Assembly: GCA_047947115.1 (NCBI GenBank)
Contig: CP170459.1
Span: 2,368,001 to 2,432,000, forward strand
Origin: Verrucomicrobiota bacterium
Lineage (GTDB): Bacteria > Verrucomicrobiota > Verrucomicrobiia > Limisphaerales > AAA164-E04
DNA: 64,000 bases
Reading direction: 5' to 3'
Positions 1 to 64,000 of the stretch are shown in pieces. The notes below the pieces were generated by a model that saw only the letters and a program-made list of their open reading frames with translations, was not told where the DNA came from and ran no database searches. The translations under genes and the position numbers were made by a program. The first letter of the stretch is position 1, and each line of letters starts with the position of its first letter.

Positions 1-642
1 ATCACTGCGTCGAGAACCAAAGCTTCTTCCCGAATCCGAACGGCGGGAACTGCCCGACCAGTCGGCTCTGGATTGTGTGCTCCAGGGGGCGTCACCGCGT
101 TTTGCCCGGGCGGCGCCGACAGTCAGTTCGATCGATTCCCCATTCCAGTCGAGTTCAATTGTTTCAAATCCAACCTTGGTCAACTTGTGACCGGCGACCG
201 TTTCACCCATTTTTACGGCACCTGCCCATTCACTGTCTGTTCCGTCAAAAAAAGCCAGTTGTTTGTCAGAATAAAACATGGTGCCCAACAGGGTAAACGA
301 TTCTTCACGCGGCGGCTCCGGGGGACGCTCTCGTCTTTGTTCTCTTGGTCCACGTCGGTCTGGATCGAATATATTCCGGTCCAGAATCAGTTTGAACGAC
401 TCGAATTCGGCCGCCGAGTGGGCGTCGCTCTTTTCTGTTGCACCCTTGATGACACCACTTTGTTCGGTTGTCTCCATGACGGTTTCCACGGTAATAGACG
501 CGTCATCGGTCGATTTGGTTTCATCGGATTGTGCCTGAGCGGACAGGCAGGAGATCAAGGCCAGGATCAAACAGCAGATTTCAATGCAGCCAGGTTTGGT
601 TTGTGGCTTTGGGTTCATGGAGGATGTTGGTTCGTTGCTCAT
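1..642 (-). CDS. GspC/PilP-like T2SS assembly protein (partial, runs off window start)
   Basis: Not in ORF track; translated by hand: MSNEPTSSMNPKPQTKPGCIEICCLILALISCLSAQAQ...FKLILDRNIFDPDRR...ESFTLLGTMFYSDKQLAFFDG...VKMGETVAGHKLTKV. RNIF and LLGT segments are typical of GspC-like HR domains; ATGA overlap with the upstream gene at 639-642. Confidence 0.6.
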   Translation of the reverse strand, partial: MSNEPTSSMNPKPQTKPGCIEICCLILALISCLSAQAQSDETKSTDDASITVETVMETTEQSGVIKGATEKSDAHSAAEFESFKLILDRNIFDPDRRGPREQRRERPPEPPREESFTLLGTMFYSDKQLAFFDGTDSEWAGAVKMGETVAGHKLTKVGFETIELDWNGESIELTVGAARAKRGDAPWSTQSRADWSGSSRRSDSGRSFGSRRSD

Positions 643-1172
643 TGCAGGGCCTCCGGCAGCAATAATCCGCTGAAGTTTAAATTCATACCCAGGCTTTCGC
701 CTTTTTCGTCTCGTTGGGAAAGTTCCAGCGTGTCCACTTTCAATGCCAATGGATCGGATTCAAGAGCATGGACAAACCGGGCAATCATTTCAAGATCGCC
801 ATAACCGTTGGCCCGGCATTCGAGCAAAAGGTGTCCTTTGTCGGATGTGCGCCAGGTTGGTTTGATGGAGGTGAAGCTGATCCTGCTTTCCTTTGCCCAG
901 CGATCCACTGATTCCAGGATCTTATTTTCAGAAGAGGATTTCGAGATGGGGATCCCTCCACGCCACATGAGGGCCCATTTCTTGCGGATGGAGGATTCGC
1001 GTTCCATGAGCGCTCTTCCGCGCACGACCTGTTTGTCCAGCTCCTCGATGCGGGTGGCACGATCTTTCCAGGCTTCCATCATCGGACCTAGGATAAACTT
1101 GTCGCCAAACAGCACGACCACTGCCGTGACCGCAGCGACCAAAAGTAACTTTTCTCGATTGGCTTCGTTCAT
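639..1172 (-). CDS. GspM/PilO-like inner-membrane platform protein
   Basis: ATG at 1172 (MNEANREKLLL) overlaps the upstream stop (ATGA); single N-terminal TM, coiled coil, C-terminal domain; operon position. Confidence 0.7.
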   Translation of the reverse strand: MNEANREKLLLVAAVTAVVVLFGDKFILGPMMEAWKDRATRIEELDKQVVRGRALMERESSIRKKWALMWRGGIPISKSSSENKILESVDRWAKESRISFTSIKPTWRTSDKGHLLLECRANGYGDLEMIARFVHALESDPLALKVDTLELSQRDEKGESLGMNLNFSGLLLPEALQ

Positions 1173-2530
1173 TGGTTTGATTCTTCCCAGCGGTATCTGA
1201 ATGAAAAACTTAATTGTTTGTCCTCCCTGACCTGATCCACACGCAGATCTTTGACTTCGGGGGATTCCTGTAGTTTTTTTCGCATGTCCAACCAAGCCTG
1301 GTTACTTCTGGCGTATCCGGAACAAATAACCGTGGACGGTTCCCGGATATCCAAGTCCTTGACCCAGACGTCACCCCGTTCAGGAAAAGCTTCGGTGAGG
1401 TGTTTTATCAGTTTCAATGTAGGGATGGTTTCATCAAACCATGGCCGGTAAAGCCGGATGCGATTCTGGAGTTCTTCCAGTTCGCCGACCTGTACTTCCA
1501 TGGCCTTCCATTCTTCGTCCAAGCCTTGAAGCTTTTGTCCCTGCCAGAAGAACAAGAGTCCGATGATCAAGGCCGCTGCCGTGGCGCCCCCACCGATCCA
1601 CTTGTTGCGTCCGGTGGATATTCGCTGGCTCCACTCCTGAAAAGGGCTGACTTTGGGGGGGAGGAATTCGAATGGATTGGAACGATTCAGTAAAAAATCG
1701 GAAGCCAGGTCCAGGGCGTTGGAGTTCTGGTTGGACAATGACGTGGGCTTGAGGTTCAGTCGATCGGCGACTTCCTGCAAGGCTTCTTTGAATTCGTCGC
1801 CCTTTTGAGTGTCTTGAAAGTAAAAGCAACTTTTGAGGGCTCCCTGCAAATCGGCGCTGAGTTCACCCACGCTGATTTTTATTTCACGTGCGATCTGTTT
1901 TGCGCTATCGGTTTCGTTCAGCGAACGTGCCATGGCGAGGCGGTTTCCGCACACTGCCAGCAGGTCAAAGCCTGACGGGGTTGGAATGAGGCACAGGGCG
2001 TTGGCATCAGGAAGTGCCTTCAAAAACGTGGCGCCTCCGCAACTGACCGACCAGCTCAATGGTTTGAGCCGGGCCGTTTCCATGATGCGGTTCAAGTGGT
2101 CGAGGCGCGCGCTTGGCAGGGCGCCCATCAACGCATGTGGTTTATGAGAGGGGGAAGTAAAGACGGATCGGGAAATGCTGAGTTCGTCGACGGGAAATGG
2201 GAACTCGCGTTCGGCGTGGGTTTCAAAGAAAAACTCCAGATCCTCACCTTCCAGTTCGGGGATTTCAGTCCTGCTGGTAAAGAGCCATCCAATCGGCAGG
2301 GAACCAATGCATTGTTTCTCCCTGATGCCTGCGCTTTCCAACGCATCGCGCAGTTTTGTTCCGATTGTTTCCGGATTTTCCTTGAACAGATCTTCCGGCA
2401 ATTCGACAAAGCCCGTGCCTTCGCTGCGGCAGGTGTTGCCGCTTTTGCGGACATACTCAAACCGAAGCGTTTGATAGCCCCAGTCCAGACTCACCACCGA
2501 AGTGGGTTTCTTTTTTTTCCAACCGATCAT
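1169..2530 (-). CDS. GspL / PilM-PilN-like fusion protein
   Basis: ATG at 2530 with ATGA overlap; N-terminal actin-like PilM-type region (VSLDWG...FPFPVDEL), TM, then PilN-like domain (FPERGDVWVKDL...SGYARS). Confidence 0.7.
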   Translation of the reverse strand: MIGWKKKKPTSVVSLDWGYQTLRFEYVRKSGNTCRSEGTGFVELPEDLFKENPETIGTKLRDALESAGIREKQCIGSLPIGWLFTSRTEIPELEGEDLEFFFETHAEREFPFPVDELSISRSVFTSPSHKPHALMGALPSARLDHLNRIMETARLKPLSWSVSCGGATFLKALPDANALCLIPTPSGFDLLAVCGNRLAMARSLNETDSAKQIAREIKISVGELSADLQGALKSCFYFQDTQKGDEFKEALQEVADRLNLKPTSLSNQNSNALDLASDFLLNRSNPFEFLPPKVSPFQEWSQRISTGRNKWIGGGATAAALIIGLLFFWQGQKLQGLDEEWKAMEVQVGELEELQNRIRLYRPWFDETIPTLKLIKHLTEAFPERGDVWVKDLDIREPSTVICSGYARSNQAWLDMRKKLQESPEVKDLRVDQVREDKQLSFSFRYRWEESNQ

Positions 2531-3753
2531 CGTTGACGTTGTTGTTGCACGTATTGCTTTAGTTCTTCTCGCAGGTTCGTCCCCAAAGCCCAACCTTGTC
2601 GGGCCAGGTCCTTTCGGAAAATCACTACGGGTTCTTCCCCGCTGGTGTCGACCACAAACTGTGTGCGACGAAATCCCCGGCCGTTTTTGCCGACAGCAGC
2701 CACATCCACCATGAACCGCTGACTGGATCCTGCGAAATATTCCTGAGCCTCGGTCAAATCTCCATCGCCGACGGCGTCACTGACCCAGCCCGTATCGGAA
2801 CCCAGGCCGGCCTGAGTGGACCTGTAGGAGACCAGCTGTTGAGCTTTGGCCTGGTCCATCCCGGGGAGGCAGGCCAGCACGGCTGCGCTGGCTGTGTTGA
2901 CATTGACTTTGAGGGTGGGTTCATCCCCTTGAATGTTGATATTATTGGGGGGATTTTGATCCGGTTGGTTGGTGCCCCCGTTAGTATTTCCCTGACCTTG
3001 GTCGTTGTTTTCCTCGGGGAATTTACTGAACACGGTCACGTATTCCGACAACCCGAAATCGAGTGTGCCGTTCTGATTGTCCATTGGCGGTGTGGCGTTG
3101 CCGTCGTTTTCATTGGGGTCCAGGATGCCGTTCATGTTGGCATCCTCGCCATAAACAAGAACAGGGGAGGCTCCGTAAACCATCATGAGCTCGTCCACGG
3201 TGTCGAACGGGGCGTTTTTGATTTGTCGGGATGGGATCATGCGGACGTAAACGTCTCCTTCGGCCCCGCCTTCGCTGACCTCCTCGTCCTCGTCACGCCA
3301 ATCGATGATGGCCGCCGCGAATTCGGGTGTCATGTTAGGCAGGTTTTCCAACATTTCCTGTGTGGCCAGGTTCAGGTCCAGTTTAGCGCCTTCATCCGTC
3401 AGTACGAATTCGGGGACGGTTGCATAAGCGTTTTGGGCGCCCCGGCCGATATACCAGTAAAGCGCTTCGCCCACAGTGCTGCGTTCGCGTGAGTAAGTGT
3501 TTGATTCCGGCAGCACGCCCTCTTCATCCGCATTGGCAAGGAGGTGCATCGCATATCTTAGGGCGCCATCAATGGCCTGTTCCGCCTGAAGACCTTCGTA
3601 GTAGTTTTCCGCCGCCCTGAATTCGAAATACATGGAATGCGAGAAGTAAAGCGTGACGCTGACCAATCCGAGTGCGACCCACATGACAATAATGAGGACC
3701 GAACCTTCGGTTCGACCTTGCTTGCGGTTTGTCATGGATGTTCGCTTTGTCAT
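2527..3753 (-). CDS. gspK: Type II secretion minor pseudopilin GspK
   Basis: G|SVLIIVMWV atypical prepilin site; DEGAKLDLN, AIIDWRD, KNAPFDTVDEL and VNVNTAS motifs. Confidence 0.9.
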   Translation of the reverse strand: MTKRTSMTNRKQGRTEGSVLIIVMWVALGLVSVTLYFSHSMYFEFRAAENYYEGLQAEQAIDGALRYAMHLLANADEEGVLPESNTYSRERSTVGEALYWYIGRGAQNAYATVPEFVLTDEGAKLDLNLATQEMLENLPNMTPEFAAAIIDWRDEDEEVSEGGAEGDVYVRMIPSRQIKNAPFDTVDELMMVYGASPVLVYGEDANMNGILDPNENDGNATPPMDNQNGTLDFGLSEYVTVFSKFPEENNDQGQGNTNGGTNQPDQNPPNNINIQGDEPTLKVNVNTASAAVLACLPGMDQAKAQQLVSYRSTQAGLGSDTGWVSDAVGDGDLTEAQEYFAGSSQRFMVDVAAVGKNGRGFRRTQFVVDTSGEEPVVIFRKDLARQGWALGTNLREELKQYVQQQRQR

Positions 3754-4505
3754 TCAGTGTCATGTCACTTCCATCCACATAATGGAGGAAGGTAACTAGA
3801 GCAGACGTTGTGGCACAAATTTCGGTTACATTTCATTCACTTGGTCTCGTTAAAAAGTTCAGTTCCTGTCTGTATGCTTGATGGGGTCCTATTGGCTCTG
3901 TAGCAATGAGTTTTGAATAAGGGTCTGGTTTTCCTGCAGTTGGTTCACTCCGGTTGAAAGTTGGTCCAGCGTTTTGCTGATATTGGCAATATCGTCGTAA
4001 AGGCTTTCAATGGAAGTGTTTAGTTGGTTGGAAAGTTCCATTAATTCCGATATTCTGGTTGCGTGGGTGCTGGCTTCGTTTTGGATGGTTGAAAGTTGCA
4101 ATTGCACTTCATTGTCCATGATCTCCACTGCCTCGATCAGCATGTCGACCAATTCCTGATTGGTGGTTGCTTTGCTCAAGGCTTGTCTAGCCGCCCCCGG
4201 AACGATCATGTTGGTGGAGGTCAGGATGAATTCGGATGTTGTGGTTGGCCTGTTCTTGATGGCGATGACCTCTTTCTTGAGCCCAATGACCATGTAACCC
4301 AGATACATGTTCATCAAAAGCAGGATTGCCAGCATGCCAAGCGTCCATGGTGGGTTGTTCCCTTGTGCATGGCTTGAGATCCGACTGGATACTTGTGTTG
4401 AGGGATGTTTTGCGTGGCCAAGGTGTTCGGCGAGTTGAGAAAACCAGACTTGGTTTCCACAATCCGGACAAGCGCACGTGCTCCCTTCCTTTTCCTGTGG
4501 GTATT

Positions 4506-4513
4506 CAATGATC
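4506..4513. repeat. Target-site duplication CAATGATC (left copy; right copy at 6046-6053)
   Basis: Identical 8-mer immediately outside both IS ends. Confidence 0.95.
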
Positions 4514-6045
4514 GCCTCTTCTTCAGAATCTGTGGGTAAATTTAGGTTCGGGTAGTTCACCCATTGTGTGAAAAAGGGCTATTTTAAGCACTTCAAAGCT
4601 ACGATAGCCGTAGGCTTTTCTGGTAGTCAGATTTATTTTGCGGTTCAAACCCTCAACAACTCCCGACGAAATAGTCTTTTTGGCCCTGAACCAATTCAGG
4701 ATCAGCGGCTGATGTTTTCGTAGGCTGCTGGCAAATTTCTTGATGGGTTCCAGACGTGAGCGCATAGCTCTGGTGCACCACTTGTTCAAATACCACTCAG
4801 CCCAATATGGGCTAGTGTAATTCCAAAAGAACTCAAATGCTTCTTTGAGCAAAAATGCCCGAACACTTTTCAGATCATACTGGAGGACTTCCTCCAGCTT
4901 AATCTTTTGATTGGGCGTGAGGTTCTCACGACGTTTGAGAAAGCAGTATTTGGTGTGTTTAAGCACTTCCTGGTATCCGTCCTGACGCATCTTACGCGCT
5001 TCGACCGCCCTGACTTCATTGATTGCTTTGTTCAGATTGGCTACGATATGGAAGCGATCCAACACGTGGAGGGCGTGTTCGAGTTTTTCCTTAATCACAT
5101 TGAGATAAGGTTTCCACATGTCCGAACAAACAAATTGAATGGACTCAAGTTGCTTTTGAGTGAGGATCTTAAAAAAATCCCGAAGGGATTGCTCGGTTCT
5201 CTCCTTGGTGACGCTTAACAATCGGCGCGTGCCTTGATCTATCTGGTAAACCACCGTCAGATACTTTTGCCCCTTTCCAAAATGCACCTCATCAACTCCG
5301 ATGGCATTAATATCGTCCAAACTCCTGTGCTTCAAGCCGTATTCAACAATGGAAGCAACGGACCGATACACCGATTGCCAACTGACTTCAAAGGTCTGGG
5401 CAACTTCTTTCCATGAAAGTTTCCGAGCCCACTGTGCAAGGAAGTGTTCCATGACACAGGTTATCCGGCTTTTTCCTTTGGCCCAAGGAACCGATTCGAT
5501 GACAACACCGTCATTGGGGCAGTTAACTCTTCGCATCCGGTATTCAAGAAACACCGGCCACCCCCATAAGGGGATGAATCGAAACTTTCGTTTTCCAGGA
5601 CGATGGTCATAGGTGGAAGCACTACGATTGCACTTTGAACATACTGGGCGGCTGTTTTGCCGTGGTTCAACGCTTACGACAATAGCTTCGACTCCTTCAA
5701 CTTCCTGGAAGCATGCTTGGCGATAGACAAAGGATTTGAATTTATGGCAACGATTGAGCAAGGTTTTCAACAGCATCGGCAATCTTTGACGAGGTTTGTT
5801 TTGGCGACGCCATGTTGAGGAGATTGCCGATGCTTTTCGAATAAAAATCCTCTGGGTTTTTCTTGGAGAAAAACCACACCACCCGTAGGCCCTCTCGCGT
5901 CGTGGAAGTCCAGGAAAACATCATATAAGTGCCGAAGGCCGACTCCGCGTCAGCGGGGGAGTTATGCTGATGTTTTACTGGACTGGAACAGAGCGATAGG
6001 GCATCCCGACGTGCTCAATTTACCCACTCTTTTTTGAGAAGACCC
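4514..6045 (-). mobile_element. ISL3-family insertion sequence, 1532 bp
   Basis: Imperfect terminal IRs GCCTCTTCTTCAGAATCTGTGGGTAAATT vs GGGTCTTCTCAAAAAAGAGTGGGTAAATT (21/29 identical); flanked by the 8-bp direct repeat CAATGATC; encodes an ISL3 transposase. Confidence 0.95.
4523..5776 (-). CDS. ISL3 family transposase
   Basis: N-terminal zinc finger (CSKC...CPND), IGVDE, CSDMWKPY, LDRFHIV and EGLNRKI...AYGYRS motifs; stop codon lies within the IR. Confidence 0.95.
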   Translation of the reverse strand: MLLKTLLNRCHKFKSFVYRQACFQEVEGVEAIVVSVEPRQNSRPVCSKCNRSASTYDHRPGKRKFRFIPLWGWPVFLEYRMRRVNCPNDGVVIESVPWAKGKSRITCVMEHFLAQWARKLSWKEVAQTFEVSWQSVYRSVASIVEYGLKHRSLDDINAIGVDEVHFGKGQKYLTVVYQIDQGTRRLLSVTKERTEQSLRDFFKILTQKQLESIQFVCSDMWKPYLNVIKEKLEHALHVLDRFHIVANLNKAINEVRAVEARKMRQDGYQEVLKHTKYCFLKRRENLTPNQKIKLEEVLQYDLKSVRAFLLKEAFEFFWNYTSPYWAEWYLNKWCTRAMRSRLEPIKKFASSLRKHQPLILNWFRAKKTISSGVVEGLNRKINLTTRKAYGYRSFEVLKIALFHTMGELPEPKFTHRF

Positions 6046-6114
6046 CAATGATCTTACCGCAGGCATTGCAATGGACACTGTTGAATTCACTCATGCGAAA
6101 AAGGGCCGTCGTGA

Positions 6115-6882
6115 TTACCGGCCATTAGTATTGTTGTCTGTTTGAGTCGTTCCATCTTCGGATTCCTCTTCGATTTGAGGTGTTGCCAGGAGGGCTACGG
6201 TGGTTTGGAGCGACGGGTAGGGTATGTTGTTGGGGCGGTTGGCCAATTGGCCGTTGGCGTCTTCCCTCAGAAACTCGACCCTGACACGCACGGCTTTCGG
6301 TAATTTGCTTTCGTCCACGGTGGAATCCCAGGTTTCCTGCCAGTATTCACCGTCGTAGTATTGGAATTTCAAGGATGCGATTTCATTGGCAATGGCCTGG
6401 GGATTGACGATGGAATCGGTGGTCGGAAGAAGATTGCGTGTCACTTCCCGATACAGGGTATACCCTTCCGCCATTTCACTCCGGCCTTCGTAGATGGGTT
6501 GTTGGAGATAATACCGGACTTTCTGCAGATGGCCCCAGGGTTGATTGGTCTGGATGATGCCGGAAGCGGTGTAGAATTCCAGTTGATCGGTGCGTGTCAT
6601 CGCACCACTGACGGTTTCTCCCCGGAATTCCTGTGCGAAGGTGGTTTCCTTGAGCATGCATTGTTTCAGATCCGATTCGATGATTTCCATGATGCGCATG
6701 CGGGTGTTCAATTGGTCCATGCGCTTCTGGCCGCGTTCCCTCATCTCCATGGATTCCATGAGGGTGACTTTGATGACCAACACAATCATGGCAAATGCCA
6801 CACTCGCCACCAGTAGCTCCATCAATGTGAAACCCGAGCGCGTTGAACGTGAGGAAGAGCCTTTTGGAATGTTGGTTTTCAT
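6115..6882 (-). CDS. gspJ: Type II secretion minor pseudopilin GspJ
   Basis: G|FTLMELLV N-methylation site; C-terminal FQYYDGEYWQETWDS...LPKAVRV. Confidence 0.85.
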   Translation of the reverse strand: MKTNIPKGSSSRSTRSGFTLMELLVASVAFAMIVLVIKVTLMESMEMRERGQKRMDQLNTRMRIMEIIESDLKQCMLKETTFAQEFRGETVSGAMTRTDQLEFYTASGIIQTNQPWGHLQKVRYYLQQPIYEGRSEMAEGYTLYREVTRNLLPTTDSIVNPQAIANEIASLKFQYYDGEYWQETWDSTVDESKLPKAVRVRVEFLREDANGQLANRPNNIPYPSLQTTVALLATPQIEEESEDGTTQTDNNTNGR

Positions 6883-7307
6883 TGTTGGTTGTCATCCACC
6901 AGAGTGGCGAGCTGGACGCGGCGACTCTGCCCCTGAACCGGGTAAGTGACAACGAGGGTCAATTGCTGCATGTCGTCCTGATCCCAACCCGATTGAATCA
7001 GTTCCCATTCGTAAAGTTCATGGTCCGGAGCAAAATTGCCCCGGCTGCCTGCCTGACGCCACTGGTCGGTGGCAATCAATTCCGTCAACATGCTGTTGGC
7101 CAGATGCGCGGCGATGCGTTTGCGTTCCGCTGTAACGGAAGCACGATTGGCAAGAACCAGGCCCTGCATGACGACCGGCAGCAGAATGGCCATGAAGATC
7201 ATCGCTGCCAGCACTTCGGCGAAGGTGAATCCCGCCTCGTGCCTTCGATCAATACGACATGAGCTGGTCTTGTGCCAGAAGGTCGTTTTGGATAACGAGC
7301 ATTTCAT
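6879..7307 (-). CDS. gspI: Type II secretion minor pseudopilin GspI-like
   Basis: G|FTFAEVLAA site; small size; lies between the H and J genes. Confidence 0.75.
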   Translation of the reverse strand: MKCSLSKTTFWHKTSSCRIDRRHEAGFTFAEVLAAMIFMAILLPVVMQGLVLANRASVTAERKRIAAHLANSMLTELIATDQWRQAGSRGNFAPDHELYEWELIQSGWDQDDMQQLTLVVTYPVQGQSRRVQLATLVDDNQQ

Positions 7308-7866
7308 CGCCTTTTCTTATTTCGTAACGCAGTCCGTTTGGAGCGCGGATGATCTGGAGTTTTTGTTCTTCCAGCTTTTTGTTTTTCAAATAGAAACCGG
7401 GCAGGCTTGCAATATCCAGTTGCCCATCCGGATAATAGATAATGCTGGGCATGGATTGGGTGATGGTCGAGTTGCGGTCCAATTCAATTTCCAGGTTGGA
7501 ATCCAATTGGTAAACGTACGGCCCGCTCAGTTCACTCTGGTTCAATGGATTGCCTGATCCTGCATTCAAACCGGAAAGCTCCCTCACGCCAAACCACTGA
7601 TTTTCCAGATCGAACCATACCTGCATGGGCATTCCGCTGGAAATGGCCTCGTGTCTGGCCAGGTGGGTGACGCCCAGGATTCGGCGTGCTTCATCATTGA
7701 TGATGGTGCCTCGAAAGAACTTGTTCAGAGAAGGGGACACCACGGTCATGATCGCTGTGAGGATCACCATCACCATGATGAGTTCGATCAAGGTAAACCC
7801 GCGGGATGGCAGGGAGCAAAAGCCCAAGCGACTGCTGCAGCGATGGCTTGGGCTTAGGATTTTCAT
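7249..7866 (-). CDS. gspH: Type II secretion minor pseudopilin GspH/FimT-like
   Basis: G|FTLIELIMV; ARHEAI and IIYYPDG motifs; start chosen at MKILSP. Confidence 0.75.
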   Translation of the reverse strand: MKILSPSHRCSSRLGFCSLPSRGFTLIELIMVMVILTAIMTVVSPSLNKFFRGTIINDEARRILGVTHLARHEAISSGMPMQVWFDLENQWFGVRELSGLNAGSGNPLNQSELSGPYVYQLDSNLEIELDRNSTITQSMPSIIYYPDGQLDIASLPGFYLKNKKLEEQKLQIIRAPNGLRYEIRKGDEMLVIQNDLLAQDQLMSY

Positions 7867-7951
7867 AAAAAGTTGTGATGTGACAACGGTCTGTGAACAT
7901 GGAGATGGGATGCCTTCCGTCGTCCACAAACTTCGTCATATGCTTTCGGCA

Positions 7952-8407
7952 TCAATTGTTGTTGACGTGGTCCCAGTTCGTGATGTCATCACCACCGCCC
8001 ACACGCCCGTCCGGTCCCATCGACATGATGTCATAACCCGCTGCATTTTGTTTGCCTGGAAATTCGTAGATGTAACTGTTGCCCCAGGGGTCGTTGGGGA
8101 TGCCTTTCTTGAGGTAGGGCCCGTTCCAGCTGGTGGCGTTGCTGGGTTGGTTGACCAGTTCGTCCAGGCCATCGCTGCCGGATGGGTAATATCCGTTGTC
8201 GGTTTCAAAAATATCCAGAGCAGTTTCGAAAACGGAAATCTGGCTGCGTGCGGCGGTTTCTTTGGCTTGTTGGGAACGTCCGGCAAATTTGGGAACCACC
8301 ACTGCGGCCAGGGCGGCGAGGATGACCAATACCAGCAGCATTTCCACCAGTGTGAATCCTTTTTGACGGGTGCGACGTGTTTTGTTGATTCGTGTGTGCA
8401 ATTTCAT
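7952..8407 (-). CDS. gspG: Type II secretion major pseudopilin GspG
   Basis: G|FTLVEMLLV; WNGPYLKKGIPNDPWGNSYIYEFPG; SMGPDG...DDITNW. Confidence 0.95.
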   Translation of the reverse strand: MKLHTRINKTRRTRQKGFTLVEMLLVLVILAALAAVVVPKFAGRSQQAKETAARSQISVFETALDIFETDNGYYPSGSDGLDELVNQPSNATSWNGPYLKKGIPNDPWGNSYIYEFPGKQNAAGYDIMSMGPDGRVGGGDDITNWDHVNNN

Positions 8408-8429
8408 AATTAGTTCAAGTTGTCTTTGT

Positions 8430-9665
8430 TCACTTAATGTAATCCTGGATGGTGAAAATTGGAATCACCATTCCGATAAATATCGTGCCGATAAAACCGG
8501 CAATCAGAAAAAGCATCAGGGGTTCCATGAGAGAAACCGCCGTTTTCAATTGTTGATCCAGATCCTTCTCGGTCGTTGCCGCCAGGCGGATCAGTTCCTG
8601 ATCCAATCGTCCACTTTCTTCCGCCACGGAAATCATTTCCAGAATGGATCCGTGGAACAAGACGCGGCAATCGGAAAGGCTGCGGGCCAGCGTGTCACCT
8701 TTTTTGACGCGTTCGATGGATTCCGCTACCGCATCAACCAGAATCTGGTTGCCGATGGATCGGCGGGCCACATTCAGGCCATGAATCAAAGGAACCCCGG
8801 CGTTCAGAAGAGTCCCCAGCATGCGGCAGAAGCGAGCCATGGCGAACTGGGCATTCAAAGGCCCGATGACGGGCAGGCTCAGCATGCTTTGCTCGAACTT
8901 GCGCCGCCCACGGTCCGTGGCCAGCCAGTTTCGGATGCCGATGCCTGCTATACCTGCGCCGATGGCAATGAAGAAGCCATAAGATTGGCAAAACTCACTG
9001 GTGGATACAATGACCTGGGTTAGGAGGGGAAGTGCCGCATCGAATCCTTCGAACAGCACTTTGAACCGCGGGATGAAGAACATCATCAAAAAGACCAGCA
9101 CACCCAAGGCGAGGCAAAGGAGTACGACGGGATAAATCATGGCGGACAGCACTTTGCCGCGCAGTTCCTTGTCGCGTGATTGAAAATCGGCGATCTGCCC
9201 CAGGACCAGGTCCAGGAAACCACCTGTTTCACCCGCCTCCACCATGGCGACATAAACCTTTGGAAACGTGTCGGGAAACCGGCTCATGGCATTGGCCAGG
9301 GACATGCCGTCGACCACCAGATCGTGCACGGCTTTCCAACGTTCGCCCGCTGCGGGAGAGGCTGCCTCGCGGTAGAGGATGACCAGAGCCCGACTCAGAG
9401 GGACGCCTGCGGAAAGGAGACTGGAAAGTAGCCGGGTGAAGTTTTCCAGCATCTTGAAGGTGATGCGTCCAGATTTCCATGGCAGGGAGAGGGAAGATCT
9501 CGAGGATTTTTTGGCTCCTGCCTTTCCCTGTTGTTCGGTCAACTTGATCGGCTTCAGGCCCAGAGCTTCCATCTTGCGGAAGGCGTCCTGTCTGCCGCCG
9601 GCATCGATGTCTCCGGTGGCAATTCCGCCATCCGCTTTGAGCGCCTTATATTGAAAAGTTGCCAC
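8430..9665 (-). CDS. gspF: Type II secretion platform protein GspF
   Basis: AGETGGFLD, AMIYP, AEESGRLD and LMEP motifs; three TM segments. Confidence 0.92.
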   Translation of the reverse strand: MATFQYKALKADGGIATGDIDAGGRQDAFRKMEALGLKPIKLTEQQGKAGAKKSSRSSLSLPWKSGRITFKMLENFTRLLSSLLSAGVPLSRALVILYREAASPAAGERWKAVHDLVVDGMSLANAMSRFPDTFPKVYVAMVEAGETGGFLDLVLGQIADFQSRDKELRGKVLSAMIYPVVLLCLALGVLVFLMMFFIPRFKVLFEGFDAALPLLTQVIVSTSEFCQSYGFFIAIGAGIAGIGIRNWLATDRGRRKFEQSMLSLPVIGPLNAQFAMARFCRMLGTLLNAGVPLIHGLNVARRSIGNQILVDAVAESIERVKKGDTLARSLSDCRVLFHGSILEMISVAEESGRLDQELIRLAATTEKDLDQQLKTAVSLMEPLMLFLIAGFIGTIFIGMVIPIFTIQDYIK

Positions 9666-9679
9666 GTTAAACCGTTTTC

Positions 9680-11350
9680 TTAAAAGGTTGAAAGTTCCTC
9701 GTCCTTGGTGACACGCATGACTTCATCAGGAGTCGTGATGCCCATTTCAACCAGTCGCCACCCATCCTGACTGAGGGTGCGCATGCCTTCCTTGCGAGCC
9801 AATTCTTTCAGCTCACCACTGGAACAATTCTTGAGGATTTTTTGACGGATGGGGTAACTGACGCCCATCATTTCAAAGACCGCACGTCGACCGTGATACC
9901 CTGTCTGACGACATTCGCGGCAACCCACCGCTTTGTAGACGACCGCGTCGGGCTTCCACTTCATGGTTTCCCTGAGGGCCTTGACGCGTTCGGATGTGTC
10001 CTCTATGCGGCAATGCGGGCAGAGAGTTCTGACGAGTCGTTGGGCGAGAACCCCTTCCAGGGAAGACGCCACCAGATAAGGTTCCACCCCCATGTCGATC
10101 AAACGTGTCATGGCGCTCGGGGCATCGTTGGTGTGCAATGTTGAGAATACCAAGTGACCCGTCAAGGAAGCTTGAATGGCGATGCGCGCCGTTTCTTCAT
10201 CTCGAATTTCACCAATCAGGACAACGTCAGGGTCATGGCGCAGGATGGCACGCAGTCCTCTGGCAAAGGTGAGTCCGGATTTTTCGGAAACCTGGATTTG
10301 GTTGATGCCCCTGATCTGGTATTCCACCGGATCTTCCACCGTGATGATTTTGCGTACCATGTCATTGATGGTATTCAGGGCGGTGTAAAGTGTGGTTGTT
10401 TTGCCACTGCCGGTGGGGCCAGTGACGAGGAATATGCCATGGGGCACTCCCAAAACTTGTTTGAAAAGTTGCAACTCCCGGTCTGCCATCCCGATCTGGT
10501 CGAGCCCTGGGATGGAGCCATCTTGCCGCAACAAACGCATGACAACGGCTTCTCCATGCAGCATGGGTATGATGGAGACACGGACATCGACTTCCCCTTG
10601 TTTGACCTTCAGTTTGATACGGCCGTCCTGGGGGAGTCGTTTTTCTGCGATATTGAGGTGACTCAGAATTTTGACGCGTGAAACGATGGCAGGTTGAAAG
10701 CGTTTGATTTCCGCGGGTACTGGAACCTCCTGAAGAACGCCATCGATACGGTAACGAATCTGCAATTCGTCCTCAAAAGGCTCCAAATGAATATCCGTGG
10801 CGCGCAGATCAATGGCGTCGCTGAGCACCTGATTGACGAACCGGATGATCGAGGCGTCTTCCGCCGCATTCTCCAGATCAGTATCTTCTCCGGAATCTTC
10901 ATCGACCACCTGAAAGGAGCTGTCATCCTTCAGAGTGTCGATGGTATCCGCCCCGACGCCGAGGCGTTTTTTGATTTCCCTCTGAATGGCCTCTGAAGGA
11001 GCAAGGACCGGGTTCAGTTTGAGTCCGGTCAGGGATTTCAAGGTATCCAGACCTTGAGTGGCGAAAAGTCGACTGGTGGCGATGTCCACCGAGCCATTTT
11101 CGCGTTTCAGGGGGAGCAAGCCTTCCTTGAACAACAATCTGGCAGGAAACAAAGTCAGTGTTTCCTTATCGATTTCCACTTGCTCCAGGTCATTGTATTG
11201 AACCGAATACTCCTCGGCGAGCCACTGCAACACCTCGGGTTCGGTTTCATAATTGCTCTCCGCCCCGTTGCCTTTTTGCTTCATCAGCCAGTTGGCGTCG
11301 GAAGCGGAGAGCTGTCGGGACTCGACCATTTGATTCAACAATTCAGTCAT
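9680..11350 (-). CDS. gspE: Type II secretion ATPase GspE
   Basis: Walker A GPTGSGKTT, EDPVEY, LRHDPDVVLIGEIRD, TGHLVFSTLHTN; CPHC...CREC metal site. Confidence 0.95.
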   Translation of the reverse strand: MTELLNQMVESRQLSASDANWLMKQKGNGAESNYETEPEVLQWLAEEYSVQYNDLEQVEIDKETLTLFPARLLFKEGLLPLKRENGSVDIATSRLFATQGLDTLKSLTGLKLNPVLAPSEAIQREIKKRLGVGADTIDTLKDDSSFQVVDEDSGEDTDLENAAEDASIIRFVNQVLSDAIDLRATDIHLEPFEDELQIRYRIDGVLQEVPVPAEIKRFQPAIVSRVKILSHLNIAEKRLPQDGRIKLKVKQGEVDVRVSIIPMLHGEAVVMRLLRQDGSIPGLDQIGMADRELQLFKQVLGVPHGIFLVTGPTGSGKTTTLYTALNTINDMVRKIITVEDPVEYQIRGINQIQVSEKSGLTFARGLRAILRHDPDVVLIGEIRDEETARIAIQASLTGHLVFSTLHTNDAPSAMTRLIDMGVEPYLVASSLEGVLAQRLVRTLCPHCRIEDTSERVKALRETMKWKPDAVVYKAVGCRECRQTGYHGRRAVFEMMGVSYPIRQKILKNCSSGELKELARKEGMRTLSQDGWRLVEMGITTPDEVMRVTKDEELSTF

Positions 11351-11395
11351 GTCGAGTCTTGTTTCTTAAGATCAGTGATGATTCGCGGGACCAGC

Positions 11396-11929
11396 CTATT
11401 CAATGAGGCCCATCACTACGGCAACCGCTTCCTGTTTGACCGTCAGGACGGATTTCAAGGTATCTTGAGCTTTTTTCAGCTCGGCTTCCTTGGCATCACG
11501 TGATTTTCGGAAAACTGCCAGTTTGGCTTCGATGTTGCTGCCGGAATCGATTGCGGATTGCAAGGCGTCGAGCTCAGCGTTGCCACTGCCCTGACCTCCA
11601 CGACCTCCACGGCCACCAAAACCGCCGAATCCGCCAAAACCACGTCCACCCGAGCGGGCGTCACGCTGTTTTTCCTGAATGGTTTCGATCAGGGGCTGAA
11701 CGGCTTTGAATTCCGCGTCTGAGAATCCGAACTGTTCCTGATAACGTTCCATCATGCGGGCGCGGAATTCAGCAGGATCGAAATTGCCACGTCCGCCACC
11801 AGGACCACCTTGTCCACGTCCGCCTTGACCGCCTTGACCGCCACGACCTTGAGCCGCTGCATCATAAGATGTGAGAGAGATCGCCATGAGGGCGACGATT
11901 AATGTGATAGATTTGAATAATTGAATCAT
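11396..11929 (-). CDS. Secreted Gly-rich alpha-helical protein upstream of gspE
   Basis: Signal peptide (…YDAAA|Q), two GGR/GGF-rich linkers flanking helical segments; co-oriented 45 bp upstream of gspE. Confidence 0.75.
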   Translation of the reverse strand: MIQLFKSITLIVALMAISLTSYDAAAQGRGGQGGQGGRGQGGPGGGRGNFDPAEFRARMMERYQEQFGFSDAEFKAVQPLIETIQEKQRDARSGGRGFGGFGGFGGRGGRGGQGSGNAELDALQSAIDSGSNIEAKLAVFRKSRDAKEAELKKAQDTLKSVLTVKQEAVAVVMGLIE

Positions 11930-12113
11930 ACAGGAACAGGTAGACGGGATGGTGTTCAGGGCGGTTACACCGTTTTTGTGCAACTTGAAAAAAACTTTTG
12001 GACCACTTTTAGACTACTTTTGGATAATCCTTCTGGAATAAGGTATGGATTGAGGGACTCGTATCGGTAATAGTTTGATTGTATGTGGATTAGGTTGCTT
12101 TAACGAAAGTGGT

Positions 12114-12554
12114 ATGATGAAGCATTTTTTTGATATCCGTCCAGGCGAAATCACCAAAGCTTTCGTGGCTTGCTGTGTCACTGGGATTTTGACTCTTATG
12201 ATTTGGGAACCTTCCCGAACCGGCCACGAGGCAATGTCCATACAATTCCCGCAGCAAACACCCGATCTACAGATTTTGCAGTTGGCTCTTTCCAGCTATT
12301 TCCAAGATCATGAGGAGAATGACATGGTTACCCAAAATGGTGTTACTTTGCAAACACTTGAGGATGAAGGCTACTTGCAACCTGACTCTTCAATAAGATT
12401 CCTTCCGGCAAGTTGGCGTTTGTTCCCACAAATATTGGAAGCATCTGTTTCAACGCCAGAATCGGTTCTTGTCGAAGCCCGGTTGCCCTCTGGAGAACAT
12501 CTGGTATTGCTTGCTGACGGGAGTGTGCAGTCTGGACCAGGGATAAACCATTAA
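12114..12554 (+). CDS. Hypothetical membrane-anchored protein with pilin-like C-terminus
   Basis: N-terminal hydrophobic segment; LQLALSSY and C-terminal LVLLADGSVQ resemble DUF1559/H-X9-DG-type tails; no prepilin cleavage site. Confidence 0.55.
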   Translation: MMKHFFDIRPGEITKAFVACCVTGILTLMIWEPSRTGHEAMSIQFPQQTPDLQILQLALSSYFQDHEENDMVTQNGVTLQTLEDEGYLQPDSSIRFLPASWRLFPQILEASVSTPESVLVEARLPSGEHLVLLADGSVQSGPGINH

Positions 12555-12585
12555 TCTATTTGAAGTCTAAAGCACTAGATTCAAC

Positions 12586-13575
12586 TCACATCATCTTCAT
12601 CTTGGGCAAGTCCTGCGTATCGATCAGACCAACTGGTTCTCCCTTGGCATTGACAACGATCAAATCATCGATTGGCTTCTGGTCAAACAGGTTCAACGCT
12701 TCGACCGCCAGCGCTTCATCTCGTATGGTGATCGGGTTGGGGGACATGACTTCCTTTATCAAGGCATCCAGAGGGTGCTCGTCACGGGCTAGGTAGCGTC
12801 TTAAATCTCCGTCCGTAAATATGCCTGCAAGTTTACCTTCATCATCCACCACGCTCACACATCCGGCCTTGGCGCCTCCCATGACCAGTAAAGCCTGTTT
12901 GATGGTTGTCGTTGCTTTGGTGACGGGATTGCGTATGCCACTGCGCATGACATCCTTGATTTTCAGCAAAAGAGCCCTTCCGATCGCTCCTGACGGGTGC
13001 CTCGTGGCAAAATCCTCCTTCTTGAATCCTCTCGCTTCCAAGGTGGCCATAGCCAGGGCATCTCCCATCACCAGCATGGCCGTTGTGCTGGAAGTGGGCG
13101 CAAGATTGAATGGGCAGGCTTCTTTGGGAACTTCCACGTTCAATACCCAATCACATGACTGGCCCAGCGTTGATTGGGGGACGCCGGTCATCCCGATCAA
13201 CTTCACCTGAAAGCGTTTCAGGGCGGGGAGTAGATTGAGCAATTCTTCGGTTTCCCCGGAATAGCTCAATATGAGGATGACGTCGCCGTCGTTGACAACC
13301 CCCACATCACCATGCAGGGCATCTACGCTGTCCAGCAGCACGCTGGTTGTCCCCGTGCTGGTCAGGGTTGCTGCGATTTTGCGCCCGATATTACCAGATT
13401 TACCGATGCCGACCACCACGACTTTTCCCTTGGATTCCATTGTTTGCACCAGGCAATCGATGGTTTGATGGAAGGAGATATCGATTAAATTCCGCACATG
13501 TTCCAACGCTGCCAGTTCAGTCGAAAAAACAGTCTGAGCGCGTTGAATGTGTTTTGATGGAGGTGGTTGACTCAT
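12586..13575 (-). CDS. kdsD: KpsF/GutQ family arabinose-5-phosphate isomerase (SIS + CBS)
   Basis: GIGKSGNIG, ALHGDVG, EACPFNLAPTSST, HPSGAIG, GIFTDGDLRR. Confidence 0.93.
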   Translation of the reverse strand: MSQPPPSKHIQRAQTVFSTELAALEHVRNLIDISFHQTIDCLVQTMESKGKVVVVGIGKSGNIGRKIAATLTSTGTTSVLLDSVDALHGDVGVVNDGDVILILSYSGETEELLNLLPALKRFQVKLIGMTGVPQSTLGQSCDWVLNVEVPKEACPFNLAPTSSTTAMLVMGDALAMATLEARGFKKEDFATRHPSGAIGRALLLKIKDVMRSGIRNPVTKATTTIKQALLVMGGAKAGCVSVVDDEGKLAGIFTDGDLRRYLARDEHPLDALIKEVMSPNPITIRDEALAVEALNLFDQKPIDDLIVVNAKGEPVGLIDTQDLPKMKMM

Positions 13576-13809
13576 CGGTATGGGGAGATTATGGGGTCAA
13601 TTCGACTGATTCGCAAGCTGGTAGACCGTCAGCTGCTTTATTGTTTTTTATCCTCAGATGTCATCGATGAACGCAGGTTTGGAGCATTGATGAACATCAT
13701 GCGGCCAAGAAAGGACCCATCCAATAGTGAAAAGTAAGTCGGCGAGTTATCCCAAGGTTGACTTTCACAATTTACGACATCTGCGGAGACCCTAATGGAA
13801 AGGTAACGG

Positions 13810-15336
13810 TCAAGCAGCATGCGATTTTGTGGTTTTCGTCATCAGTGCATTGACCTGCTCGATCCATTCGGCACTGCCGGGGCGGACATGGGCCGGGTAA
13901 CCGTAAATGGCTTCCAGAGAGCGAAGACCCAGGTGTCCATCGGAGATTTCCACCTGATGCGAGTCCATCAGGCATGGATGAGAAATGCCGGAAGCATGGC
14001 AAACTCTGAGGATTTCTTTTCGCAATACCTTGATGTAGTTGGCTAGGCGTACGGATTTGTGATTGGGGTCCAATCCCCGCATCAGCCATTGATTCTGAGT
14101 GGCGACACCGGCCGGGCAATGTCCGGTGTGGCATCGCTGAGCCTGGATGCAGCCGATGGACAGCATGGCTTCACGGCCCACATTTACCGCATCACAGCCC
14201 AGCGCAAATCCCACGAGAGCAGATTCGGGAAAGCCGAGTTTCCCGGACCCGATAAACACAAGATTCTTATGTAAATCCTGTTCAGTAAACTGCAGATAGA
14301 CCCTGCTGAATGCCTGCTTGAATGGAAGTGCGACATGATCCGCAAAGACCAGTGGCGCCGCGCCTGTGCCACCTTCGCCGCCATCAATGGTGATGAAGTC
14401 CAGACCGCGGGTGCCGGATTTCATGAGGTCGGCAAGTTGAGTCCAGAACGGAATTTGACCGACTGCGGACTTGATGCCTACAGGCAAGCCGGAGGTTTCG
14501 GCCAATAATTCGGCGAAATCGAGCAAACTGTCCGCATCTGAAAAAGCCGTATGAGCGGGAGGACTGAGGCAATCCTTGCCTGCTTCGACGCCGCGGATGG
14601 CGGCGATTTCAGGGGTGACTTTCTTTCCAAGGACCACGCCGCCGAGTCCGGCCTTGGCTCCTTGGCTCAGCTTGATTTCGATGGCTCGGATCTGGGGGTA
14701 TTGTTGGACTACACTGCGGAAACGTTCCAGATCAAAACCTCCGACCTTGTTTCGACAACCGAAATAGCCTGTGCCGATCTGCCAGACCAGATCGCCTCCA
14801 TGCAAGTGATGCCTGGAGATGCCCCCTTCGCCTGTGTTGTGCCATGCGCCGGAGAGGGCGCAGCCACGGTTGATGGCCTCCACAGCCGCCGAGCTGAGAC
14901 TGCCAAAGCTCATGGCCGAAAGGTTGATGGTCGAGGGCATCCGCAAAGCCTTCCGTCGCTTTCGATGCGCTCCCAGCACCTTTGCGCAGGGGATCCGGTA
15001 GTGCGGCGCATCCATTGGAAGATTCAACGGAAACGGGCTGTGTTTGATGAAGATGTAGTTCGGCGTCTGCTCGAGATCGTTGTCCGTTCCGAAACCGAAG
15101 TAATCGTTTTGCTTCTTGGACGTTGCGTAAACCCACCGACGCTGATCCCTGGTGAAGGGGCGTTCTTCGTCGTTGTCCGTGACGATGTACTGGCGTAGTT
15201 CCGGTCCGATGGCTTCGAGAATGTATCGAAAATGGCCGATGATCGGAAAGTTCCTGAGGATGGCATGCTTCTTTTGGTAGATATCAAAGACAGCTACCAG
15301 ACCCAGGAACCCCAAAATGATCCATAACCATGTCAC
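13810..15336 (-). CDS. FMN-binding glutamate synthase family protein
   Basis: SAMSFGSLS, NTGEGG, EIKLSQGAK, DGGEGGTGAAP; CIQAQRCHTGHCPAG Fe-S motif; N-terminal TM. Confidence 0.9.
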   Translation of the reverse strand: MTWLWIILGFLGLVAVFDIYQKKHAILRNFPIIGHFRYILEAIGPELRQYIVTDNDEERPFTRDQRRWVYATSKKQNDYFGFGTDNDLEQTPNYIFIKHSPFPLNLPMDAPHYRIPCAKVLGAHRKRRKALRMPSTINLSAMSFGSLSSAAVEAINRGCALSGAWHNTGEGGISRHHLHGGDLVWQIGTGYFGCRNKVGGFDLERFRSVVQQYPQIRAIEIKLSQGAKAGLGGVVLGKKVTPEIAAIRGVEAGKDCLSPPAHTAFSDADSLLDFAELLAETSGLPVGIKSAVGQIPFWTQLADLMKSGTRGLDFITIDGGEGGTGAAPLVFADHVALPFKQAFSRVYLQFTEQDLHKNLVFIGSGKLGFPESALVGFALGCDAVNVGREAMLSIGCIQAQRCHTGHCPAGVATQNQWLMRGLDPNHKSVRLANYIKVLRKEILRVCHASGISHPCLMDSHQVEISDGHLGLRSLEAIYGYPAHVRPGSAEWIEQVNALMTKTTKSHAA

Positions 15337-15430
15337 TCGATCTATTTGCTCCTTACAATTGCGTCGGTTCTAATTGAAGCCTGGCCTTCCTGACTCGGTT
15401 GAGGGGGCCTTGCAATCAGACTTAATCTAC

Positions 15431-16018
15431 TCAAGGAAGATCGTTAATGGATTTGATGATCTTACCGGCTAATCCGTATTCCACTGCTTCTTTGGGGCCC
15501 ATCCAGAAATTACGATCGCTATCCTGGCGGACTTTTTCGATGGGTTGTCCGGTTTGGTCGGCAAAAGTTTGATTCAGGCGTTCGCGCATTTTGATAATCT
15601 CACGAGCCTCGATCTCGGCATCCGAAGCGGAACCTCCCACACCCCCCATGGGTTGATGCAGCATGAAACGGGTGTTTGGCAGACACAAACGGTATTTTTT
15701 GGGAGGTGCCGAATAAATGAGTGCGCCGGCACTGGCTACCCAACCGGTTCCGATGATGTATACCTTTGATTTCACAAACCGGATCATGTCGAATATGGAA
15801 TCGCCTGATTCGACATGCCCGCCCTGAGAATTGATGAAAATCTTGATGGGTTCCTCCGACTCGGCATCCAGGCACAGCAGGCTCTGGGTCACCTTTTCGG
15901 CGACCTCCTGGTTGATTTCGCCAAACAGGGTGATGGTCCGTTGCTTCAACAACGATTCCACAACCTTGTTGGTCACCGATGGTTTTTTCTCTTCTGAATC
16001 CTTACAGTCTAACCTCAT
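15431..16018 (-). CDS. clpP: ATP-dependent Clp protease proteolytic subunit
   Basis: INSQGGHV, VASAG (Ser), MLHQP (His), DSDRNFWM. Confidence 0.93.
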   Translation of the reverse strand: MRLDCKDSEEKKPSVTNKVVESLLKQRTITLFGEINQEVAEKVTQSLLCLDAESEEPIKIFINSQGGHVESGDSIFDMIRFVKSKVYIIGTGWVASAGALIYSAPPKKYRLCLPNTRFMLHQPMGGVGGSASDAEIEAREIIKMRERLNQTFADQTGQPIEKVRQDSDRNFWMGPKEAVEYGLAGKIIKSINDLP

Positions 16019-16140
16019 GTTCCAGACAATTTGATCAGTAGAACAGTCTGGCGCAAGTGATTATTTTGAAGGTTTTTGATCCGCACCACCGCAGCCGCGG
16101 GATCTTCGAGATTTTGCCGATTGTCGCGGATTGGTGTTTT

Positions 16141-16324
16141 TGAACCACAGATTGCGCAGATTGACGCAGATTTTGGTCCTTGGAAGATGGTTGTTGTTTT
16201 TGGATGGAGCATGACTTCTTGGCATAGGTTAAGCGCATTCGTCCTTTGAGATATCTCCAAGGCAAAGAGGGACTACCTTTTGCCTTTAAAAAATCTGCGT
16301 CAATCTGCGATAATCTGCGGTTCA
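16141..16324. repeat. Inverted pair of AATCTGCG tandem-repeat arrays (REP/MITE-like)
   Basis: 16141-16174 TGAACCACAGATTGCGCAGATTGACGCAGATTTT is the near reverse complement of 16290-16324 AAAATCTGCGTCAATCTGCGATAATCTGCGGTTCA. Confidence 0.8.
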
Positions 16325-16332
16325 GAATCAAA

Positions 16333-17235
16333 TCAAGAACTCCATTTCAAAACGAAAATTCCCATAAGAATAATCAGGATACAGATCAGTTTTGGACGCA
16401 TGTTTTTCTCCCGGTAGGCGATGATGCCGCCGAAGAAGGTGATCAGTACGGCGCATCGGCGAAGAGGGGATACCACGGAAATCAATGCATCCTGCTGGGA
16501 CATGGCAACGAAGTAGAAAAAATCCGCGGCTAGCAAGGTGATTCCTGTCATGGGAATACTCCATCGCCAGTGGAAGGTCGATTTGCCGATTTTTCCCATG
16601 CGCCACAGGGCACAAAAAGGCCCCAACACGGCTGTCAGGTAGATGGAGAACCAGCATTGCACGGTGGCTGCTTCCATTGCGCGGGTTTGAAGCAGGTATT
16701 TGTCGTACAAGGCGCTGAGTGCGCCAAGCAGGGTGGCGATCATCATGAACCCCACCCAGCGATCGCGGTGAAAGTGGATGCCTTCCAGTTTTCCAACGAA
16801 GGAAAACGCGTAGAATCCGCACAAAATGATGGCGATACCCAACCATTGCATGACTACGGGTCGTTCCCCAAACAAGGTCACTGCAATCATGATCGTCCAC
16901 AACGGAGCGGTCGCGCGAATGGGTGAGGCCACCGAAACCGGCAGATGTTTGACCGCGAAATAATTGAACACCCACGACGCGGAAACCAGTGTGGACTTGG
17001 CCAGAATCAGTCCGTGTTCTTTCCAGCTCATGGATTTCACCAGAAACAAAGCCGATGGAAACGAATCCGGTGAGACCATCGACCAGCACAGGAAAGGAAG
17101 CCACACCAAGGCGCCGGCCAACACACTGAAGAACAACACCGGCGGCACCGCATTTTCCCGGACCCCTGCTTTCTTGATCAGGTCGTATACCCCAAGGAAC
17201 AACGCAGACAATATGGAAAGAACCACCCAATTCAT
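16333..17235 (-). CDS. EamA/DMT family transporter
   Basis: About 10 hydrophobic helices in two repeats; LPVSVASPI, LFGER, ISVVSPLRR. Confidence 0.9.
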   Translation of the reverse strand: MNWVVLSILSALFLGVYDLIKKAGVRENAVPPVLFFSVLAGALVWLPFLCWSMVSPDSFPSALFLVKSMSWKEHGLILAKSTLVSASWVFNYFAVKHLPVSVASPIRATAPLWTIMIAVTLFGERPVVMQWLGIAIILCGFYAFSFVGKLEGIHFHRDRWVGFMMIATLLGALSALYDKYLLQTRAMEAATVQCWFSIYLTAVLGPFCALWRMGKIGKSTFHWRWSIPMTGITLLAADFFYFVAMSQQDALISVVSPLRRCAVLITFFGGIIAYREKNMRPKLICILIILMGIFVLKWSS

Positions 17236-17593
17236 GTAGGGGCGACACCATTTAGGATTCCAGGCGTCGAATCAAGTAGATACCATTTATCTTTGGAGGA
17301 TCCGGCGACGTCCCCATGCGTCCCTCGATGAGGCGGGTTCCTTCATCGTCAATGCATACATGGTCCCAGGATACATTGGGTACGTTTGACGGTATGCGTC
17401 CATAATTTTGATTCTGGTAGAATTCCAGAATTCCAGAATTCCGTTCCGTCGTTTGTGCCGCCACTCATCAGGTGTTTCGATTGATTTTCCATCAGAAAAT
17501 CTTAACGGAGCAGGTAGTGCTTGGTGTGTTTTTATGACGCTCTAGTGGAGAGTCTTGAGATCCATCTTTGGTATCACGTTATTTTTATTGGTT

Positions 17594-18534
17594 TCACTCC
17601 CGGGCCTGGTCAGTTGAAGTCGCAGGTGTAAGCGCCGCATTCAATGCAGGTTCCAGTTTGACGGCATGGCTTGATCCGGCGACAGCGAAGACACGTTCTC
17701 CCTTTTTGACCAGATCCAACAGAATGGCAAGGAAGTGTCGGTCGCGGATGATGTTTGCATCCATTTCACTTAAAAAACCCGGCATTTCATATTGGTCGGA
17801 TACCGTCCTCCAGTCGGGTCCGTTTGGAAAATGTTTATCCCAGGCATGTTGCAGGGATTGCATATTGGGGAAGGCGTTTTCTATTCCTGGCCATTGGTTT
17901 CGCTTTTTCCTGACAGATTCCACTACTGCATCCGGATCATCCGGGCGCCCATATCGCAGGTTCGAGAAGTAGGGGTGAGGATGAATCGAAGCGCCACTTG
18001 TTCTTTTGAATAGTCTTTCAGTAAATGTTCGATTTGAATTTCTATGGGTGGTTCCCAAGTATAGGTTGGGATGTTATTTATCCTTGCCAGAGCGTGAACA
18101 AATCCCGGTTCGCCAAACGTCCCGACCGGATCCATGAGGCCGGGGAACAAGATGCCCAGGCGACTTTCACAAAGAGCAACACTGGGGGCAAATTGTTTCC
18201 AGCGGGTTTCCATATCTTTGAGTTGAATATCGTCTGGGTCCTTCGTGTGTTCTGCTCCATAAAGAAGTATGGCTCCTCCATGTGAAGTCGTGATTTCCAC
18301 GACGAAGGGACGATCGTGCGAATCGATCAGCCCGCCATAATGTTGGTCGCTCAGAATGAGCCTCTGGTACCATTCGGCGCTGCCTTCGTGAGGTTGGTAG
18401 TCATCGAGAGGCCGCCATGCGAAAAGCAAGGCATAGATGCCAAACACGATGGCCGCGATGAACCAGATGGCGACCAAACGACAGAACCATGTGAGGATGA
18501 ATCGCCAGACTTGTTTGGCCAGGGGGGCTTTCAT
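17594..18534 (-). pseudogene. Membrane-anchored hypothetical protein, frameshifted at a C4 run
   Basis: Overlapping ORFs 17923-18534 and 17594-18058; one extra C at 17972-17975 joins ...LRFILT to PYFSNLRYGRPDD... Confidence 0.7.
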
Positions 18535-18660
18535 ATGGACGTATGACTTCGTGTGTTGGGTGAACCATTTCAACACACGAAGTCACACGTCAGTTTCATA
18601 AAAATTAAGAAAGGGCAGGGAACGTCCCTGAACAGCTGACTGGGCTGTGAGCCGTTTCTG

Positions 18661-18876
18661 TCAGGGCTGTTTGCGACTTTGATCCGAGGCAGGGGGAGTA
18701 GTGTTCTGGTGTGAATCTGGTTGCTCGACCGAGCAACTATCGGCCATTCACGTGGATATGCCAAGCCTGGGCAAAATGACCATTTGCAGCAACAGGTAGA
18801 CGCCGACAAACAACAGCACGCTCCCAAGGGGACTGCCGACGAAGTTCACGAGAAACGTCTTGATTGCCTCAAACAT
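18661..18876 (-). CDS. Candidate small membrane selenoprotein (71 aa; Sec at TGA 18748-18750)
   Basis: MFEAIKTFLVNFVGSPLGSVLLFVGVYLLLQMVILPRLGIST-U-MADSCSVEQPDSHQNTTPPASDQSRKQP; SECIS-like hairpin 10 nt after the TGA. Confidence 0.65.
18711..18751 (-). promoter_or_regulatory. Bacterial SECIS-like element
   Basis: GUGAAU/AUUCAC lower stem containing the UGA; perfect upper stem GUUGCUC-GGUC-GAGCAAC (18737-18720). Confidence 0.65.
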
Positions 18877-18907
18877 GTGGGGAAGATAGGCCTTTCTCAG
18901 TGATGAA

Positions 18908-19522
18908 TCAACTATTCAACCATTTTTTAACGGCGGGGATGGTTTCTTCAGGACTGACGTGGATCTGTCCCGACCATCCGCGTTCGATGGCTGCTTCCAC
19001 GTTTTCTGCTTTGTCGTCGATAAAGAAGAGGTCCCTGCCTTGGCGCCCCAAAATGTGTTCGACCTTTTCGTATAAGGCCAACGTGGGTTTCATCATGCCA
19101 TGTTCGTAGGAATAACAATGATGATCGAACTCACTGAAGAAAGGGAATGTTTCCCGGATAAAGGACACCGCTATTTCATTGGTGTTCGAGAAAACCATGA
19201 CGGGGACCTGTTCTGATTTTAGGGATCGCATGAATTCCACCATGACATCCCACTCCTCGAATATGTCGGCAAAATCGTTCCGAAAGACCTCGAAAGATTC
19301 TTGGTATCCACAAAGTGTGCCGATGTTTCGATAGAACGCCTCGGAGGACACTTCGCCCCTTTCATAAGCGTGCAGGTGCGGCGTTTGGTTGATCTCGGCC
19401 AGAATTTCCTCAGCCGTGGCATCGGCGTGGCGAGCAAGGTTTTTGGCCGCGATGCCGAAGTCAAAGTGGAGCAATACCTTGCCCAGGTCGAAAACAACGG
19501 CTTTTGAGTGCGTTTCAGTCAT
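18908..19522 (-). CDS. HAD family phosphatase
   Basis: VVFDLGKV motif I, FSNTN, MMKP, FFIDDKAENV. Confidence 0.9.
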   Translation of the reverse strand: MTETHSKAVVFDLGKVLLHFDFGIAAKNLARHADATAEEILAEINQTPHLHAYERGEVSSEAFYRNIGTLCGYQESFEVFRNDFADIFEEWDVMVEFMRSLKSEQVPVMVFSNTNEIAVSFIRETFPFFSEFDHHCYSYEHGMMKPTLALYEKVEHILGRQGRDLFFIDDKAENVEAAIERGWSGQIHVSPEETIPAVKKWLNS

Positions 19523-20123
19523 GTGGGAGTGCGGCTCTGCCTTGCATGGCTTTGCCTAAAGTCAGTTCATCGGCGTAATCCAGTTCGCTGCCGGCAGGCA
19601 AACCTTGTGCAATGCGAGTGATTTTGACGTCCAATGCGCTCAATCTTTTCGCCAGGTAGTAGGACGTTGCGTCTCCTTCCACGTCCGAACCGAGCGCCAG
19701 AATGACTTCTTCGACCGGATTTTCCCGAATCCGATGTTCGAGCGAGTCGATACGCAGATCCTCGGGCCCCACTCCATTCATCGGTGAAATCTGGCCACCG
19801 AGGACGTGATACTGTCCCTTGAAAGCCTGCGATTTCTCCAGCGTGAGGATGTCCGTCGGTTTGACCACCACGCAGATGCATTCCTGTTGACGCTGACTGT
19901 TCGAACAGAGCGGGCAGGGCTGGGTTTCGGTCAAGCCGCCGCAGGTTTCACAAAGGGACACCTTTTCTTTGGCCTCTTTGACAGAGCGAATCAACAGATC
20001 GACGGCATCCTGTTTGGATTGCACCAAGTGCAGGGCAATGCGTTCAGCCGATCGCGGGCCAATGCCCGGCAAACGGTTCAGGGCCGACTTCAGCTCTTGT
20101 ACAGCTGGTGGTAACGTGAGCAT
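19515..20123 (-). CDS. recR: Recombination mediator RecR
   Basis: LPGIGPRSAERI HhH, C4 zinc finger, TOPRIM (DVEGDAT), ELDYAD. Confidence 0.95.
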   Translation of the reverse strand: MLTLPPAVQELKSALNRLPGIGPRSAERIALHLVQSKQDAVDLLIRSVKEAKEKVSLCETCGGLTETQPCPLCSNSQRQQECICVVVKPTDILTLEKSQAFKGQYHVLGGQISPMNGVGPEDLRIDSLEHRIRENPVEEVILALGSDVEGDATSYYLAKRLSALDVKITRIAQGLPAGSELDYADELTLGKAMQGRAALPHD

Positions 20124-20226
20124 CTTATCGGCTTGCTTGGTAGTATTCGAACCTGAAGGCGTTGTTCCGGGCTGGTGCCAGTTTTCCTATTTTCGACCGG
20201 GTAGCTTGTTGAACTGCCCCTATTGG

Positions 20227-20538
20227 TTACATCAATCCAGGAATCTTGAGTCCGGATGTCAGTTTACCCATTTCTTCGTTGGAAATTTCCTTGGCCTGTT
20301 CCAACGCGCTGTTGGCAGCCGTCAATACGAGGTCTTCGAGCAAGGAAATATCGTCCTTGTCAACTGATTCGGGATCAATGGTGATGGCTTTCAGGGTCCC
20401 ATCGCATTTAGCGGTTACTTTTACCGCTCCGCCGCCGCTGGTTGCGTCCACCGTACGATCTGCCAAATCCGTCTGAGCCTGTTCCATTTGACGTTGGATA
20501 CGGCTCGCTTGCTTCATGAGTTTTCCGATACTAGACAT
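20227..20538 (-). CDS. ybaB: YbaB/EbfC nucleoid-associated protein
   Basis: SGGGAVKVT, LLEDLVLTA; conserved dnaX-ybaB-recR order. Confidence 0.93.
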   Translation of the reverse strand: MSSIGKLMKQASRIQRQMEQAQTDLADRTVDATSGGGAVKVTAKCDGTLKAITIDPESVDKDDISLLEDLVLTAANSALEQAKEISNEEMGKLTSGLKIPGLM

Positions 20539-20572
20539 TATGCGGACAGTTTATGCGGCGCGCTGGAGGATT

Positions 20573-22402
20573 TCAAGTCGATGATTCGACGTTTAACATT
20601 CTTGCCTTGAATACTTCCAGCGCTTTTTGAATGAGCGGGTCGTTGAGGAATTCCTCGGGATCAATGGGCACTTTGGGGGCTCCGGGCGGAATATCTTCTT
20701 CTCCCGGTTGATCGGAAGTATTCGCTTTTCCGTTGGTTCGTGCTGTTGTTGGATCTGGTAGGGGTTGTTTTTCTTTTGGTTGCAGATTGTCGGATTTGAC
20801 GAAGCGTACCTTGCAGTCGGGGTGTCCCAGCGTTTCCAAATAGGATTCGATGGCCTGATGGTTTTTCTTGTTGTCGACCATTTCCATCTGATCCACCTGA
20901 GACGGAGGATAACCAACGGTGATGACTTTGCCTTTGACTTCCAAGGCGTGTCCGTCCGCCAAATAGCTGTGCAGAAACGGGTTTTCCTTGCCAACATGCA
21001 GAACAAGTTTGTTCCACAGGGTGTGCAGGTTGATGTCCCCGGGTGCTTGTTGGGGTTCTTCGGCTTGGACTGGCTCCGGCATTGGGGCCGATGCCACCGT
21101 TCTTTCCGCTGCTGTCGGATTGGGGGGCGGGGAAGCTTGATCTGGTGGTGTGCGGGTCCCAGGTGGAGTGCTGGAGCTTTTGGGGGCGGCGGCGATGGGA
21201 GCTGGTGCCGGTTTGGGTGGGGTGGCCTGACCGGGGGCAGGCTGCCCGCCAGCGGGTGATTGGTTGCGGATGGCATTCAGGGCTCCGATGACTTCGTTGA
21301 TACTTCTTTCCTGAAGGGATTCGGATGCCCGGATCAGTCCTATTTCCACTGCGATTCGTTTTGCGCTGGCTTCCCTGAGCCGATAATCTGTGTCGGATAA
21401 TGCCTCCAACAGCCGTAATACCTGGTGATCATTCAGTCCGCTTGCGTGTTGCTGCAGTGATGCAAGTTCGGATTCGGACAGGCTCTCAAGTGCTGCCTGA
21501 TCACCGGAAACCTTGATGAGCATCAGGTGGCGGAAGTATTCCTGCAGGTCTCCCAACAGGCGTCCGAGGTCTTTGCCGTTTTGCGCCAGGTCATTCAGTT
21601 CGCTCAGCAGCGCTGGTTTATTGCCCTGGATCATGGCTTCGGCCAGTCGCAGGATTTGATCCCTGGAGGTGAGTCCGAACATGGAAAGCACATCAGGTTC
21701 TTCAATTTGATCGCCGCAGAAACTGATCAATTGATCCAACGTAGACTGAGCATCCCGCATCCCGCCATCGGCTCCACGCGCCACGGCCTGGAGTGCGGTT
21801 TGTTCGATTTGGATACCTTCCTGGTCGGCGATTTTCTTCAATTGTCCCATGATTTCCGGAGCGGCAATGCGTCGCAAATCAAAGCGCTGGCAGCGGGAAA
21901 GAATCGTCGGGAGCACCTTTTCCGGCTCTGTGGTGGCGAACATGAATTTCACGTGCGGCGGGGGTTCCTCCAATGTTTTGAGCAGGGCATTGAAAGCTTC
22001 CTTTGTCAGCATGTGGACCTCATCAATGATGAAGATTTTATAAGGTGACACGGCGGGTGCGTAGTGGACAGTATCGCGTAATTCGCGAATTTCCTCGATA
22101 CCACGATTGCTGGCGCCGTCGATCTCCATGACGTCCAGGGATCTGCCTTCCGCAATTTCCTGACACCTTGGGTCATCTTCCGGCCAGTCGGTTCGAGGGC
22201 CGTCGGAGCAATTCAGGCACTTTGCAAAAATGCGCGCCAGGGTGGTTTTTCCGGTGCCCCGCGGGCCGCAAAAGAGATAGGCGTGGGCGATGCGCCCTTT
22301 CTGGATGGCATGGCCCAAGGTGCGCGTGACATGGTCCTGGCCCACAACTTCTTCGAAGCGTTGAGGTCGGTATTTTCGAGCGATGACCTGATAGGCGGAC
22401 AT
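20573..22402 (-). CDS. dnaX: DNA polymerase III subunit gamma/tau
   Basis: ARKYRPQRF, GPRGTGKTT, IIDEVHML, SRCQRF; Pro-rich linker. Confidence 0.96.
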   Translation of the reverse strand: MSAYQVIARKYRPQRFEEVVGQDHVTRTLGHAIQKGRIAHAYLFCGPRGTGKTTLARIFAKCLNCSDGPRTDWPEDDPRCQEIAEGRSLDVMEIDGASNRGIEEIRELRDTVHYAPAVSPYKIFIIDEVHMLTKEAFNALLKTLEEPPPHVKFMFATTEPEKVLPTILSRCQRFDLRRIAAPEIMGQLKKIADQEGIQIEQTALQAVARGADGGMRDAQSTLDQLISFCGDQIEEPDVLSMFGLTSRDQILRLAEAMIQGNKPALLSELNDLAQNGKDLGRLLGDLQEYFRHLMLIKVSGDQAALESLSESELASLQQHASGLNDHQVLRLLEALSDTDYRLREASAKRIAVEIGLIRASESLQERSINEVIGALNAIRNQSPAGGQPAPGQATPPKPAPAPIAAAPKSSSTPPGTRTPPDQASPPPNPTAAERTVASAPMPEPVQAEEPQQAPGDINLHTLWNKLVLHVGKENPFLHSYLADGHALEVKGKVITVGYPPSQVDQMEMVDNKKNHQAIESYLETLGHPDCKVRFVKSDNLQPKEKQPLPDPTTARTNGKANTSDQPGEEDIPPGAPKVPIDPEEFLNDPLIQKALEVFKARMLNVESST

Positions 22403-22569
22403 GGGGATCATCATGCACGGGGATGCTGGTTCAGGCAAGACTGGAGCGGGTTAATTTGGGTAGTTTCCGCAGTCGTGGGTTCTGCGGGATGAAGTGGGTT
22501 TACAGGATAAGTAGGTGTATTCGGACACCCTGGCGTTGGAATTTTGAAATTCAGAAAGAGGGGGCTTGT

Positions 22570-23280
22570 TTACCATGAATAGGTTCCGGTGTTGCCCAGT
22601 CGGTCCAGAAACCGGCCGGTTTGTCGTAAGGTAAGAGATTGGACGGTTTGTTCGATGGATGTTCCCACACTTTCGGGCTCCAAATCGGCCTCGCTGCCTC
22701 CCATATCCGTTTTGACCCAACCCGGACTGAGTGCCACCACCGTGATTCCCTCAGGTTTGAGTTCGGTGGCCAATCCGCGTGTGAAATGATTGAGAGCCGC
22801 CTTTGATGCACCGTAACAATACCTGCGCCCGGACCGTTGGGAGATGGAGCCGGCTCCGGAGGAAAGGTTGACGATTCGTGGGTTTTGGCTTTTCGCCAGC
22901 AGGGGAAGTAGGGTTTTTGTGACTCGAATGGTTCCCACTAAGTTGACGTTCATGGCTTCATGGAACCAATTCAAATCCAGATTTCGGAAGGACATGTCTG
23001 TGGGTTCAGGAAAGATGCCGGCATTGTTGATCAGCACGTCCAGTGTCACATTGTTTTCGTTCAAAAATTTGGCGACTTGATCAATTTGAGCTTGGTGCGT
23101 GATGTCCATTTCCAGTCTTATTGAAAACCTCTGCCCGGGTTCTGTTGGACGCGCCTGGTCTGTGAGTTTGCGCATGCAGGAAATGACCTGCCAACCCTTT
23201 GAATGAAATGCTCCTTCCATGGCGGCTCCGATGCCGCGGTTTGCTCCCGTGATCAATACTGTCCTGGCTTTTGCTGTCAT
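22570..23280 (-). CDS. SDR family oxidoreductase
   Basis: TGANRGIG, INNAG, YGASK, PGWVKTDMG. Confidence 0.92.
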   Translation of the reverse strand: MTAKARTVLITGANRGIGAAMEGAFHSKGWQVISCMRKLTDQARPTEPGQRFSIRLEMDITHQAQIDQVAKFLNENNVTLDVLINNAGIFPEPTDMSFRNLDLNWFHEAMNVNLVGTIRVTKTLLPLLAKSQNPRIVNLSSGAGSISQRSGRRYCYGASKAALNHFTRGLATELKPEGITVVALSPGWVKTDMGGSEADLEPESVGTSIEQTVQSLTLRQTGRFLDRLGNTGTYSW

Positions 23281-23321
23281 GTTTTCCTGATTCAAGCAGA
23301 AAGCGTTTGGGGGCAACATAT

Positions 23322-23353
23322 AAAAAGACGCCTGCAGCATATGCAGGCGTCTT
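23322..23353 (-). terminator. Intrinsic terminator after the fasciclin gene
   Basis: Stem AAGACGCCTGCA/TGCAGGCGTCTT followed by a T run on the minus strand. Confidence 0.8.
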
Positions 23354-23388
23354 CCCTTTTGGTTTGTTGGTTGAGTTTTGGTTTAATT

Positions 23389-23874
23389 TTAGGGGAGGAT
23401 CACGTGGTCAATGACGTGGATGACCCCGTTACTTGCTCCGATATCCGTTTTCATAACCTTTGCCTGGTTGATGCTTACCCCATGATCGGTGATACTAATC
23501 TTCACTTCCTTTCCGTTGACTGTTTTTACCTGACCTGCTTTGACATCTTTTGCCATCACTTTGGCTGGAATGACGTGGTAGGTGAGGATTTCGGTCAGTT
23601 TCTGTTTGTTTTCCGGCTTGAGCAATGATGCCACCGTGCCTTCCGGGAGTTTGGCGAATGCTTCGTCAGTAGGGGCAAACACAGTGTAGGGGCCTTCGGC
23701 TTTCAGTGTGTCCACTAATCCAGCTGCTTGGACGGCTGCTACGAGTGTCTTGAATGAACCAGCCTTTATTGCGACATCCACGATATCTGGGCTGGCTTTG
23801 GTGTTGCCGGCGAAAGCATTTGAAGTGACCAGGGCGATGGTGAGGAGTCCGATTGTTTTTAGTTTTTTCAGCAT
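23389..23874 (-). CDS. Fasciclin (FAS1) domain secreted protein
   Basis: Signal peptide; [26 protein letters not shown]. Confidence 0.93.
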
Positions 23875-24113
23875 AATTTCTATTTTGATTTGCGGTTCTT
23901 GTTACATGCGTTTGTTAGCACGGACCCAACATGCCTCTTGTTTAGTTGGTGTCAAATTTTTGCATCAAAAATGTTTAAATAAATCGTGCGTTCCATAACT
24001 ATCACAATATTAGGTATAACTGGATTTTAAGCAGCTGTTTTGTGATTTTTCTGGCTGAAAAAAATGTTAGTCAAATCAGATTTGTTTAACTTTTGTAGCT
24101 TAATTTTGAGGAG

Positions 24114-26024
24114 TTACCAGGCTACTCCATAATCATCACCATGGTGGCTGGCGCCGCCCCACAACGTGCCGTGTTTGCGGTCGAAGTAGATGGCGGTGAT
24201 GGGGCCCGAGGTGCGTTCGTCGAAGTCCAGTCGATAGCCCATGGTTTTCAACTCGTTGCGTACCCAGGGGGGAACGTCTTCCTGCAAGGTGAGTTTGCCT
24301 GGTTTGAATTCATGTTCCCCAAAGGAAGCGTGCATTTGGTAGCTGGTGATGTTGGGAGACTCGCAGGCTTCCTGAACGTTCATACCGAATTCCATGAAGT
24401 TGATGAGGAATTGCACCAGATTCTGCTCCTGAGTATCGCCGCCTTGAACGGAAAAAGCCAGGTAAGGTTCTTTGCCTTTCAAGGCGATAGTTGGGGTGAG
24501 GGTGGCGCGAGGGCGTTTGCCGGGTTCAAGGACGTTGTAAGGTCCGTCTTCCGGGAGAAGCACAAAACTCTGCATGCGCTGGCTCATGCCAATACCGGTG
24601 CGCCCGGCGATGCAAGCCGGCATCCAACCGCCGCTGGGGGTGACGGAAACCACCCACCCATCCTTGTCCGCCGCTTGAATGGAGGTTGTCCCTGCGCGGA
24701 AGTCGCGATGGTACTGGTCCCAATAATCCGCGGAAGCACGAGGTCGCTGGAACGGGCTTTGATTACGCCAGTGGTCCAGTTCGCGTTGGAATGGGTTTGG
24801 TTTGTTGTTGAATCCATACGGATCCCCGGGACCTGCAAAGGGGTCATTGCGCATTGGATTGATCTCTCGGAGTCGAAACCGTGCATAATCTTTCGATAAC
24901 AATGTTTCCAGAGGCTCATCCGGGGGAAAGTAAGGGTCGCCGTAGTAAAAGTCACGGTCTGCAAACGCCAGGTTCATGACTTGGTAAAGGGTATGGATGT
25001 ACCGCGCCGAATTCAACCCCATGGATTTCAGATCCAGTGGCTCGAGCATGTTCAGTATCTGCAACATGCAGGGGCCTTGAACCCAGGAGGTCAGTTTGTA
25101 AACTTCCACATCATGGTAAGTGGACATGACGGGTTCCTCGATGTGGACTTCCCAGTTTGCCAGGTCTGCCGCGGTGTGGAGACCTCCTTGTTCGCGGGAG
25201 CCGCGGACGAATTCTTCTGCGATGTCCCCACGATAAAAACGATCATTGGCCGCCATGATAGCTTCCTTGCGTGTCGCACCTCTTGCCAGTGCCTTCTTTT
25301 CAGCGAACACCAGTTTTTCCAGTGTTGCTTTCAGCTCGGGCTGGCGGAAGATTTCTCCGGGTCTGGGTGCTTCGTAATATTCTCCTTCATGCGGGAGAAA
25401 AATGTCTTTGGAGTAGGGCCACTGCTTGAGTGAATCTTTTGAGCTTTCGATCCATTCGGACGTCCCGGCTTCCATTGGGTATCCTTCCGCCATTTGGATG
25501 GCGGGTTTCAACACCTGTTCCAATGACATCGTGCCGTACTCAGCCAACATCACCATCAAACCGCCGGGTGTTCCCGGCGTGACGGCGGCAAGAGGGCCTT
25601 CTCCCGGGGGATATCGCATGCCTCGGGCGAGGAAAAAATCCGCCGTGGCACCCGTGGGGGCGACGCCGAGCGCGTTGATTCCGATGACCTTTTTTTCGAT
25701 GGGATGATAGACCAAAGCCTGAGTTTCACCCCCCCAACTCAGGGCGTCATGCATCGTGCAAGAAGCGGCCAGCATGGCGCACGTGGCATCAATGGCGTTT
25801 CCGCCTTGCGCGAAGATCTGTGCTCCGGCGCTCGCTGCGAGGGGTTTGCCTGTGATCGCCATCCAGTGTCGTCCGTGCAGGATGGGTTTGTTTGTTTTGG
25901 CGTGTAGAAAGTGTTCTGCAGGTGCGCACACGAATCCCAACACGATGGCAAGCCCAAGGTGCAAACATTGCCAGGGATGTGATTGCCGCCGGCGGATACC
26001 ACCTGGATGTGGTTTTCTGGTCAT
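24114..26024 (-). CDS. ggt: Gamma-glutamyltransferase family protein
   Basis: GGNAIDA, VTPGTPGG, autocleavage Thr in GTTSIQAAD, PGKRPRATLTP, QGGD. Confidence 0.88.
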   Translation of the reverse strand: MTRKPHPGGIRRRQSHPWQCLHLGLAIVLGFVCAPAEHFLHAKTNKPILHGRHWMAITGKPLAASAGAQIFAQGGNAIDATCAMLAASCTMHDALSWGGETQALVYHPIEKKVIGINALGVAPTGATADFFLARGMRYPPGEGPLAAVTPGTPGGLMVMLAEYGTMSLEQVLKPAIQMAEGYPMEAGTSEWIESSKDSLKQWPYSKDIFLPHEGEYYEAPRPGEIFRQPELKATLEKLVFAEKKALARGATRKEAIMAANDRFYRGDIAEEFVRGSREQGGLHTAADLANWEVHIEEPVMSTYHDVEVYKLTSWVQGPCMLQILNMLEPLDLKSMGLNSARYIHTLYQVMNLAFADRDFYYGDPYFPPDEPLETLLSKDYARFRLREINPMRNDPFAGPGDPYGFNNKPNPFQRELDHWRNQSPFQRPRASADYWDQYHRDFRAGTTSIQAADKDGWVVSVTPSGGWMPACIAGRTGIGMSQRMQSFVLLPEDGPYNVLEPGKRPRATLTPTIALKGKEPYLAFSVQGGDTQEQNLVQFLINFMEFGMNVQEACESPNITSYQMHASFGEHEFKPGKLTLQEDVPPWVRNELKTMGYRLDFDERTSGPITAIYFDRKHGTLWGGASHHGDDYGVAW

Positions 26025-26079
26025 CCTGCAACTTATACCTTTCCGGATAAGTTTGGTAAACCCTATACCTCGTCTTGCA

Positions 26080-27258
26080 TCAAGTGGTTGTTGTTTTCAG
26101 TTTCCACCTGGCGACGAACATGCCGTTGGATTTCCAGATGTGGGGTTGGATGGTGAATCCGTGAATGGGCTTGCCCAGATCGAGTTCACAGAACTCCGGC
26201 AGATTCGGTCGAGATCCGTTCCACGGCCAGGGTTCCAGTTCCGGGTGGGCCTGTTCGATGCGACGTACGACGCGTGCCGTTTCCTGTTTGGTCAGGGTGC
26301 AGACGGAATAAACCAGTTTTCCGCCGGGTTTGAGGCGGGTGATGGCGGATTCGAGCAGGCTAAACTGAACTTCGGCCAGCTCCTTCACGTCTTCCAGGGT
26401 GGTGGTCCATCGGGCATGCGGGTTGCGCTGCCAGGTGCCCAGTCCGCTGCACGGTGCGTCGACGAGCACACCGTCGAATTTCTTTTTGAAGGGTATCTTG
26501 GAATTACCGTCCCACTGGGAGGATTGATAGTTGAACACCTTGGCTCTGGCGGCGCGGCGTTTCAGTTTCTGAAGCCGCCATGCCGATCGATCGGTGGCCC
26601 AGACACATCCTTTCTGCTCCAGCAGATCGGCCAAGTGCAGCATTTTACCTCCTTCGCCCGCGCACATGTCCCACCAGTGTTCGGATGGTTCCACCTGACA
26701 GAAATTACCGACGAATTGAGAGGCAAGGTCTTGTATTTCAAAACTGCCGTGCTGGAAAGAACCGGTCTGGTAAAGGTCCTCCCGACCGAAATAACGGAAG
26801 GAATTACGCCAGCATCCTTCTCCTGCAGGCTGAATATCCTTCTTGAAAAGTTGTTCTACACGCTTGCCCTTGGCTTTGGGGGCGCGCAGCCACAGGGTGG
26901 ATGGTCGCTGGATCTGGACCAGCCATTCGCGGGTGACTTTCATGGTGTCATAGCACCAGTCCGGGACCGTTTTTTTGAGGACCTCGGATTTGATCTTGCC
27001 AGCGTGTGAGCGAAATGCTTCGTCCAGTTCGCGTGCCATTCGGATCTGGCGGTTTAAAGTGTTGGACGGATTCAGGCATCCTTTCCATCGAAAGTAGGTG
27101 TAGACCCGTTCGACCACTGCTGTCTTGTGGCGGGGCAGCATTTCCTTTTCTTTGCGAAGTGCGTCCCTCAGTAGTCGGTCGGCTGGGTTTTTGGCATCGC
27201 ATTGTCTGATGATATCATCAGCCAGAGAGGTGATGCCGTTTCGTTTGCGTTTGGGCAT
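26080..27258 (-). CDS. RsmB/NOP family RNA m5C methyltransferase
   Basis: QDLASQ, DMCAGEGGK, LVDAPCSGLG, VYSVCTL. Confidence 0.9.
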   Translation of the reverse strand: MPKRKRNGITSLADDIIRQCDAKNPADRLLRDALRKEKEMLPRHKTAVVERVYTYFRWKGCLNPSNTLNRQIRMARELDEAFRSHAGKIKSEVLKKTVPDWCYDTMKVTREWLVQIQRPSTLWLRAPKAKGKRVEQLFKKDIQPAGEGCWRNSFRYFGREDLYQTGSFQHGSFEIQDLASQFVGNFCQVEPSEHWWDMCAGEGGKMLHLADLLEQKGCVWATDRSAWRLQKLKRRAARAKVFNYQSSQWDGNSKIPFKKKFDGVLVDAPCSGLGTWQRNPHARWTTTLEDVKELAEVQFSLLESAITRLKPGGKLVYSVCTLTKQETARVVRRIEQAHPELEPWPWNGSRPNLPEFCELDLGKPIHGFTIQPHIWKSNGMFVARWKLKTTTT

Positions 27259-27264
27259 AAATGG

Positions 27265-27849
27265 TTAGAGAGGTTTGCACCACCAGAACATGCGTTCCAG
27301 TCCGGTGCGATTGGGATAGGATCGCGGAACCCATTCCTTTTTCAATTCAAAATGTGGGGAAAACCTTTGGAACACCTCGTCACGGGTTGTTCCGAAAGGT
27401 GGTCCATCCTCGTCGGGGATCAGGTAATGTACGGCCAGCAGGGAGCCCCCAGGTTTGATCCACCGCAACATAGCCTGGAGATAGTCGTTCCGCTGATCGG
27501 GTTGAATGGCGCAGTAGAACGTATGCTCGAAGACCCAGTCAAAAGGTGATTCCGGAGATTCGTTCAGAAAGTTACCAAGATGAAAGCTGCATGCATGAGC
27601 TTTGCCGGAAGCGTGTTCACGTGCCCGTTCGACTGCGGACGGAGCGATATCGACGCCGCTGGCCTCAAAGCCTTTGGATGCCCAGGCCAGCACGTCATGT
27701 CCGATTCCACAGCCGGGCACGCAAACGGTCCCTTTTTTCAGTTCCGAGTTGTCGACCAAAAAATCCACCAATCCCGGGGAGGCTTCGCCTTTGTCCCAGG
27801 GTGTTTCTTTTTTTTGGTAGCAGGTTTCCCAGTGATCCAACTCATTCAT
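27265..27849 (-). CDS. Thiopurine S-methyltransferase-like SAM methyltransferase
   Basis: TPWDKGEASP, VPGCGIGHD, FEHTFYCAI, GPPFG. Confidence 0.88.
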   Translation of the reverse strand: MNELDHWETCYQKKETPWDKGEASPGLVDFLVDNSELKKGTVCVPGCGIGHDVLAWASKGFEASGVDIAPSAVERAREHASGKAHACSFHLGNFLNESPESPFDWVFEHTFYCAIQPDQRNDYLQAMLRWIKPGGSLLAVHYLIPDEDGPPFGTTRDEVFQRFSPHFELKKEWVPRSYPNRTGLERMFWWCKPL

Positions 27850-27912
27850 CAGGTAAACCATCTTGATTCCCATTGAAAGATCAAGTTCAATCGCCAACTT
27901 TCAAAAAACGCA

Positions 27913-27941
27913 TTGCATTGGAGAAATGGCCTATGCAGAAT
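27913..27941 (+). promoter_or_regulatory. Putative sigma70 promoter of tRNA-Pro
   Basis: TTGCAT - 17 bp - CAGAAT ending 12 bp upstream of the tRNA. Confidence 0.5.
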
Positions 27942-27953
27942 TGGGGCGTGGTA

Positions 27954-28031
27954 CGGGGCGTAGCGCAGCCCGGCTAGCGCGCCTGGATCGGGACCAGGAG
28001 GTCGGGAGTTCGAATCTCCCCGCCCCGACCA
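27954..28031 (+). tRNA. tRNA-Pro (CGG)
   Basis: CGGGGCG acceptor stem, anticodon arm CCTGG-ATCGGGA-CCAGG, GTTCGAATC T-loop, encoded CCA. Confidence 0.95.
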
Positions 28032-28049
28032 TTCCTTCTTGCAGCCGGT

Positions 28050-28799
28050 TCAGGGGTTTGACCGGTTCTCGTCCTGGGAAAGTTCGTAGGTGTAAAGGTA
28101 TTTGTCTTTGTTGACCCATTTGGCACTGCCGTCGCACATCTGGAAATTAGTGCCTGCGTCCCCGTGATTATCGTTCGGGTCGGGAAAATTGTTTTGTGCG
28201 CCTGGGCCCTGTCCGTCTCCGTCAAAGATCAGGTAGATGTCCGTTGGACCGACGACCTGACCACGTAAATCAAAGGCGCGACTTTTATGCACCCAGCTCA
28301 AAACCGTCCGGTCCGTTTTACGAGTCGTGAAGTTCATGAACGCATTGATTTCATAGCTCACACCACGCAGATCGTTTTCGCGAGTGCGTGAGCTTTGCAT
28401 GCGTTTGTAATCAGCCTGGCGTCGCAAATCTTCCAGGACGGTTCTGCCTCCGACTCTGACCGTGTTTGTTCCGATGTAATTCTGGGTGGATGGGCAGACA
28501 AAAACGGATTTGGCGTTTGCCGAGGGGATGTATTCGGGGTTCAACCATGACAGATCATCGCTGCCATCCGTTGGGGTGCCCGCCAGCCAGCCTTTGTCGT
28601 TGTCTTGAGAATACATCATGGAGCCCAGCCCCATCTGTTTGAGGTTGTTCAGGCAACTGATCCGTCGGACTTTCTCTTTCGCCTTGGATAAGGCGGGCAG
28701 CAGCATGCCTGCCAGGATGGCGATGATGGCGATAACGACCAGTAGTTCGATTAAGGTGAAACCGCGGTTTTGAGGGAGACTGGAAAGTGATGTTTTCAT
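28050..28799 (-). CDS. Prepilin-type N-methylation protein with H-X9-DG tail (DUF1559-like)
   Basis: [49 protein letters not shown]. Confidence 0.9.
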
Positions 28800-29084
28800 C
28801 TTTGATGGTTCATTCTGGTTGCTTTTAACATGAAAGACCATCTTTTTTTGCCGAAATGGATTTGCTCTGGTCCAGGTGCTGGGCAGGGGGGAGGGGGGGC
28901 GAATGAGCGCGCTTCATTCCTCATCGACACTTTGATCTTCGCTGAGACGCTGAAACAGGGTTTTGATGTCTCGAAAACCACCGATCGTGACCCAGACAGC
29001 CATTCCGGCAAAAAGGGTGATCGAACCAAAAAAGAGTATTGTCCAAAGCGTTTTCCACATATTCATTTTGTCTGGATTAAAGAG

Positions 29085-30680
29085 TTAAGCTTCGATTGGT
29101 TTGGTTGATTGTGTTTTGGGTTTGTCGGGAAAGAGTAGCGAGCCTGCGACAAACACGACCATGGTGAAAGCCACTGTCATCAACCCGACTTCATCTCCGC
29201 TGAGGTATTGAACATCTTCGTTCGTTTTAGGATCCACCCACTTGAGTCCAACCAAACGTTGCACGGGGTCCAGTCCCAGCAATGCCGTCATTCCGCTCAG
29301 CAAAGCGAGAAAAGCCCCTGTGGAGCTGGCTCCTTTCCAGTATAGCCCGCCAATCAGAAGTGAAAATGCCCCGGTGAAATATATGGCCCCTGTCACTGCC
29401 ATGTAATCCCAGATGTCGTCGCCTCCCTCATAGATGAGGCCCCAATAAAGGATGTACAATCCAATGACCACAATCAGAATGCGCGTCCACTTGATGCGGC
29501 TGGCGGTTGAAAAATTCTTGCCCCGGATGGGCGCGATGATGTCCTGGGTGATGACCGAACTCCAGCAGAGCAGATAGCTGTCATGAGTGGACATGAAGGC
29601 TGCGATCATGGCGGCGGTGATGATGCCGATGAGCCCGACGGGTAAAACGCGTCCGAGAAAGATCGGCATGGCGTAGAGATTGTTGACGGGTTCCACATTC
29701 GGATCGGTCGGAAGGAAAAGTTCCTGCAGATCAGGTGCGCTGGTTGTGAAATATACCAACGCACAGATGCCCCAGAAATATGGAATGATAAACCGGATCA
29801 TGAAGGAGAGGGAGGACCACATGTATTGTTTCTTGACCGCCTTGGTGCTTTCCATGGCCAGGGCGCGTGCGACCGCTGTGGGCCAGATGGCGCAACTGAC
29901 CAGTCCTGCGGTGAAAAACATCCATGCCACATAAGACCACCCAAACCCGCTGCCTTCCATCAGCGGATTGAAACCTTCTTCACCTTTTAATTCCTGCACC
30001 GTGTTGACAATGTTTTCCCATCCCAGTTGGTTCAGGCACACAACGGTTGCCGCCAGGATGCCGAAAGACAGAACGACGAATTGAATGTAATCCGTAACGA
30101 TCACGGAAATCATGCCACCCATGACGGTGTAAACGAGCACCAATGCCAGCAGCACCGTCATGACGGCAGGTAACGCCCGGCTGTCCTGCGACATGCCAGT
30201 AATGCCCACCACAAACATGGATCCCACCTTGAGGAAAAGCCCCATATTCAGGATGCCGCCAAACGCCAGCATCACTCCTCCAAGGATACGTGTCTTGCGA
30301 TCAAACCGTCTTTCATAAAACTCAGGGATTGTAAGGACTTTCAGGTCGCGCAATCGGCAGACAATAAATCCGGTGGCTCCGACAATGAACGTTACGATTG
30401 CCGCCGCGAGAGCGATGTGAAACGCGGCAAAACCTCCTGTAAACCCCTTCTGTGAACTGTACATCACCGTGATCAAACCCATCTCCGTCCCGGTCATGGT
30501 GGCGATCCCCAAACAGGTGCCTATGGCTCGGCCTGCGCCCAGGTAAGTCGTCATGTTTCGGACGTATTTCTTCACAAACAACCCGATCAAGACCGAGATG
30601 GACAAATAAAGTACCACCAAAATCCAGTCCAATGTGCTGAAATTGGTATGGCTCAGTGCCTCTGTAAAAGAATTTTCCAT
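29085..30680 (-). CDS. Sodium:solute symporter family protein
   Basis: Start MENSF; TIPEFYERRF, GGMISVIVTD, AAFMSTHDS; about 13 TM helices. Confidence 0.9.
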   Translation of the reverse strand: MENSFTEALSHTNFSTLDWILVVLYLSISVLIGLFVKKYVRNMTTYLGAGRAIGTCLGIATMTGTEMGLITVMYSSQKGFTGGFAAFHIALAAAIVTFIVGATGFIVCRLRDLKVLTIPEFYERRFDRKTRILGGVMLAFGGILNMGLFLKVGSMFVVGITGMSQDSRALPAVMTVLLALVLVYTVMGGMISVIVTDYIQFVVLSFGILAATVVCLNQLGWENIVNTVQELKGEEGFNPLMEGSGFGWSYVAWMFFTAGLVSCAIWPTAVARALAMESTKAVKKQYMWSSLSFMIRFIIPYFWGICALVYFTTSAPDLQELFLPTDPNVEPVNNLYAMPIFLGRVLPVGLIGIITAAMIAAFMSTHDSYLLCWSSVITQDIIAPIRGKNFSTASRIKWTRILIVVIGLYILYWGLIYEGGDDIWDYMAVTGAIYFTGAFSLLIGGLYWKGASSTGAFLALLSGMTALLGLDPVQRLVGLKWVDPKTNEDVQYLSGDEVGLMTVAFTMVVFVAGSLLFPDKPKTQSTKPIEA

Positions 30681-30941
30681 GGTGATTGGGGGGCATTGTT
30701 CATGGTTTGGGCGATATATACCAGCCTGATTTTTGGAAGAAAAAGCCACCACGGTTTTAAAAGGCGTGAGCTTTGATTTCGTGGATGTGTTTTTCAACGC
30801 AGGGTGTGGTGATTTGTTCGTTATAACGGGACTTTCACAGTCATCTTGGATCATTTTCGTGAAAACAGGCATTGAATATGCTGACTTCAATCGGATTTGC
30901 GTGAAGTTGCATCTTGGTTTATCACAAACAACGAGAAGATC

Positions 30942-31550
30942 ATGAACACAAGGATGATGCCAAAGACCGGTCAAAAGGCGGGACTCGGGGGGATGACCAT
31001 GATTGAAATCCTGGTAGTGATGGCGATCATCGCCATTCTGGCCGCCATGTTGTTACCTGCGGCAGGGAATGCAATGGAACATGCTCGCAGGACGGTATGC
31101 CGTCATAATTTGAGGCAGGTGCACTTGCTGGTGATGGCTCATGCCTCTGAGAATGGCGGTCTGCTGCCGATGGCTCAGGGCATGATGCCAGGTCAGCCTC
31201 TACCTTTGGGGCAGCCGATGCGCATTATTGCGCAGGCCATATCCACAGGGCCCGAAGAAAAAGTGATGCATTGTCCGAGCGATCGGCGGAAGTTTGCTTC
31301 CGGCCAGAGTGATTTCAGTTTTTACTGGAATGGAAAATCGTTAGGGCAGCGGACCGATCTCCTGCTTTCATCCAGCCGTCTGGCCAGTGAGAAATGGTTT
31401 TGGCATGATCGGTCCCAGCCGAAACGCTATCAATACACAACGACCTACCTGGGCAAAGCCACCACGCTGTTGGGGGACGGCAGCACGCATTATGAGAACG
31501 TGCCGTTGCCGTTGCTGACAAATCGAGTTGAGGCTTCCGGCAATGATTAG
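30942..31550 (+). CDS. Prepilin-type N-methylation protein (DUF1559-like)
   Basis: [41 protein letters not shown]. Confidence 0.85.
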
Positions 31551-31619
31551 GAGCGGGCAGCAGCTTTTTTTGATTGAACAATTACAGGTAATCCAAAGAA
31601 TACCGATGGAAACGAATCA

Positions 31620-33985
31620 ATGGAAGTGGATAACCATGAGAACAGGGGTGAGGTCTCTCAGGCGAGTTTGACGGGATGGAAGGCAGATCCCAATCTTCTC
31701 GGCATGATGGATGCCGCCGAGCTTGGTTTTTTATTGTTGGATACGAAGCTCAAGATTCGCTTTTTTCCAGTCAGGCATTGGAAATCTACACCATTGAAGA
31801 AAGGGATATCGGAAACGATTTCTTTAAAATTGCCGCCCGAATTCCTCAGGACGATTCACTTGAATTAGCGACCTTGGCGTTGCAAGCAGGTAAAAAGATC
31901 AGGGAAAAGAAAGTCACCATTTCCAATGGCAAGGTTTACCTGAGGCGCGTCTTCCCATACCGGGCCAAGGATGGTGAAATGTTGGGAGTCTTGCTCAGTT
32001 TCACTGAAATCAGCCAACTTGACCACACGGAAACAGCGGCACGATTGAATGCCGAGCGTTTGAAGATTGCCACCGAAACGGCGAAGGTCGGCATCTGGGA
32101 GTGGTATCTTGACTCCGGAAAGGTTCATTGGAATGCGGAAATGTTTTCCATCTACGGAATTTCTCAAACGCCTGACAGTTTTGTTCGGTATCAGGACTGG
32201 AGTCAAAGCGTGCTTCCCGAAGATTTGCCGAAGCAGGAAGAAATCTTAAAGAACATCAGGGAAAATGGGGAAAGTGTGGAACGCGTGTTCCGCATCAAGC
32301 GCAGGAGCGACGGATCCATCCGTACGGTCATGGCGGTCGAAACCATCAAAAAGGACGCCAATGGCAACAACATTTCCATGGTCGGCATCAATCGTGACAT
32401 CACCGAACAACTTTCAGGTTTCAAGAGAGATGCCTTATTGACAGCCATAGTTGAAAACTCGATTGATGGAATCCTGACCAAAGATCTGAACGGGAGGATT
32501 ACAAGCTGGAATGCCGGAGCCACCAAGATTCTTCAGTATTCCAAGGAAGAAATTATTGGAAAGAATGTGAGGGAGCTGATTCCCGACTCCAGACGTGGTG
32601 AGGAAGATAGCATCGTCAACATCATTCAATCCGGTAAATCCCTGACGAATTATCACACGCAGCGGCTTTGCAAGAACGGCGCGGTCACCGAAGTGTCCAT
32701 CAGCGTCTTTCCCATCCACACACGTGACGGGAAAATTGAATCCATTGCTTCCATCATTCGTGATACCACCGATACACGTCGCATCGAGCGTAAACTTCAG
32801 GAAGCTGACAAGTTTGAAAGTCTGGGTGTTCTCGCCGGAGGCATTGCCCATGAGTTCAATAATTTGCTGACTGGGATTCTGGCGAATGTGGGGATGGCAC
32901 AAAGAGAAATTCAGGCCTGTCCTCAGGCAGCGGAATCTCTTGGTGAAATCCGCGCATCTGCGCGTCAGGCTGCGGATCTGTGTTTGCAGATGCTGACCTA
33001 TGCCGGCAAAACGGATTATGAATTCGTAGCGGTGGAGTTGTGTGATCTTGCCCGGGATGTGGTGAAATTTCTCGGACGATCCATCCATCGCAACATACAG
33101 ATTGAATTGACCAACGATGACGGAAAGCACGTCGTGATGGGGGATGCTGTCAAGATTAGGCAAATACTTGTCGACCTCATGTTGAATGCAGCCGAATCCA
33201 TCGGTTCAAGTGGCGGAAAAATCACCATCAAACTGAAGGAAGAAACACTGAAGGAAGATGAGATCGGAGAGCTGCGACTCGGGTATCGACTGAAACCCGG
33301 CATATACGCTTCTGTTTCCATTAGTGATAATGGGTGCGGGATGACACCCAAGCAGTTGGAGCATATTTTTGATCCGTTTTTCTCAACGAAATTTACCGGC
33401 AGAGGATTGGGGTTGCCAACAGTCCGGGGCATTTTGACAGCGCATCACGGGGCTCTAAAGGTGCAATCCGAGAGTGGTGTCGGGACCACTTTTACTGTGT
33501 TGTTACCTCATCAAGCGACCTCCGAAAAGAAAGTGTCGATGATTCCGACCCCAAAGCCCCATCCCGGCAAAGCTCAGAGCAAAGAGGCGATCCATCCATC
33601 AAGTCTCCCGGGTAAAGGCAAAGTATTCGTGATCGATGATCTTGTCATGATTCGAAGGGCTTTGAAGCGCCTGCTTGGCAAGCTGGGTTTTGATGAGGTT
33701 TTGGTTGCTGAAGACGGGGAAACCGGCTTTGAGCTCTACAAGGAACACGCCAAAGATCTGCGCATCGTATTTCTTGACCTGGTGATGCCGGGGTGGGATG
33801 GCGCGGCGACATTTGGAGCATTGCATGCTTATGATCCGGACATTCCCGTTGTCGTGATGAGTGGTTACGTCGAAGAACAGGTTGAAGAGTCTTTTAAGGG
33901 GGGGGAGTTGCCTGCCGGATTTTTGCAGAAACCTTTCGATGAGGATTTGGTTAAATCATGCCTCGAATTGGCAAGGCAACCATAG
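31620..33985 (+). CDS. Hybrid multi-PAS sensor histidine kinase / response regulator (frameshift at T6 run 31761-31766)
   Basis: PAS domains, AHEFNNLL H-box, DNGCGM, FFSTKFTGRGLGL, receiver domain DLVMP...KPF; the N-terminal 31620 ORF joins with one extra T. Confidence 0.88.
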
Positions 33986-34091
33986 CTCGAATGGGGCGAC
34001 TTTCCTTGAATGTTCGTTCATTCAAATTGTATATTCCCTGAAATTCTCCCTCGACTCTTATCTCCCGATCGGTTTTATAATGCGCTCAACC

Positions 34092-35558
34092 ATGAGTACG
34101 CCATTTTTCCGAAAGAACGATTCTTCGCCATTTCGGCAGTCGCCCGTTACCCGGCGTCGTATGTTGCAATCTGTTGCCTGCGGTTTTGGTGGGCTGGCAT
34201 TTTCTGGCATGCGTGCCGATTTGCGCGCTGGCACCCATCAAATTGAAAATCCTCTGGTCCCATTGACCACTCACGTCCCGGCCCGGGCCAAGCGTGTTAT
34301 CTTTCTTTTCATGCAGGGTGGGCCCAGCCATGTGGACACCTTTGATTACAAGCCAAAGCTCTTTGCCAGTCACCAGCAGGAAGTGGATATCCTTGGATAC
34401 CGGTTCAATAATTTCAGGAAAGCCACCAGGCAGGTGATGATGAAGCCGCTCTGGGACTTTCAAAAACATGGTCAAACCGGCAAGTCGGTTTCGTCCCTTT
34501 TTCCCGAAGTGGCGAAACATGTGGATGATCTGTGCTTTATTCACAGCATGCACACCGAAGGCGTGGCGCACGGACCTTCCACGCTTTTTCTGCACACCGG
34601 GTCGGTGAACACCGTGCGTCCCTCGGTTGGAAGCTGGATCAGTTACGGGCTTGGTACGGAAAACGCCGACATGCCCTCATTTGTCACCATCTGCCCGACA
34701 GCGCGCATGGGCGGACCTCAGAATTACGGTAATGCCTTTCTGCCTGCCATTCATCAAGGAACTCCCATAGGTAAGGCCGAACAACCGGTCTCCGAAGTTG
34801 GAATCAAGGATATTGTCAACCCCCGGTTGAATGCCGAAGAGCAATTGAAGCGATTCCAACTGCTTCAGGCTCTGAACCGGACACAACTCGCACAGAGTCC
34901 TTCCAACGATAATATGGAAGCAAATCTGAATGCATTTGAACTGGCGTTTCGCATGCAGATGACGGCTCCCGGTTTGATGGATATTTCCAACGAACCCGAG
35001 TCCGTGTTGAAACGTTACGGCATCGGCGATAAAGCGACCGACAACTACGGACGTCAATGCCTGATGGCTAGAAAAATGGCGGAAGCAGGCGTGCGATACA
35101 TTCAGGTAAATTACAGTGATAACGATGGAGGCAACCCGCGTTGGGATCAACATTCCAACATGCCTCGCCATGAGCAACACGCCAGAGCCGTCGATAAACC
35201 CATCTCCGGATTGTTGTCCGACCTGAAATCGCGCGGTTTGCTGGAAGATACGTTGGTATGGTGGGGCGGGGAATTCGGAAGAACTCCTTTCTCACAGAAC
35301 AACAATGGCCGTGACCATAATCCGTTTGGTTTCACCGTCTGGCTTGCCGGTGGAGGGGTGAAGCCGGGTTTCAGCTATGGATCCAGCGATGAATACGGTT
35401 ACCAGGCGGTGGAAAACAAAGTTCACATGCATGACTTGCACGCCACTGTCCTTTACTTGTTGGGGCTGGAACATGAGAAACTGACATTTCGTCATGCTGG
35501 CCGCGATTATCGGTTGACCGACTTGTATGGAAACGTGATCAGGGACATCATTGCCTGA
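34092..35558 (+). CDS. DUF1501 domain protein with Tat signal
   Basis: TRRRML signal; IFLFMQGGPSHVDTFD, WDQH, GEFGRTP, GRDHNP, HDLHAT. Confidence 0.92.
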   Translation: MSTPFFRKNDSSPFRQSPVTRRRMLQSVACGFGGLAFSGMRADLRAGTHQIENPLVPLTTHVPARAKRVIFLFMQGGPSHVDTFDYKPKLFASHQQEVDILGYRFNNFRKATRQVMMKPLWDFQKHGQTGKSVSSLFPEVAKHVDDLCFIHSMHTEGVAHGPSTLFLHTGSVNTVRPSVGSWISYGLGTENADMPSFVTICPTARMGGPQNYGNAFLPAIHQGTPIGKAEQPVSEVGIKDIVNPRLNAEEQLKRFQLLQALNRTQLAQSPSNDNMEANLNAFELAFRMQMTAPGLMDISNEPESVLKRYGIGDKATDNYGRQCLMARKMAEAGVRYIQVNYSDNDGGNPRWDQHSNMPRHEQHARAVDKPISGLLSDLKSRGLLEDTLVWWGGEFGRTPFSQNNNGRDHNPFGFTVWLAGGGVKPGFSYGSSDEYGYQAVENKVHMHDLHATVLYLLGLEHEKLTFRHAGRDYRLTDLYGNVIRDIIA

Positions 35559-35580
35559 TCAGATATCACAGGAAGATAAA

Positions 35581-35763
35581 ATGTCCGATGCCGAACAACA
35601 GACGCCTCCGTCACAAAGCGAACCCGCCAGACCCGTTGAAGTCGATCCTGACGGTGAGTATTGGAAATACTGTGCCCGTTGCGGACACGAACTACACAAC
35701 CACAAATGCAAACTCATCTGCCCGACCTGTGGCTACTTCATGAGTTGCTCGGATTTTGATTAA
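35581..35763 (+). CDS. Small CPxCG-type zinc-finger protein
   Basis: CARCG...CKLICPTCGYFMSCSDF; 60 aa. Confidence 0.75.
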   Translation: MSDAEQQTPPSQSEPARPVEVDPDGEYWKYCARCGHELHNHKCKLICPTCGYFMSCSDFD

Positions 35764-35772
35764 GTATCACCT

Positions 35773-36663
35773 ATGCTGATGAATCGCATGTTATGTTTGC
35801 TTTTGGGTGCCTCTGCCTTGTTGATTGCGCCTGACATCAGGAGCGGTGAGCCGTCCCTGACCGGGGTTTCTCAGCCGCAGCGTGACCGGCATGTAGAAGC
35901 CAGGCTGTTGAGCGAGCAAACCCATTTGGCTCCTGGGGAATCCTGGTGGGTGGCATTGGAATTGAAACACGATCCGACCTGGCACACCTATTGGATCAAC
36001 GGGGGAGACGCAGGGGTGGCCACGACCATCAATTGGCAACTGCCCGAAGGCGTCACAGCCGGCCCCATCCAATGGGAGGTGCCACAAATCGTCAAGATGC
36101 TCCAATTGGACGTTTACGGATACGAGGGCATCTGCATGCTTCTCGTCCAATTGAAGGCACATCCCGAAGCCCGTCTTCCCGAGACATTTGAAATCCATGC
36201 AGATGTCAACTGGATGATGTGCTCCCGAACATGCATGCTGGGCAAGGGCGTTCAACTGAACTTGACGATGGGGCGAGCAGACGATTCCCAAAGCTTACCC
36301 CAGTCCCCGTGGGCGGATTTGGTGCGGCAGGCCGTCCTGCGCCTGCCTGCCACCGCGCCTAAAGACATGTTCAGCGCCGGTTACGACGCCGCTCAAAATG
36401 TGTTTCAGTTGATATGGAAGGCTTTTCCTGGCGAACACGAAATCCTGGAAGTCTACTACTTTGACACTACCGAGCAAATTACATCCAATCAACCACAGGT
36501 CTGGACCCAAGTGGAAGAGGGATGGCAGTTGGCGCTTCCGCGTGCATCTTATGCCCCGCAAACTTTCGATCGATTGAAGGGGGTTTTACGTTGGAAAGAG
36601 GTGGGGGCAGATACATCCTACCGCTGGCTCGCCATCGATACTCCCGTCATTTCAAGGGAATAG
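35773..36663 (+). CDS. DsbD N-terminal-domain (protein-disulfide reductase) secreted protein
   Basis: Signal peptide; WHTYWINGGDAG, IQWEVP, YGYEG, WMMCSRTC. Confidence 0.85.
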   Translation: MLMNRMLCLLLGASALLIAPDIRSGEPSLTGVSQPQRDRHVEARLLSEQTHLAPGESWWVALELKHDPTWHTYWINGGDAGVATTINWQLPEGVTAGPIQWEVPQIVKMLQLDVYGYEGICMLLVQLKAHPEARLPETFEIHADVNWMMCSRTCMLGKGVQLNLTMGRADDSQSLPQSPWADLVRQAVLRLPATAPKDMFSAGYDAAQNVFQLIWKAFPGEHEILEVYYFDTTEQITSNQPQVWTQVEEGWQLALPRASYAPQTFDRLKGVLRWKEVGADTSYRWLAIDTPVISRE

Positions 36664-36683
36664 CAAAGAGACGCTGAACTCCG

Positions 36684-36923
36684 TTAAGACCTCAAAGCCC
36701 GAACTTGTTGCAGGATATCGTTCGGATCAGGAAATTGACCTGTCGACTTTTTACTATAGATCAGTTGATCGTTTACGGTCACTTCAAACAAACCTCCACT
36801 CTCAGGGATTAATGTGAGCGAGGTGATGTCTTGTTTGAGTTTCATGAGTTTCTCCGCCAGACCGACGGCTTTGGGCTCATAATTTCAAACGCTGCAATAC
36901 TGGATGGTAACTTTCAATCCCAT
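36684..36923 (-). CDS. SelW/SelT/SelH (Rdx) family selenoprotein, CxxU
   Basis: Not in ORF track: MGLKVTIQYCSV-U-NYEPKAVGLAEKL...LTLIPESGGLFEVTVNDQLIYSKKSTGQFPDPNDIL; TGA at 36885-36887 occupies the CxxU site; GGxFEV and GxFP Rdx motifs. Confidence 0.92.
36843..36881 (-). promoter_or_regulatory. Bacterial SECIS element of the Rdx selenoprotein
   Basis: UAUGAG/CUCAUG lower stem; GCCG-UCGGUC-UGGC upper stem-loop just 3' of the UGA. Confidence 0.75.
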
Positions 36924-37120
36924 GCGGAAAACTCTAATGATCCTGCCTCAATACGTCAAGGAACCCGGACGTTTACCCCGGACAGCCTGGGCCGCGTTGG
37001 TTACGACACTGCGCCGGATACACGAGAGAAATAGTGTGGTTTCCAGATACCTGATCCACGCCATGCCACCTTGCACAGCAATGATGCTGTCATCATGATA
37101 TCATGCTCAGGAGATGAACG

Positions 37121-37167
37121 AAAAAGCGGGTCTGCCCCCGTCGGTTTCGACGCGAGCAAACCCGCTT
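37121..37167 (-). terminator. Intrinsic terminator after the prepilin gene
   Basis: Minus strand AAGCGGGTTTGC..CGTCG-AAAC-CGACG..GCAGACCCGCTTTTT. Confidence 0.75.
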
Positions 37168-37182
37168 CTGCGAGATGTCTGA

Positions 37183-37905
37183 TTACCACCAGAAGGTGGG
37201 TTGACCGGTCGTTCGAACCACCATTTTATCAAAAGTCCGCCAACTGGCGTGTGAGTCCATGAATAACACATTGCCTCCGGATGGCAATTGACCTTGCAGG
37301 TGAGGTGAACGATGTGCTTCTTCCCAACCACCTCGTACTTCCGTGAAGTCGTTGCGGGTACGGTCGGTCATGTTTTCTCCGACCGAAAGGGTGGCGTCCG
37401 CTGCGATGGCCGCTTCAGTGGGGCCAATGGCATATTCGGATCCGTCCGGATTCTTGACCACTTTTTGTTGGATTTTCACGAACGTATTGGTCGCGATCAC
37501 ACGAGGTGAATCCTTGGTGGCGAAGGCAAATCCCAGCACTTTGAAGTTCGGGGTGAATGCCCACAACTCGTCCGAGTTCTGTTTGGCGAACGAAGGACAA
37601 TACAGGATGTTGCGTTCGAAACCGTATCCCAGCATGTTGGTAACAACCTGGGCCGGCATGTCCCATGGCCAGTTGCCACGTATGTTGTTGTACGACATCG
37701 GTGGCAGATTGTCATCCCAATCACCGGCATACATGTGACTTGCGATGCCCACTTGACGCAAGCTGCTCATGCAGGCCGTGCGCTTGGCCTTTTCCTTTGC
37801 TTTGGAAAGAGCCGGAAGCAACATGCCCGCCAGAATGGCGATGATGGCAATCACAACCAGCAACTCGATCAAGGTGAACGCCTTTTGTTTATTGAATGTT
37901 TTCAT
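37183..37905 (-). CDS. Prepilin-type N-methylation protein with H-X9-D(G/S) tail (DUF1559-like)
   Basis: [46 protein letters not shown]. Confidence 0.9.
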
Positions 37906-37963
37906 AATCGTTGGATTTGATTTGATGATGGAATCGTTTTGTAAACGGTTCCTGATAAGGAAA

Positions 37964-37990
37964 CATTCCAGGGGCAGAGCCCCTGGAATG
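37964..37990 (-). terminator. Hairpin between the LamG giant and the prepilin gene
   Basis: CATTCCAGGGG/CCCCTGGAATG 11-bp stem with only a short T tail; weak terminator or mRNA-stability hairpin. Confidence 0.6.
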
Positions 37991-38061
37991 CCGTGTGTTG
38001 TTCTTGTTGTTACTTACTCAAGTAAACTTAAGAATCCTCATGCTAGGAACGATATGATTGT

Positions 38062-41000
38062 TTATTCTGCGATGAAGAACTGAGCTGCCTGGTCGGCTGC
38101 AACGGTGTAAGGAGAGGATGCTCCATCCACTGCATTGAAAGGACCCGTCACAGCGCCAGCGCTCTTGAGAGTTCCGCTGTATTCGATGGTCAGCATGCCG
38201 TCAGTCAGGCTGACTCCGTTGATGCCACCGCCGGAACCGCCCGAGGTCAGGTAGCTGACTGTGTTGAGGTAGATCATTCTACCCACATCGGTCAGGTCCC
38301 AAATCCCGGCAGTTTCAGAAGTAACGCCGTCGGCTTCACGAGAACCTGTCAACAGGGTCAAGCGTTTGCCGGCGAAGTTTCCTCCGGTTGTCGTTGCTGC
38401 TCCGGCGTCGAATTCCACGGCTACAATACCGCCAGCAGTCGGATCATCAGCGGTTGCTACTGTGGCAATCACTCGACCAGCTTCACCGGCGTTGTTGGTA
38501 TTGATGGAGACACCGCGCTGAACTTGATCGTTCCAGGTGACGATACCGGCAAAATCACCGGTGATACCATCCGTGAGATCCACACCGTTGAACAGGGGAT
38601 GGCTGGCATCCTCGGCTTTGAGTTGAATGTTGCCGACTGTATCCACCATGGAACTTCCATCGGTGAAGCCCATTCGGTTATTACGAATCACGTAACCGCC
38701 GAGCACCAGCATAGGCGAGGTAACACTGTTCCAGGCATCAGCACTGGCTCCGGTGCTGTAACCACCACTACTGACCGATCGGCTGATGATCACCAGGTCG
38801 TAACCGTTGAGGGCTTCCACGTCGGGTGAACCGCTGGTCAGGATACGTGTCACGTTGTGACCGGCTGCCTTGAGAGCCTGGGTGTAGCCAATGTCAGCAG
38901 CTTCGGTCATGCCGGCGCCAGCGGCGGCATCGCTTGCTGCGTCGGTTGCGTGGAAACTGACGAAGGCAATATTGGCACCGTTACCAGCTACTGCAACACG
39001 TGCATTGAAGATGCTGTCGATGTCTGATTGGCTGGCGACACCGGAATAGGTGGCCCATTCATACATGACACTGCCAGCGCCCATGTGGTCCGTGGCCTGT
39101 TCAAGTCTAGCACCCATGATCTTGGTGTTGCCGGACAGATCGAAAGTGCCCGCCCAGGTGCCTGAGTGAACGCTGTTGATGTAGAGACGGCTTTCGCCAG
39201 CTCCCGAATCACTGACGATGACGACATGCACGTTGCTGCCGAAGACAGAAGCCACGCTTTGTCCATTCACCGCCGAGAACAGATTGTCAGCCACACCGAA
39301 TTCAGTCGTGCCAAACACTCCCTGGTTGTTCCATTGGTCGAGTTTGATGGCGAAAGCGTCGTTCCCTGCAATAGCAGTCGAAGCTCCATCCATGACGGCA
39401 TTGAAGTGGAACACATAGGTTGCGTCTCCACCGAGGTTGCCGAAGTTTACCACAGTGGGTTCGGTGACTTCAGTGGTGGAACCGGCCACCATTTCGAATG
39501 GTGTGGGAGGATCACAATCCAATGCATCCGGTCCGCAAGCAGCGTGCAACGCAATGTCGGCTTCCTGGAGGGCGCCTTCCCAGATTCGGAAATCGGTGAA
39601 GGTCCCGTTGAATCCGGGATCTGCGCTGAAGTTCGAGCGTCCCAACCAGACGTTGAAGTCTTCGATGGCTGAGAAGTCCTGCTCATCGGAGACGGCCTGA
39701 ATACCGACCAGCTCACCATTACGATAGAGGCGAGCCACGTCGTTGGCAGGGTCCAAGACAAATGCGACGTAGAAGTCCTGTCCCGCAGCCAGTCCGGGAC
39801 CGGTGATGGCCGGGTTCTGCAGGGTAGGGGTCACTCCGTCGTTGACCACTTCCGCAAACAACTGGCCTGCGCCGCTGGATGGGGTGATCTGCATGTAACC
39901 TGTGCCGTTGTAGGAAGTGCCGGCCGGGATAGGCCATTCTTCTCCGAATGTGTTGTCTCCGAAGTCGAGCAAGCGCTGCCAGGCGCCGCCACCGTTCCAG
40001 TGACCGAAGATTTCAAAGGTCAATGCCGGACCTCCTCCAATAGGAGCAGTCAGGTAGTATTCGCTGAACAGATAATCCGGCAGATCGACGAAACCGCTGC
40101 CATCCAGGCTCAAGCCTCCGTTTTCGAAAGTGCCTTCGCCAATAAGTTGACCATCGGCATCCCCGGCGGAATCGCTTGCGTCGCCATCGAATTCATAGCG
40201 GTGGGCCAGTTGTGGTGTCTCTCCGGCTGCTGCTACGTTGAACGTGATGTTCTGAGTTTGTCCGTCAAGATTTGCAGTAACGGTTGCAGAACCCTCCCCA
40301 ATGGGAATCACTCGCAGAGGTGCGGTCAGGATGCGCACAATGCTTGAATCAGAAGTTTCGAATGAAGCCAGAGTGGAAGAGGAAAGATCCACACCGTTGA
40401 CATTTTCGAAGTCAACTTTGAGTGACAAGTTCGCAGGCAATCCGCCGGCAACCAAGTCGGTGTCGGAGGCAGTCAAGTTGATGCTGGTCGCAGCACCGGG
40501 ATCATCGATGATTTCATCCGGACCGGTGACGTCGTTGACAGCGATTTGAACGGGACTCAACACGCCTTCGAAGATACGGAACTCATTGTAGTTTGCCGTG
40601 GTGAAGGCGTCTCCCCCCCACTGGGAACGTCCGATCCAGTTGTTGACGTCGTCCAGTGATGACATGGGACGATCAGGAAGAACCGCTGTTTCGGCAACAT
40701 TGATGCCGTTGATCCAGACCTGGGTGTTGCGTTGTGTGTGGTTGTAGGTAACCACCAGGTGGAATTCTTCTCCGGGAACAATCCCGTTTCCATTTGGAAC
40801 GTCGAGTGTGGGATTTTCACCTCCACCAACTCCTGGGTCAAAGGCAGTGCGTCCGCCGTCTGCGCCGGTGATGCCGCCGCGACGAGGTGCGAAGAACCAG
40901 GAGGCTTCTCCGTTGTAACCAGCGCCGCCTGCTTGTGGGGCGTCCGGATCTTCTCCAGCGGTGGTGTTGCCGAAGTCGAACACACGTTGCCAGCCGCCCT

Positions 41001-42303
41001 GACCGGCTGGATCAAAAGTAGCCCAGGCTTCAACGGTGGCGTTGTCCCCCAGTTCGGAAATCATGCCGTTTGGCAGGTCGACATATGCGAGGTCCTCACC
41101 GATGAAATCCGCGGTGCCGTTGCTGTTGAATTTTAGGTTGTATGCTACACCGTCTTTGTCTCCGACAGAATCGGAAAGTGTGTCAGAACCGGATCCGTCG
41201 CTGAAGCTGTAGCGGTGGCGCAAGACAGCTTCCGGCAGTGGTGGAACTGCAACGGTGACTTGAATGGAAGCACTGAAAGCACCATTCGCAAAGGTGATGG
41301 TTGCTTCCCCAGCTCCGACGCCATTGATTGTTCCATTACTATCGATGGTGGCCACATTGGCATTGTTTGAGGAAACAGATACGAAGGGAGTCACATTCAA
41401 TGAACGGCCTCCAAAATCTCCAACCGCACTGACAATGGCGGTTTCACCTTGGACCAGAGAAACAGCATTCGTCGAGGCGTTCAAGCCTGTCATGTCGTCG
41501 AGGCTACCGCCGGTGGTGCTGTCCGCACCGCCGAAGAAGTTAGAAGCGACATCGTCAGCACTCAGAGCGTTGTCATAGATGCGGAATTCGTTGTAGCTTC
41601 CGACGAACAAGTTGTCACCGGCCCATTGGGAACGGCCCAACCAGTTGTTGACGTCGTTGCCCGCCACATCGTTCGCAATGGTGATTGCGGTCGCGGTATT
41701 TTCTCCGGCGTTGACCCCATCAAAGTACATCGTTGCAGTGGTGTTGGCTTCATCCCAAACGAAAGCCAGGTGATGTTCTTCATTGGCGCTCGCGGAAGGT
41801 TGACGGGTGACGCTGGTTTCTCCGCCACCTTGACCGCGCCATGCTGCACGGACGCCGCCACCACCGGCTTGAGGGGTGGTGAACAATTGAGCGGTCAGGT
41901 CCCCACTGTCCGACACATCTTCACCTCCAATAGAGGTTCCCATGTCCCAAATGCGCTGCCAGTCACCGGCGCCGGTCCAGGTGAACCAGACTTCCATGGT
42001 GAAATTGGCCTGATCATTGGCGCCCACCAGGTCGCTGATGATACCGTTTGGCAAGTCGACATAGTCGCCCGCGTCACTGCCGGAGTTCTGGGTGCCATTG
42101 TTCCCCATGACGAGTTGCCCGTCGGTATAGGTGGCATTCCCTGTGTTATTAACCAATTCGCCATCAGCACCATTCACGCTGTCAGCAGCGGAATTGGTAA
42201 AACTGTAGCGATGCTTCAACTCAGCGCGTGCATTCGAGGCGAATAGTGCCGCCATGATTGCAAGCGCCAAACCCAACATCTTTGTTTGACGTGTTTTGTT
42301 CAT
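38062..42303 (-). CDS. Large secreted LamG-like jellyroll repeat protein with Ig-like spacers
   Basis: Signal peptide; three LxHRYxF...WQRxxDxG...WxGRS...FRI repeats separated by Ig-like segments; short beta-rich C-terminal tail (TIEYSGTLKSA...GPF...SSPY...QFF). Confidence 0.88.
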   Translation of the reverse strand: MNKTRQTKMLGLALAIMAALFASNARAELKHRYSFTNSAADSVNGADGELVNNTGNATYTDGQLVMGNNGTQNSGSDAGDYVDLPNGIISDLVGANDQANFTMEVWFTWTGAGDWQRIWDMGTSIGGEDVSDSGDLTAQLFTTPQAGGGGVRAAWRGQGGGETSVTRQPSASANEEHHLAFVWDEANTTATMYFDGVNAGENTATAITIANDVAGNDVNNWLGRSQWAGDNLFVGSYNEFRIYDNALSADDVASNFFGGADSTTGGSLDDMTGLNASTNAVSLVQGETAIVSAVGDFGGRSLNVTPFVSVSSNNANVATIDSNGTINGVGAGEATITFANGAFSASIQVTVAVPPLPEAVLRHRYSFSDGSGSDTLSDSVGDKDGVAYNLKFNSNGTADFIGEDLAYVDLPNGMISELGDNATVEAWATFDPAGQGGWQRVFDFGNTTAGEDPDAPQAGGAGYNGEASWFFAPRRGGITGADGGRTAFDPGVGGGENPTLDVPNGNGIVPGEEFHLVVTYNHTQRNTQVWINGINVAETAVLPDRPMSSLDDVNNWIGRSQWGGDAFTTANYNEFRIFEGVLSPVQIAVNDVTGPDEIIDDPGAATSINLTASDTDLVAGGLPANLSLKVDFENVNGVDLSSSTLASFETSDSSIVRILTAPLRVIPIGEGSATVTANLDGQTQNITFNVAAAGETPQLAHRYEFDGDASDSAGDADGQLIGEGTFENGGLSLDGSGFVDLPDYLFSEYYLTAPIGGGPALTFEIFGHWNGGGAWQRLLDFGDNTFGEEWPIPAGTSYNGTGYMQITPSSGAGQLFAEVVNDGVTPTLQNPAITGPGLAAGQDFYVAFVLDPANDVARLYRNGELVGIQAVSDEQDFSAIEDFNVWLGRSNFSADPGFNGTFTDFRIWEGALQEADIALHAACGPDALDCDPPTPFEMVAGSTTEVTEPTVVNFGNLGGDATYVFHFNAVMDGASTAIAGNDAFAIKLDQWNNQGVFGTTEFGVADNLFSAVNGQSVASVFGSNVHVVIVSDSGAGESRLYINSVHSGTWAGTFDLSGNTKIMGARLEQATDHMGAGSVMYEWATYSGVASQSDIDSIFNARVAVAGNGANIAFVSFHATDAASDAAAGAGMTEAADIGYTQALKAAGHNVTRILTSGSPDVEALNGYDLVIISRSVSSGGYSTGASADAWNSVTSPMLVLGGYVIRNNRMGFTDGSSMVDTVGNIQLKAEDASHPLFNGVDLTDGITGDFAGIVTWNDQVQRGVSINTNNAGEAGRVIATVATADDPTAGGIVAVEFDAGAATTTGGNFAGKRLTLLTGSREADGVTSETAGIWDLTDVGRMIYLNTVSYLTSGGSGGGINGVSLTDGMLTIEYSGTLKSAGAVTGPFNAVDGASSPYTVAADQAAQFFIAE

Positions 42304-42358
42304 ATGTATGCGTTTGCGTTAAAAGTAATCTAACTGTAACATTCACTCTTACAGTATA

Positions 42359-43264
42359 TTGCTGGATATTTGGAGACACACGGGTAGCGCTTTCAGGCAA
42401 TCTTCCCAAAATGTCATTCCAAGCAAACCTTGCAAAGGGATTCTGTTAGATATATCAAAAAAGGGAACCCCGGTCTTGGCAGAGTCGGACGCGATTTATG
42501 ATTTATCGGACATTTTTGCTTTGAGTTACGATCCCAGACAGTCTGCTTTCTTAAAGCAAGTTGCCGCACTAAGTGCGTTTTATATGCTTTTCGACCACCT
42601 GCCGGGGGTGTCTTTCTTCGCCAAAAATAAAGATTTCGAACTCATTTTTGCCAATCACTCATTTTTGGAACGGCTTGGTTTTCAAGATGAAGTGGATATT
42701 ATAGGGAAGACGGATTTTGATTTGTTTCCCAAATCTCTGGCTGACAACTTTCGCCGGGATGATGCCTGGGTGATGGAGCATGGCAAACCAAAGCTGAAAA
42801 TCATCGAATTATTCATCAATACCGATGGACTTCCCGACTGGTACATGACCAACAAACTCCCGGTATTTGACAAGCAAAACCGAATCATTGGTCTCATGGG
42901 TACTACCCAGAGTTATCAATACGGTAAGGAGTTTTTGCAGCCTTATCTGCAGATTGAACCGGCGATTGAATACATTCAGAAACATTTCCGGCGGAAAATC
43001 ACGGTGCAGACCGTGGCGGAAACGGTCAATCTCTCCGCCAGACAACTGGATCGCAAATTTCAGGAGACACTTAAGATGAGTCCGCAGGAGTTTATCATGA
43101 AACTGAGGCTGAAGACCGCTTGCAGTGAATTGACCTGTTCCCCTAAGAAGATCATGGAAATCGCATTGGATTTGGGATTTTATGATCAGAGTTCATTTAC
43201 GCTTCAATTTCGCAAGCAGATGGGAATGACTCCGTTGCAGTACCGGAAGCGTCATCAGGACTAG
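42359..43264 (+). CDS. AraC family transcriptional regulator with N-terminal PAS domain (start uncertain)
   Basis: PAS (FFAKN...IIGKTDFDLFP); double HTH (LSARQLDRKF; GFYDQSSFT..FRKQMGMTPLQYR). Confidence 0.92.
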   Translation: MLDIWRHTGSAFRQSSQNVIPSKPCKGILLDISKKGTPVLAESDAIYDLSDIFALSYDPRQSAFLKQVAALSAFYMLFDHLPGVSFFAKNKDFELIFANHSFLERLGFQDEVDIIGKTDFDLFPKSLADNFRRDDAWVMEHGKPKLKIIELFINTDGLPDWYMTNKLPVFDKQNRIIGLMGTTQSYQYGKEFLQPYLQIEPAIEYIQKHFRRKITVQTVAETVNLSARQLDRKFQETLKMSPQEFIMKLRLKTACSELTCSPKKIMEIALDLGFYDQSSFTLQFRKQMGMTPLQYRKRHQD

Positions 43265-43271
43265 GAGCCCA

Positions 43272-43739
43272 TCAGGTGCCCCCATTGCTGTTTTGGGTAC
43301 GTCTCCAGGTGATCATGGCCAGCCAGAAGCAGAACAATTGAGCAGGTATGGGGAGGTCTGCCGAGCAGGTTATCGTGGCTCTTCTTGTGAAAGCATGAAC
43401 GGGGTCGATCATGCCAATAGGGCGATTGTTATGAAGAATTTCAAACCCGCGTCCAAAGGCGGACTTGGCTTTTAGTATCCATTGAGAGTTTTCGAATTTC
43501 ACATCGAATGTTCGGCTGAAAATATTTTGCTTGTGCGCCTTTCCCAGAATGGTTCCGTCCCGTTCCAGAGTCCATTGACCACTGATGAAACTTATTTTTC
43601 GAATCGTCCATTCCTGGTTTTGGAGATGAATGGAACCTTGTTCGGTGAGAAAATGTGTCTTGATGGACGCGATCGGCTCACCGGAACGGACCACTCGGAA
43701 ATCCCATGAGCATAGTGATTGAGGAAGGCAGCTAAGCAT
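43272..43739 (-). CDS. Hypothetical protein (possible LURP-one/scramblase-like beta fold)
   Basis: 155-aa ORF filling the gap; repeated beta-strand pattern with a C-terminal hydrophobic helix. Confidence 0.6.
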   Translation of the reverse strand: MLSCLPQSLCSWDFRVVRSGEPIASIKTHFLTEQGSIHLQNQEWTIRKISFISGQWTLERDGTILGKAHKQNIFSRTFDVKFENSQWILKAKSAFGRGFEILHNNRPIGMIDPVHAFTRRATITCSADLPIPAQLFCFWLAMITWRRTQNSNGGT

Positions 43740-43903
43740 GTTGTGGAATGTTCTGTTGGGTTATAGTGTTCATGAATTTCCAGTTCTCTCCATGAGAAAA
43801 GACCTGTTATTTTGTAAAACACAAATCTTGAGTTGGAGCAGAATCTTCCTTTTCGCTTGTTCCTGATCAAGGCAGTTTGCATATTGAGTCACACCCTTTA
43901 GAA

Positions 43904-46900
43904 ATGAGTCCACTTCCAGACAGATTGAATCAGAACCATGAATCATGTCTCGATTCCATTTTAACGCCTTCCTTTTCTCAGCTTGTCTCACGGACATGCC
44001 GGGTGGCGCTGATTTTTTGTTTGCATACGTTTTCCCATGCTGCCGATTTCAAAACGGAACCCTTGAAACCCTTGTCAGGTTCCAGCGCTTCCAAAACGCT
44101 TTTTGAGTTGGTGGATTCCTCAAAATCAGTTGTGAACTATGAGATGACTCTTCCGGATGTGGCTCAGAGATTCAGGGAACTTTTGCAACTCGCTACCTTG
44201 GGTGGAATTGCTACCGGAGATGTGGACGGAGATGGTTGGGCGGATTTTTTTGTGGCCAGTCCTTTGGGGGGGAGTCGACTTTATCACAGCCTTGGCGGAT
44301 TCAAGTTTGAGGATGTAACGGATAAATGGGGCCTGAGCCAGGCAGGCTTCTGGGCTTCCGGAGCGAATATTGTCGATGTCAATAACGACGGCCGTCTGGA
44401 CCTTTATGTTTGTGGTTATCGCATGCCCAACCGGCTTTATCTTAACATGGGACCGGATAGCAATGGAGATACGAAGTTCGTTGAAAGCGCGAAACAGTAT
44501 GGGCTCGATTACAACGGGGGGAGCATGCAGATGTTTTTTGCGGACATCGATTTGGATGGCGATTTGGACGGCTACCTGGCCACCACCGCCGTGCCGCCTC
44601 CGTCGGGAGTGAAGTTTCAGGTGCGGTTCGAAGGAAATAAACCGGTCGTGCCCGATGAATTGAAAGAATATTGGAGTTTGATCTATCTGCCGGGAGAAAA
44701 AGCCCACCCCTCAGAAAACGGTCAATACGATCACCTGTTCCGCAATGACGGCGACAAGTTTACTGAAATAACAAAGGAGGCGGGCATCGATGGTCCCTAC
44801 CTGACACTTGGCGCCATTTGGTGGGATTACAATCAGGATCGTTACCCGGATTTATATGTGGCCAATGATTATCTGGGGCCGGATATGTTGTATTTGAACC
44901 AGGGCGACGGAACATTCAAAGACGTCATCGTCGATTCCATGCCTCACACTCCATGGTCTTCGATGGGGGTGGACATCGGGGATCTTGATAACAACGGTTG
45001 GATGGACCTGATTGCCTGCGACATGATGGGATCCACACATTATCGTCGACAGGTCATGATGGGGGAGAGCAGCCGCAAGGACTGGTTCCTGGATTTCGCC
45101 GAACCACGACAATACTCGCGCAACACGGTTTTTCTGAACACGGGTACAGGAAGCTTCATGGAAGCAGCTTTTCTGACCGGTATGGCCGCCACCGATTGGA
45201 CCTGGGCGCCGAGGATGGAAGATTTTGATTTGGATGGTCGGGTGGATGTCTTGTTCACCAACGGCATGTTACGGGATGTTCAGCATTCGGATCTGGCCAA
45301 TTATGCGGATCACACATTGAAAGGCGGCACTCCGGAATGGGCCGATTGGTGGTCGAAGCAGGGAGTGCGCAAGGAGGCTAATTTTGCTTTTCGTAATCAA
45401 GGGGAATTGAAATTTCAAAACGTCAGCGCCGACTGGGGGCTGAACCATGTCGGGGTGACCTTTGGCGCGGCGACTGCGGATTTCGATAACGACGGCGATT
45501 TGGACCTGGTGTTGAACAATGCCGATGGCCCGCTTCAATTGCTCCGCAATCAAAGCGTTGATTACAACCGTGTCAGCATTCGGCTGGTGGGTGATCAAAG
45601 CAACAAGCATGGTGTGGGTGCGTCTCTTTATCTGGAAGCCGGAGGGTTGAAACAATCCCGGCACATCGTTGCAGGGCGCGCCTGGTTATCGGGCAGCGAG
45701 CCGATGGTTCATTTTGGATTGGGCACTGCGGCGCAAGTGGACAAGCTCACGGTTCGTTGGCCCAGTGGTGTGGTACAAATCTTTTCCAATCTTCCGGCAA
45801 ATCATCGTCATGTGATTCATGAAACGGGATCGAATGATGAATCAAGCGAAACCTCAATGCCATGGCAGTCTAAAGCGCCGTGGTTTCACTCCTCTCCTCT
45901 CGCGAATGCTTTGGATTACCCTGCCCAGGATTTTGACGATTTTTCGATGCAACCTCTGTTGCCACATCAGCCCTCCAAAACCCATTTTGCGATGGCTTGG
46001 GGAGATCTGGACGGAGACGGGGACCAGGATGCGTTCATTGGCGCCGGACTCGGGCATGCCGGTAGCATTTTCCTGAGACAGGATGATGGGGCTTTCAAAA
46101 AATCCCTACTGCCAACCGACATGGCCACGCAAACTTGTTATGATTCGGATGCTCTATTTGCTGACGCCGATGGAGACGGGGATTTGGATTTGTTTTTGGT
46201 GAAATGTAGCCCCATGCCGAACCCGACCGCCAATGTCCCCGGCATCACTCTCTATTTGAATGACAGCAAAGGTGAATTCAGCGCAACCCCACCTCAGACC
46301 TTTCCACCCGTGCTGCCTGTCGTGGGTTGCCTCGCTGCAGCGGATGTGGATCAGGATGGCGATTTGGATCTTTACCTGGGTGGTGGTCCGGTGCCTGGAA
46401 AGTATCCTTTGGGATCGCCCGGTTACCTGCTCATCAATGAGAATGGCCAGTGGAGCGATCAAACACCTGCGGCCATCAAACCATTCTGGTTGTCGAAGCA
46501 AGCCGTCTGGTCGGATGTCGATGGGGATGGACGGGTGGAATTATTGGTCGCTACCGAATGGGGTAGTGTGAAGTTGATCCAGAAACGCGATGATGAATGG
46601 ATGGATCTGACGGAGCAGGCCGGGCTTTCTTCACTCATGGGATGGTGGGCATCGATTGCAGCCGCCGATCTGGATGGCGATGGAGATACGGACTTCGTGC
46701 TGGGGAATCGGGGTTTGAATACCGCTTATCAACCCGGCGCTTCCGAACCCGATTGGCTCATTTACGGCGATATGGATCAGAATGCGCGCCCTGAATTGCT
46801 GGAGGTTTACTCCGAAGGCGGTGTGCGTTACCCGCGTCGAGGATTTGATCCGCTGCAACGTTCGATGCCTTTCCTTCGGCAGAAGTTTCTCAATTTTCAT

Positions 46901-47350
46901 CAATTCTCCATGACCCCTTTAACGTCCATGTTTTCGGAAGACGCTGTTCGGAAAGCTTACCTCATACGTGCGACACAAGCGGCGTCCGGTGTGTTGCTGA
47001 ACAAAGGTGATTTGAAGTTTGAATTCAAACCGTTTCCAAAGCTTGCCCAGGCAGCACCGATCAATGGTGTGGTGATCACCGATTTAAATGGCGATGAGAT
47101 GCCGGACCTGGTGGTGGCCCAAAACGACTTCAGTCCACAACGCATGCATGGTCGTATGGATGGTGGACTGGGGATGGTGCTTCTTGGTCGCGGTGATGGA
47201 TCATTTGACTGTGTGGATGCAGGTCAAACCGGTGTGGTCGTTTCAGGGGATATGCGTCGAGTGGTATCGGTGGACCTGGACGGCGATGGGGAGGAAGATT
47301 TGGTGTTTGGCGGACGAAGCGGAAATCTCAAAGCATTACTGAGGCAATGA
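43904..47350 (+). CDS. FG-GAP/VCBS repeat + ASPIC/UnbV (CRTAC1-like) protein
   Basis: Many DxDGDGxxD repeats; central ASPIC-like segment (HFGLG...VRWPSG); second propeller. Confidence 0.9.
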   Translation: MSPLPDRLNQNHESCLDSILTPSFSQLVSRTCRVALIFCLHTFSHAADFKTEPLKPLSGSSASKTLFELVDSSKSVVNYEMTLPDVAQRFRELLQLATLGGIATGDVDGDGWADFFVASPLGGSRLYHSLGGFKFEDVTDKWGLSQAGFWASGANIVDVNNDGRLDLYVCGYRMPNRLYLNMGPDSNGDTKFVESAKQYGLDYNGGSMQMFFADIDLDGDLDGYLATTAVPPPSGVKFQVRFEGNKPVVPDELKEYWSLIYLPGEKAHPSENGQYDHLFRNDGDKFTEITKEAGIDGPYLTLGAIWWDYNQDRYPDLYVANDYLGPDMLYLNQGDGTFKDVIVDSMPHTPWSSMGVDIGDLDNNGWMDLIACDMMGSTHYRRQVMMGESSRKDWFLDFAEPRQYSRNTVFLNTGTGSFMEAAFLTGMAATDWTWAPRMEDFDLDGRVDVLFTNGMLRDVQHSDLANYADHTLKGGTPEWADWWSKQGVRKEANFAFRNQGELKFQNVSADWGLNHVGVTFGAATADFDNDGDLDLVLNNADGPLQLLRNQSVDYNRVSIRLVGDQSNKHGVGASLYLEAGGLKQSRHIVAGRAWLSGSEPMVHFGLGTAAQVDKLTVRWPSGVVQIFSNLPANHRHVIHETGSNDESSETSMPWQSKAPWFHSSPLANALDYPAQDFDDFSMQPLLPHQPSKTHFAMAWGDLDGDGDQDAFIGAGLGHAGSIFLRQDDGAFKKSLLPTDMATQTCYDSDALFADADGDGDLDLFLVKCSPMPNPTANVPGITLYLNDSKGEFSATPPQTFPPVLPVVGCLAAADVDQDGDLDLYLGGGPVPGKYPLGSPGYLLINENGQWSDQTPAAIKPFWLSKQAVWSDVDGDGRVELLVATEWGSVKLIQKRDDEWMDLTEQAGLSSLMGWWASIAAADLDGDGDTDFVLGNRGLNTAYQPGASEPDWLIYGDMDQNARPELLEVYSEGGVRYPRRGFDPLQRSMPFLRQKFLNFHQFSMTPLTSMFSEDAVRKAYLIRATQAASGVLLNKGDLKFEFKPFPKLAQAAPINGVVITDLNGDEMPDLVVAQNDFSPQRMHGRMDGGLGMVLLGRGDGSFDCVDAGQTGVVVSGDMRRVVSVDLDGDGEEDLVFGGRSGNLKALLRQ

Positions 47351-50300
47351 AGTGTTCATTAAGTCTTTCGGCCTTCCTTTGGATGGTTTGTCTTCATTGG
47401 TCACTGATCAAGGTGCATTCATTGCAAGCTGCTTCTCACTGGCAAAAGGAGGAGGGTTTTCAGTTCCGCGAAATTCCTTCTTCGGTCATCCATCATGGTT
47501 CCGGCAGAGAGGTCGGTTGGACATTGCTTTCAGCGGAAGAAACAGGTGTTCGCTTTCAGAATCTTCTGTCAGATGAGGACATTGTCCGTAATCAGAATTT
47601 CATGAACGGATCCGGTCTTGCCGCCGGTGATTACGATGGAGACGGATGGTGTGATTTGTATTTCTGCTCGATCACTGGTTCCAATGCTTTGTATCGCAAT
47701 CTGGGTAATGGGCGATTTGCCGATGTAACAAAGGATGCCGGGGTAGCCATGGATGGATTGGCATCAACCGGAGCGGTTTTGGTGGACGTGAATCATGATG
47801 GACAGCTGGATCTTTTGGTGGCGACACTGGGGCAAGGGGTGCATTCATGGATCAATCAGGGGAACGGAATCTTTCGTGAAACCACTGCGGAAGCCGGTTT
47901 GCAGTCTGAGTTTGGCAGCACCAGCATGGCTTTGGGGGATGTGGACGGTGATGGCGATTTGGATCTCTATGTGACCAACTATGGGGAGATTCCCATCGTC
48001 AATTCCGGCGGGAGCGCCAAACTCAAACGCGTGAATGGTCAATGGGTGGTCACCGGTCCTTTTGCCAAACGGCTTCGCGTCGTCAATGGAAAGTTGGAGG
48101 AACTGGGTGAACCGGATGTGCTTTATCTGAACGATGGGACAGCTGGGTTTGAAGCGGTTTCCTGGCAGTCTGACAGGTTTCTAGATGCCAACGGACAACG
48201 CCTGGAAGAACCCAGGGAATTTGGTCTGGGGGTGCAGATGCGGGATGTCGATCTGGATGGTGATCTGGATATTTACATCTGCAACGATTTTCAATCGCCG
48301 GATCGATTCTGGTTGAATCAAGGCGACGGACATTTCAGAGCCATACCTCCTTTGGCAATGCGAAAACAAAGTTACGCCTCCATGGGGGTGGATTTTGCCG
48401 ACCTGGACCGGGATGGGTTTCTCGATTTTTTTGTGGTGGAAATGCTGGCCCGTGATCACTTCGGCCGCATGACACAGGTCGCCGGGCTGAGGCCCGAAAT
48501 TCCGTATCCCGCCCGCATCCTGAATCGTCCTGAAGTGGCCCGGAACACGCTCTTTAAAAACCTGGGTGACGGAACCTATGCCGAAGTGGCCAATTTCGCG
48601 GGACTTTCTGCAACTGATTGGTCCTGGCAGCCGGTTTTTCTCGATGTGGACCTGGATGGTTTTGAGGATGTTCTGGTGGTCAATGGGATGCCCTACGATA
48701 CGCAGGATCGCGATACCTTGGAGGCCATACGATCCGGCGGCAAGCAGTCGGTGGAGCAGTCAAGGAGCAATGTGCTCCGTTATCCGGACAGAAAAGCCAC
48801 CAACATGGCATTTCGAAACACAGGTGATTGGAGGTTTGAAGATCAATCAGAAGACTGGGGCTTCCACCACCCTGGGATCACTCATGGCGTGGTTCTTGCC
48901 GATCTGGACAACGACGGTGATCAGGACGTCATCACCAACAATCTCAATGAATCTCCCCACATTTATCGAAATGATGCGATCGCTTCCCGGCTGGCTGTGC
49001 GCCTCCAGGGAAGTGTTCGGAACACGCAGGGGATAGGGGCTCTGGTTGAAGTCTCCGCACCCGGTCGGCGCAAGCAGATGCGGCAGATGATGGCCGGAGG
49101 CAGGTATCTGGGGGGAGATGCGGCTTTGCTGACTTTCGCGTGCGGCGAAACAGAATCTCCGGTGACACTTCGAGTTGCCTGGCCCGGAGGCAAGGTCTCC
49201 GTTGTGAAGAATGCCTGCGCCAACCGTGAGTATCTGATTTTGGAAGATACCGGTCGCGCAGATACTGCAAGTCGCGATGCATCGCCTCAGAAGGTGCCCG
49301 TTTTCAAGGATGTGAGTGACCGCATTCATCACACGCATCAGGAAGAACTATTCAATGACTTCACACGTCAACCCATGTTGCCCCGATTGGAAAGCCAACA
49401 AGGTCCCGGGGTTGCCTGGTGTGACCTGGATGATGACGGATTGGAAGAGTTGGTGGTGGGGGCCGGGAGAGGGGGGGTGGTTTCTGTGTGGCAATGTGAT
49501 GTGGAAGGCAAGATTCTGCAGATTGCGCCCGAGAATCCATGGATCGCACCGGACGATACATTGGGAATGACCGCATGGAGCTGGCAGGATGGTTCGAGTT
49601 CGGTGCTGTTCGCGGTTTCCCAGCATGAGAGGGGGAATCGTTCAGGGACTGCTGTGAAGGAACTTTCTCTGAATCAGGATGGGTTGTTTGCCATCAAAGA
49701 TGTCAAAGAGGTGGCGACGGTCGTGTCCAGTCCCGGCGCGCTTGCAGGTGCGGATTTTGATCTGGATGGCGATCTGGATTTGTTTGTCGGAGGCAGGTGT
49801 ATTCCGGGACGATACCCGCTTCCCGCTGATTCCCGGCTGTTCCGTCAGGAAGGAGGAACACTTGTCGAACATGAGGCTGCCCAAATGTTGTTGCAGGGGA
49901 TCGGGATGGTTCAGGGCGCGGTGTGGAGTGATTTGAACCGCGATGGTGCTCCGGAACTCGTGGTCGCCTGCGAATGGGGTGCCATTCGAATCTTTTACAA
50001 CAACAAGGGAGTATTGGCAGCGTGGAATCCGGACGTGATCTGGGGAGGGGAAGGCGGGGGATTGCGAAAACCACTTTCCGACTGGACCGGATGGTGGCGC
50101 GGAATCAGTGCCGGGGATTTTGATGAGGATGGTCGAATGGACTTGGTGGTGGCCAATTGGGGGTTGAACGACGGGTATGCGACGAGTTTCCAGCATCCGT
50201 TGGAATTGTATTTTGGCGATTTCAGCGGCTCTGGCAGAACGGATCTGATGGAAACCATGTTTTCTGCCGAGCTCAATGCGCAGGTTCCGGTCCGGAATTT

Positions 50301-51069
50301 CAACGAACTGAGACAGAATGTGCCGGGGTTTCAGTCATTTGGAAATCATCGGAATTTCAGTCATGCAACCGTGAGTGATCTTCTCGCCCAACTCCCGCAG
50401 ACAACGCGGAAGGTTGGCGCTGCCGTATTGCATTCCGTTATCCTGTTGAATCGTGGGACGCACTTTGAAATGATTCCTCTCCCGAACGAAGCGCAGTGGG
50501 CTCCTGCATTTTCGGTTCATGTTGCAGACATTGACAACGATGGCCATGAAGATGTGTTTCTGAGTCAAAACTTCTTTGCCACCCGGCCCCTCTGGCCCCG
50601 CTTGGACGCTGGAAGCGGGCTGTGGTTGAAAGGGGACGGAACCGGAAGATTGAAGGCCCTGTTGCCGAGGCAATCCGGCGTGAGGGTTTACGGTGAGCAG
50701 CGAGGCGCTGCCGTGGCTGATTTTAATGGCGATGGAAAGGTCGATTTTGTGGTCAGCCAAAACGCAGCCGAAACCAGGATGCACCAGAACCAGACCGACC
50801 GACCGGGCTTGCGCGTGCGACTGCATGGACCCGGAGGAAATCCGCGTGGTTTTGGCGCCCTTATTCGCCTGGAGACCACCCTTGGGATGGGGCCTGCCCG
50901 GGAAGTACATGCCGGCTCCGGTTACGGATCGCAGGATGGAGCGATCCATGTGCTTGGATTCAGTGGGACGCCTACAAGATTGCATGTTTTTTGGCCCGGA
51001 GGCGTTCATTCGGTGGTTGATTTGAATTCGAATCAGTTGACAGTGGAGGCTTCGTATCCGGACAAATGA
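47347..51069 (+). CDS. FG-GAP/VCBS repeat + two ASPIC/UnbV-like domains
   Basis: ATGA overlap with the previous gene; DxDGDGxxD repeats; VAWPGG and VFWPGG ASPIC-like segments. Confidence 0.9.
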   Translation: MKCSLSLSAFLWMVCLHWSLIKVHSLQAASHWQKEEGFQFREIPSSVIHHGSGREVGWTLLSAEETGVRFQNLLSDEDIVRNQNFMNGSGLAAGDYDGDGWCDLYFCSITGSNALYRNLGNGRFADVTKDAGVAMDGLASTGAVLVDVNHDGQLDLLVATLGQGVHSWINQGNGIFRETTAEAGLQSEFGSTSMALGDVDGDGDLDLYVTNYGEIPIVNSGGSAKLKRVNGQWVVTGPFAKRLRVVNGKLEELGEPDVLYLNDGTAGFEAVSWQSDRFLDANGQRLEEPREFGLGVQMRDVDLDGDLDIYICNDFQSPDRFWLNQGDGHFRAIPPLAMRKQSYASMGVDFADLDRDGFLDFFVVEMLARDHFGRMTQVAGLRPEIPYPARILNRPEVARNTLFKNLGDGTYAEVANFAGLSATDWSWQPVFLDVDLDGFEDVLVVNGMPYDTQDRDTLEAIRSGGKQSVEQSRSNVLRYPDRKATNMAFRNTGDWRFEDQSEDWGFHHPGITHGVVLADLDNDGDQDVITNNLNESPHIYRNDAIASRLAVRLQGSVRNTQGIGALVEVSAPGRRKQMRQMMAGGRYLGGDAALLTFACGETESPVTLRVAWPGGKVSVVKNACANREYLILEDTGRADTASRDASPQKVPVFKDVSDRIHHTHQEELFNDFTRQPMLPRLESQQGPGVAWCDLDDDGLEELVVGAGRGGVVSVWQCDVEGKILQIAPENPWIAPDDTLGMTAWSWQDGSSSVLFAVSQHERGNRSGTAVKELSLNQDGLFAIKDVKEVATVVSSPGALAGADFDLDGDLDLFVGGRCIPGRYPLPADSRLFRQEGGTLVEHEAAQMLLQGIGMVQGAVWSDLNRDGAPELVVACEWGAIRIFYNNKGVLAAWNPDVIWGGEGGGLRKPLSDWTGWWRGISAGDFDEDGRMDLVVANWGLNDGYATSFQHPLELYFGDFSGSGRTDLMETMFSAELNAQVPVRNFNELRQNVPGFQSFGNHRNFSHATVSDLLAQLPQTTRKVGAAVLHSVILLNRGTHFEMIPLPNEAQWAPAFSVHVADIDNDGHEDVFLSQNFFATRPLWPRLDAGSGLWLKGDGTGRLKALLPRQSGVRVYGEQRGAAVADFNGDGKVDFVVSQNAAETRMHQNQTDRPGLRVRLHGPGGNPRGFGALIRLETTLGMGPAREVHAGSGYGSQDGAIHVLGFSGTPTRLHVFWPGGVHSVVDLNSNQLTVEASYPDK

Positions 51070-51113
51070 GTTTTTAACCTGGATAACTCCTTTTCTTGGG
51101 CTACGTTGTCCGC

Positions 51114-51314
51114 ATGAAACGTCATGCTGTCCAGGCTTGGCTCCTTTGTTGCTTTTTGATCTTCCTCTGGGTCTGTTATTACCTCTGGGGTGGAGATGGC
51201 TTGTTGGTTGGCAATGTCTTTGGCGGTTCCGTGTATATGGCGCTTTCTTACCTGATTGATCAACGCCTTGGCAAATGTTCCAAAGGGCTTCAACACATTC
51301 CCTGGTGGAAATAA
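51114..51314 (+). CDS. Small hypothetical membrane protein
   Basis: 66 aa with two hydrophobic segments, co-oriented downstream of the FG-GAP genes. Confidence 0.45.
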   Translation: MKRHAVQAWLLCCFLIFLWVCYYLWGGDGLLVGNVFGGSVYMALSYLIDQRLGKCSKGLQHIPWWK

Positions 51315-51315
51315 T

Positions 51316-51861
51316 TTAAACGGCCATCGCTTTGCTGGGCTTCTGCCCGGGACGCTTGCGATATGCAATAAAGAATCCAATGAGCAGGACTGTTGCCAGG
51401 CATGTTTCGCCGGGTTCGGGAACAGTGGCCCCCGTTTGACCCGCCACCATCATATCCGATAAGTTTGCCACTGCAAAATCCGTAATGGTCAGGTGATTGT
51501 TTTCTGAGTTGTAAAATACACCTATCCATCCGACTTGGGATGTTGTGCTGTTGACCTGTCCGATATAGCTCTTGGTGGTCCCGTCCTGACCATACCAGGG
51601 AGAACTCTCAATTCTGTTGTATGCAATGGTGGAGCTGACAGGGTCGATCGATCCGGTGCTGCTGATCAGCTGCCCCGCCTCAAGCAAGGTTACCCATGAT
51701 GAACCCACTTCATGCACACCCCATGAATTGTGAAAATCCATGTAAGCAAATGGCCGGAACCATTGTGCAAGACCACATCATCAATGTCGTAATAAACAAT
51801 GGAAGCTAAAGCGGTATAGTTTGCTAAAGTATATAATGAAAGAAATTCAATAGATATATTG
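51316..51861 (-). pseudogene. PEP-CTERM protein, 5' end disrupted
   Basis: C-terminal VPEP + TM + RKR in ORF 51316-51741; a likely N-terminus (…ANYTALA|SIVYYDIDDVVL) lies in a different frame with no in-frame start. Confidence 0.65.
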
Positions 51862-52015
51862 CATAATTAATACCATCTCTTTGTAAAAAGAAAAAGTCAA
51901 TAAATAAAATAACAAGGAATAAAATTTTTAAAACAAGACAAATAATCTGAAATCCGACAAGAAAGTCGGTGATATGGTGCCGCGGTGTTGTTAGCCACGG
52001 ACGGGGTGGGGGCAT

Positions 52016-53512
52016 TTAATGATTCAACAACTTCTTCATTATTTCGGCTTTGGAAGGGCGTGGGCGGACCCGGGCAGGGGTGACGCCTCCGGTGGTACGG
52101 TCGAATTCATCGGGCGTGCGCACTTCGGGGATGTGATCATTTGTATCCACCCGCCACTGTTTGAAGACGGCTTGATGTTTTCTCAACACGCTCGCATAGG
52201 CAGGGTCATCGGCCAGGTTATGCATTTCGTAAGGATCTTTGATCAGGTCGTAGAGTTCTTCTTTCGGTCGAGGCAGGGTCAGGCATTGTTGTTGGTGTGA
52301 GGCCAATTGGCCTTTTTGATGAAGTCTCAGCATGGCTTGAAAAACAGGGCCGCGCACCGCATCCGCAGGAGGGGTCATGGGCAGGTCGTCGTAGTCGTTG
52401 AAAATGTATTTATAGTGATGCGACCGAACGGCCCGTGAATGATCCTCGTAATCATGCCAATGCTTTTCCGCAAAACAATAGTCGCGGATGGGGGTGTTTG
52501 GATGTGTCAACAACGGGGCAAACGAAATGCCGTCCATATTCTCAGGAACCGGCAAACCGGCAAGATCAAGAAATCCTGCTCCCAGATCAATGGAACTCAC
52601 CAACTCCTTGCAGATTGTTCCTGCCTTGATCTTGTTTTTCCATACCGCAAACATCGGTGTGCGAATGCCGCTGTCATACAGAGTTGTTTTGTCTCTCGGA
52701 AACGGTCGTCCGTTGTCACTGATCAAGACCATCAGCGTGTTGTCGGCAATGCCTTGTTCCTGCACGGCGTCCATGATCCCTCCGACGAATCGATCAAATC
52801 TGGTAGCTTCGTCATAATAGAGCGCCAGATCCTTGCGCACTTCCAAAGTGTCCGGGAGGTACGGGGGGACGATGACGTCTTCCGGGCGATGCGGGTTTTC
52901 GAGGATGCCTTCATCGTAGGGGCGATGTGGATCCAGCGCGGCCAGCCAAAGGAAAAAAGGGCGATCTTTGGGGCGTGCATTCAGCGCGGTCAACCAGTCG
53001 GCACAGCCACTCTTGGCATCCCCAACCGCTGTTTCCTGAAATTTGCCCGCCTCCGCTGCTTTGCCTGAGGGGAGTTGGAATCCAGATGTGTCCACTTCCC
53101 AGATCCGGTCGAAACGATCTTTGACAGCATCCCCCAAGTGCCATTTGCCCGCTGCTGCCGTCCAATAACCCGCTGTGCGCAACCGTTCCACAAATGTGGT
53201 TTTGTCCGCCGGAAGCGGCCAATGCAATTGCTCGGCGTCGGTGTGATGAGGGTAGCGTCCTGTAATGATGCTCGAGCGACTGGCGCTGCAGGAGCTGATG
53301 GTCAGGAAGGCACGATCAAATCGCATGCCTGATTCCGCCATGCGCGTCAGGTTGGGGGTTCGAATGGTTGGGTGGCCGTAAGGTTGACTGTCATCCCAGG
53401 CCAGGTCGTCCGCAATCATGAAAATGATGTTGGGTGATTGTACTGCCGCGTGTCCGGTCCGAAACGACAACAATACGTATGTCGCAACGATGAGCATGGT
53501 CCATTTGTGCAT
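52016..53512 (-). CDS. Sulfatase (Cys/FGly type)
   Basis: PNIIFMIADD, CSASRSSIITG, GKWH, PHRPY, SDNG, ELYDL..DPYE. Confidence 0.93.
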   Translation of the reverse strand: MHKWTMLIVATYVLLSFRTGHAAVQSPNIIFMIADDLAWDDSQPYGHPTIRTPNLTRMAESGMRFDRAFLTISSCSASRSSIITGRYPHHTDAEQLHWPLPADKTTFVERLRTAGYWTAAAGKWHLGDAVKDRFDRIWEVDTSGFQLPSGKAAEAGKFQETAVGDAKSGCADWLTALNARPKDRPFFLWLAALDPHRPYDEGILENPHRPEDVIVPPYLPDTLEVRKDLALYYDEATRFDRFVGGIMDAVQEQGIADNTLMVLISDNGRPFPRDKTTLYDSGIRTPMFAVWKNKIKAGTICKELVSSIDLGAGFLDLAGLPVPENMDGISFAPLLTHPNTPIRDYCFAEKHWHDYEDHSRAVRSHHYKYIFNDYDDLPMTPPADAVRGPVFQAMLRLHQKGQLASHQQQCLTLPRPKEELYDLIKDPYEMHNLADDPAYASVLRKHQAVFKQWRVDTNDHIPEVRTPDEFDRTTGGVTPARVRPRPSKAEIMKKLLNH

Positions 53513-53664
53513 GCAGGGAAACCTATAGGAAGCCCCGGGCAAAATCGAGAATCGATTTGCAGGTAGATCGGACCGTCCGGGGCCGTCCGGGTTAGCTATG
53601 CGGATGTTTAAATGGTGAAACCTGAAACTTGCGGAGGGGGGCGAATGTTTGGCAGGATGTGGGA

Positions 53665-55026
53665 ATGAACCCTTCAGAGTTTGGTGCCAAGAGCAGAGTC
53701 AATCGTCGTCGGTTTGTGAAGCGTGGTTTGGGCGCGCTGGCCGTGGGGAGTATTGGTTTTCCAGCCGTTGTTTCCTCGGCGGCTCCCAATAGCAAGTTGA
53801 ACATCGCCGGTATTGGTGTCGGAGGGCGAGGGGGGCACAACATCGGGCAGATGGCCGGCGAAAACGTGGTCGCCATCTGCGATGTCAACGCCCACAACCT
53901 GGCAGCGTCCGCCAAGAAGTTTCCCAACGCCCGTCCATTCCGTGATTTCCGGGAGTTGTATGCGGCGGATATGGATTTTGATGCGGTGGTGGTGAGTACG
54001 ACCGAACATACGCATGCCTTTGCCACCTTGCCTGCTTTGAAACGCGGGAAACATGTCTATTGCGAAAAGCCTCTGACCCGGGACGTCTACGAGGCGCGTA
54101 TGATCACCGAAGCCGCTGCTAAAGCAGGTGTGGCCACACAGATGGGAACCCAGATTCATGCGGGGGACAACTATCGCCGGGTGGTGGAATTGATTCAAAG
54201 CGGCGCCATCGGGACGGTCTCAGAAGCGCACGTCTGGGTCTCACGCGCCTGGGGCTGGCAGGGGAAAGCCGATGCGGAGGCCAATCGAGATCTGGTGTGG
54301 AGTTATGAGCCTCCCAAGGAATCTATGCCGGTGCCGGATCATGTGGATTGGGATCTGTGGATCGGGCCTGCGCCATGGCGGCCTTATCATGAGATTTATT
54401 TTCCCGGTCCAAAGTGGTATCGTTGGTGGGATTTTGGCAACGGAACCATGTCTGATCTTGGCAGTCACTGGAATGATCTGCCGTTTTGGGCATTGAATCT
54501 GGATGCGCCTACTTCGGTGCGAGCCTGGGGACCGCCGCCGCATCCTGAGATTGCTCCCGCATCCATGTCTGCCGAATACACTTATCCTGCCAGGGAGGGG
54601 CGCGCCGGACTGAAGCTGACATGGCATCAGGGAGCGAACAAACCGGACATCTGGAAGCGTGGTGAAATTCCCCAATGGGGTAACGGCGTGTTGTTCATCG
54701 GTGACGAAGGGATGTTGTTGTCCGATTACGGAAAACATGTGTTGTTACCCGAGGGGCGATTCTTGAACTTTAAACGTCCGGACCCCTGGATTCCCAAATC
54801 CATCGGGCATCATCAGGAATGGATTCATGCCTGTAAAACGGGCGCGCCAACGACTTGTCATTTTGGCTACGCCGGTCCGCTGACCGAAGCGAATCATTTG
54901 GGGAACGTGGCCTATCGCATCGACAAGACCATTGAATGGGATCACGCCGCCATGCGCATGCCCAATCTGGACCTCGATCAACGTTACCTGAAGCGTGAAT
55001 ACCGAGATGGCTGGACGTTGGCTTAG
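53665..55026 (+). CDS. Gfo/Idh/MocA oxidoreductase with Tat signal
   Basis: [37 protein letters not shown]. Confidence 0.92.
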
Positions 55027-55049
55027 ATGCGTCATTCAAACACGGAACA

Positions 55050-56462
55050 ATGGCCTATCCTGTTTTGACATTAAAGGGCATGCGCGACTGGGAGAAAAGG
55101 ACCTGGGTGCGGGGCGTGCAAGAATCTGATGTCATCGCCCAGGTGGGGCGACGTATTGCGGAACGGATCATGGAGATGACCTCTCCCGGTGATTCGGTTT
55201 TGTTGCTTGCAGGAAAGGGCCACAATGGCGACGACGTTTGCGCTGCCTGCCCGTGGATTTTCCAGCGTAGCGTCACGTTGATCCGCTTGCGTCATCCGGA
55301 AGAACAGATGGCGGCTTTGGATTCCTCGTTGGCAGAGCTGCCGGACCTGGTGGTGGAGGGGCTTTTTGGAATTGGTTTGAACCGCGCATTGGAAGGCGCT
55401 TGGGCGGATGTGGTTCATCGGATCAATGCCTCAGCGGAGACTTTGGTTTCTATTGATATTCCTTCAGGTTTACATGCTGATTCAGGGCCTTCTCTGGGAT
55501 GTGCGATTCGGGCGGACCAGACCTGGACGGTCGGGGCTCCAAAAGCAGGTATGCTGGTTCAAGGGGCCAGTGATTATGTGGGGCGGATGAGTGTTCTGTC
55601 TGATGTGGGATTGGTTGATTGGGATGGTTCTGACTTTGGGAGCAGCGATCTGCTTTGGGGGGATGCGCACGATTTTGTGGGGTGGCCACCTAAGCGTCCT
55701 TTGGAATCCCATAAAGGAAGTCATGGCTGTGTGCAAATATATGCGGGCAGTCGTGGATACCATGGAGCAGCGGTTCTGACGGCACGCGGAGCCTCCCGAG
55801 CCCGACCGGGATTGGTGGAGTTGATGACGCATGTTTCGTCGTATGATGGCGTGGCTTTGCAGTTGCAGAACGTCATGGTCCATGCTTTTGAAAGACACCT
55901 TCTCCTTTCACCAAAATCCACCGCCGTGGTGATCGGACCCGGCCTGGCATCGAATGATATCGACGTGGAAGTTAAAATCCAGGTCGGGGAAATATGGCAG
56001 AACTGTTCGGTTCCGGTGGTGGTGGACGCGTCTGCGTTGGATTGGTTGCCTTCTTCTGAAGAAGCTTTCGAGATGCCCCGGGTGATCACTCCTCATCCAG
56101 GCGAGGCCGCACGGATGCTGGGTGTTTCCAATCAGGATATTCAGGCGGATCGTCTTGCCGCTCTGCGAGCACTCTCTTTAAAATATGGTCAATGTTGGGT
56201 GGTGTTGAAAGGGCATCACACCTTGATCGGGCGCGCGTCCGGACCGGTTTACATCAATGCATCGGGGAATCCCAATCTGGCTCAGGGAGGGGCGGGGGAT
56301 ATTCTGGCCGGATACTTGGGAGGATTGCTCGCGCAGCACGAAAAGTCGAACGACCCAGAAATGGTTTTAAGGTACGCAGTATGGGCGCACGGGCGCGCGG
56401 CAGATCGATGCCAGTTGTTCATGGATTCCTGGGATATTAACCAGTTGCCCGAATGGTTGTAA
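55050..56462 (+). CDS. nnr: Bifunctional NAD(P)HX epimerase/dehydratase
   Basis: GKGHNGDD, DIPSGL, SHKGSHG, VVDASAL, ITPHPGEA, GGAGDILAG. Confidence 0.9.
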   Translation: MAYPVLTLKGMRDWEKRTWVRGVQESDVIAQVGRRIAERIMEMTSPGDSVLLLAGKGHNGDDVCAACPWIFQRSVTLIRLRHPEEQMAALDSSLAELPDLVVEGLFGIGLNRALEGAWADVVHRINASAETLVSIDIPSGLHADSGPSLGCAIRADQTWTVGAPKAGMLVQGASDYVGRMSVLSDVGLVDWDGSDFGSSDLLWGDAHDFVGWPPKRPLESHKGSHGCVQIYAGSRGYHGAAVLTARGASRARPGLVELMTHVSSYDGVALQLQNVMVHAFERHLLLSPKSTAVVIGPGLASNDIDVEVKIQVGEIWQNCSVPVVVDASALDWLPSSEEAFEMPRVITPHPGEAARMLGVSNQDIQADRLAALRALSLKYGQCWVVLKGHHTLIGRASGPVYINASGNPNLAQGGAGDILAGYLGGLLAQHEKSNDPEMVLRYAVWAHGRAADRCQLFMDSWDINQLPEWL

Positions 56463-56647
56463 GCGCATTGGGACGATAAAAGTTCGCAAAAGCTCATGAT
56501 TTCACCTGACGTGCTCCTGGTTTGTGAAGCGGGAGGGTGCGTATGATATTTTTTTAACCAAATTGATCTTGAACAGCAGGTGGCGATTCGATAGCACTCG
56601 TCTAGTCCCGGATGCGAAAAAAGGAGTAAGGGGATTCATACGTACGG

Positions 56648-57358
56648 ATGAATACAGGTAACCAACCCATAATTGAAGCCGCGCCCTTATCGGTGGAGGC
56701 GATCGTGTTTGATGTCGGAGGGACTTTGATCGAGCCTTGTCCTTCCGTCGGGCACATCTATGCGGACGTGGCATCCGGCTGTGGCCATTCTGATTTGGAT
56801 CCAACTCGATTGAATGATCAATTTGCGGAGGCCTGGAGAGCCAAAGGGGATTTTCAATACAACGAAAATGATTGGGAACGCCTGGTTATTCGTACATTCG
56901 AAGGATTGGTTTCCGAGGCAGATTGCAGAATCATGTTTCCCAAACTATATCAGCGATTTGAAGATCCCGGTGTCTGGAAGGTGCATGCAGATGTGCTGCC
57001 TACACTGGACGATCTGGCTGGCAGGGGATTTCGGCTGGGGATTGTTTCCAACTGGGACACCCGGCTGAGACCTTTGCTGGACAATCTGCGCCTGGAAGGT
57101 TTCTTTGAATTGATCAGTGTTTCCTGCGACATAGGCTTTACCAAGCCTTCGCCTGTCATCTTTGAACACACCATTTCCAAGTTCGGACTTCCGCCCGATC
57201 GGATTCTGCATGTGGGGGATGTTTATGAAGAGGATGTTATGGGGGCTCAAACTGCCGGTTTGCAGGCGTTGCATATTGATCGAACGTGTTCGGGTGAAAA
57301 AGGAAAACTGCGCCAACTGACGGATCTGATCCCTCTCGTCAAGGAAGCATGGATTTAA
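56648..57358 (+). CDS. HAD-IA family hydrolase
   Basis: FDVGGTL, VSNWD, KPSP, HVGD. Confidence 0.9.
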   Translation: MNTGNQPIIEAAPLSVEAIVFDVGGTLIEPCPSVGHIYADVASGCGHSDLDPTRLNDQFAEAWRAKGDFQYNENDWERLVIRTFEGLVSEADCRIMFPKLYQRFEDPGVWKVHADVLPTLDDLAGRGFRLGIVSNWDTRLRPLLDNLRLEGFFELISVSCDIGFTKPSPVIFEHTISKFGLPPDRILHVGDVYEEDVMGAQTAGLQALHIDRTCSGEKGKLRQLTDLIPLVKEAWI

Positions 57359-57525
57359 GTCATTCTATCGCGTGTTTTGTTAATGCCTCCCATTAACGTG
57401 TCTAATTCTTTATTCGGATCATTGACTTCCACAAGTCTAGCTTATAGACATTGAAGAGAGCTTGTGACGCGGCTGGGCCGTGTCATAGGGAGATTGAGCG
57501 ATCCATTGTCGGGATTCAAAACTGT

Positions 57526-58200
57526 ATGAACATTTTCAAAGCCATTTTTTGCTCCTCATTGGGGAAGAAGTATATCATGGGTCTGACAGGGCTTGCTCTG
57601 TTCGGGTTTGTGATTGGTCACATGGTCGGAAACCTTCAAATCTTCATGGGCCAGGAAAAGATCAATGCCTATGCGGCCATGTTGAAGTCGGTGCCCAAGC
57701 TGCTTTGGGTGGCGCGGATTGGCCTGTTGTTTTGTGTGGGACTTCACATTTGGGCGGCCAGTCAGTTGGTTCGTGAAAACCGGGCTGCGCGTCCGAGTCG
57801 TTATGAAGTGAATGATCCGACGGTTACGACGTTTGCTTCACGCACCATGATTTGGAGTGGGTTGATCGTCTTTGCATTTATCGTATACCACTTGTTTGAT
57901 TTCACGATAGCTCCCGATTATCTGGGGCACGATGCCAAGGATCGTCACGATGTTTTCAAGATGGTGATCCTGGGTTTTTCAAATCCTTTCTCTTCTCTTT
58001 TTTATATCATCGCCAACGGGCTCCTTTGTATTCACCTGAGTCATGGTGTGAAGAGTCTGTTTCAATCCCTGGGGTTCAGTACCGGGCAATTTCGCGGTTG
58101 GTTTGATCGCTTTGCGGTGGTGATTGCCTGGGTGATTTTCATCGGTAACACCTCGATTCCGGCAGCGGTGCTTCTCGGATTTGGTAAGGAGGTATTGTAA
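57526..58200 (+). CDS. sdhC: Succinate dehydrogenase cytochrome b subunit
   Basis: [19 protein letters not shown], five TM helices with His ligands, HLSHG..SLFQSLG. Confidence 0.92.
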
Positions 58201-58202
58201 TC

Positions 58203-60116
58203 ATGAATTTGGATTCAAAAATTCCATCGGGGCCACTGGCCAGCAAATGGGAACGACACAAGTTCGATCTCAAACTCGTCGCTCCCGCCAACAAACGCAA
58301 GTTTGAGGTGCTGGTGGTCGGTTCCGGTTTGGCGGGAGCTTCCGCAGCAGCCACGCTGGCTGAGTTGGGATACAAGGTCAAATGTTTCTGCTATCAGGAC
58401 AGCCCCCGGCGCGCACACAGCATTGCCGCCCAGGGTGGGATCAATGCGGCCAAAAATTATCAGAATGACGGCGACAGTGTTCATCGTCTGTTTTATGATA
58501 CTATCAAAGGCGGTGATTTTCGTGCTCGTGAAGCAAACGTGCACCGACTGGCCGAAGTCAGTCGCCAGATCATTGACCAATGCGTGGCTCAAGGCGTTCC
58601 TTTCGCCCGTGAATACAGCGGATACCTGGCAAACCGGTCCTTCGGCGGTGCACAGGTTTCCCGAACTTTTTATGCTCGTGGACAAACGGGGCAACAGCTT
58701 CTTCTTGGTGCCTACCAGGCTCTGAGTCGTCAAATTGGCCTTGGCAACGTTCAGATGTTCCCGCGCACGGAGATGCAGGATCTCGTATTGGTGGATGGCC
58801 ATGCCAAGGGCGTCGTCGTGCGCAACTTGGTCAATGGTGAGATTTCCTCGCATTCCGGTGATGCTGTCATCTTGGCGACCGGCGGTTATTGCCCGGTGTT
58901 TTATCTTTCGACGAACGCGGTGGGTTGTAACGTGACCGCCACCTACCGCGCTCACAAACGAGGGGCTGCCTTTGCGAATCCTTGTTACACGCAGATCCAT
59001 CCGACCTGCATTCCGGTCAGTGGTGATCACCAGTCCAAGTTGACTTTGATGTCCGAGTCGTTGCGCAACGACGGGCGGGTGTGGGTTCCGAAGAAACAAG
59101 GTGACAACCGTAAGTCGTGGGAAATTCCAGAGAACGAACGCGATTATTTCCTTGAGCGCAAATATCCAAGTTTCGGTAATCTGGCTCCACGTGACATTGC
59201 CTCCCGGGCTGCGAAGGAAGCTTGCGATGACGGTCGGGGTGTCGGACCGGGGGGGCTGGGGGTGTTTCTGGATTTTGCGGATTCCATCAAGCGTCTGGGT
59301 GAACCGGCCGTGCGTGAACGGTACGGCAATTTGTTCGACATGTACGAACGAATCACCGGCGAAAATGCTTATAAACAACCCATGCGCATTTTTCCCGCAC
59401 CGCATTACACGATGGGTGGGCTCTGGGTGGATTACAACTTGATGAGCAATATTCCGGGCTTGTTTGTGCTGGGTGAAGCGAACTTCTCAGATCATGGAGC
59501 AAATCGTCTGGGCGCCAGTGCGTTGATGCAAGGATTGGCCGATGGCTATTTCGTGATTCCCTACACCATCGGGCATTATTTCGCCTCCCACAAACAAGCG
59601 CGTCCTTCCACTTCACATGATGCCTTCAAGAGCGTTGAAAATGAAGTGAATCAAAAGATTCAAAAACTGCTTTCCGTCAAAGGCGGTCGCACCATTCGTT
59701 CCATGCACTGGGAACTTGGCCGATTGGTCTGGGAAAAATGTGGTATGGCTCGTGACAAGGCGGGCCTGGAAGAAGCCATCAAGCGGATTCCGCAGTTGCG
59801 GGAGGAATTCTGGCAGAATATCAGTGTTCCAGGCGGAGCAAACGAGATGAATGTGGCTTTGGAACAAGCCTCGCGCGTGGCGGATTTCATGGAGTTTGCC
59901 GAGTTGCTTTGCCGTGACGCGCATCATCGTGAAGAATCCTGTGGCGGTCACTTTCGTACCGAATACCAGACCGAAGACGGTGAAGCGCTGCGCAACGATC
60001 AAGATTTCTCCTACGTGGCCGCCTGGGAACATCAGGGCGTTGACAAAGCTCCGAACCTGCACCGGGAATCGCTGCAATACGAAGAAGTCAAAATGACCCA
60101 AAGGAGTTACAAGTAA
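58203..60116 (+). CDS. sdhA: Succinate dehydrogenase / fumarate reductase flavoprotein
   Basis: [40 protein letters not shown]. Confidence 0.96.
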
Positions 60117-60874
60117 TGAAACTGACCCTTAAGATTTGGCGACAGAAGAACGGCAACGATGCCGGTGGATTTGTGACATACCAGGCCAACGATGTGAATG
60201 AGAACATGTCGTTCCTCGAGATGTTGGACGTGGTGAATGAGGGCTTGATTGCCGAAGGCAAAGACCCCGTGGCCTTCGATTCCGATTGTCGTGAAGGTAT
60301 CTGCGGAACATGTTCTCTTGTGATCAATGGAGTGCCTCACGGAGGGCAAAAAGCAACGACTGCATGTCAGTTGCACATGCGACATTTTCAGGATGGTCAG
60401 ACCATCACCATCGAACCCTGGCGTGCCAGGCCGTTTCCTGTGGTGCGGGACCTCGTGGTGGATCGTGACGCATTCGACAAGATCATCCAATCCGGTGGCT
60501 TCGTCTCCGCCAGCACCGGTGGAACGCCGGATGCCAATGCCATTCCTATTTCCAAGGATGCTTCGGACGCCGCGATGGATGCAGCTCAATGTATCGGTTG
60601 CGGGGCCTGCGTGGCTGCATGCAAGAACGCTTCCGCCATGTTGTTTGTGTCTGCCAAGGTTTCTCATCTTGGGTTGTTGCCACAGGGGAAGGTTGAGAAG
60701 GATCGCCGGGTTCTGGCCATGGTCAAAACCATGGATGAAGCCGGATTCGGCAATTGCACGGTGACCGGAGCCTGCGAAGCGGTTTGTCCGAAGGAGATCA
60801 GTCTCGACTTTATCTCTCGCCTGAATCGGGATTACGCGACCGCTGTGTTCAAGTCCGCTTGGGGGGCTAAGTAG
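60116..60874 (+). CDS. sdhB: Succinate dehydrogenase Fe-S subunit
   Basis: [37 protein letters not shown] overlap with sdhA. Confidence 0.96.
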
Positions 60875-61201
60875 GTTTGTGGAGTTGATTTAGGCAGCCA
60901 CCGCGGTGGGGGATCTGCGAGACGAACAGGATTTAAAAGATGATTTGCCAGATGCTTTTAGGTGGATTGGCTTGACCTGTTAAAGGGATTTCAGGTTTTT
61001 AGTGGGGCAATAGGTATGGGGGTGTCCAGGGGATAGCTTTTGCAGGGTTAATTGAAGATGGGAGCCCTGAGGTTTGCGCGCCGGGACGCCACCTTCTACC
61101 TGAGGGAGGGACCTCATCGGTCGACCGAATCATCTTGATTCGAAGAAAAATTCACCCTTCACTATTCTCAATTCACCATTTTTATGCGTGAGTGATGGAA
61201 T

Positions 61202-61666
61202 ATGCAGACACCTTGGAACCAAAATGGACTGAATCTGAAGACCTGGATCGCCCGGGAACTGGCGTCATTGGTTTCATTGAACTCCATACAAAAGGCTCGG
61301 GGGCGTGCTTCCTCCATGGTTCACCATTTGTTTCTGTCCACGGTAACCCGTTTCCCTGAACTTTGGTCCATTCGGCGTGATTATTACACACATGCCACCC
61401 AGGAATTGATTGAGATATGGAAACGTCTTCGGCGGGATGGGGGGGCGGATCTAATCGCTTTTGCATGTCCGCCTGACGAGGTGGTTGCTTTGATTCATCA
61501 TCTGGAGGTTGCCTTTCCTGCGGGAGGCCTGCTTTTGCATCTTGCGCGGTTGAAATATTTGTTGGGGCTTGGAGAGGTGGAAATCGCAGAAATAATGGAT
61601 CTCCCGGAACGTTCTGTACGTCGTCAGCTGGCCTTGCTATCCAAGGAATTCTTACAATCGCACTGA
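61202..61666 (+). CDS. Divergent ECF-type sigma-factor-like protein
   Basis: ASSMVHHLFL...W..RRDYY region-2-like segment; C-terminal LKYLLGLGEVEIAEIMDLPERSVRR region-4 HTH. Confidence 0.55.
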   Translation: MQTPWNQNGLNLKTWIARELASLVSLNSIQKARGRASSMVHHLFLSTVTRFPELWSIRRDYYTHATQELIEIWKRLRRDGGADLIAFACPPDEVVALIHHLEVAFPAGGLLLHLARLKYLLGLGEVEIAEIMDLPERSVRRQLALLSKEFLQSH

Positions 61667-62010
61667 GTATTGATTGATGTTTTTAAGGGGGGCGAAGGGG
61701 ATGCATTGATGCGATGGGCATTCTGCTCCGAGTTATCGGAGCTCTGGAAACGGTGCGGATGCACAGGTTGCGGCCAGATTTCACATGATGGTATCGCCCT
61801 CGTGAAGAGCTTTCGTCATGAGTGGAGTACAGTCTTCACCAGCGAGCCACCACGTCAGCCCGGCGTATCCAGAGTGGTAATGACTTGCCGCATTCCAGAT
61901 AAAGCGCTTGGCTAAAATTGATGCCCTGGGAAGTTACAGTTGGCAAACTTGTCATGGGGTTGTATGGATGGAAGATTGCTTCTTTGCCTGCGGGGTATTA
62001 GGATGCGCGC

Positions 62011-63573
62011 ATGAACTTCTCCCATTGGTTTCGTTTGCTTGCGGTGTCATGTTTTTCGATGATGACGTTCGATGTTCATGCTGCGGATCGTCCGAACGTC
62101 GTGTTCATTCTGGCTGATGATTTGGGGTGGCGTGATTTGTCCATTCAGGGCAGCACCTTTTATGAGACTCCCAATATCGACCGTATCGGCCGTGAAGGGA
62201 TGCGATTCAAACAAGGATACGCCACCTGCCAAGTGTGCAGTCCGTCACGTGCAAGCATCATGACAGGGAAATATCCAGCTCGACTGGCAATCACTGATTG
62301 GATAGGTGCAGCCGAAGGAACAGATTGGAAACGCAACACCAAGCTTCTGCCCGCTCATTATCACCACCAGCTTTCCCAGGATGAAACGACCTTGGCTGAG
62401 GCTTTCAAAGAGGGGGGGTACCGGACATTCTTTGCCGGTAAATGGCATTTGGGGGGTGAGGGTAGTTTTCCGGAGGATCATGGATTCGATATCAATGTTG
62501 GCGGTCATTACAGAGGATCGCCTCCCGGTGGCTTTTTTTCACCTTACAGCAATCCCAAAATGGAATCTGGCCCCAATGGGGAGTATCTGCCTTTGAGACT
62601 TGGGAAAGAAACGTCCAAATTCATCGAGGAACATAAGGACGAACCCTTCCTGGCTTATCTTTCCTTTTACATGGTGCATGCTCCATTGGAGACGACGCAA
62701 TCCCTGTGGTCAAAATACCGGGACAAAGCATCGCGACAACCCAAACCGGATCATCGTTTTGTCATTGATCGCACGTCGCCCGTTCGTCAGGTGCAGGACA
62801 ATCCTGTTTACGGAGGTATGGTGGAAGCCATGGATCAAGCTGTTGGAATGGTTTTGGAAACACTGGATCGTCTGGGCCTGGCTGACAACACGATCGTGGT
62901 GTTCACATCCGACAATGGAGGTGTGTCAGCGGGTGACGGCAAGGCTACTTCCAATCTACCGTTGCGTGGAGGCAAAGGTCGCCAGTGGGAAGGTGGTATC
63001 CGCGAACCTTACTTCATCAAATGGCCCGGAGTTGTTGCAGGCAACTCCGCCAGCGATGTTCCTGCTATTGGAACTGATTTCTATCCGACCTTGATGGAAA
63101 TGGTGAGGCTGCCTTTGCGTCCGGAACAACATGTGGACGGAGTCAGTTTGGTCCCAGTGCTGAAAGGTGGAACGATAAAGAAACGTCCCTTGTTTTGGCA
63201 TTATCCGCACTACGGAAATCAGGGTGGTGAACCTTCCTCCATCATGCGTGAAGGGGATTGGAAACTCATTTTTTATCATGAGGACGGTCGATGCGAATTG
63301 TATCATCTGTCCAATGATCCCGGGGAGCAGAACGATTTGTCTTCTGAAAATAAGGAACGCGTCACGGAGATGTTTGAAAAGTTGGTGGCATGGATGCAAT
63401 CGACGGACGCTCGCATGCCCTATCTCAATCCCGCGTTCAGCGAAGAGCAAGCCCGCAATGACCGATTGAGAACCCGAACCCACACCTTGCCCTCGCTGGA
63501 ACGGCAGCATGCAGCCATCCTGGAACCAGACTGGGTGCCGGGTGGTGGTTGGTGGGAAAAGCGTGGGCGTTGA
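62011..63573 (+). CDS. Sulfatase (Cys/FGly type), secreted
   Basis: Signal peptide; PNVVFILADD, CSPSRASIMTG, GKWHLG, SDNGG, GGKG..WEGGIR. Confidence 0.94.
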   Translation: MNFSHWFRLLAVSCFSMMTFDVHAADRPNVVFILADDLGWRDLSIQGSTFYETPNIDRIGREGMRFKQGYATCQVCSPSRASIMTGKYPARLAITDWIGAAEGTDWKRNTKLLPAHYHHQLSQDETTLAEAFKEGGYRTFFAGKWHLGGEGSFPEDHGFDINVGGHYRGSPPGGFFSPYSNPKMESGPNGEYLPLRLGKETSKFIEEHKDEPFLAYLSFYMVHAPLETTQSLWSKYRDKASRQPKPDHRFVIDRTSPVRQVQDNPVYGGMVEAMDQAVGMVLETLDRLGLADNTIVVFTSDNGGVSAGDGKATSNLPLRGGKGRQWEGGIREPYFIKWPGVVAGNSASDVPAIGTDFYPTLMEMVRLPLRPEQHVDGVSLVPVLKGGTIKKRPLFWHYPHYGNQGGEPSSIMREGDWKLIFYHEDGRCELYHLSNDPGEQNDLSSENKERVTEMFEKLVAWMQSTDARMPYLNPAFSEEQARNDRLRTRTHTLPSLERQHAAILEPDWVPGGGWWEKRGR

Positions 63574-63600
63574 TCCGTCTTTTACTTCGTCCTGAGATGC

Positions 63601-64000
63601 TCAGGGCTTGTCCGCAATCGGAACAAGCCTGATCTGTCGAACGTCCATGACCGCGCCGCCGGCCTTCTTTACGGGGATGAGATCAAGCCGATATCGATCG
63701 GGGTGGGGGAATTGAGTTTCTCCGACAAAACGAGGCACGAAATGTTGAAAGTGTCCGGTATCTTCCACCAGGAACGGAATCGTTGATTCATGAACCTTGA
63801 TGTTCATGTGGCTTCCTCCATGCCCTGTTCCACAGCCTTGCAGGATTTCAATGGCGTATCGACCCGGGCGCAACAATTCAAATTCCCAGGAGGGATAATC
63901 TGTTTCATGAATCCAATAACCGACCGTGTTTTTGTGCGGGAGAGGCTCGTATTGAAGCTTCGTTCCGTGAACGGTGACATCCCTCGCATGCAAAAGGATC
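63601..64000 (-). CDS. C-terminal carbohydrate-binding-like jellyroll domain (partial gene)
   Basis: Open to the window end; NTVGYW...WEF...QGCG.GHGGS...DTGHFQHF...VMDVRQIRL. Confidence 0.7.
   Translation of the reverse strand, partial: ILLHARDVTVHGTKLQYEPLPHKNTVGYWIHETDYPSWEFELLRPGRYAIEILQGCGTGHGGSHMNIKVHESTIPFLVEDTGHFQHFVPRFVGETQFPHPDRYRLDLIPVKKAGGAVMDVRQIRLVPIADKP

Follow-up and report, generated by a model that had tools for sequence, protein, structure and literature searches.

The minus-strand gene at positions 18661 to 18876 of the window, by which we mean the whole stretch of 64,000 nucleotides from Verrucomicrobiota contig CP170459.1 that was analyzed, is very likely, as judged from its sequence and that of its relatives, a well-supported member of a previously predicted and uncharacterized selenoprotein family. 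The preliminary description of this locus suggested an undescribed family, a view that is not borne out, since predictions are on record in three publications (PMC2398784, PMC5029168 and PMC12013277); the family is thus listed as predicted yet uncharacterized, rather than undiscovered. What is new here is the pairing of Cys and Sec forms, the co-occurrence of the family with the Sec machinery, and its links to persulfide-handling genes and to thioredoxin, including one fusion. A membrane-anchored role in redox or sulfur handling is tentatively proposed for the protein.

The reading frame starts with an ATG at 18876 and runs for 42 codons to a TGA at 18750-18748, beyond which 28 further codons stay open up to a second TGA at 18663-18661. 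The read-through product has 71 residues, with U43 and, five residues past the TGA, C48. Re-reading of the sequence found the start, the 42 and 28 codons and the Cys at +5 to be exactly as first described, and the hydrophobic character ascribed to the ORF was confirmed, residues 17-35 being strongly hydrophobic with a mean Kyte-Doolittle value of 2.43. The coordinates of the locus and of the related features are collected in Table 1. When its own genome was searched with the profile of alignment A4, the window gene was the best match and no paralogue was found. The genes that precede the locus, which from their translations we take to be dnaX, ybaB and recR, are followed by a HAD-family hydrolase whose synteny with the family gene is kept in the closest relative, L001, only. 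The window stretch is also contained in six RNA runs. In the four that were examined, contigs span the TGA and the hairpin with no listed difference at those sites; such contigs attest presence in RNA libraries, which may contain DNA, rather than strand or level. Two short RNA contigs from different studies cover little beyond the gene and end at 18615-18616, a weak hint in favor of the terminator-like hairpin of Table 1.

Table 1. Features of the predicted selenoprotein locus and of the second selenoprotein gene in the window.
Feature	Position	Strand	Remark
Complete ORF with TGA read through, 71 aa	18661..18876	-	predicted selenoprotein, Sec at residue 43
In-frame TGA, predicted Sec codon	18748..18750	-	TGA/Cys alternation among homologues
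Cys48 codon (U-x4-C)	18733..18735	-	inside 5' arm of hairpin
Predicted single transmembrane helix, residues 17-35, then family motif P-x-x-G-x-x-T	18772..18828	-	hydropathy, alignment A4
Upper SECIS-like hairpin: 7-bp stem, GGUC loop	18720..18737	-	loop begins 18 nt past UGA
Possible lower stem GUGAAU/AUUCAC including UGA	18711..18751	-	not conserved
Weak terminator-like hairpin 3' of gene	18616..18630	-	1 found vs 0.8 expected by chance
Upstream HAD-family hydrolase	18908..19522	-	31 nt before ATG
Rdx/SelW-type selenoprotein gene, C-x-x-U, one TGA	36699..36911	-	above TIGR02174 cut-off

The protein appears to consist of a membrane helix and a short tail. A P, a G and a T are invariant in alignment A4, and the residues at the helix end (W, L, L-P, G) are well conserved. 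In the AlphaFold model of a 48-aa homologue, P0010, residues 2-25 form a single helix, accompanied by a coil of low confidence. Among the TGA loci of the matches listed, K and R average 0.45 in the six residues before the helix and 3.9 in the 24 residues after it, which suggests that the tail lies on the cytoplasmic side. We therefore propose, with moderate confidence, an N-out, C-in topology in which the helix would be an anchor or a docking surface and the polar tail would be disordered. Neither Pfam nor NCBIfam 20.0 gave a score near a cut-off for the window protein, for 28 members of the alignment or for 20 full-length homologues. Three assignments were considered and rejected. A thioredoxin-fold selenoprotein does not fit a single helix plus coil, the U-x4-C spacing and the lack of any Pfam or NCBIfam match. 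A lipobox requires a positive n-region and a small residue before the Cys; in this family the N-terminal net charge is -0.3 (TGA loci among the matches listed) and an invariant Thr precedes the U or C, so that a lipoprotein was discarded. Membership in SELENOK or SELENOS was set aside given that no selenoprotein family of Pfam was matched and that the Sec, instead of lying at the C-terminus, has a median of 25 residues behind it.

Protein searches brought up 39 relatives. In almost all of them the last residue is the one just before the TGA position, and one continues with a Cys; databases store close relatives at a length of 42 aa, cut at the TGA position. The nearest named relative, at 78% identity, comes from a Verrucomicrobiota MAG. 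A direct scan of the genome collection gave only 2 loci, and a shallow profile run against 400 genomes of the phylum recovered the own genome and one weak stop-free match. No relative was found in the viral contigs searched, and in the ESM Atlas three unnamed 32-aa clusters came up at 0.75-0.76, which is under the level that the Atlas regards as reliable.

In a scan of metagenome DNA where the family motif was fixed and the following codon left free, the 118 matches listed had TGA in 110 cases, TGC in one and another codon in seven; TAA or TAG was read in none, be it in these matches or in the 111 family members among them. The seven matches with other codons have no hydrophobic stretch and were judged to be chance. 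Since the scan pattern favors one subgroup, the Sec:Cys ratio cannot be read from these counts. When 1.84 billion representatives were searched with a profile, 1,486 clusters (50% identity) were obtained at E up to 0.001. Among the best 150 of these 1,486 matches, the position is occupied by Cys in 91, by W in 20 and by another residue in eight; 27 end there and four were not parsed. The W forms are presumably TGA translated under code 4, and TGC was read in the DNA at six Cys-form loci. Cys homologues are thus abundant, and they keep the second Cys with its x4-C pattern, an alternation of TGA and Cys that the preliminary description had proposed to look for. A Cys at +5 is present in 111 of the 119 full-length matches taken from the best 150 of 1,486, and it supports a redox role, most of these matches being Cys forms, free of SECIS constraint. 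The picture is more varied in the 110 TGA loci among the matches listed, where the first downstream Cys falls at +5 in 76, at +6 in seven and later in 14, and is absent in 13; the tail of these loci is polar and unconserved, with a median of 25 residues. Nine loci (L013, L014, L025, L040, L051, L056, L090, L093 and L125) keep the TGA and the hairpin while Arg replaces the second Cys in a Cys-free tail.

Beginning 10 nt 3' of the TGA at 18750-18748 there is a perfect 7-bp stem capped by a GGUC loop, exactly as first reported, and a comparable stem in that position range follows only 325 of the 251,627 TGA triplets of the genome (0.13%). With its GGUC loop at 18 nt and a G in the first two loop positions, the hairpin has the form of a bacterial SECIS, for which the available part of a recent review gives an apical loop 16-37 nt from the UGA (PMC13188914). 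The folding energy of the single sequence is unremarkable (z -0.56 to -1.81), so that support for the hairpin comes from comparison across homologues. Using a test that requires at least -5 kcal/mol, a G in the first two loop positions and a distance of 14-26 nt past the UGA, we found the hairpin in 101 of 107 distinct TGA loci among the matches listed, as against 36% of synonymous-codon controls. The median folding z of these 107 loci is -1.8, with z above 0 in seven. Stem positions show several pair types each across loci, counted in registers that were picked per sequence and therefore lean towards pairing. This loose test was also passed by 3 of 6 Cys-form loci. The GGUC loop is more discriminating: within the order of the window genome it occurs in 17 of 18 TGA-form loci and in none of the five Cys-form loci. 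The SECIS-like hairpin has no U-tract and was not flagged by the terminator search.

The lower stem GUGAAU/AUUCAC, which the preliminary description had added to the hairpin, fared less well. It does pair in a 45-nt fold; it is lost in a 66-nt fold, a 121-nt fold pairs the stretch otherwise, and its 3' arm is absent from L001, the closest relative. For these reasons the lower stem was ruled out as a part of the conserved SECIS. Two other readings of the TGA codons were also rejected. The final TGA (18663-18661) as a second Sec codon is at odds with L001, which ends in TAA, and with the hairpin that follows it, which has no loop G. Re-initiation at the ATG after the first TGA has been discarded as well, Met being also the commonest residue at that place in the full-length matches (88/119).

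The genome is equipped to decode Sec, as had been assumed from the letters of the window. Its selC (tRNA-Sec) is accompanied by selA, selB and selD, whose proteins score above curated cut-offs; there is a TGA within selD too. The Rdx selenoprotein with a GGUC apex that was mentioned at the outset is indeed present in the window; its predicted apical loop is GGUCU, and the gene serves as an internal positive control for Sec decoding. We surveyed 401 genomes of the order, scoring only 16 candidates per genome so that misses are possible, and found the family in 23 of them, with 18 TGA forms and five Cys forms. SelA is encoded in 147 of the 401 genomes overall as against 17 of the 18 TGA-form genomes, and in the eighteenth (83% complete) selB was found, so that every TGA-form genome has selA or selB. 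The co-occurrence with selA has a Fisher p of 2.6e-7, a value that is overstated because 14 of the 23 family-bearing genomes belong to one taxonomic family. On the Cys side, no match to selA, selB or selD was obtained in three genomes (89-94% complete), while the two others have selA. Matches of about 50 bits to the tRNA-Sec model in those three genomes lie beside a sub-cut-off selB match that is likely EF-Tu, and were read as cross-matches. In the two Cys-form genomes that retain selA, the family genes (L128 and L132) have extra cysteines and a decayed hairpin, which suggests, from these sequences, a Sec-to-Cys reversion; such reversions are described as rare in bacteria in the portion of the review at hand (PMC13188914). 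Altogether, the storage of relatives as 42-aa proteins, the alternation of TGA and Cys, the conserved hairpin and the presence of the Sec machinery support the proposal of a 71-aa single-pass selenoprotein that gene callers truncate. Of the findings that the preliminary description had named as refuting its proposal, none was made. We consider it highly likely that SelB binds the hairpin and that Sec is inserted at the UGA.

The family can be traced back to the 2008 GOS survey, which in the accessible parts of its Table 2 and Dataset S1 lists an 'Unknown' family with 15 selenoproteins, 0 Cys homologues and no motif (PMC2398784). The profile that contains the window protein retrieves P0158 with an E value of 8.5e-9, and P0158, compared by eye with several reads in the available part of Dataset S1, agrees almost letter for letter, which ties the window protein to that published family. 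An 'Unknown (Geobacter lovleyi)' family is recorded in 5 organisms in the consulted part of a 2016 supplement (PMC5029168), the tie to the window family being by name only, and the family is present in the deep-Sep Data S1 of 2025, as far as this source was accessible (PMC12013277). By eye, 'Unknown (Geobacter lovleyi)' shares with the window family a hydrophobic stretch followed by [IV]LP[RK][LM]G-x-x-T-U-[ML]-x3-C and a polar tail. The window member differs from it by a 13-residue N-terminal extension that places its Sec at 43 instead of about 30. With respect to the 15 sequences and 0 Cys homologues in the accessible 2008 listing, the family now comprises 1,486 clusters at 50% identity with many Cys forms. 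The parts of the published listings that we had available propose no function for it, and no functional study was found in the literature searched, in which supplements were partly covered. The family is not named in the available parts of PMC1976440 and of a 2022 review (PMC9312934), nor does the available part of Table 1 of a 2026 review hold an entry that matches it by name or motif (PMC13188914).

We next turned to gene neighborhoods for hints of a function. Among the matches listed, 20 of 111 metagenome loci have rhodanese, YgaP, DUF302, TauE or YeeE genes. Rhodanese genes were observed 16 times against 0.29 expected from the own genome, an excess to be read with the knowledge that the neighbor profiles were trained on the same loci, that the background is one genome and that the loci are related, some near-duplicate and not independent. 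The Pfam-confirmed neighbors include metallo-beta-lactamase-rhodanese and pyridine nucleotide-disulphide reductase-rhodanese fusions. Both types of fusion have an established role in persulfide handling. Thioredoxin-like and ArsR genes were each found in seven of these 111 listed loci, ECF sigma genes in 10 and genes for FmdB-type zinc ribbons in 12. At least one tested neighbor family accompanies 46 of the 111 loci and none of the nine accompanies the other 65, at a sample where 36 loci hold less than 1 kb. ArsR, AcrB-type efflux and ArsA genes are present near some loci, the AcrB-type genes clustering in only 5 of those listed. Copper, mercury and cation-ATPase genes did not stand out among the 222 annotated neighbor ORFs. 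At the window locus itself no redox neighbors were found, and blastp gave no match between the metagenome neighbor set and the ORFs that flank the 23 order-level loci; the six order-level neighbors that are annotated are HD-domain, nitrilase, GBBH-like and esterase proteins.

A link to thioredoxin also comes from L121, where the helix-U-x4-C unit, on the minus strand, is joined in frame to a WCGPC thioredoxin domain. No in-frame start codon precedes this domain in the stretch shown, and the observation comes from a single contig that is cut at the locus end. L110 was also examined as a fusion and rejected, the thioredoxin being in frame yet having its own ATG. A search for longer or fused forms gave no further fusion, its two matches being both N-terminal over-calls.

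From these data we propose the following scheme. The gene would encode a selenoprotein of 71 residues that crosses the membrane once and whose U-x4-C pair is predicted to lie just inside the membrane. This pair would accept either an oxidant or sulfane sulfur, after which thioredoxin would reset it. The selenol could form a selenenylsulfide with the Cys at +5, or carry persulfide-type sulfur, and the protein would be an accessory of persulfide and thiol-stress systems. A selenol/thiol pair tethered to the membrane, loaded by oxidant or sulfane sulfur and regenerated by thioredoxin, is a credible, though tentative, reading in each of its functional steps. It is favored because of the conserved second Cys, the rhodanese and thioredoxin neighbors and the L121 fusion; it is weakened because the window locus has no redox neighbors and the loci of its order share none of the metagenome neighbors, because 13 of the 110 TGA members among the matches listed lack the second Cys and 14 have it beyond +6, and because the fusion is one contig.

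A parallel can be drawn with the eukaryotic selenoproteins SELENOK and SELENOS, which span the membrane once and have a disordered tail in the cytosol. In SELENOS a Sec-Cys pair is reduced by the thioredoxin system. In both proteins the Sec lies close to the C-terminus and the SECIS belongs to the 3' UTR, whereas the Sec of the window protein sits a few residues past the helix; the parallel is one of analogy only. With Rdx/SelW, Trx and Prx selenoproteins (UxxC or CxxU), the family shares a Sec and a nearby conserved Cys; it differs by its U-x4-C spacing and by the absence of a folded domain and of any Pfam or NCBIfam match. As for decoding, E. coli fdhF-type SelB/SECIS genes have in common with it the in-frame UGA, the hairpin in the coding region, the loop G and selA, selB, selC and selD, although the window product is not an enzyme of known fold and its lower stem is not conserved.

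On the other hand, one could assume that the U/C-x4-C site of the selenoprotein binds soft metals or metalloids at the membrane, or passes them on, with no redox cycling. Several Cys forms have extra Cys by the motif, which would suit ligand binding, the FmdB-type zinc ribbon is the commonest single neighbor (12 of 111 loci among the matches listed), ArsR, AcrB-type efflux and ArsA genes are nearby, and metal-ligand roles have been proposed for other small selenoproteins in the accessible part of the review (PMC13188914). We nevertheless find this rather unlikely, as copper, mercury and cation-ATPase genes are not prominent among the 222 annotated ORFs and as several loci have their ArsR and AcrB genes together with rhodanese, YgaP and DUF302 genes. 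The FmdB-type genes, which carry a C-terminal Cys motif, are found beside or near the family gene, both up- and downstream, at L012, L016, L022, L028, L033, L034, L043, L053, L068, L069, L112 and L117. For FmdB proteins, too, Sec forms have been predicted, according to the part of the review that was available (PMC13188914).

The protein could also assist or regulate a larger membrane protein as its small subunit, the helix docking on this partner and the Sec acting as a redox switch for it. The W, L, L-P and G at the helix end are conserved beyond the needs of a plain anchor, and transporters and kinases are often under the control of small single-helix proteins. No particular membrane partner recurs throughout the loci, however, AcrB-type genes clustering in only five, and we hold this possibility to be unlikely.

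Another hypothesis lies in the overlap with ECF sigma genes. At nine loci (L018, L024, L027, L041, L052, L058, L065, L097 and L124) the ATG of an ECF sigma gene is situated inside the selenoprotein tail, 34 or 40 nt from the first UGA base, directly past the hairpin and always in the +1 frame. In six of the nine, the next gene is a short Cys/His-rich ORF that resembles a zinc anti-sigma factor (no Pfam match at 1e-5). A selenium-dependent translational coupling is possible at these loci, and if the SECIS did gate ECF translation in this one lineage, selenium supply would be tied to a stress regulon. One would then wonder whether the short ORF is mainly a selenium-sensing leader, in which UGA read-through, or SelB on the hairpin, sets the translation of the next gene. 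The nine loci fit this idea, but they are probably of one lineage, and no gene overlaps the tail in the window; moreover, the TGA-free Cys forms are abundant and conserved as proteins, which argues that the peptide itself matters. We regard the leader as very improbable. A broader proposal, namely a minimal class of membrane selenoproteins that are thioredoxin-recycled partners of persulfide and thiol-stress systems and that in one lineage have a SECIS turned selenium sensor, gating the translation of the overlapping ECF gene, seems to us distinctly unlikely in its entirety.

Finally, an ordinary stop that releases a 42-aa membrane peptide, the hairpin being a terminator or chance, would agree with the truncated form held in databases, the unconserved tail beyond the second Cys and the weak single-sequence folding z-scores, but it is extremely improbable in view of 111 family members (among the matches listed) with no TAA or TAG, of Cys homologues that continue with the same x4-C pattern, of a hairpin with no U-tract and of TGA forms that track the Sec machinery.

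The family is large at its 1,486 clusters (50% identity), truncated by gene callers, devoid of an HMM and missing by name from the catalogue tables of 2022 (PMC9312934) and 2026 (PMC13188914), in the parts of them that were available. This is not its first sighting, and it becomes testable through its Cys homologues, its co-occurrence with the Sec machinery and its gene context. The Cys homologues, counted as zero in 2008, now provide the standard Sec/Cys evidence as well as an easily expressed form. The proteins are among the smallest predicted selenoproteins and have no enzyme fold, so that their function would show what selenium does on a bare membrane anchor.

Minor observations concern the DNA 3' of the gene. 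A 21-bp inverted repeat at 18538-18591 (95% complementary, 12-nt loop, single copy in the genome) overlaps the start region of the downstream ORF. In L001, three copies of a REP-like repeat with about 25 conserved bases lie directly 3' of the family gene (3194-3373), at a site that corresponds to unrelated sequence in the window. In the window, at 17594-18576 on the minus strand, two overlapping ORFs of 217 and 154 aa in different frames, both without family matches, are possibly one frameshifted gene.
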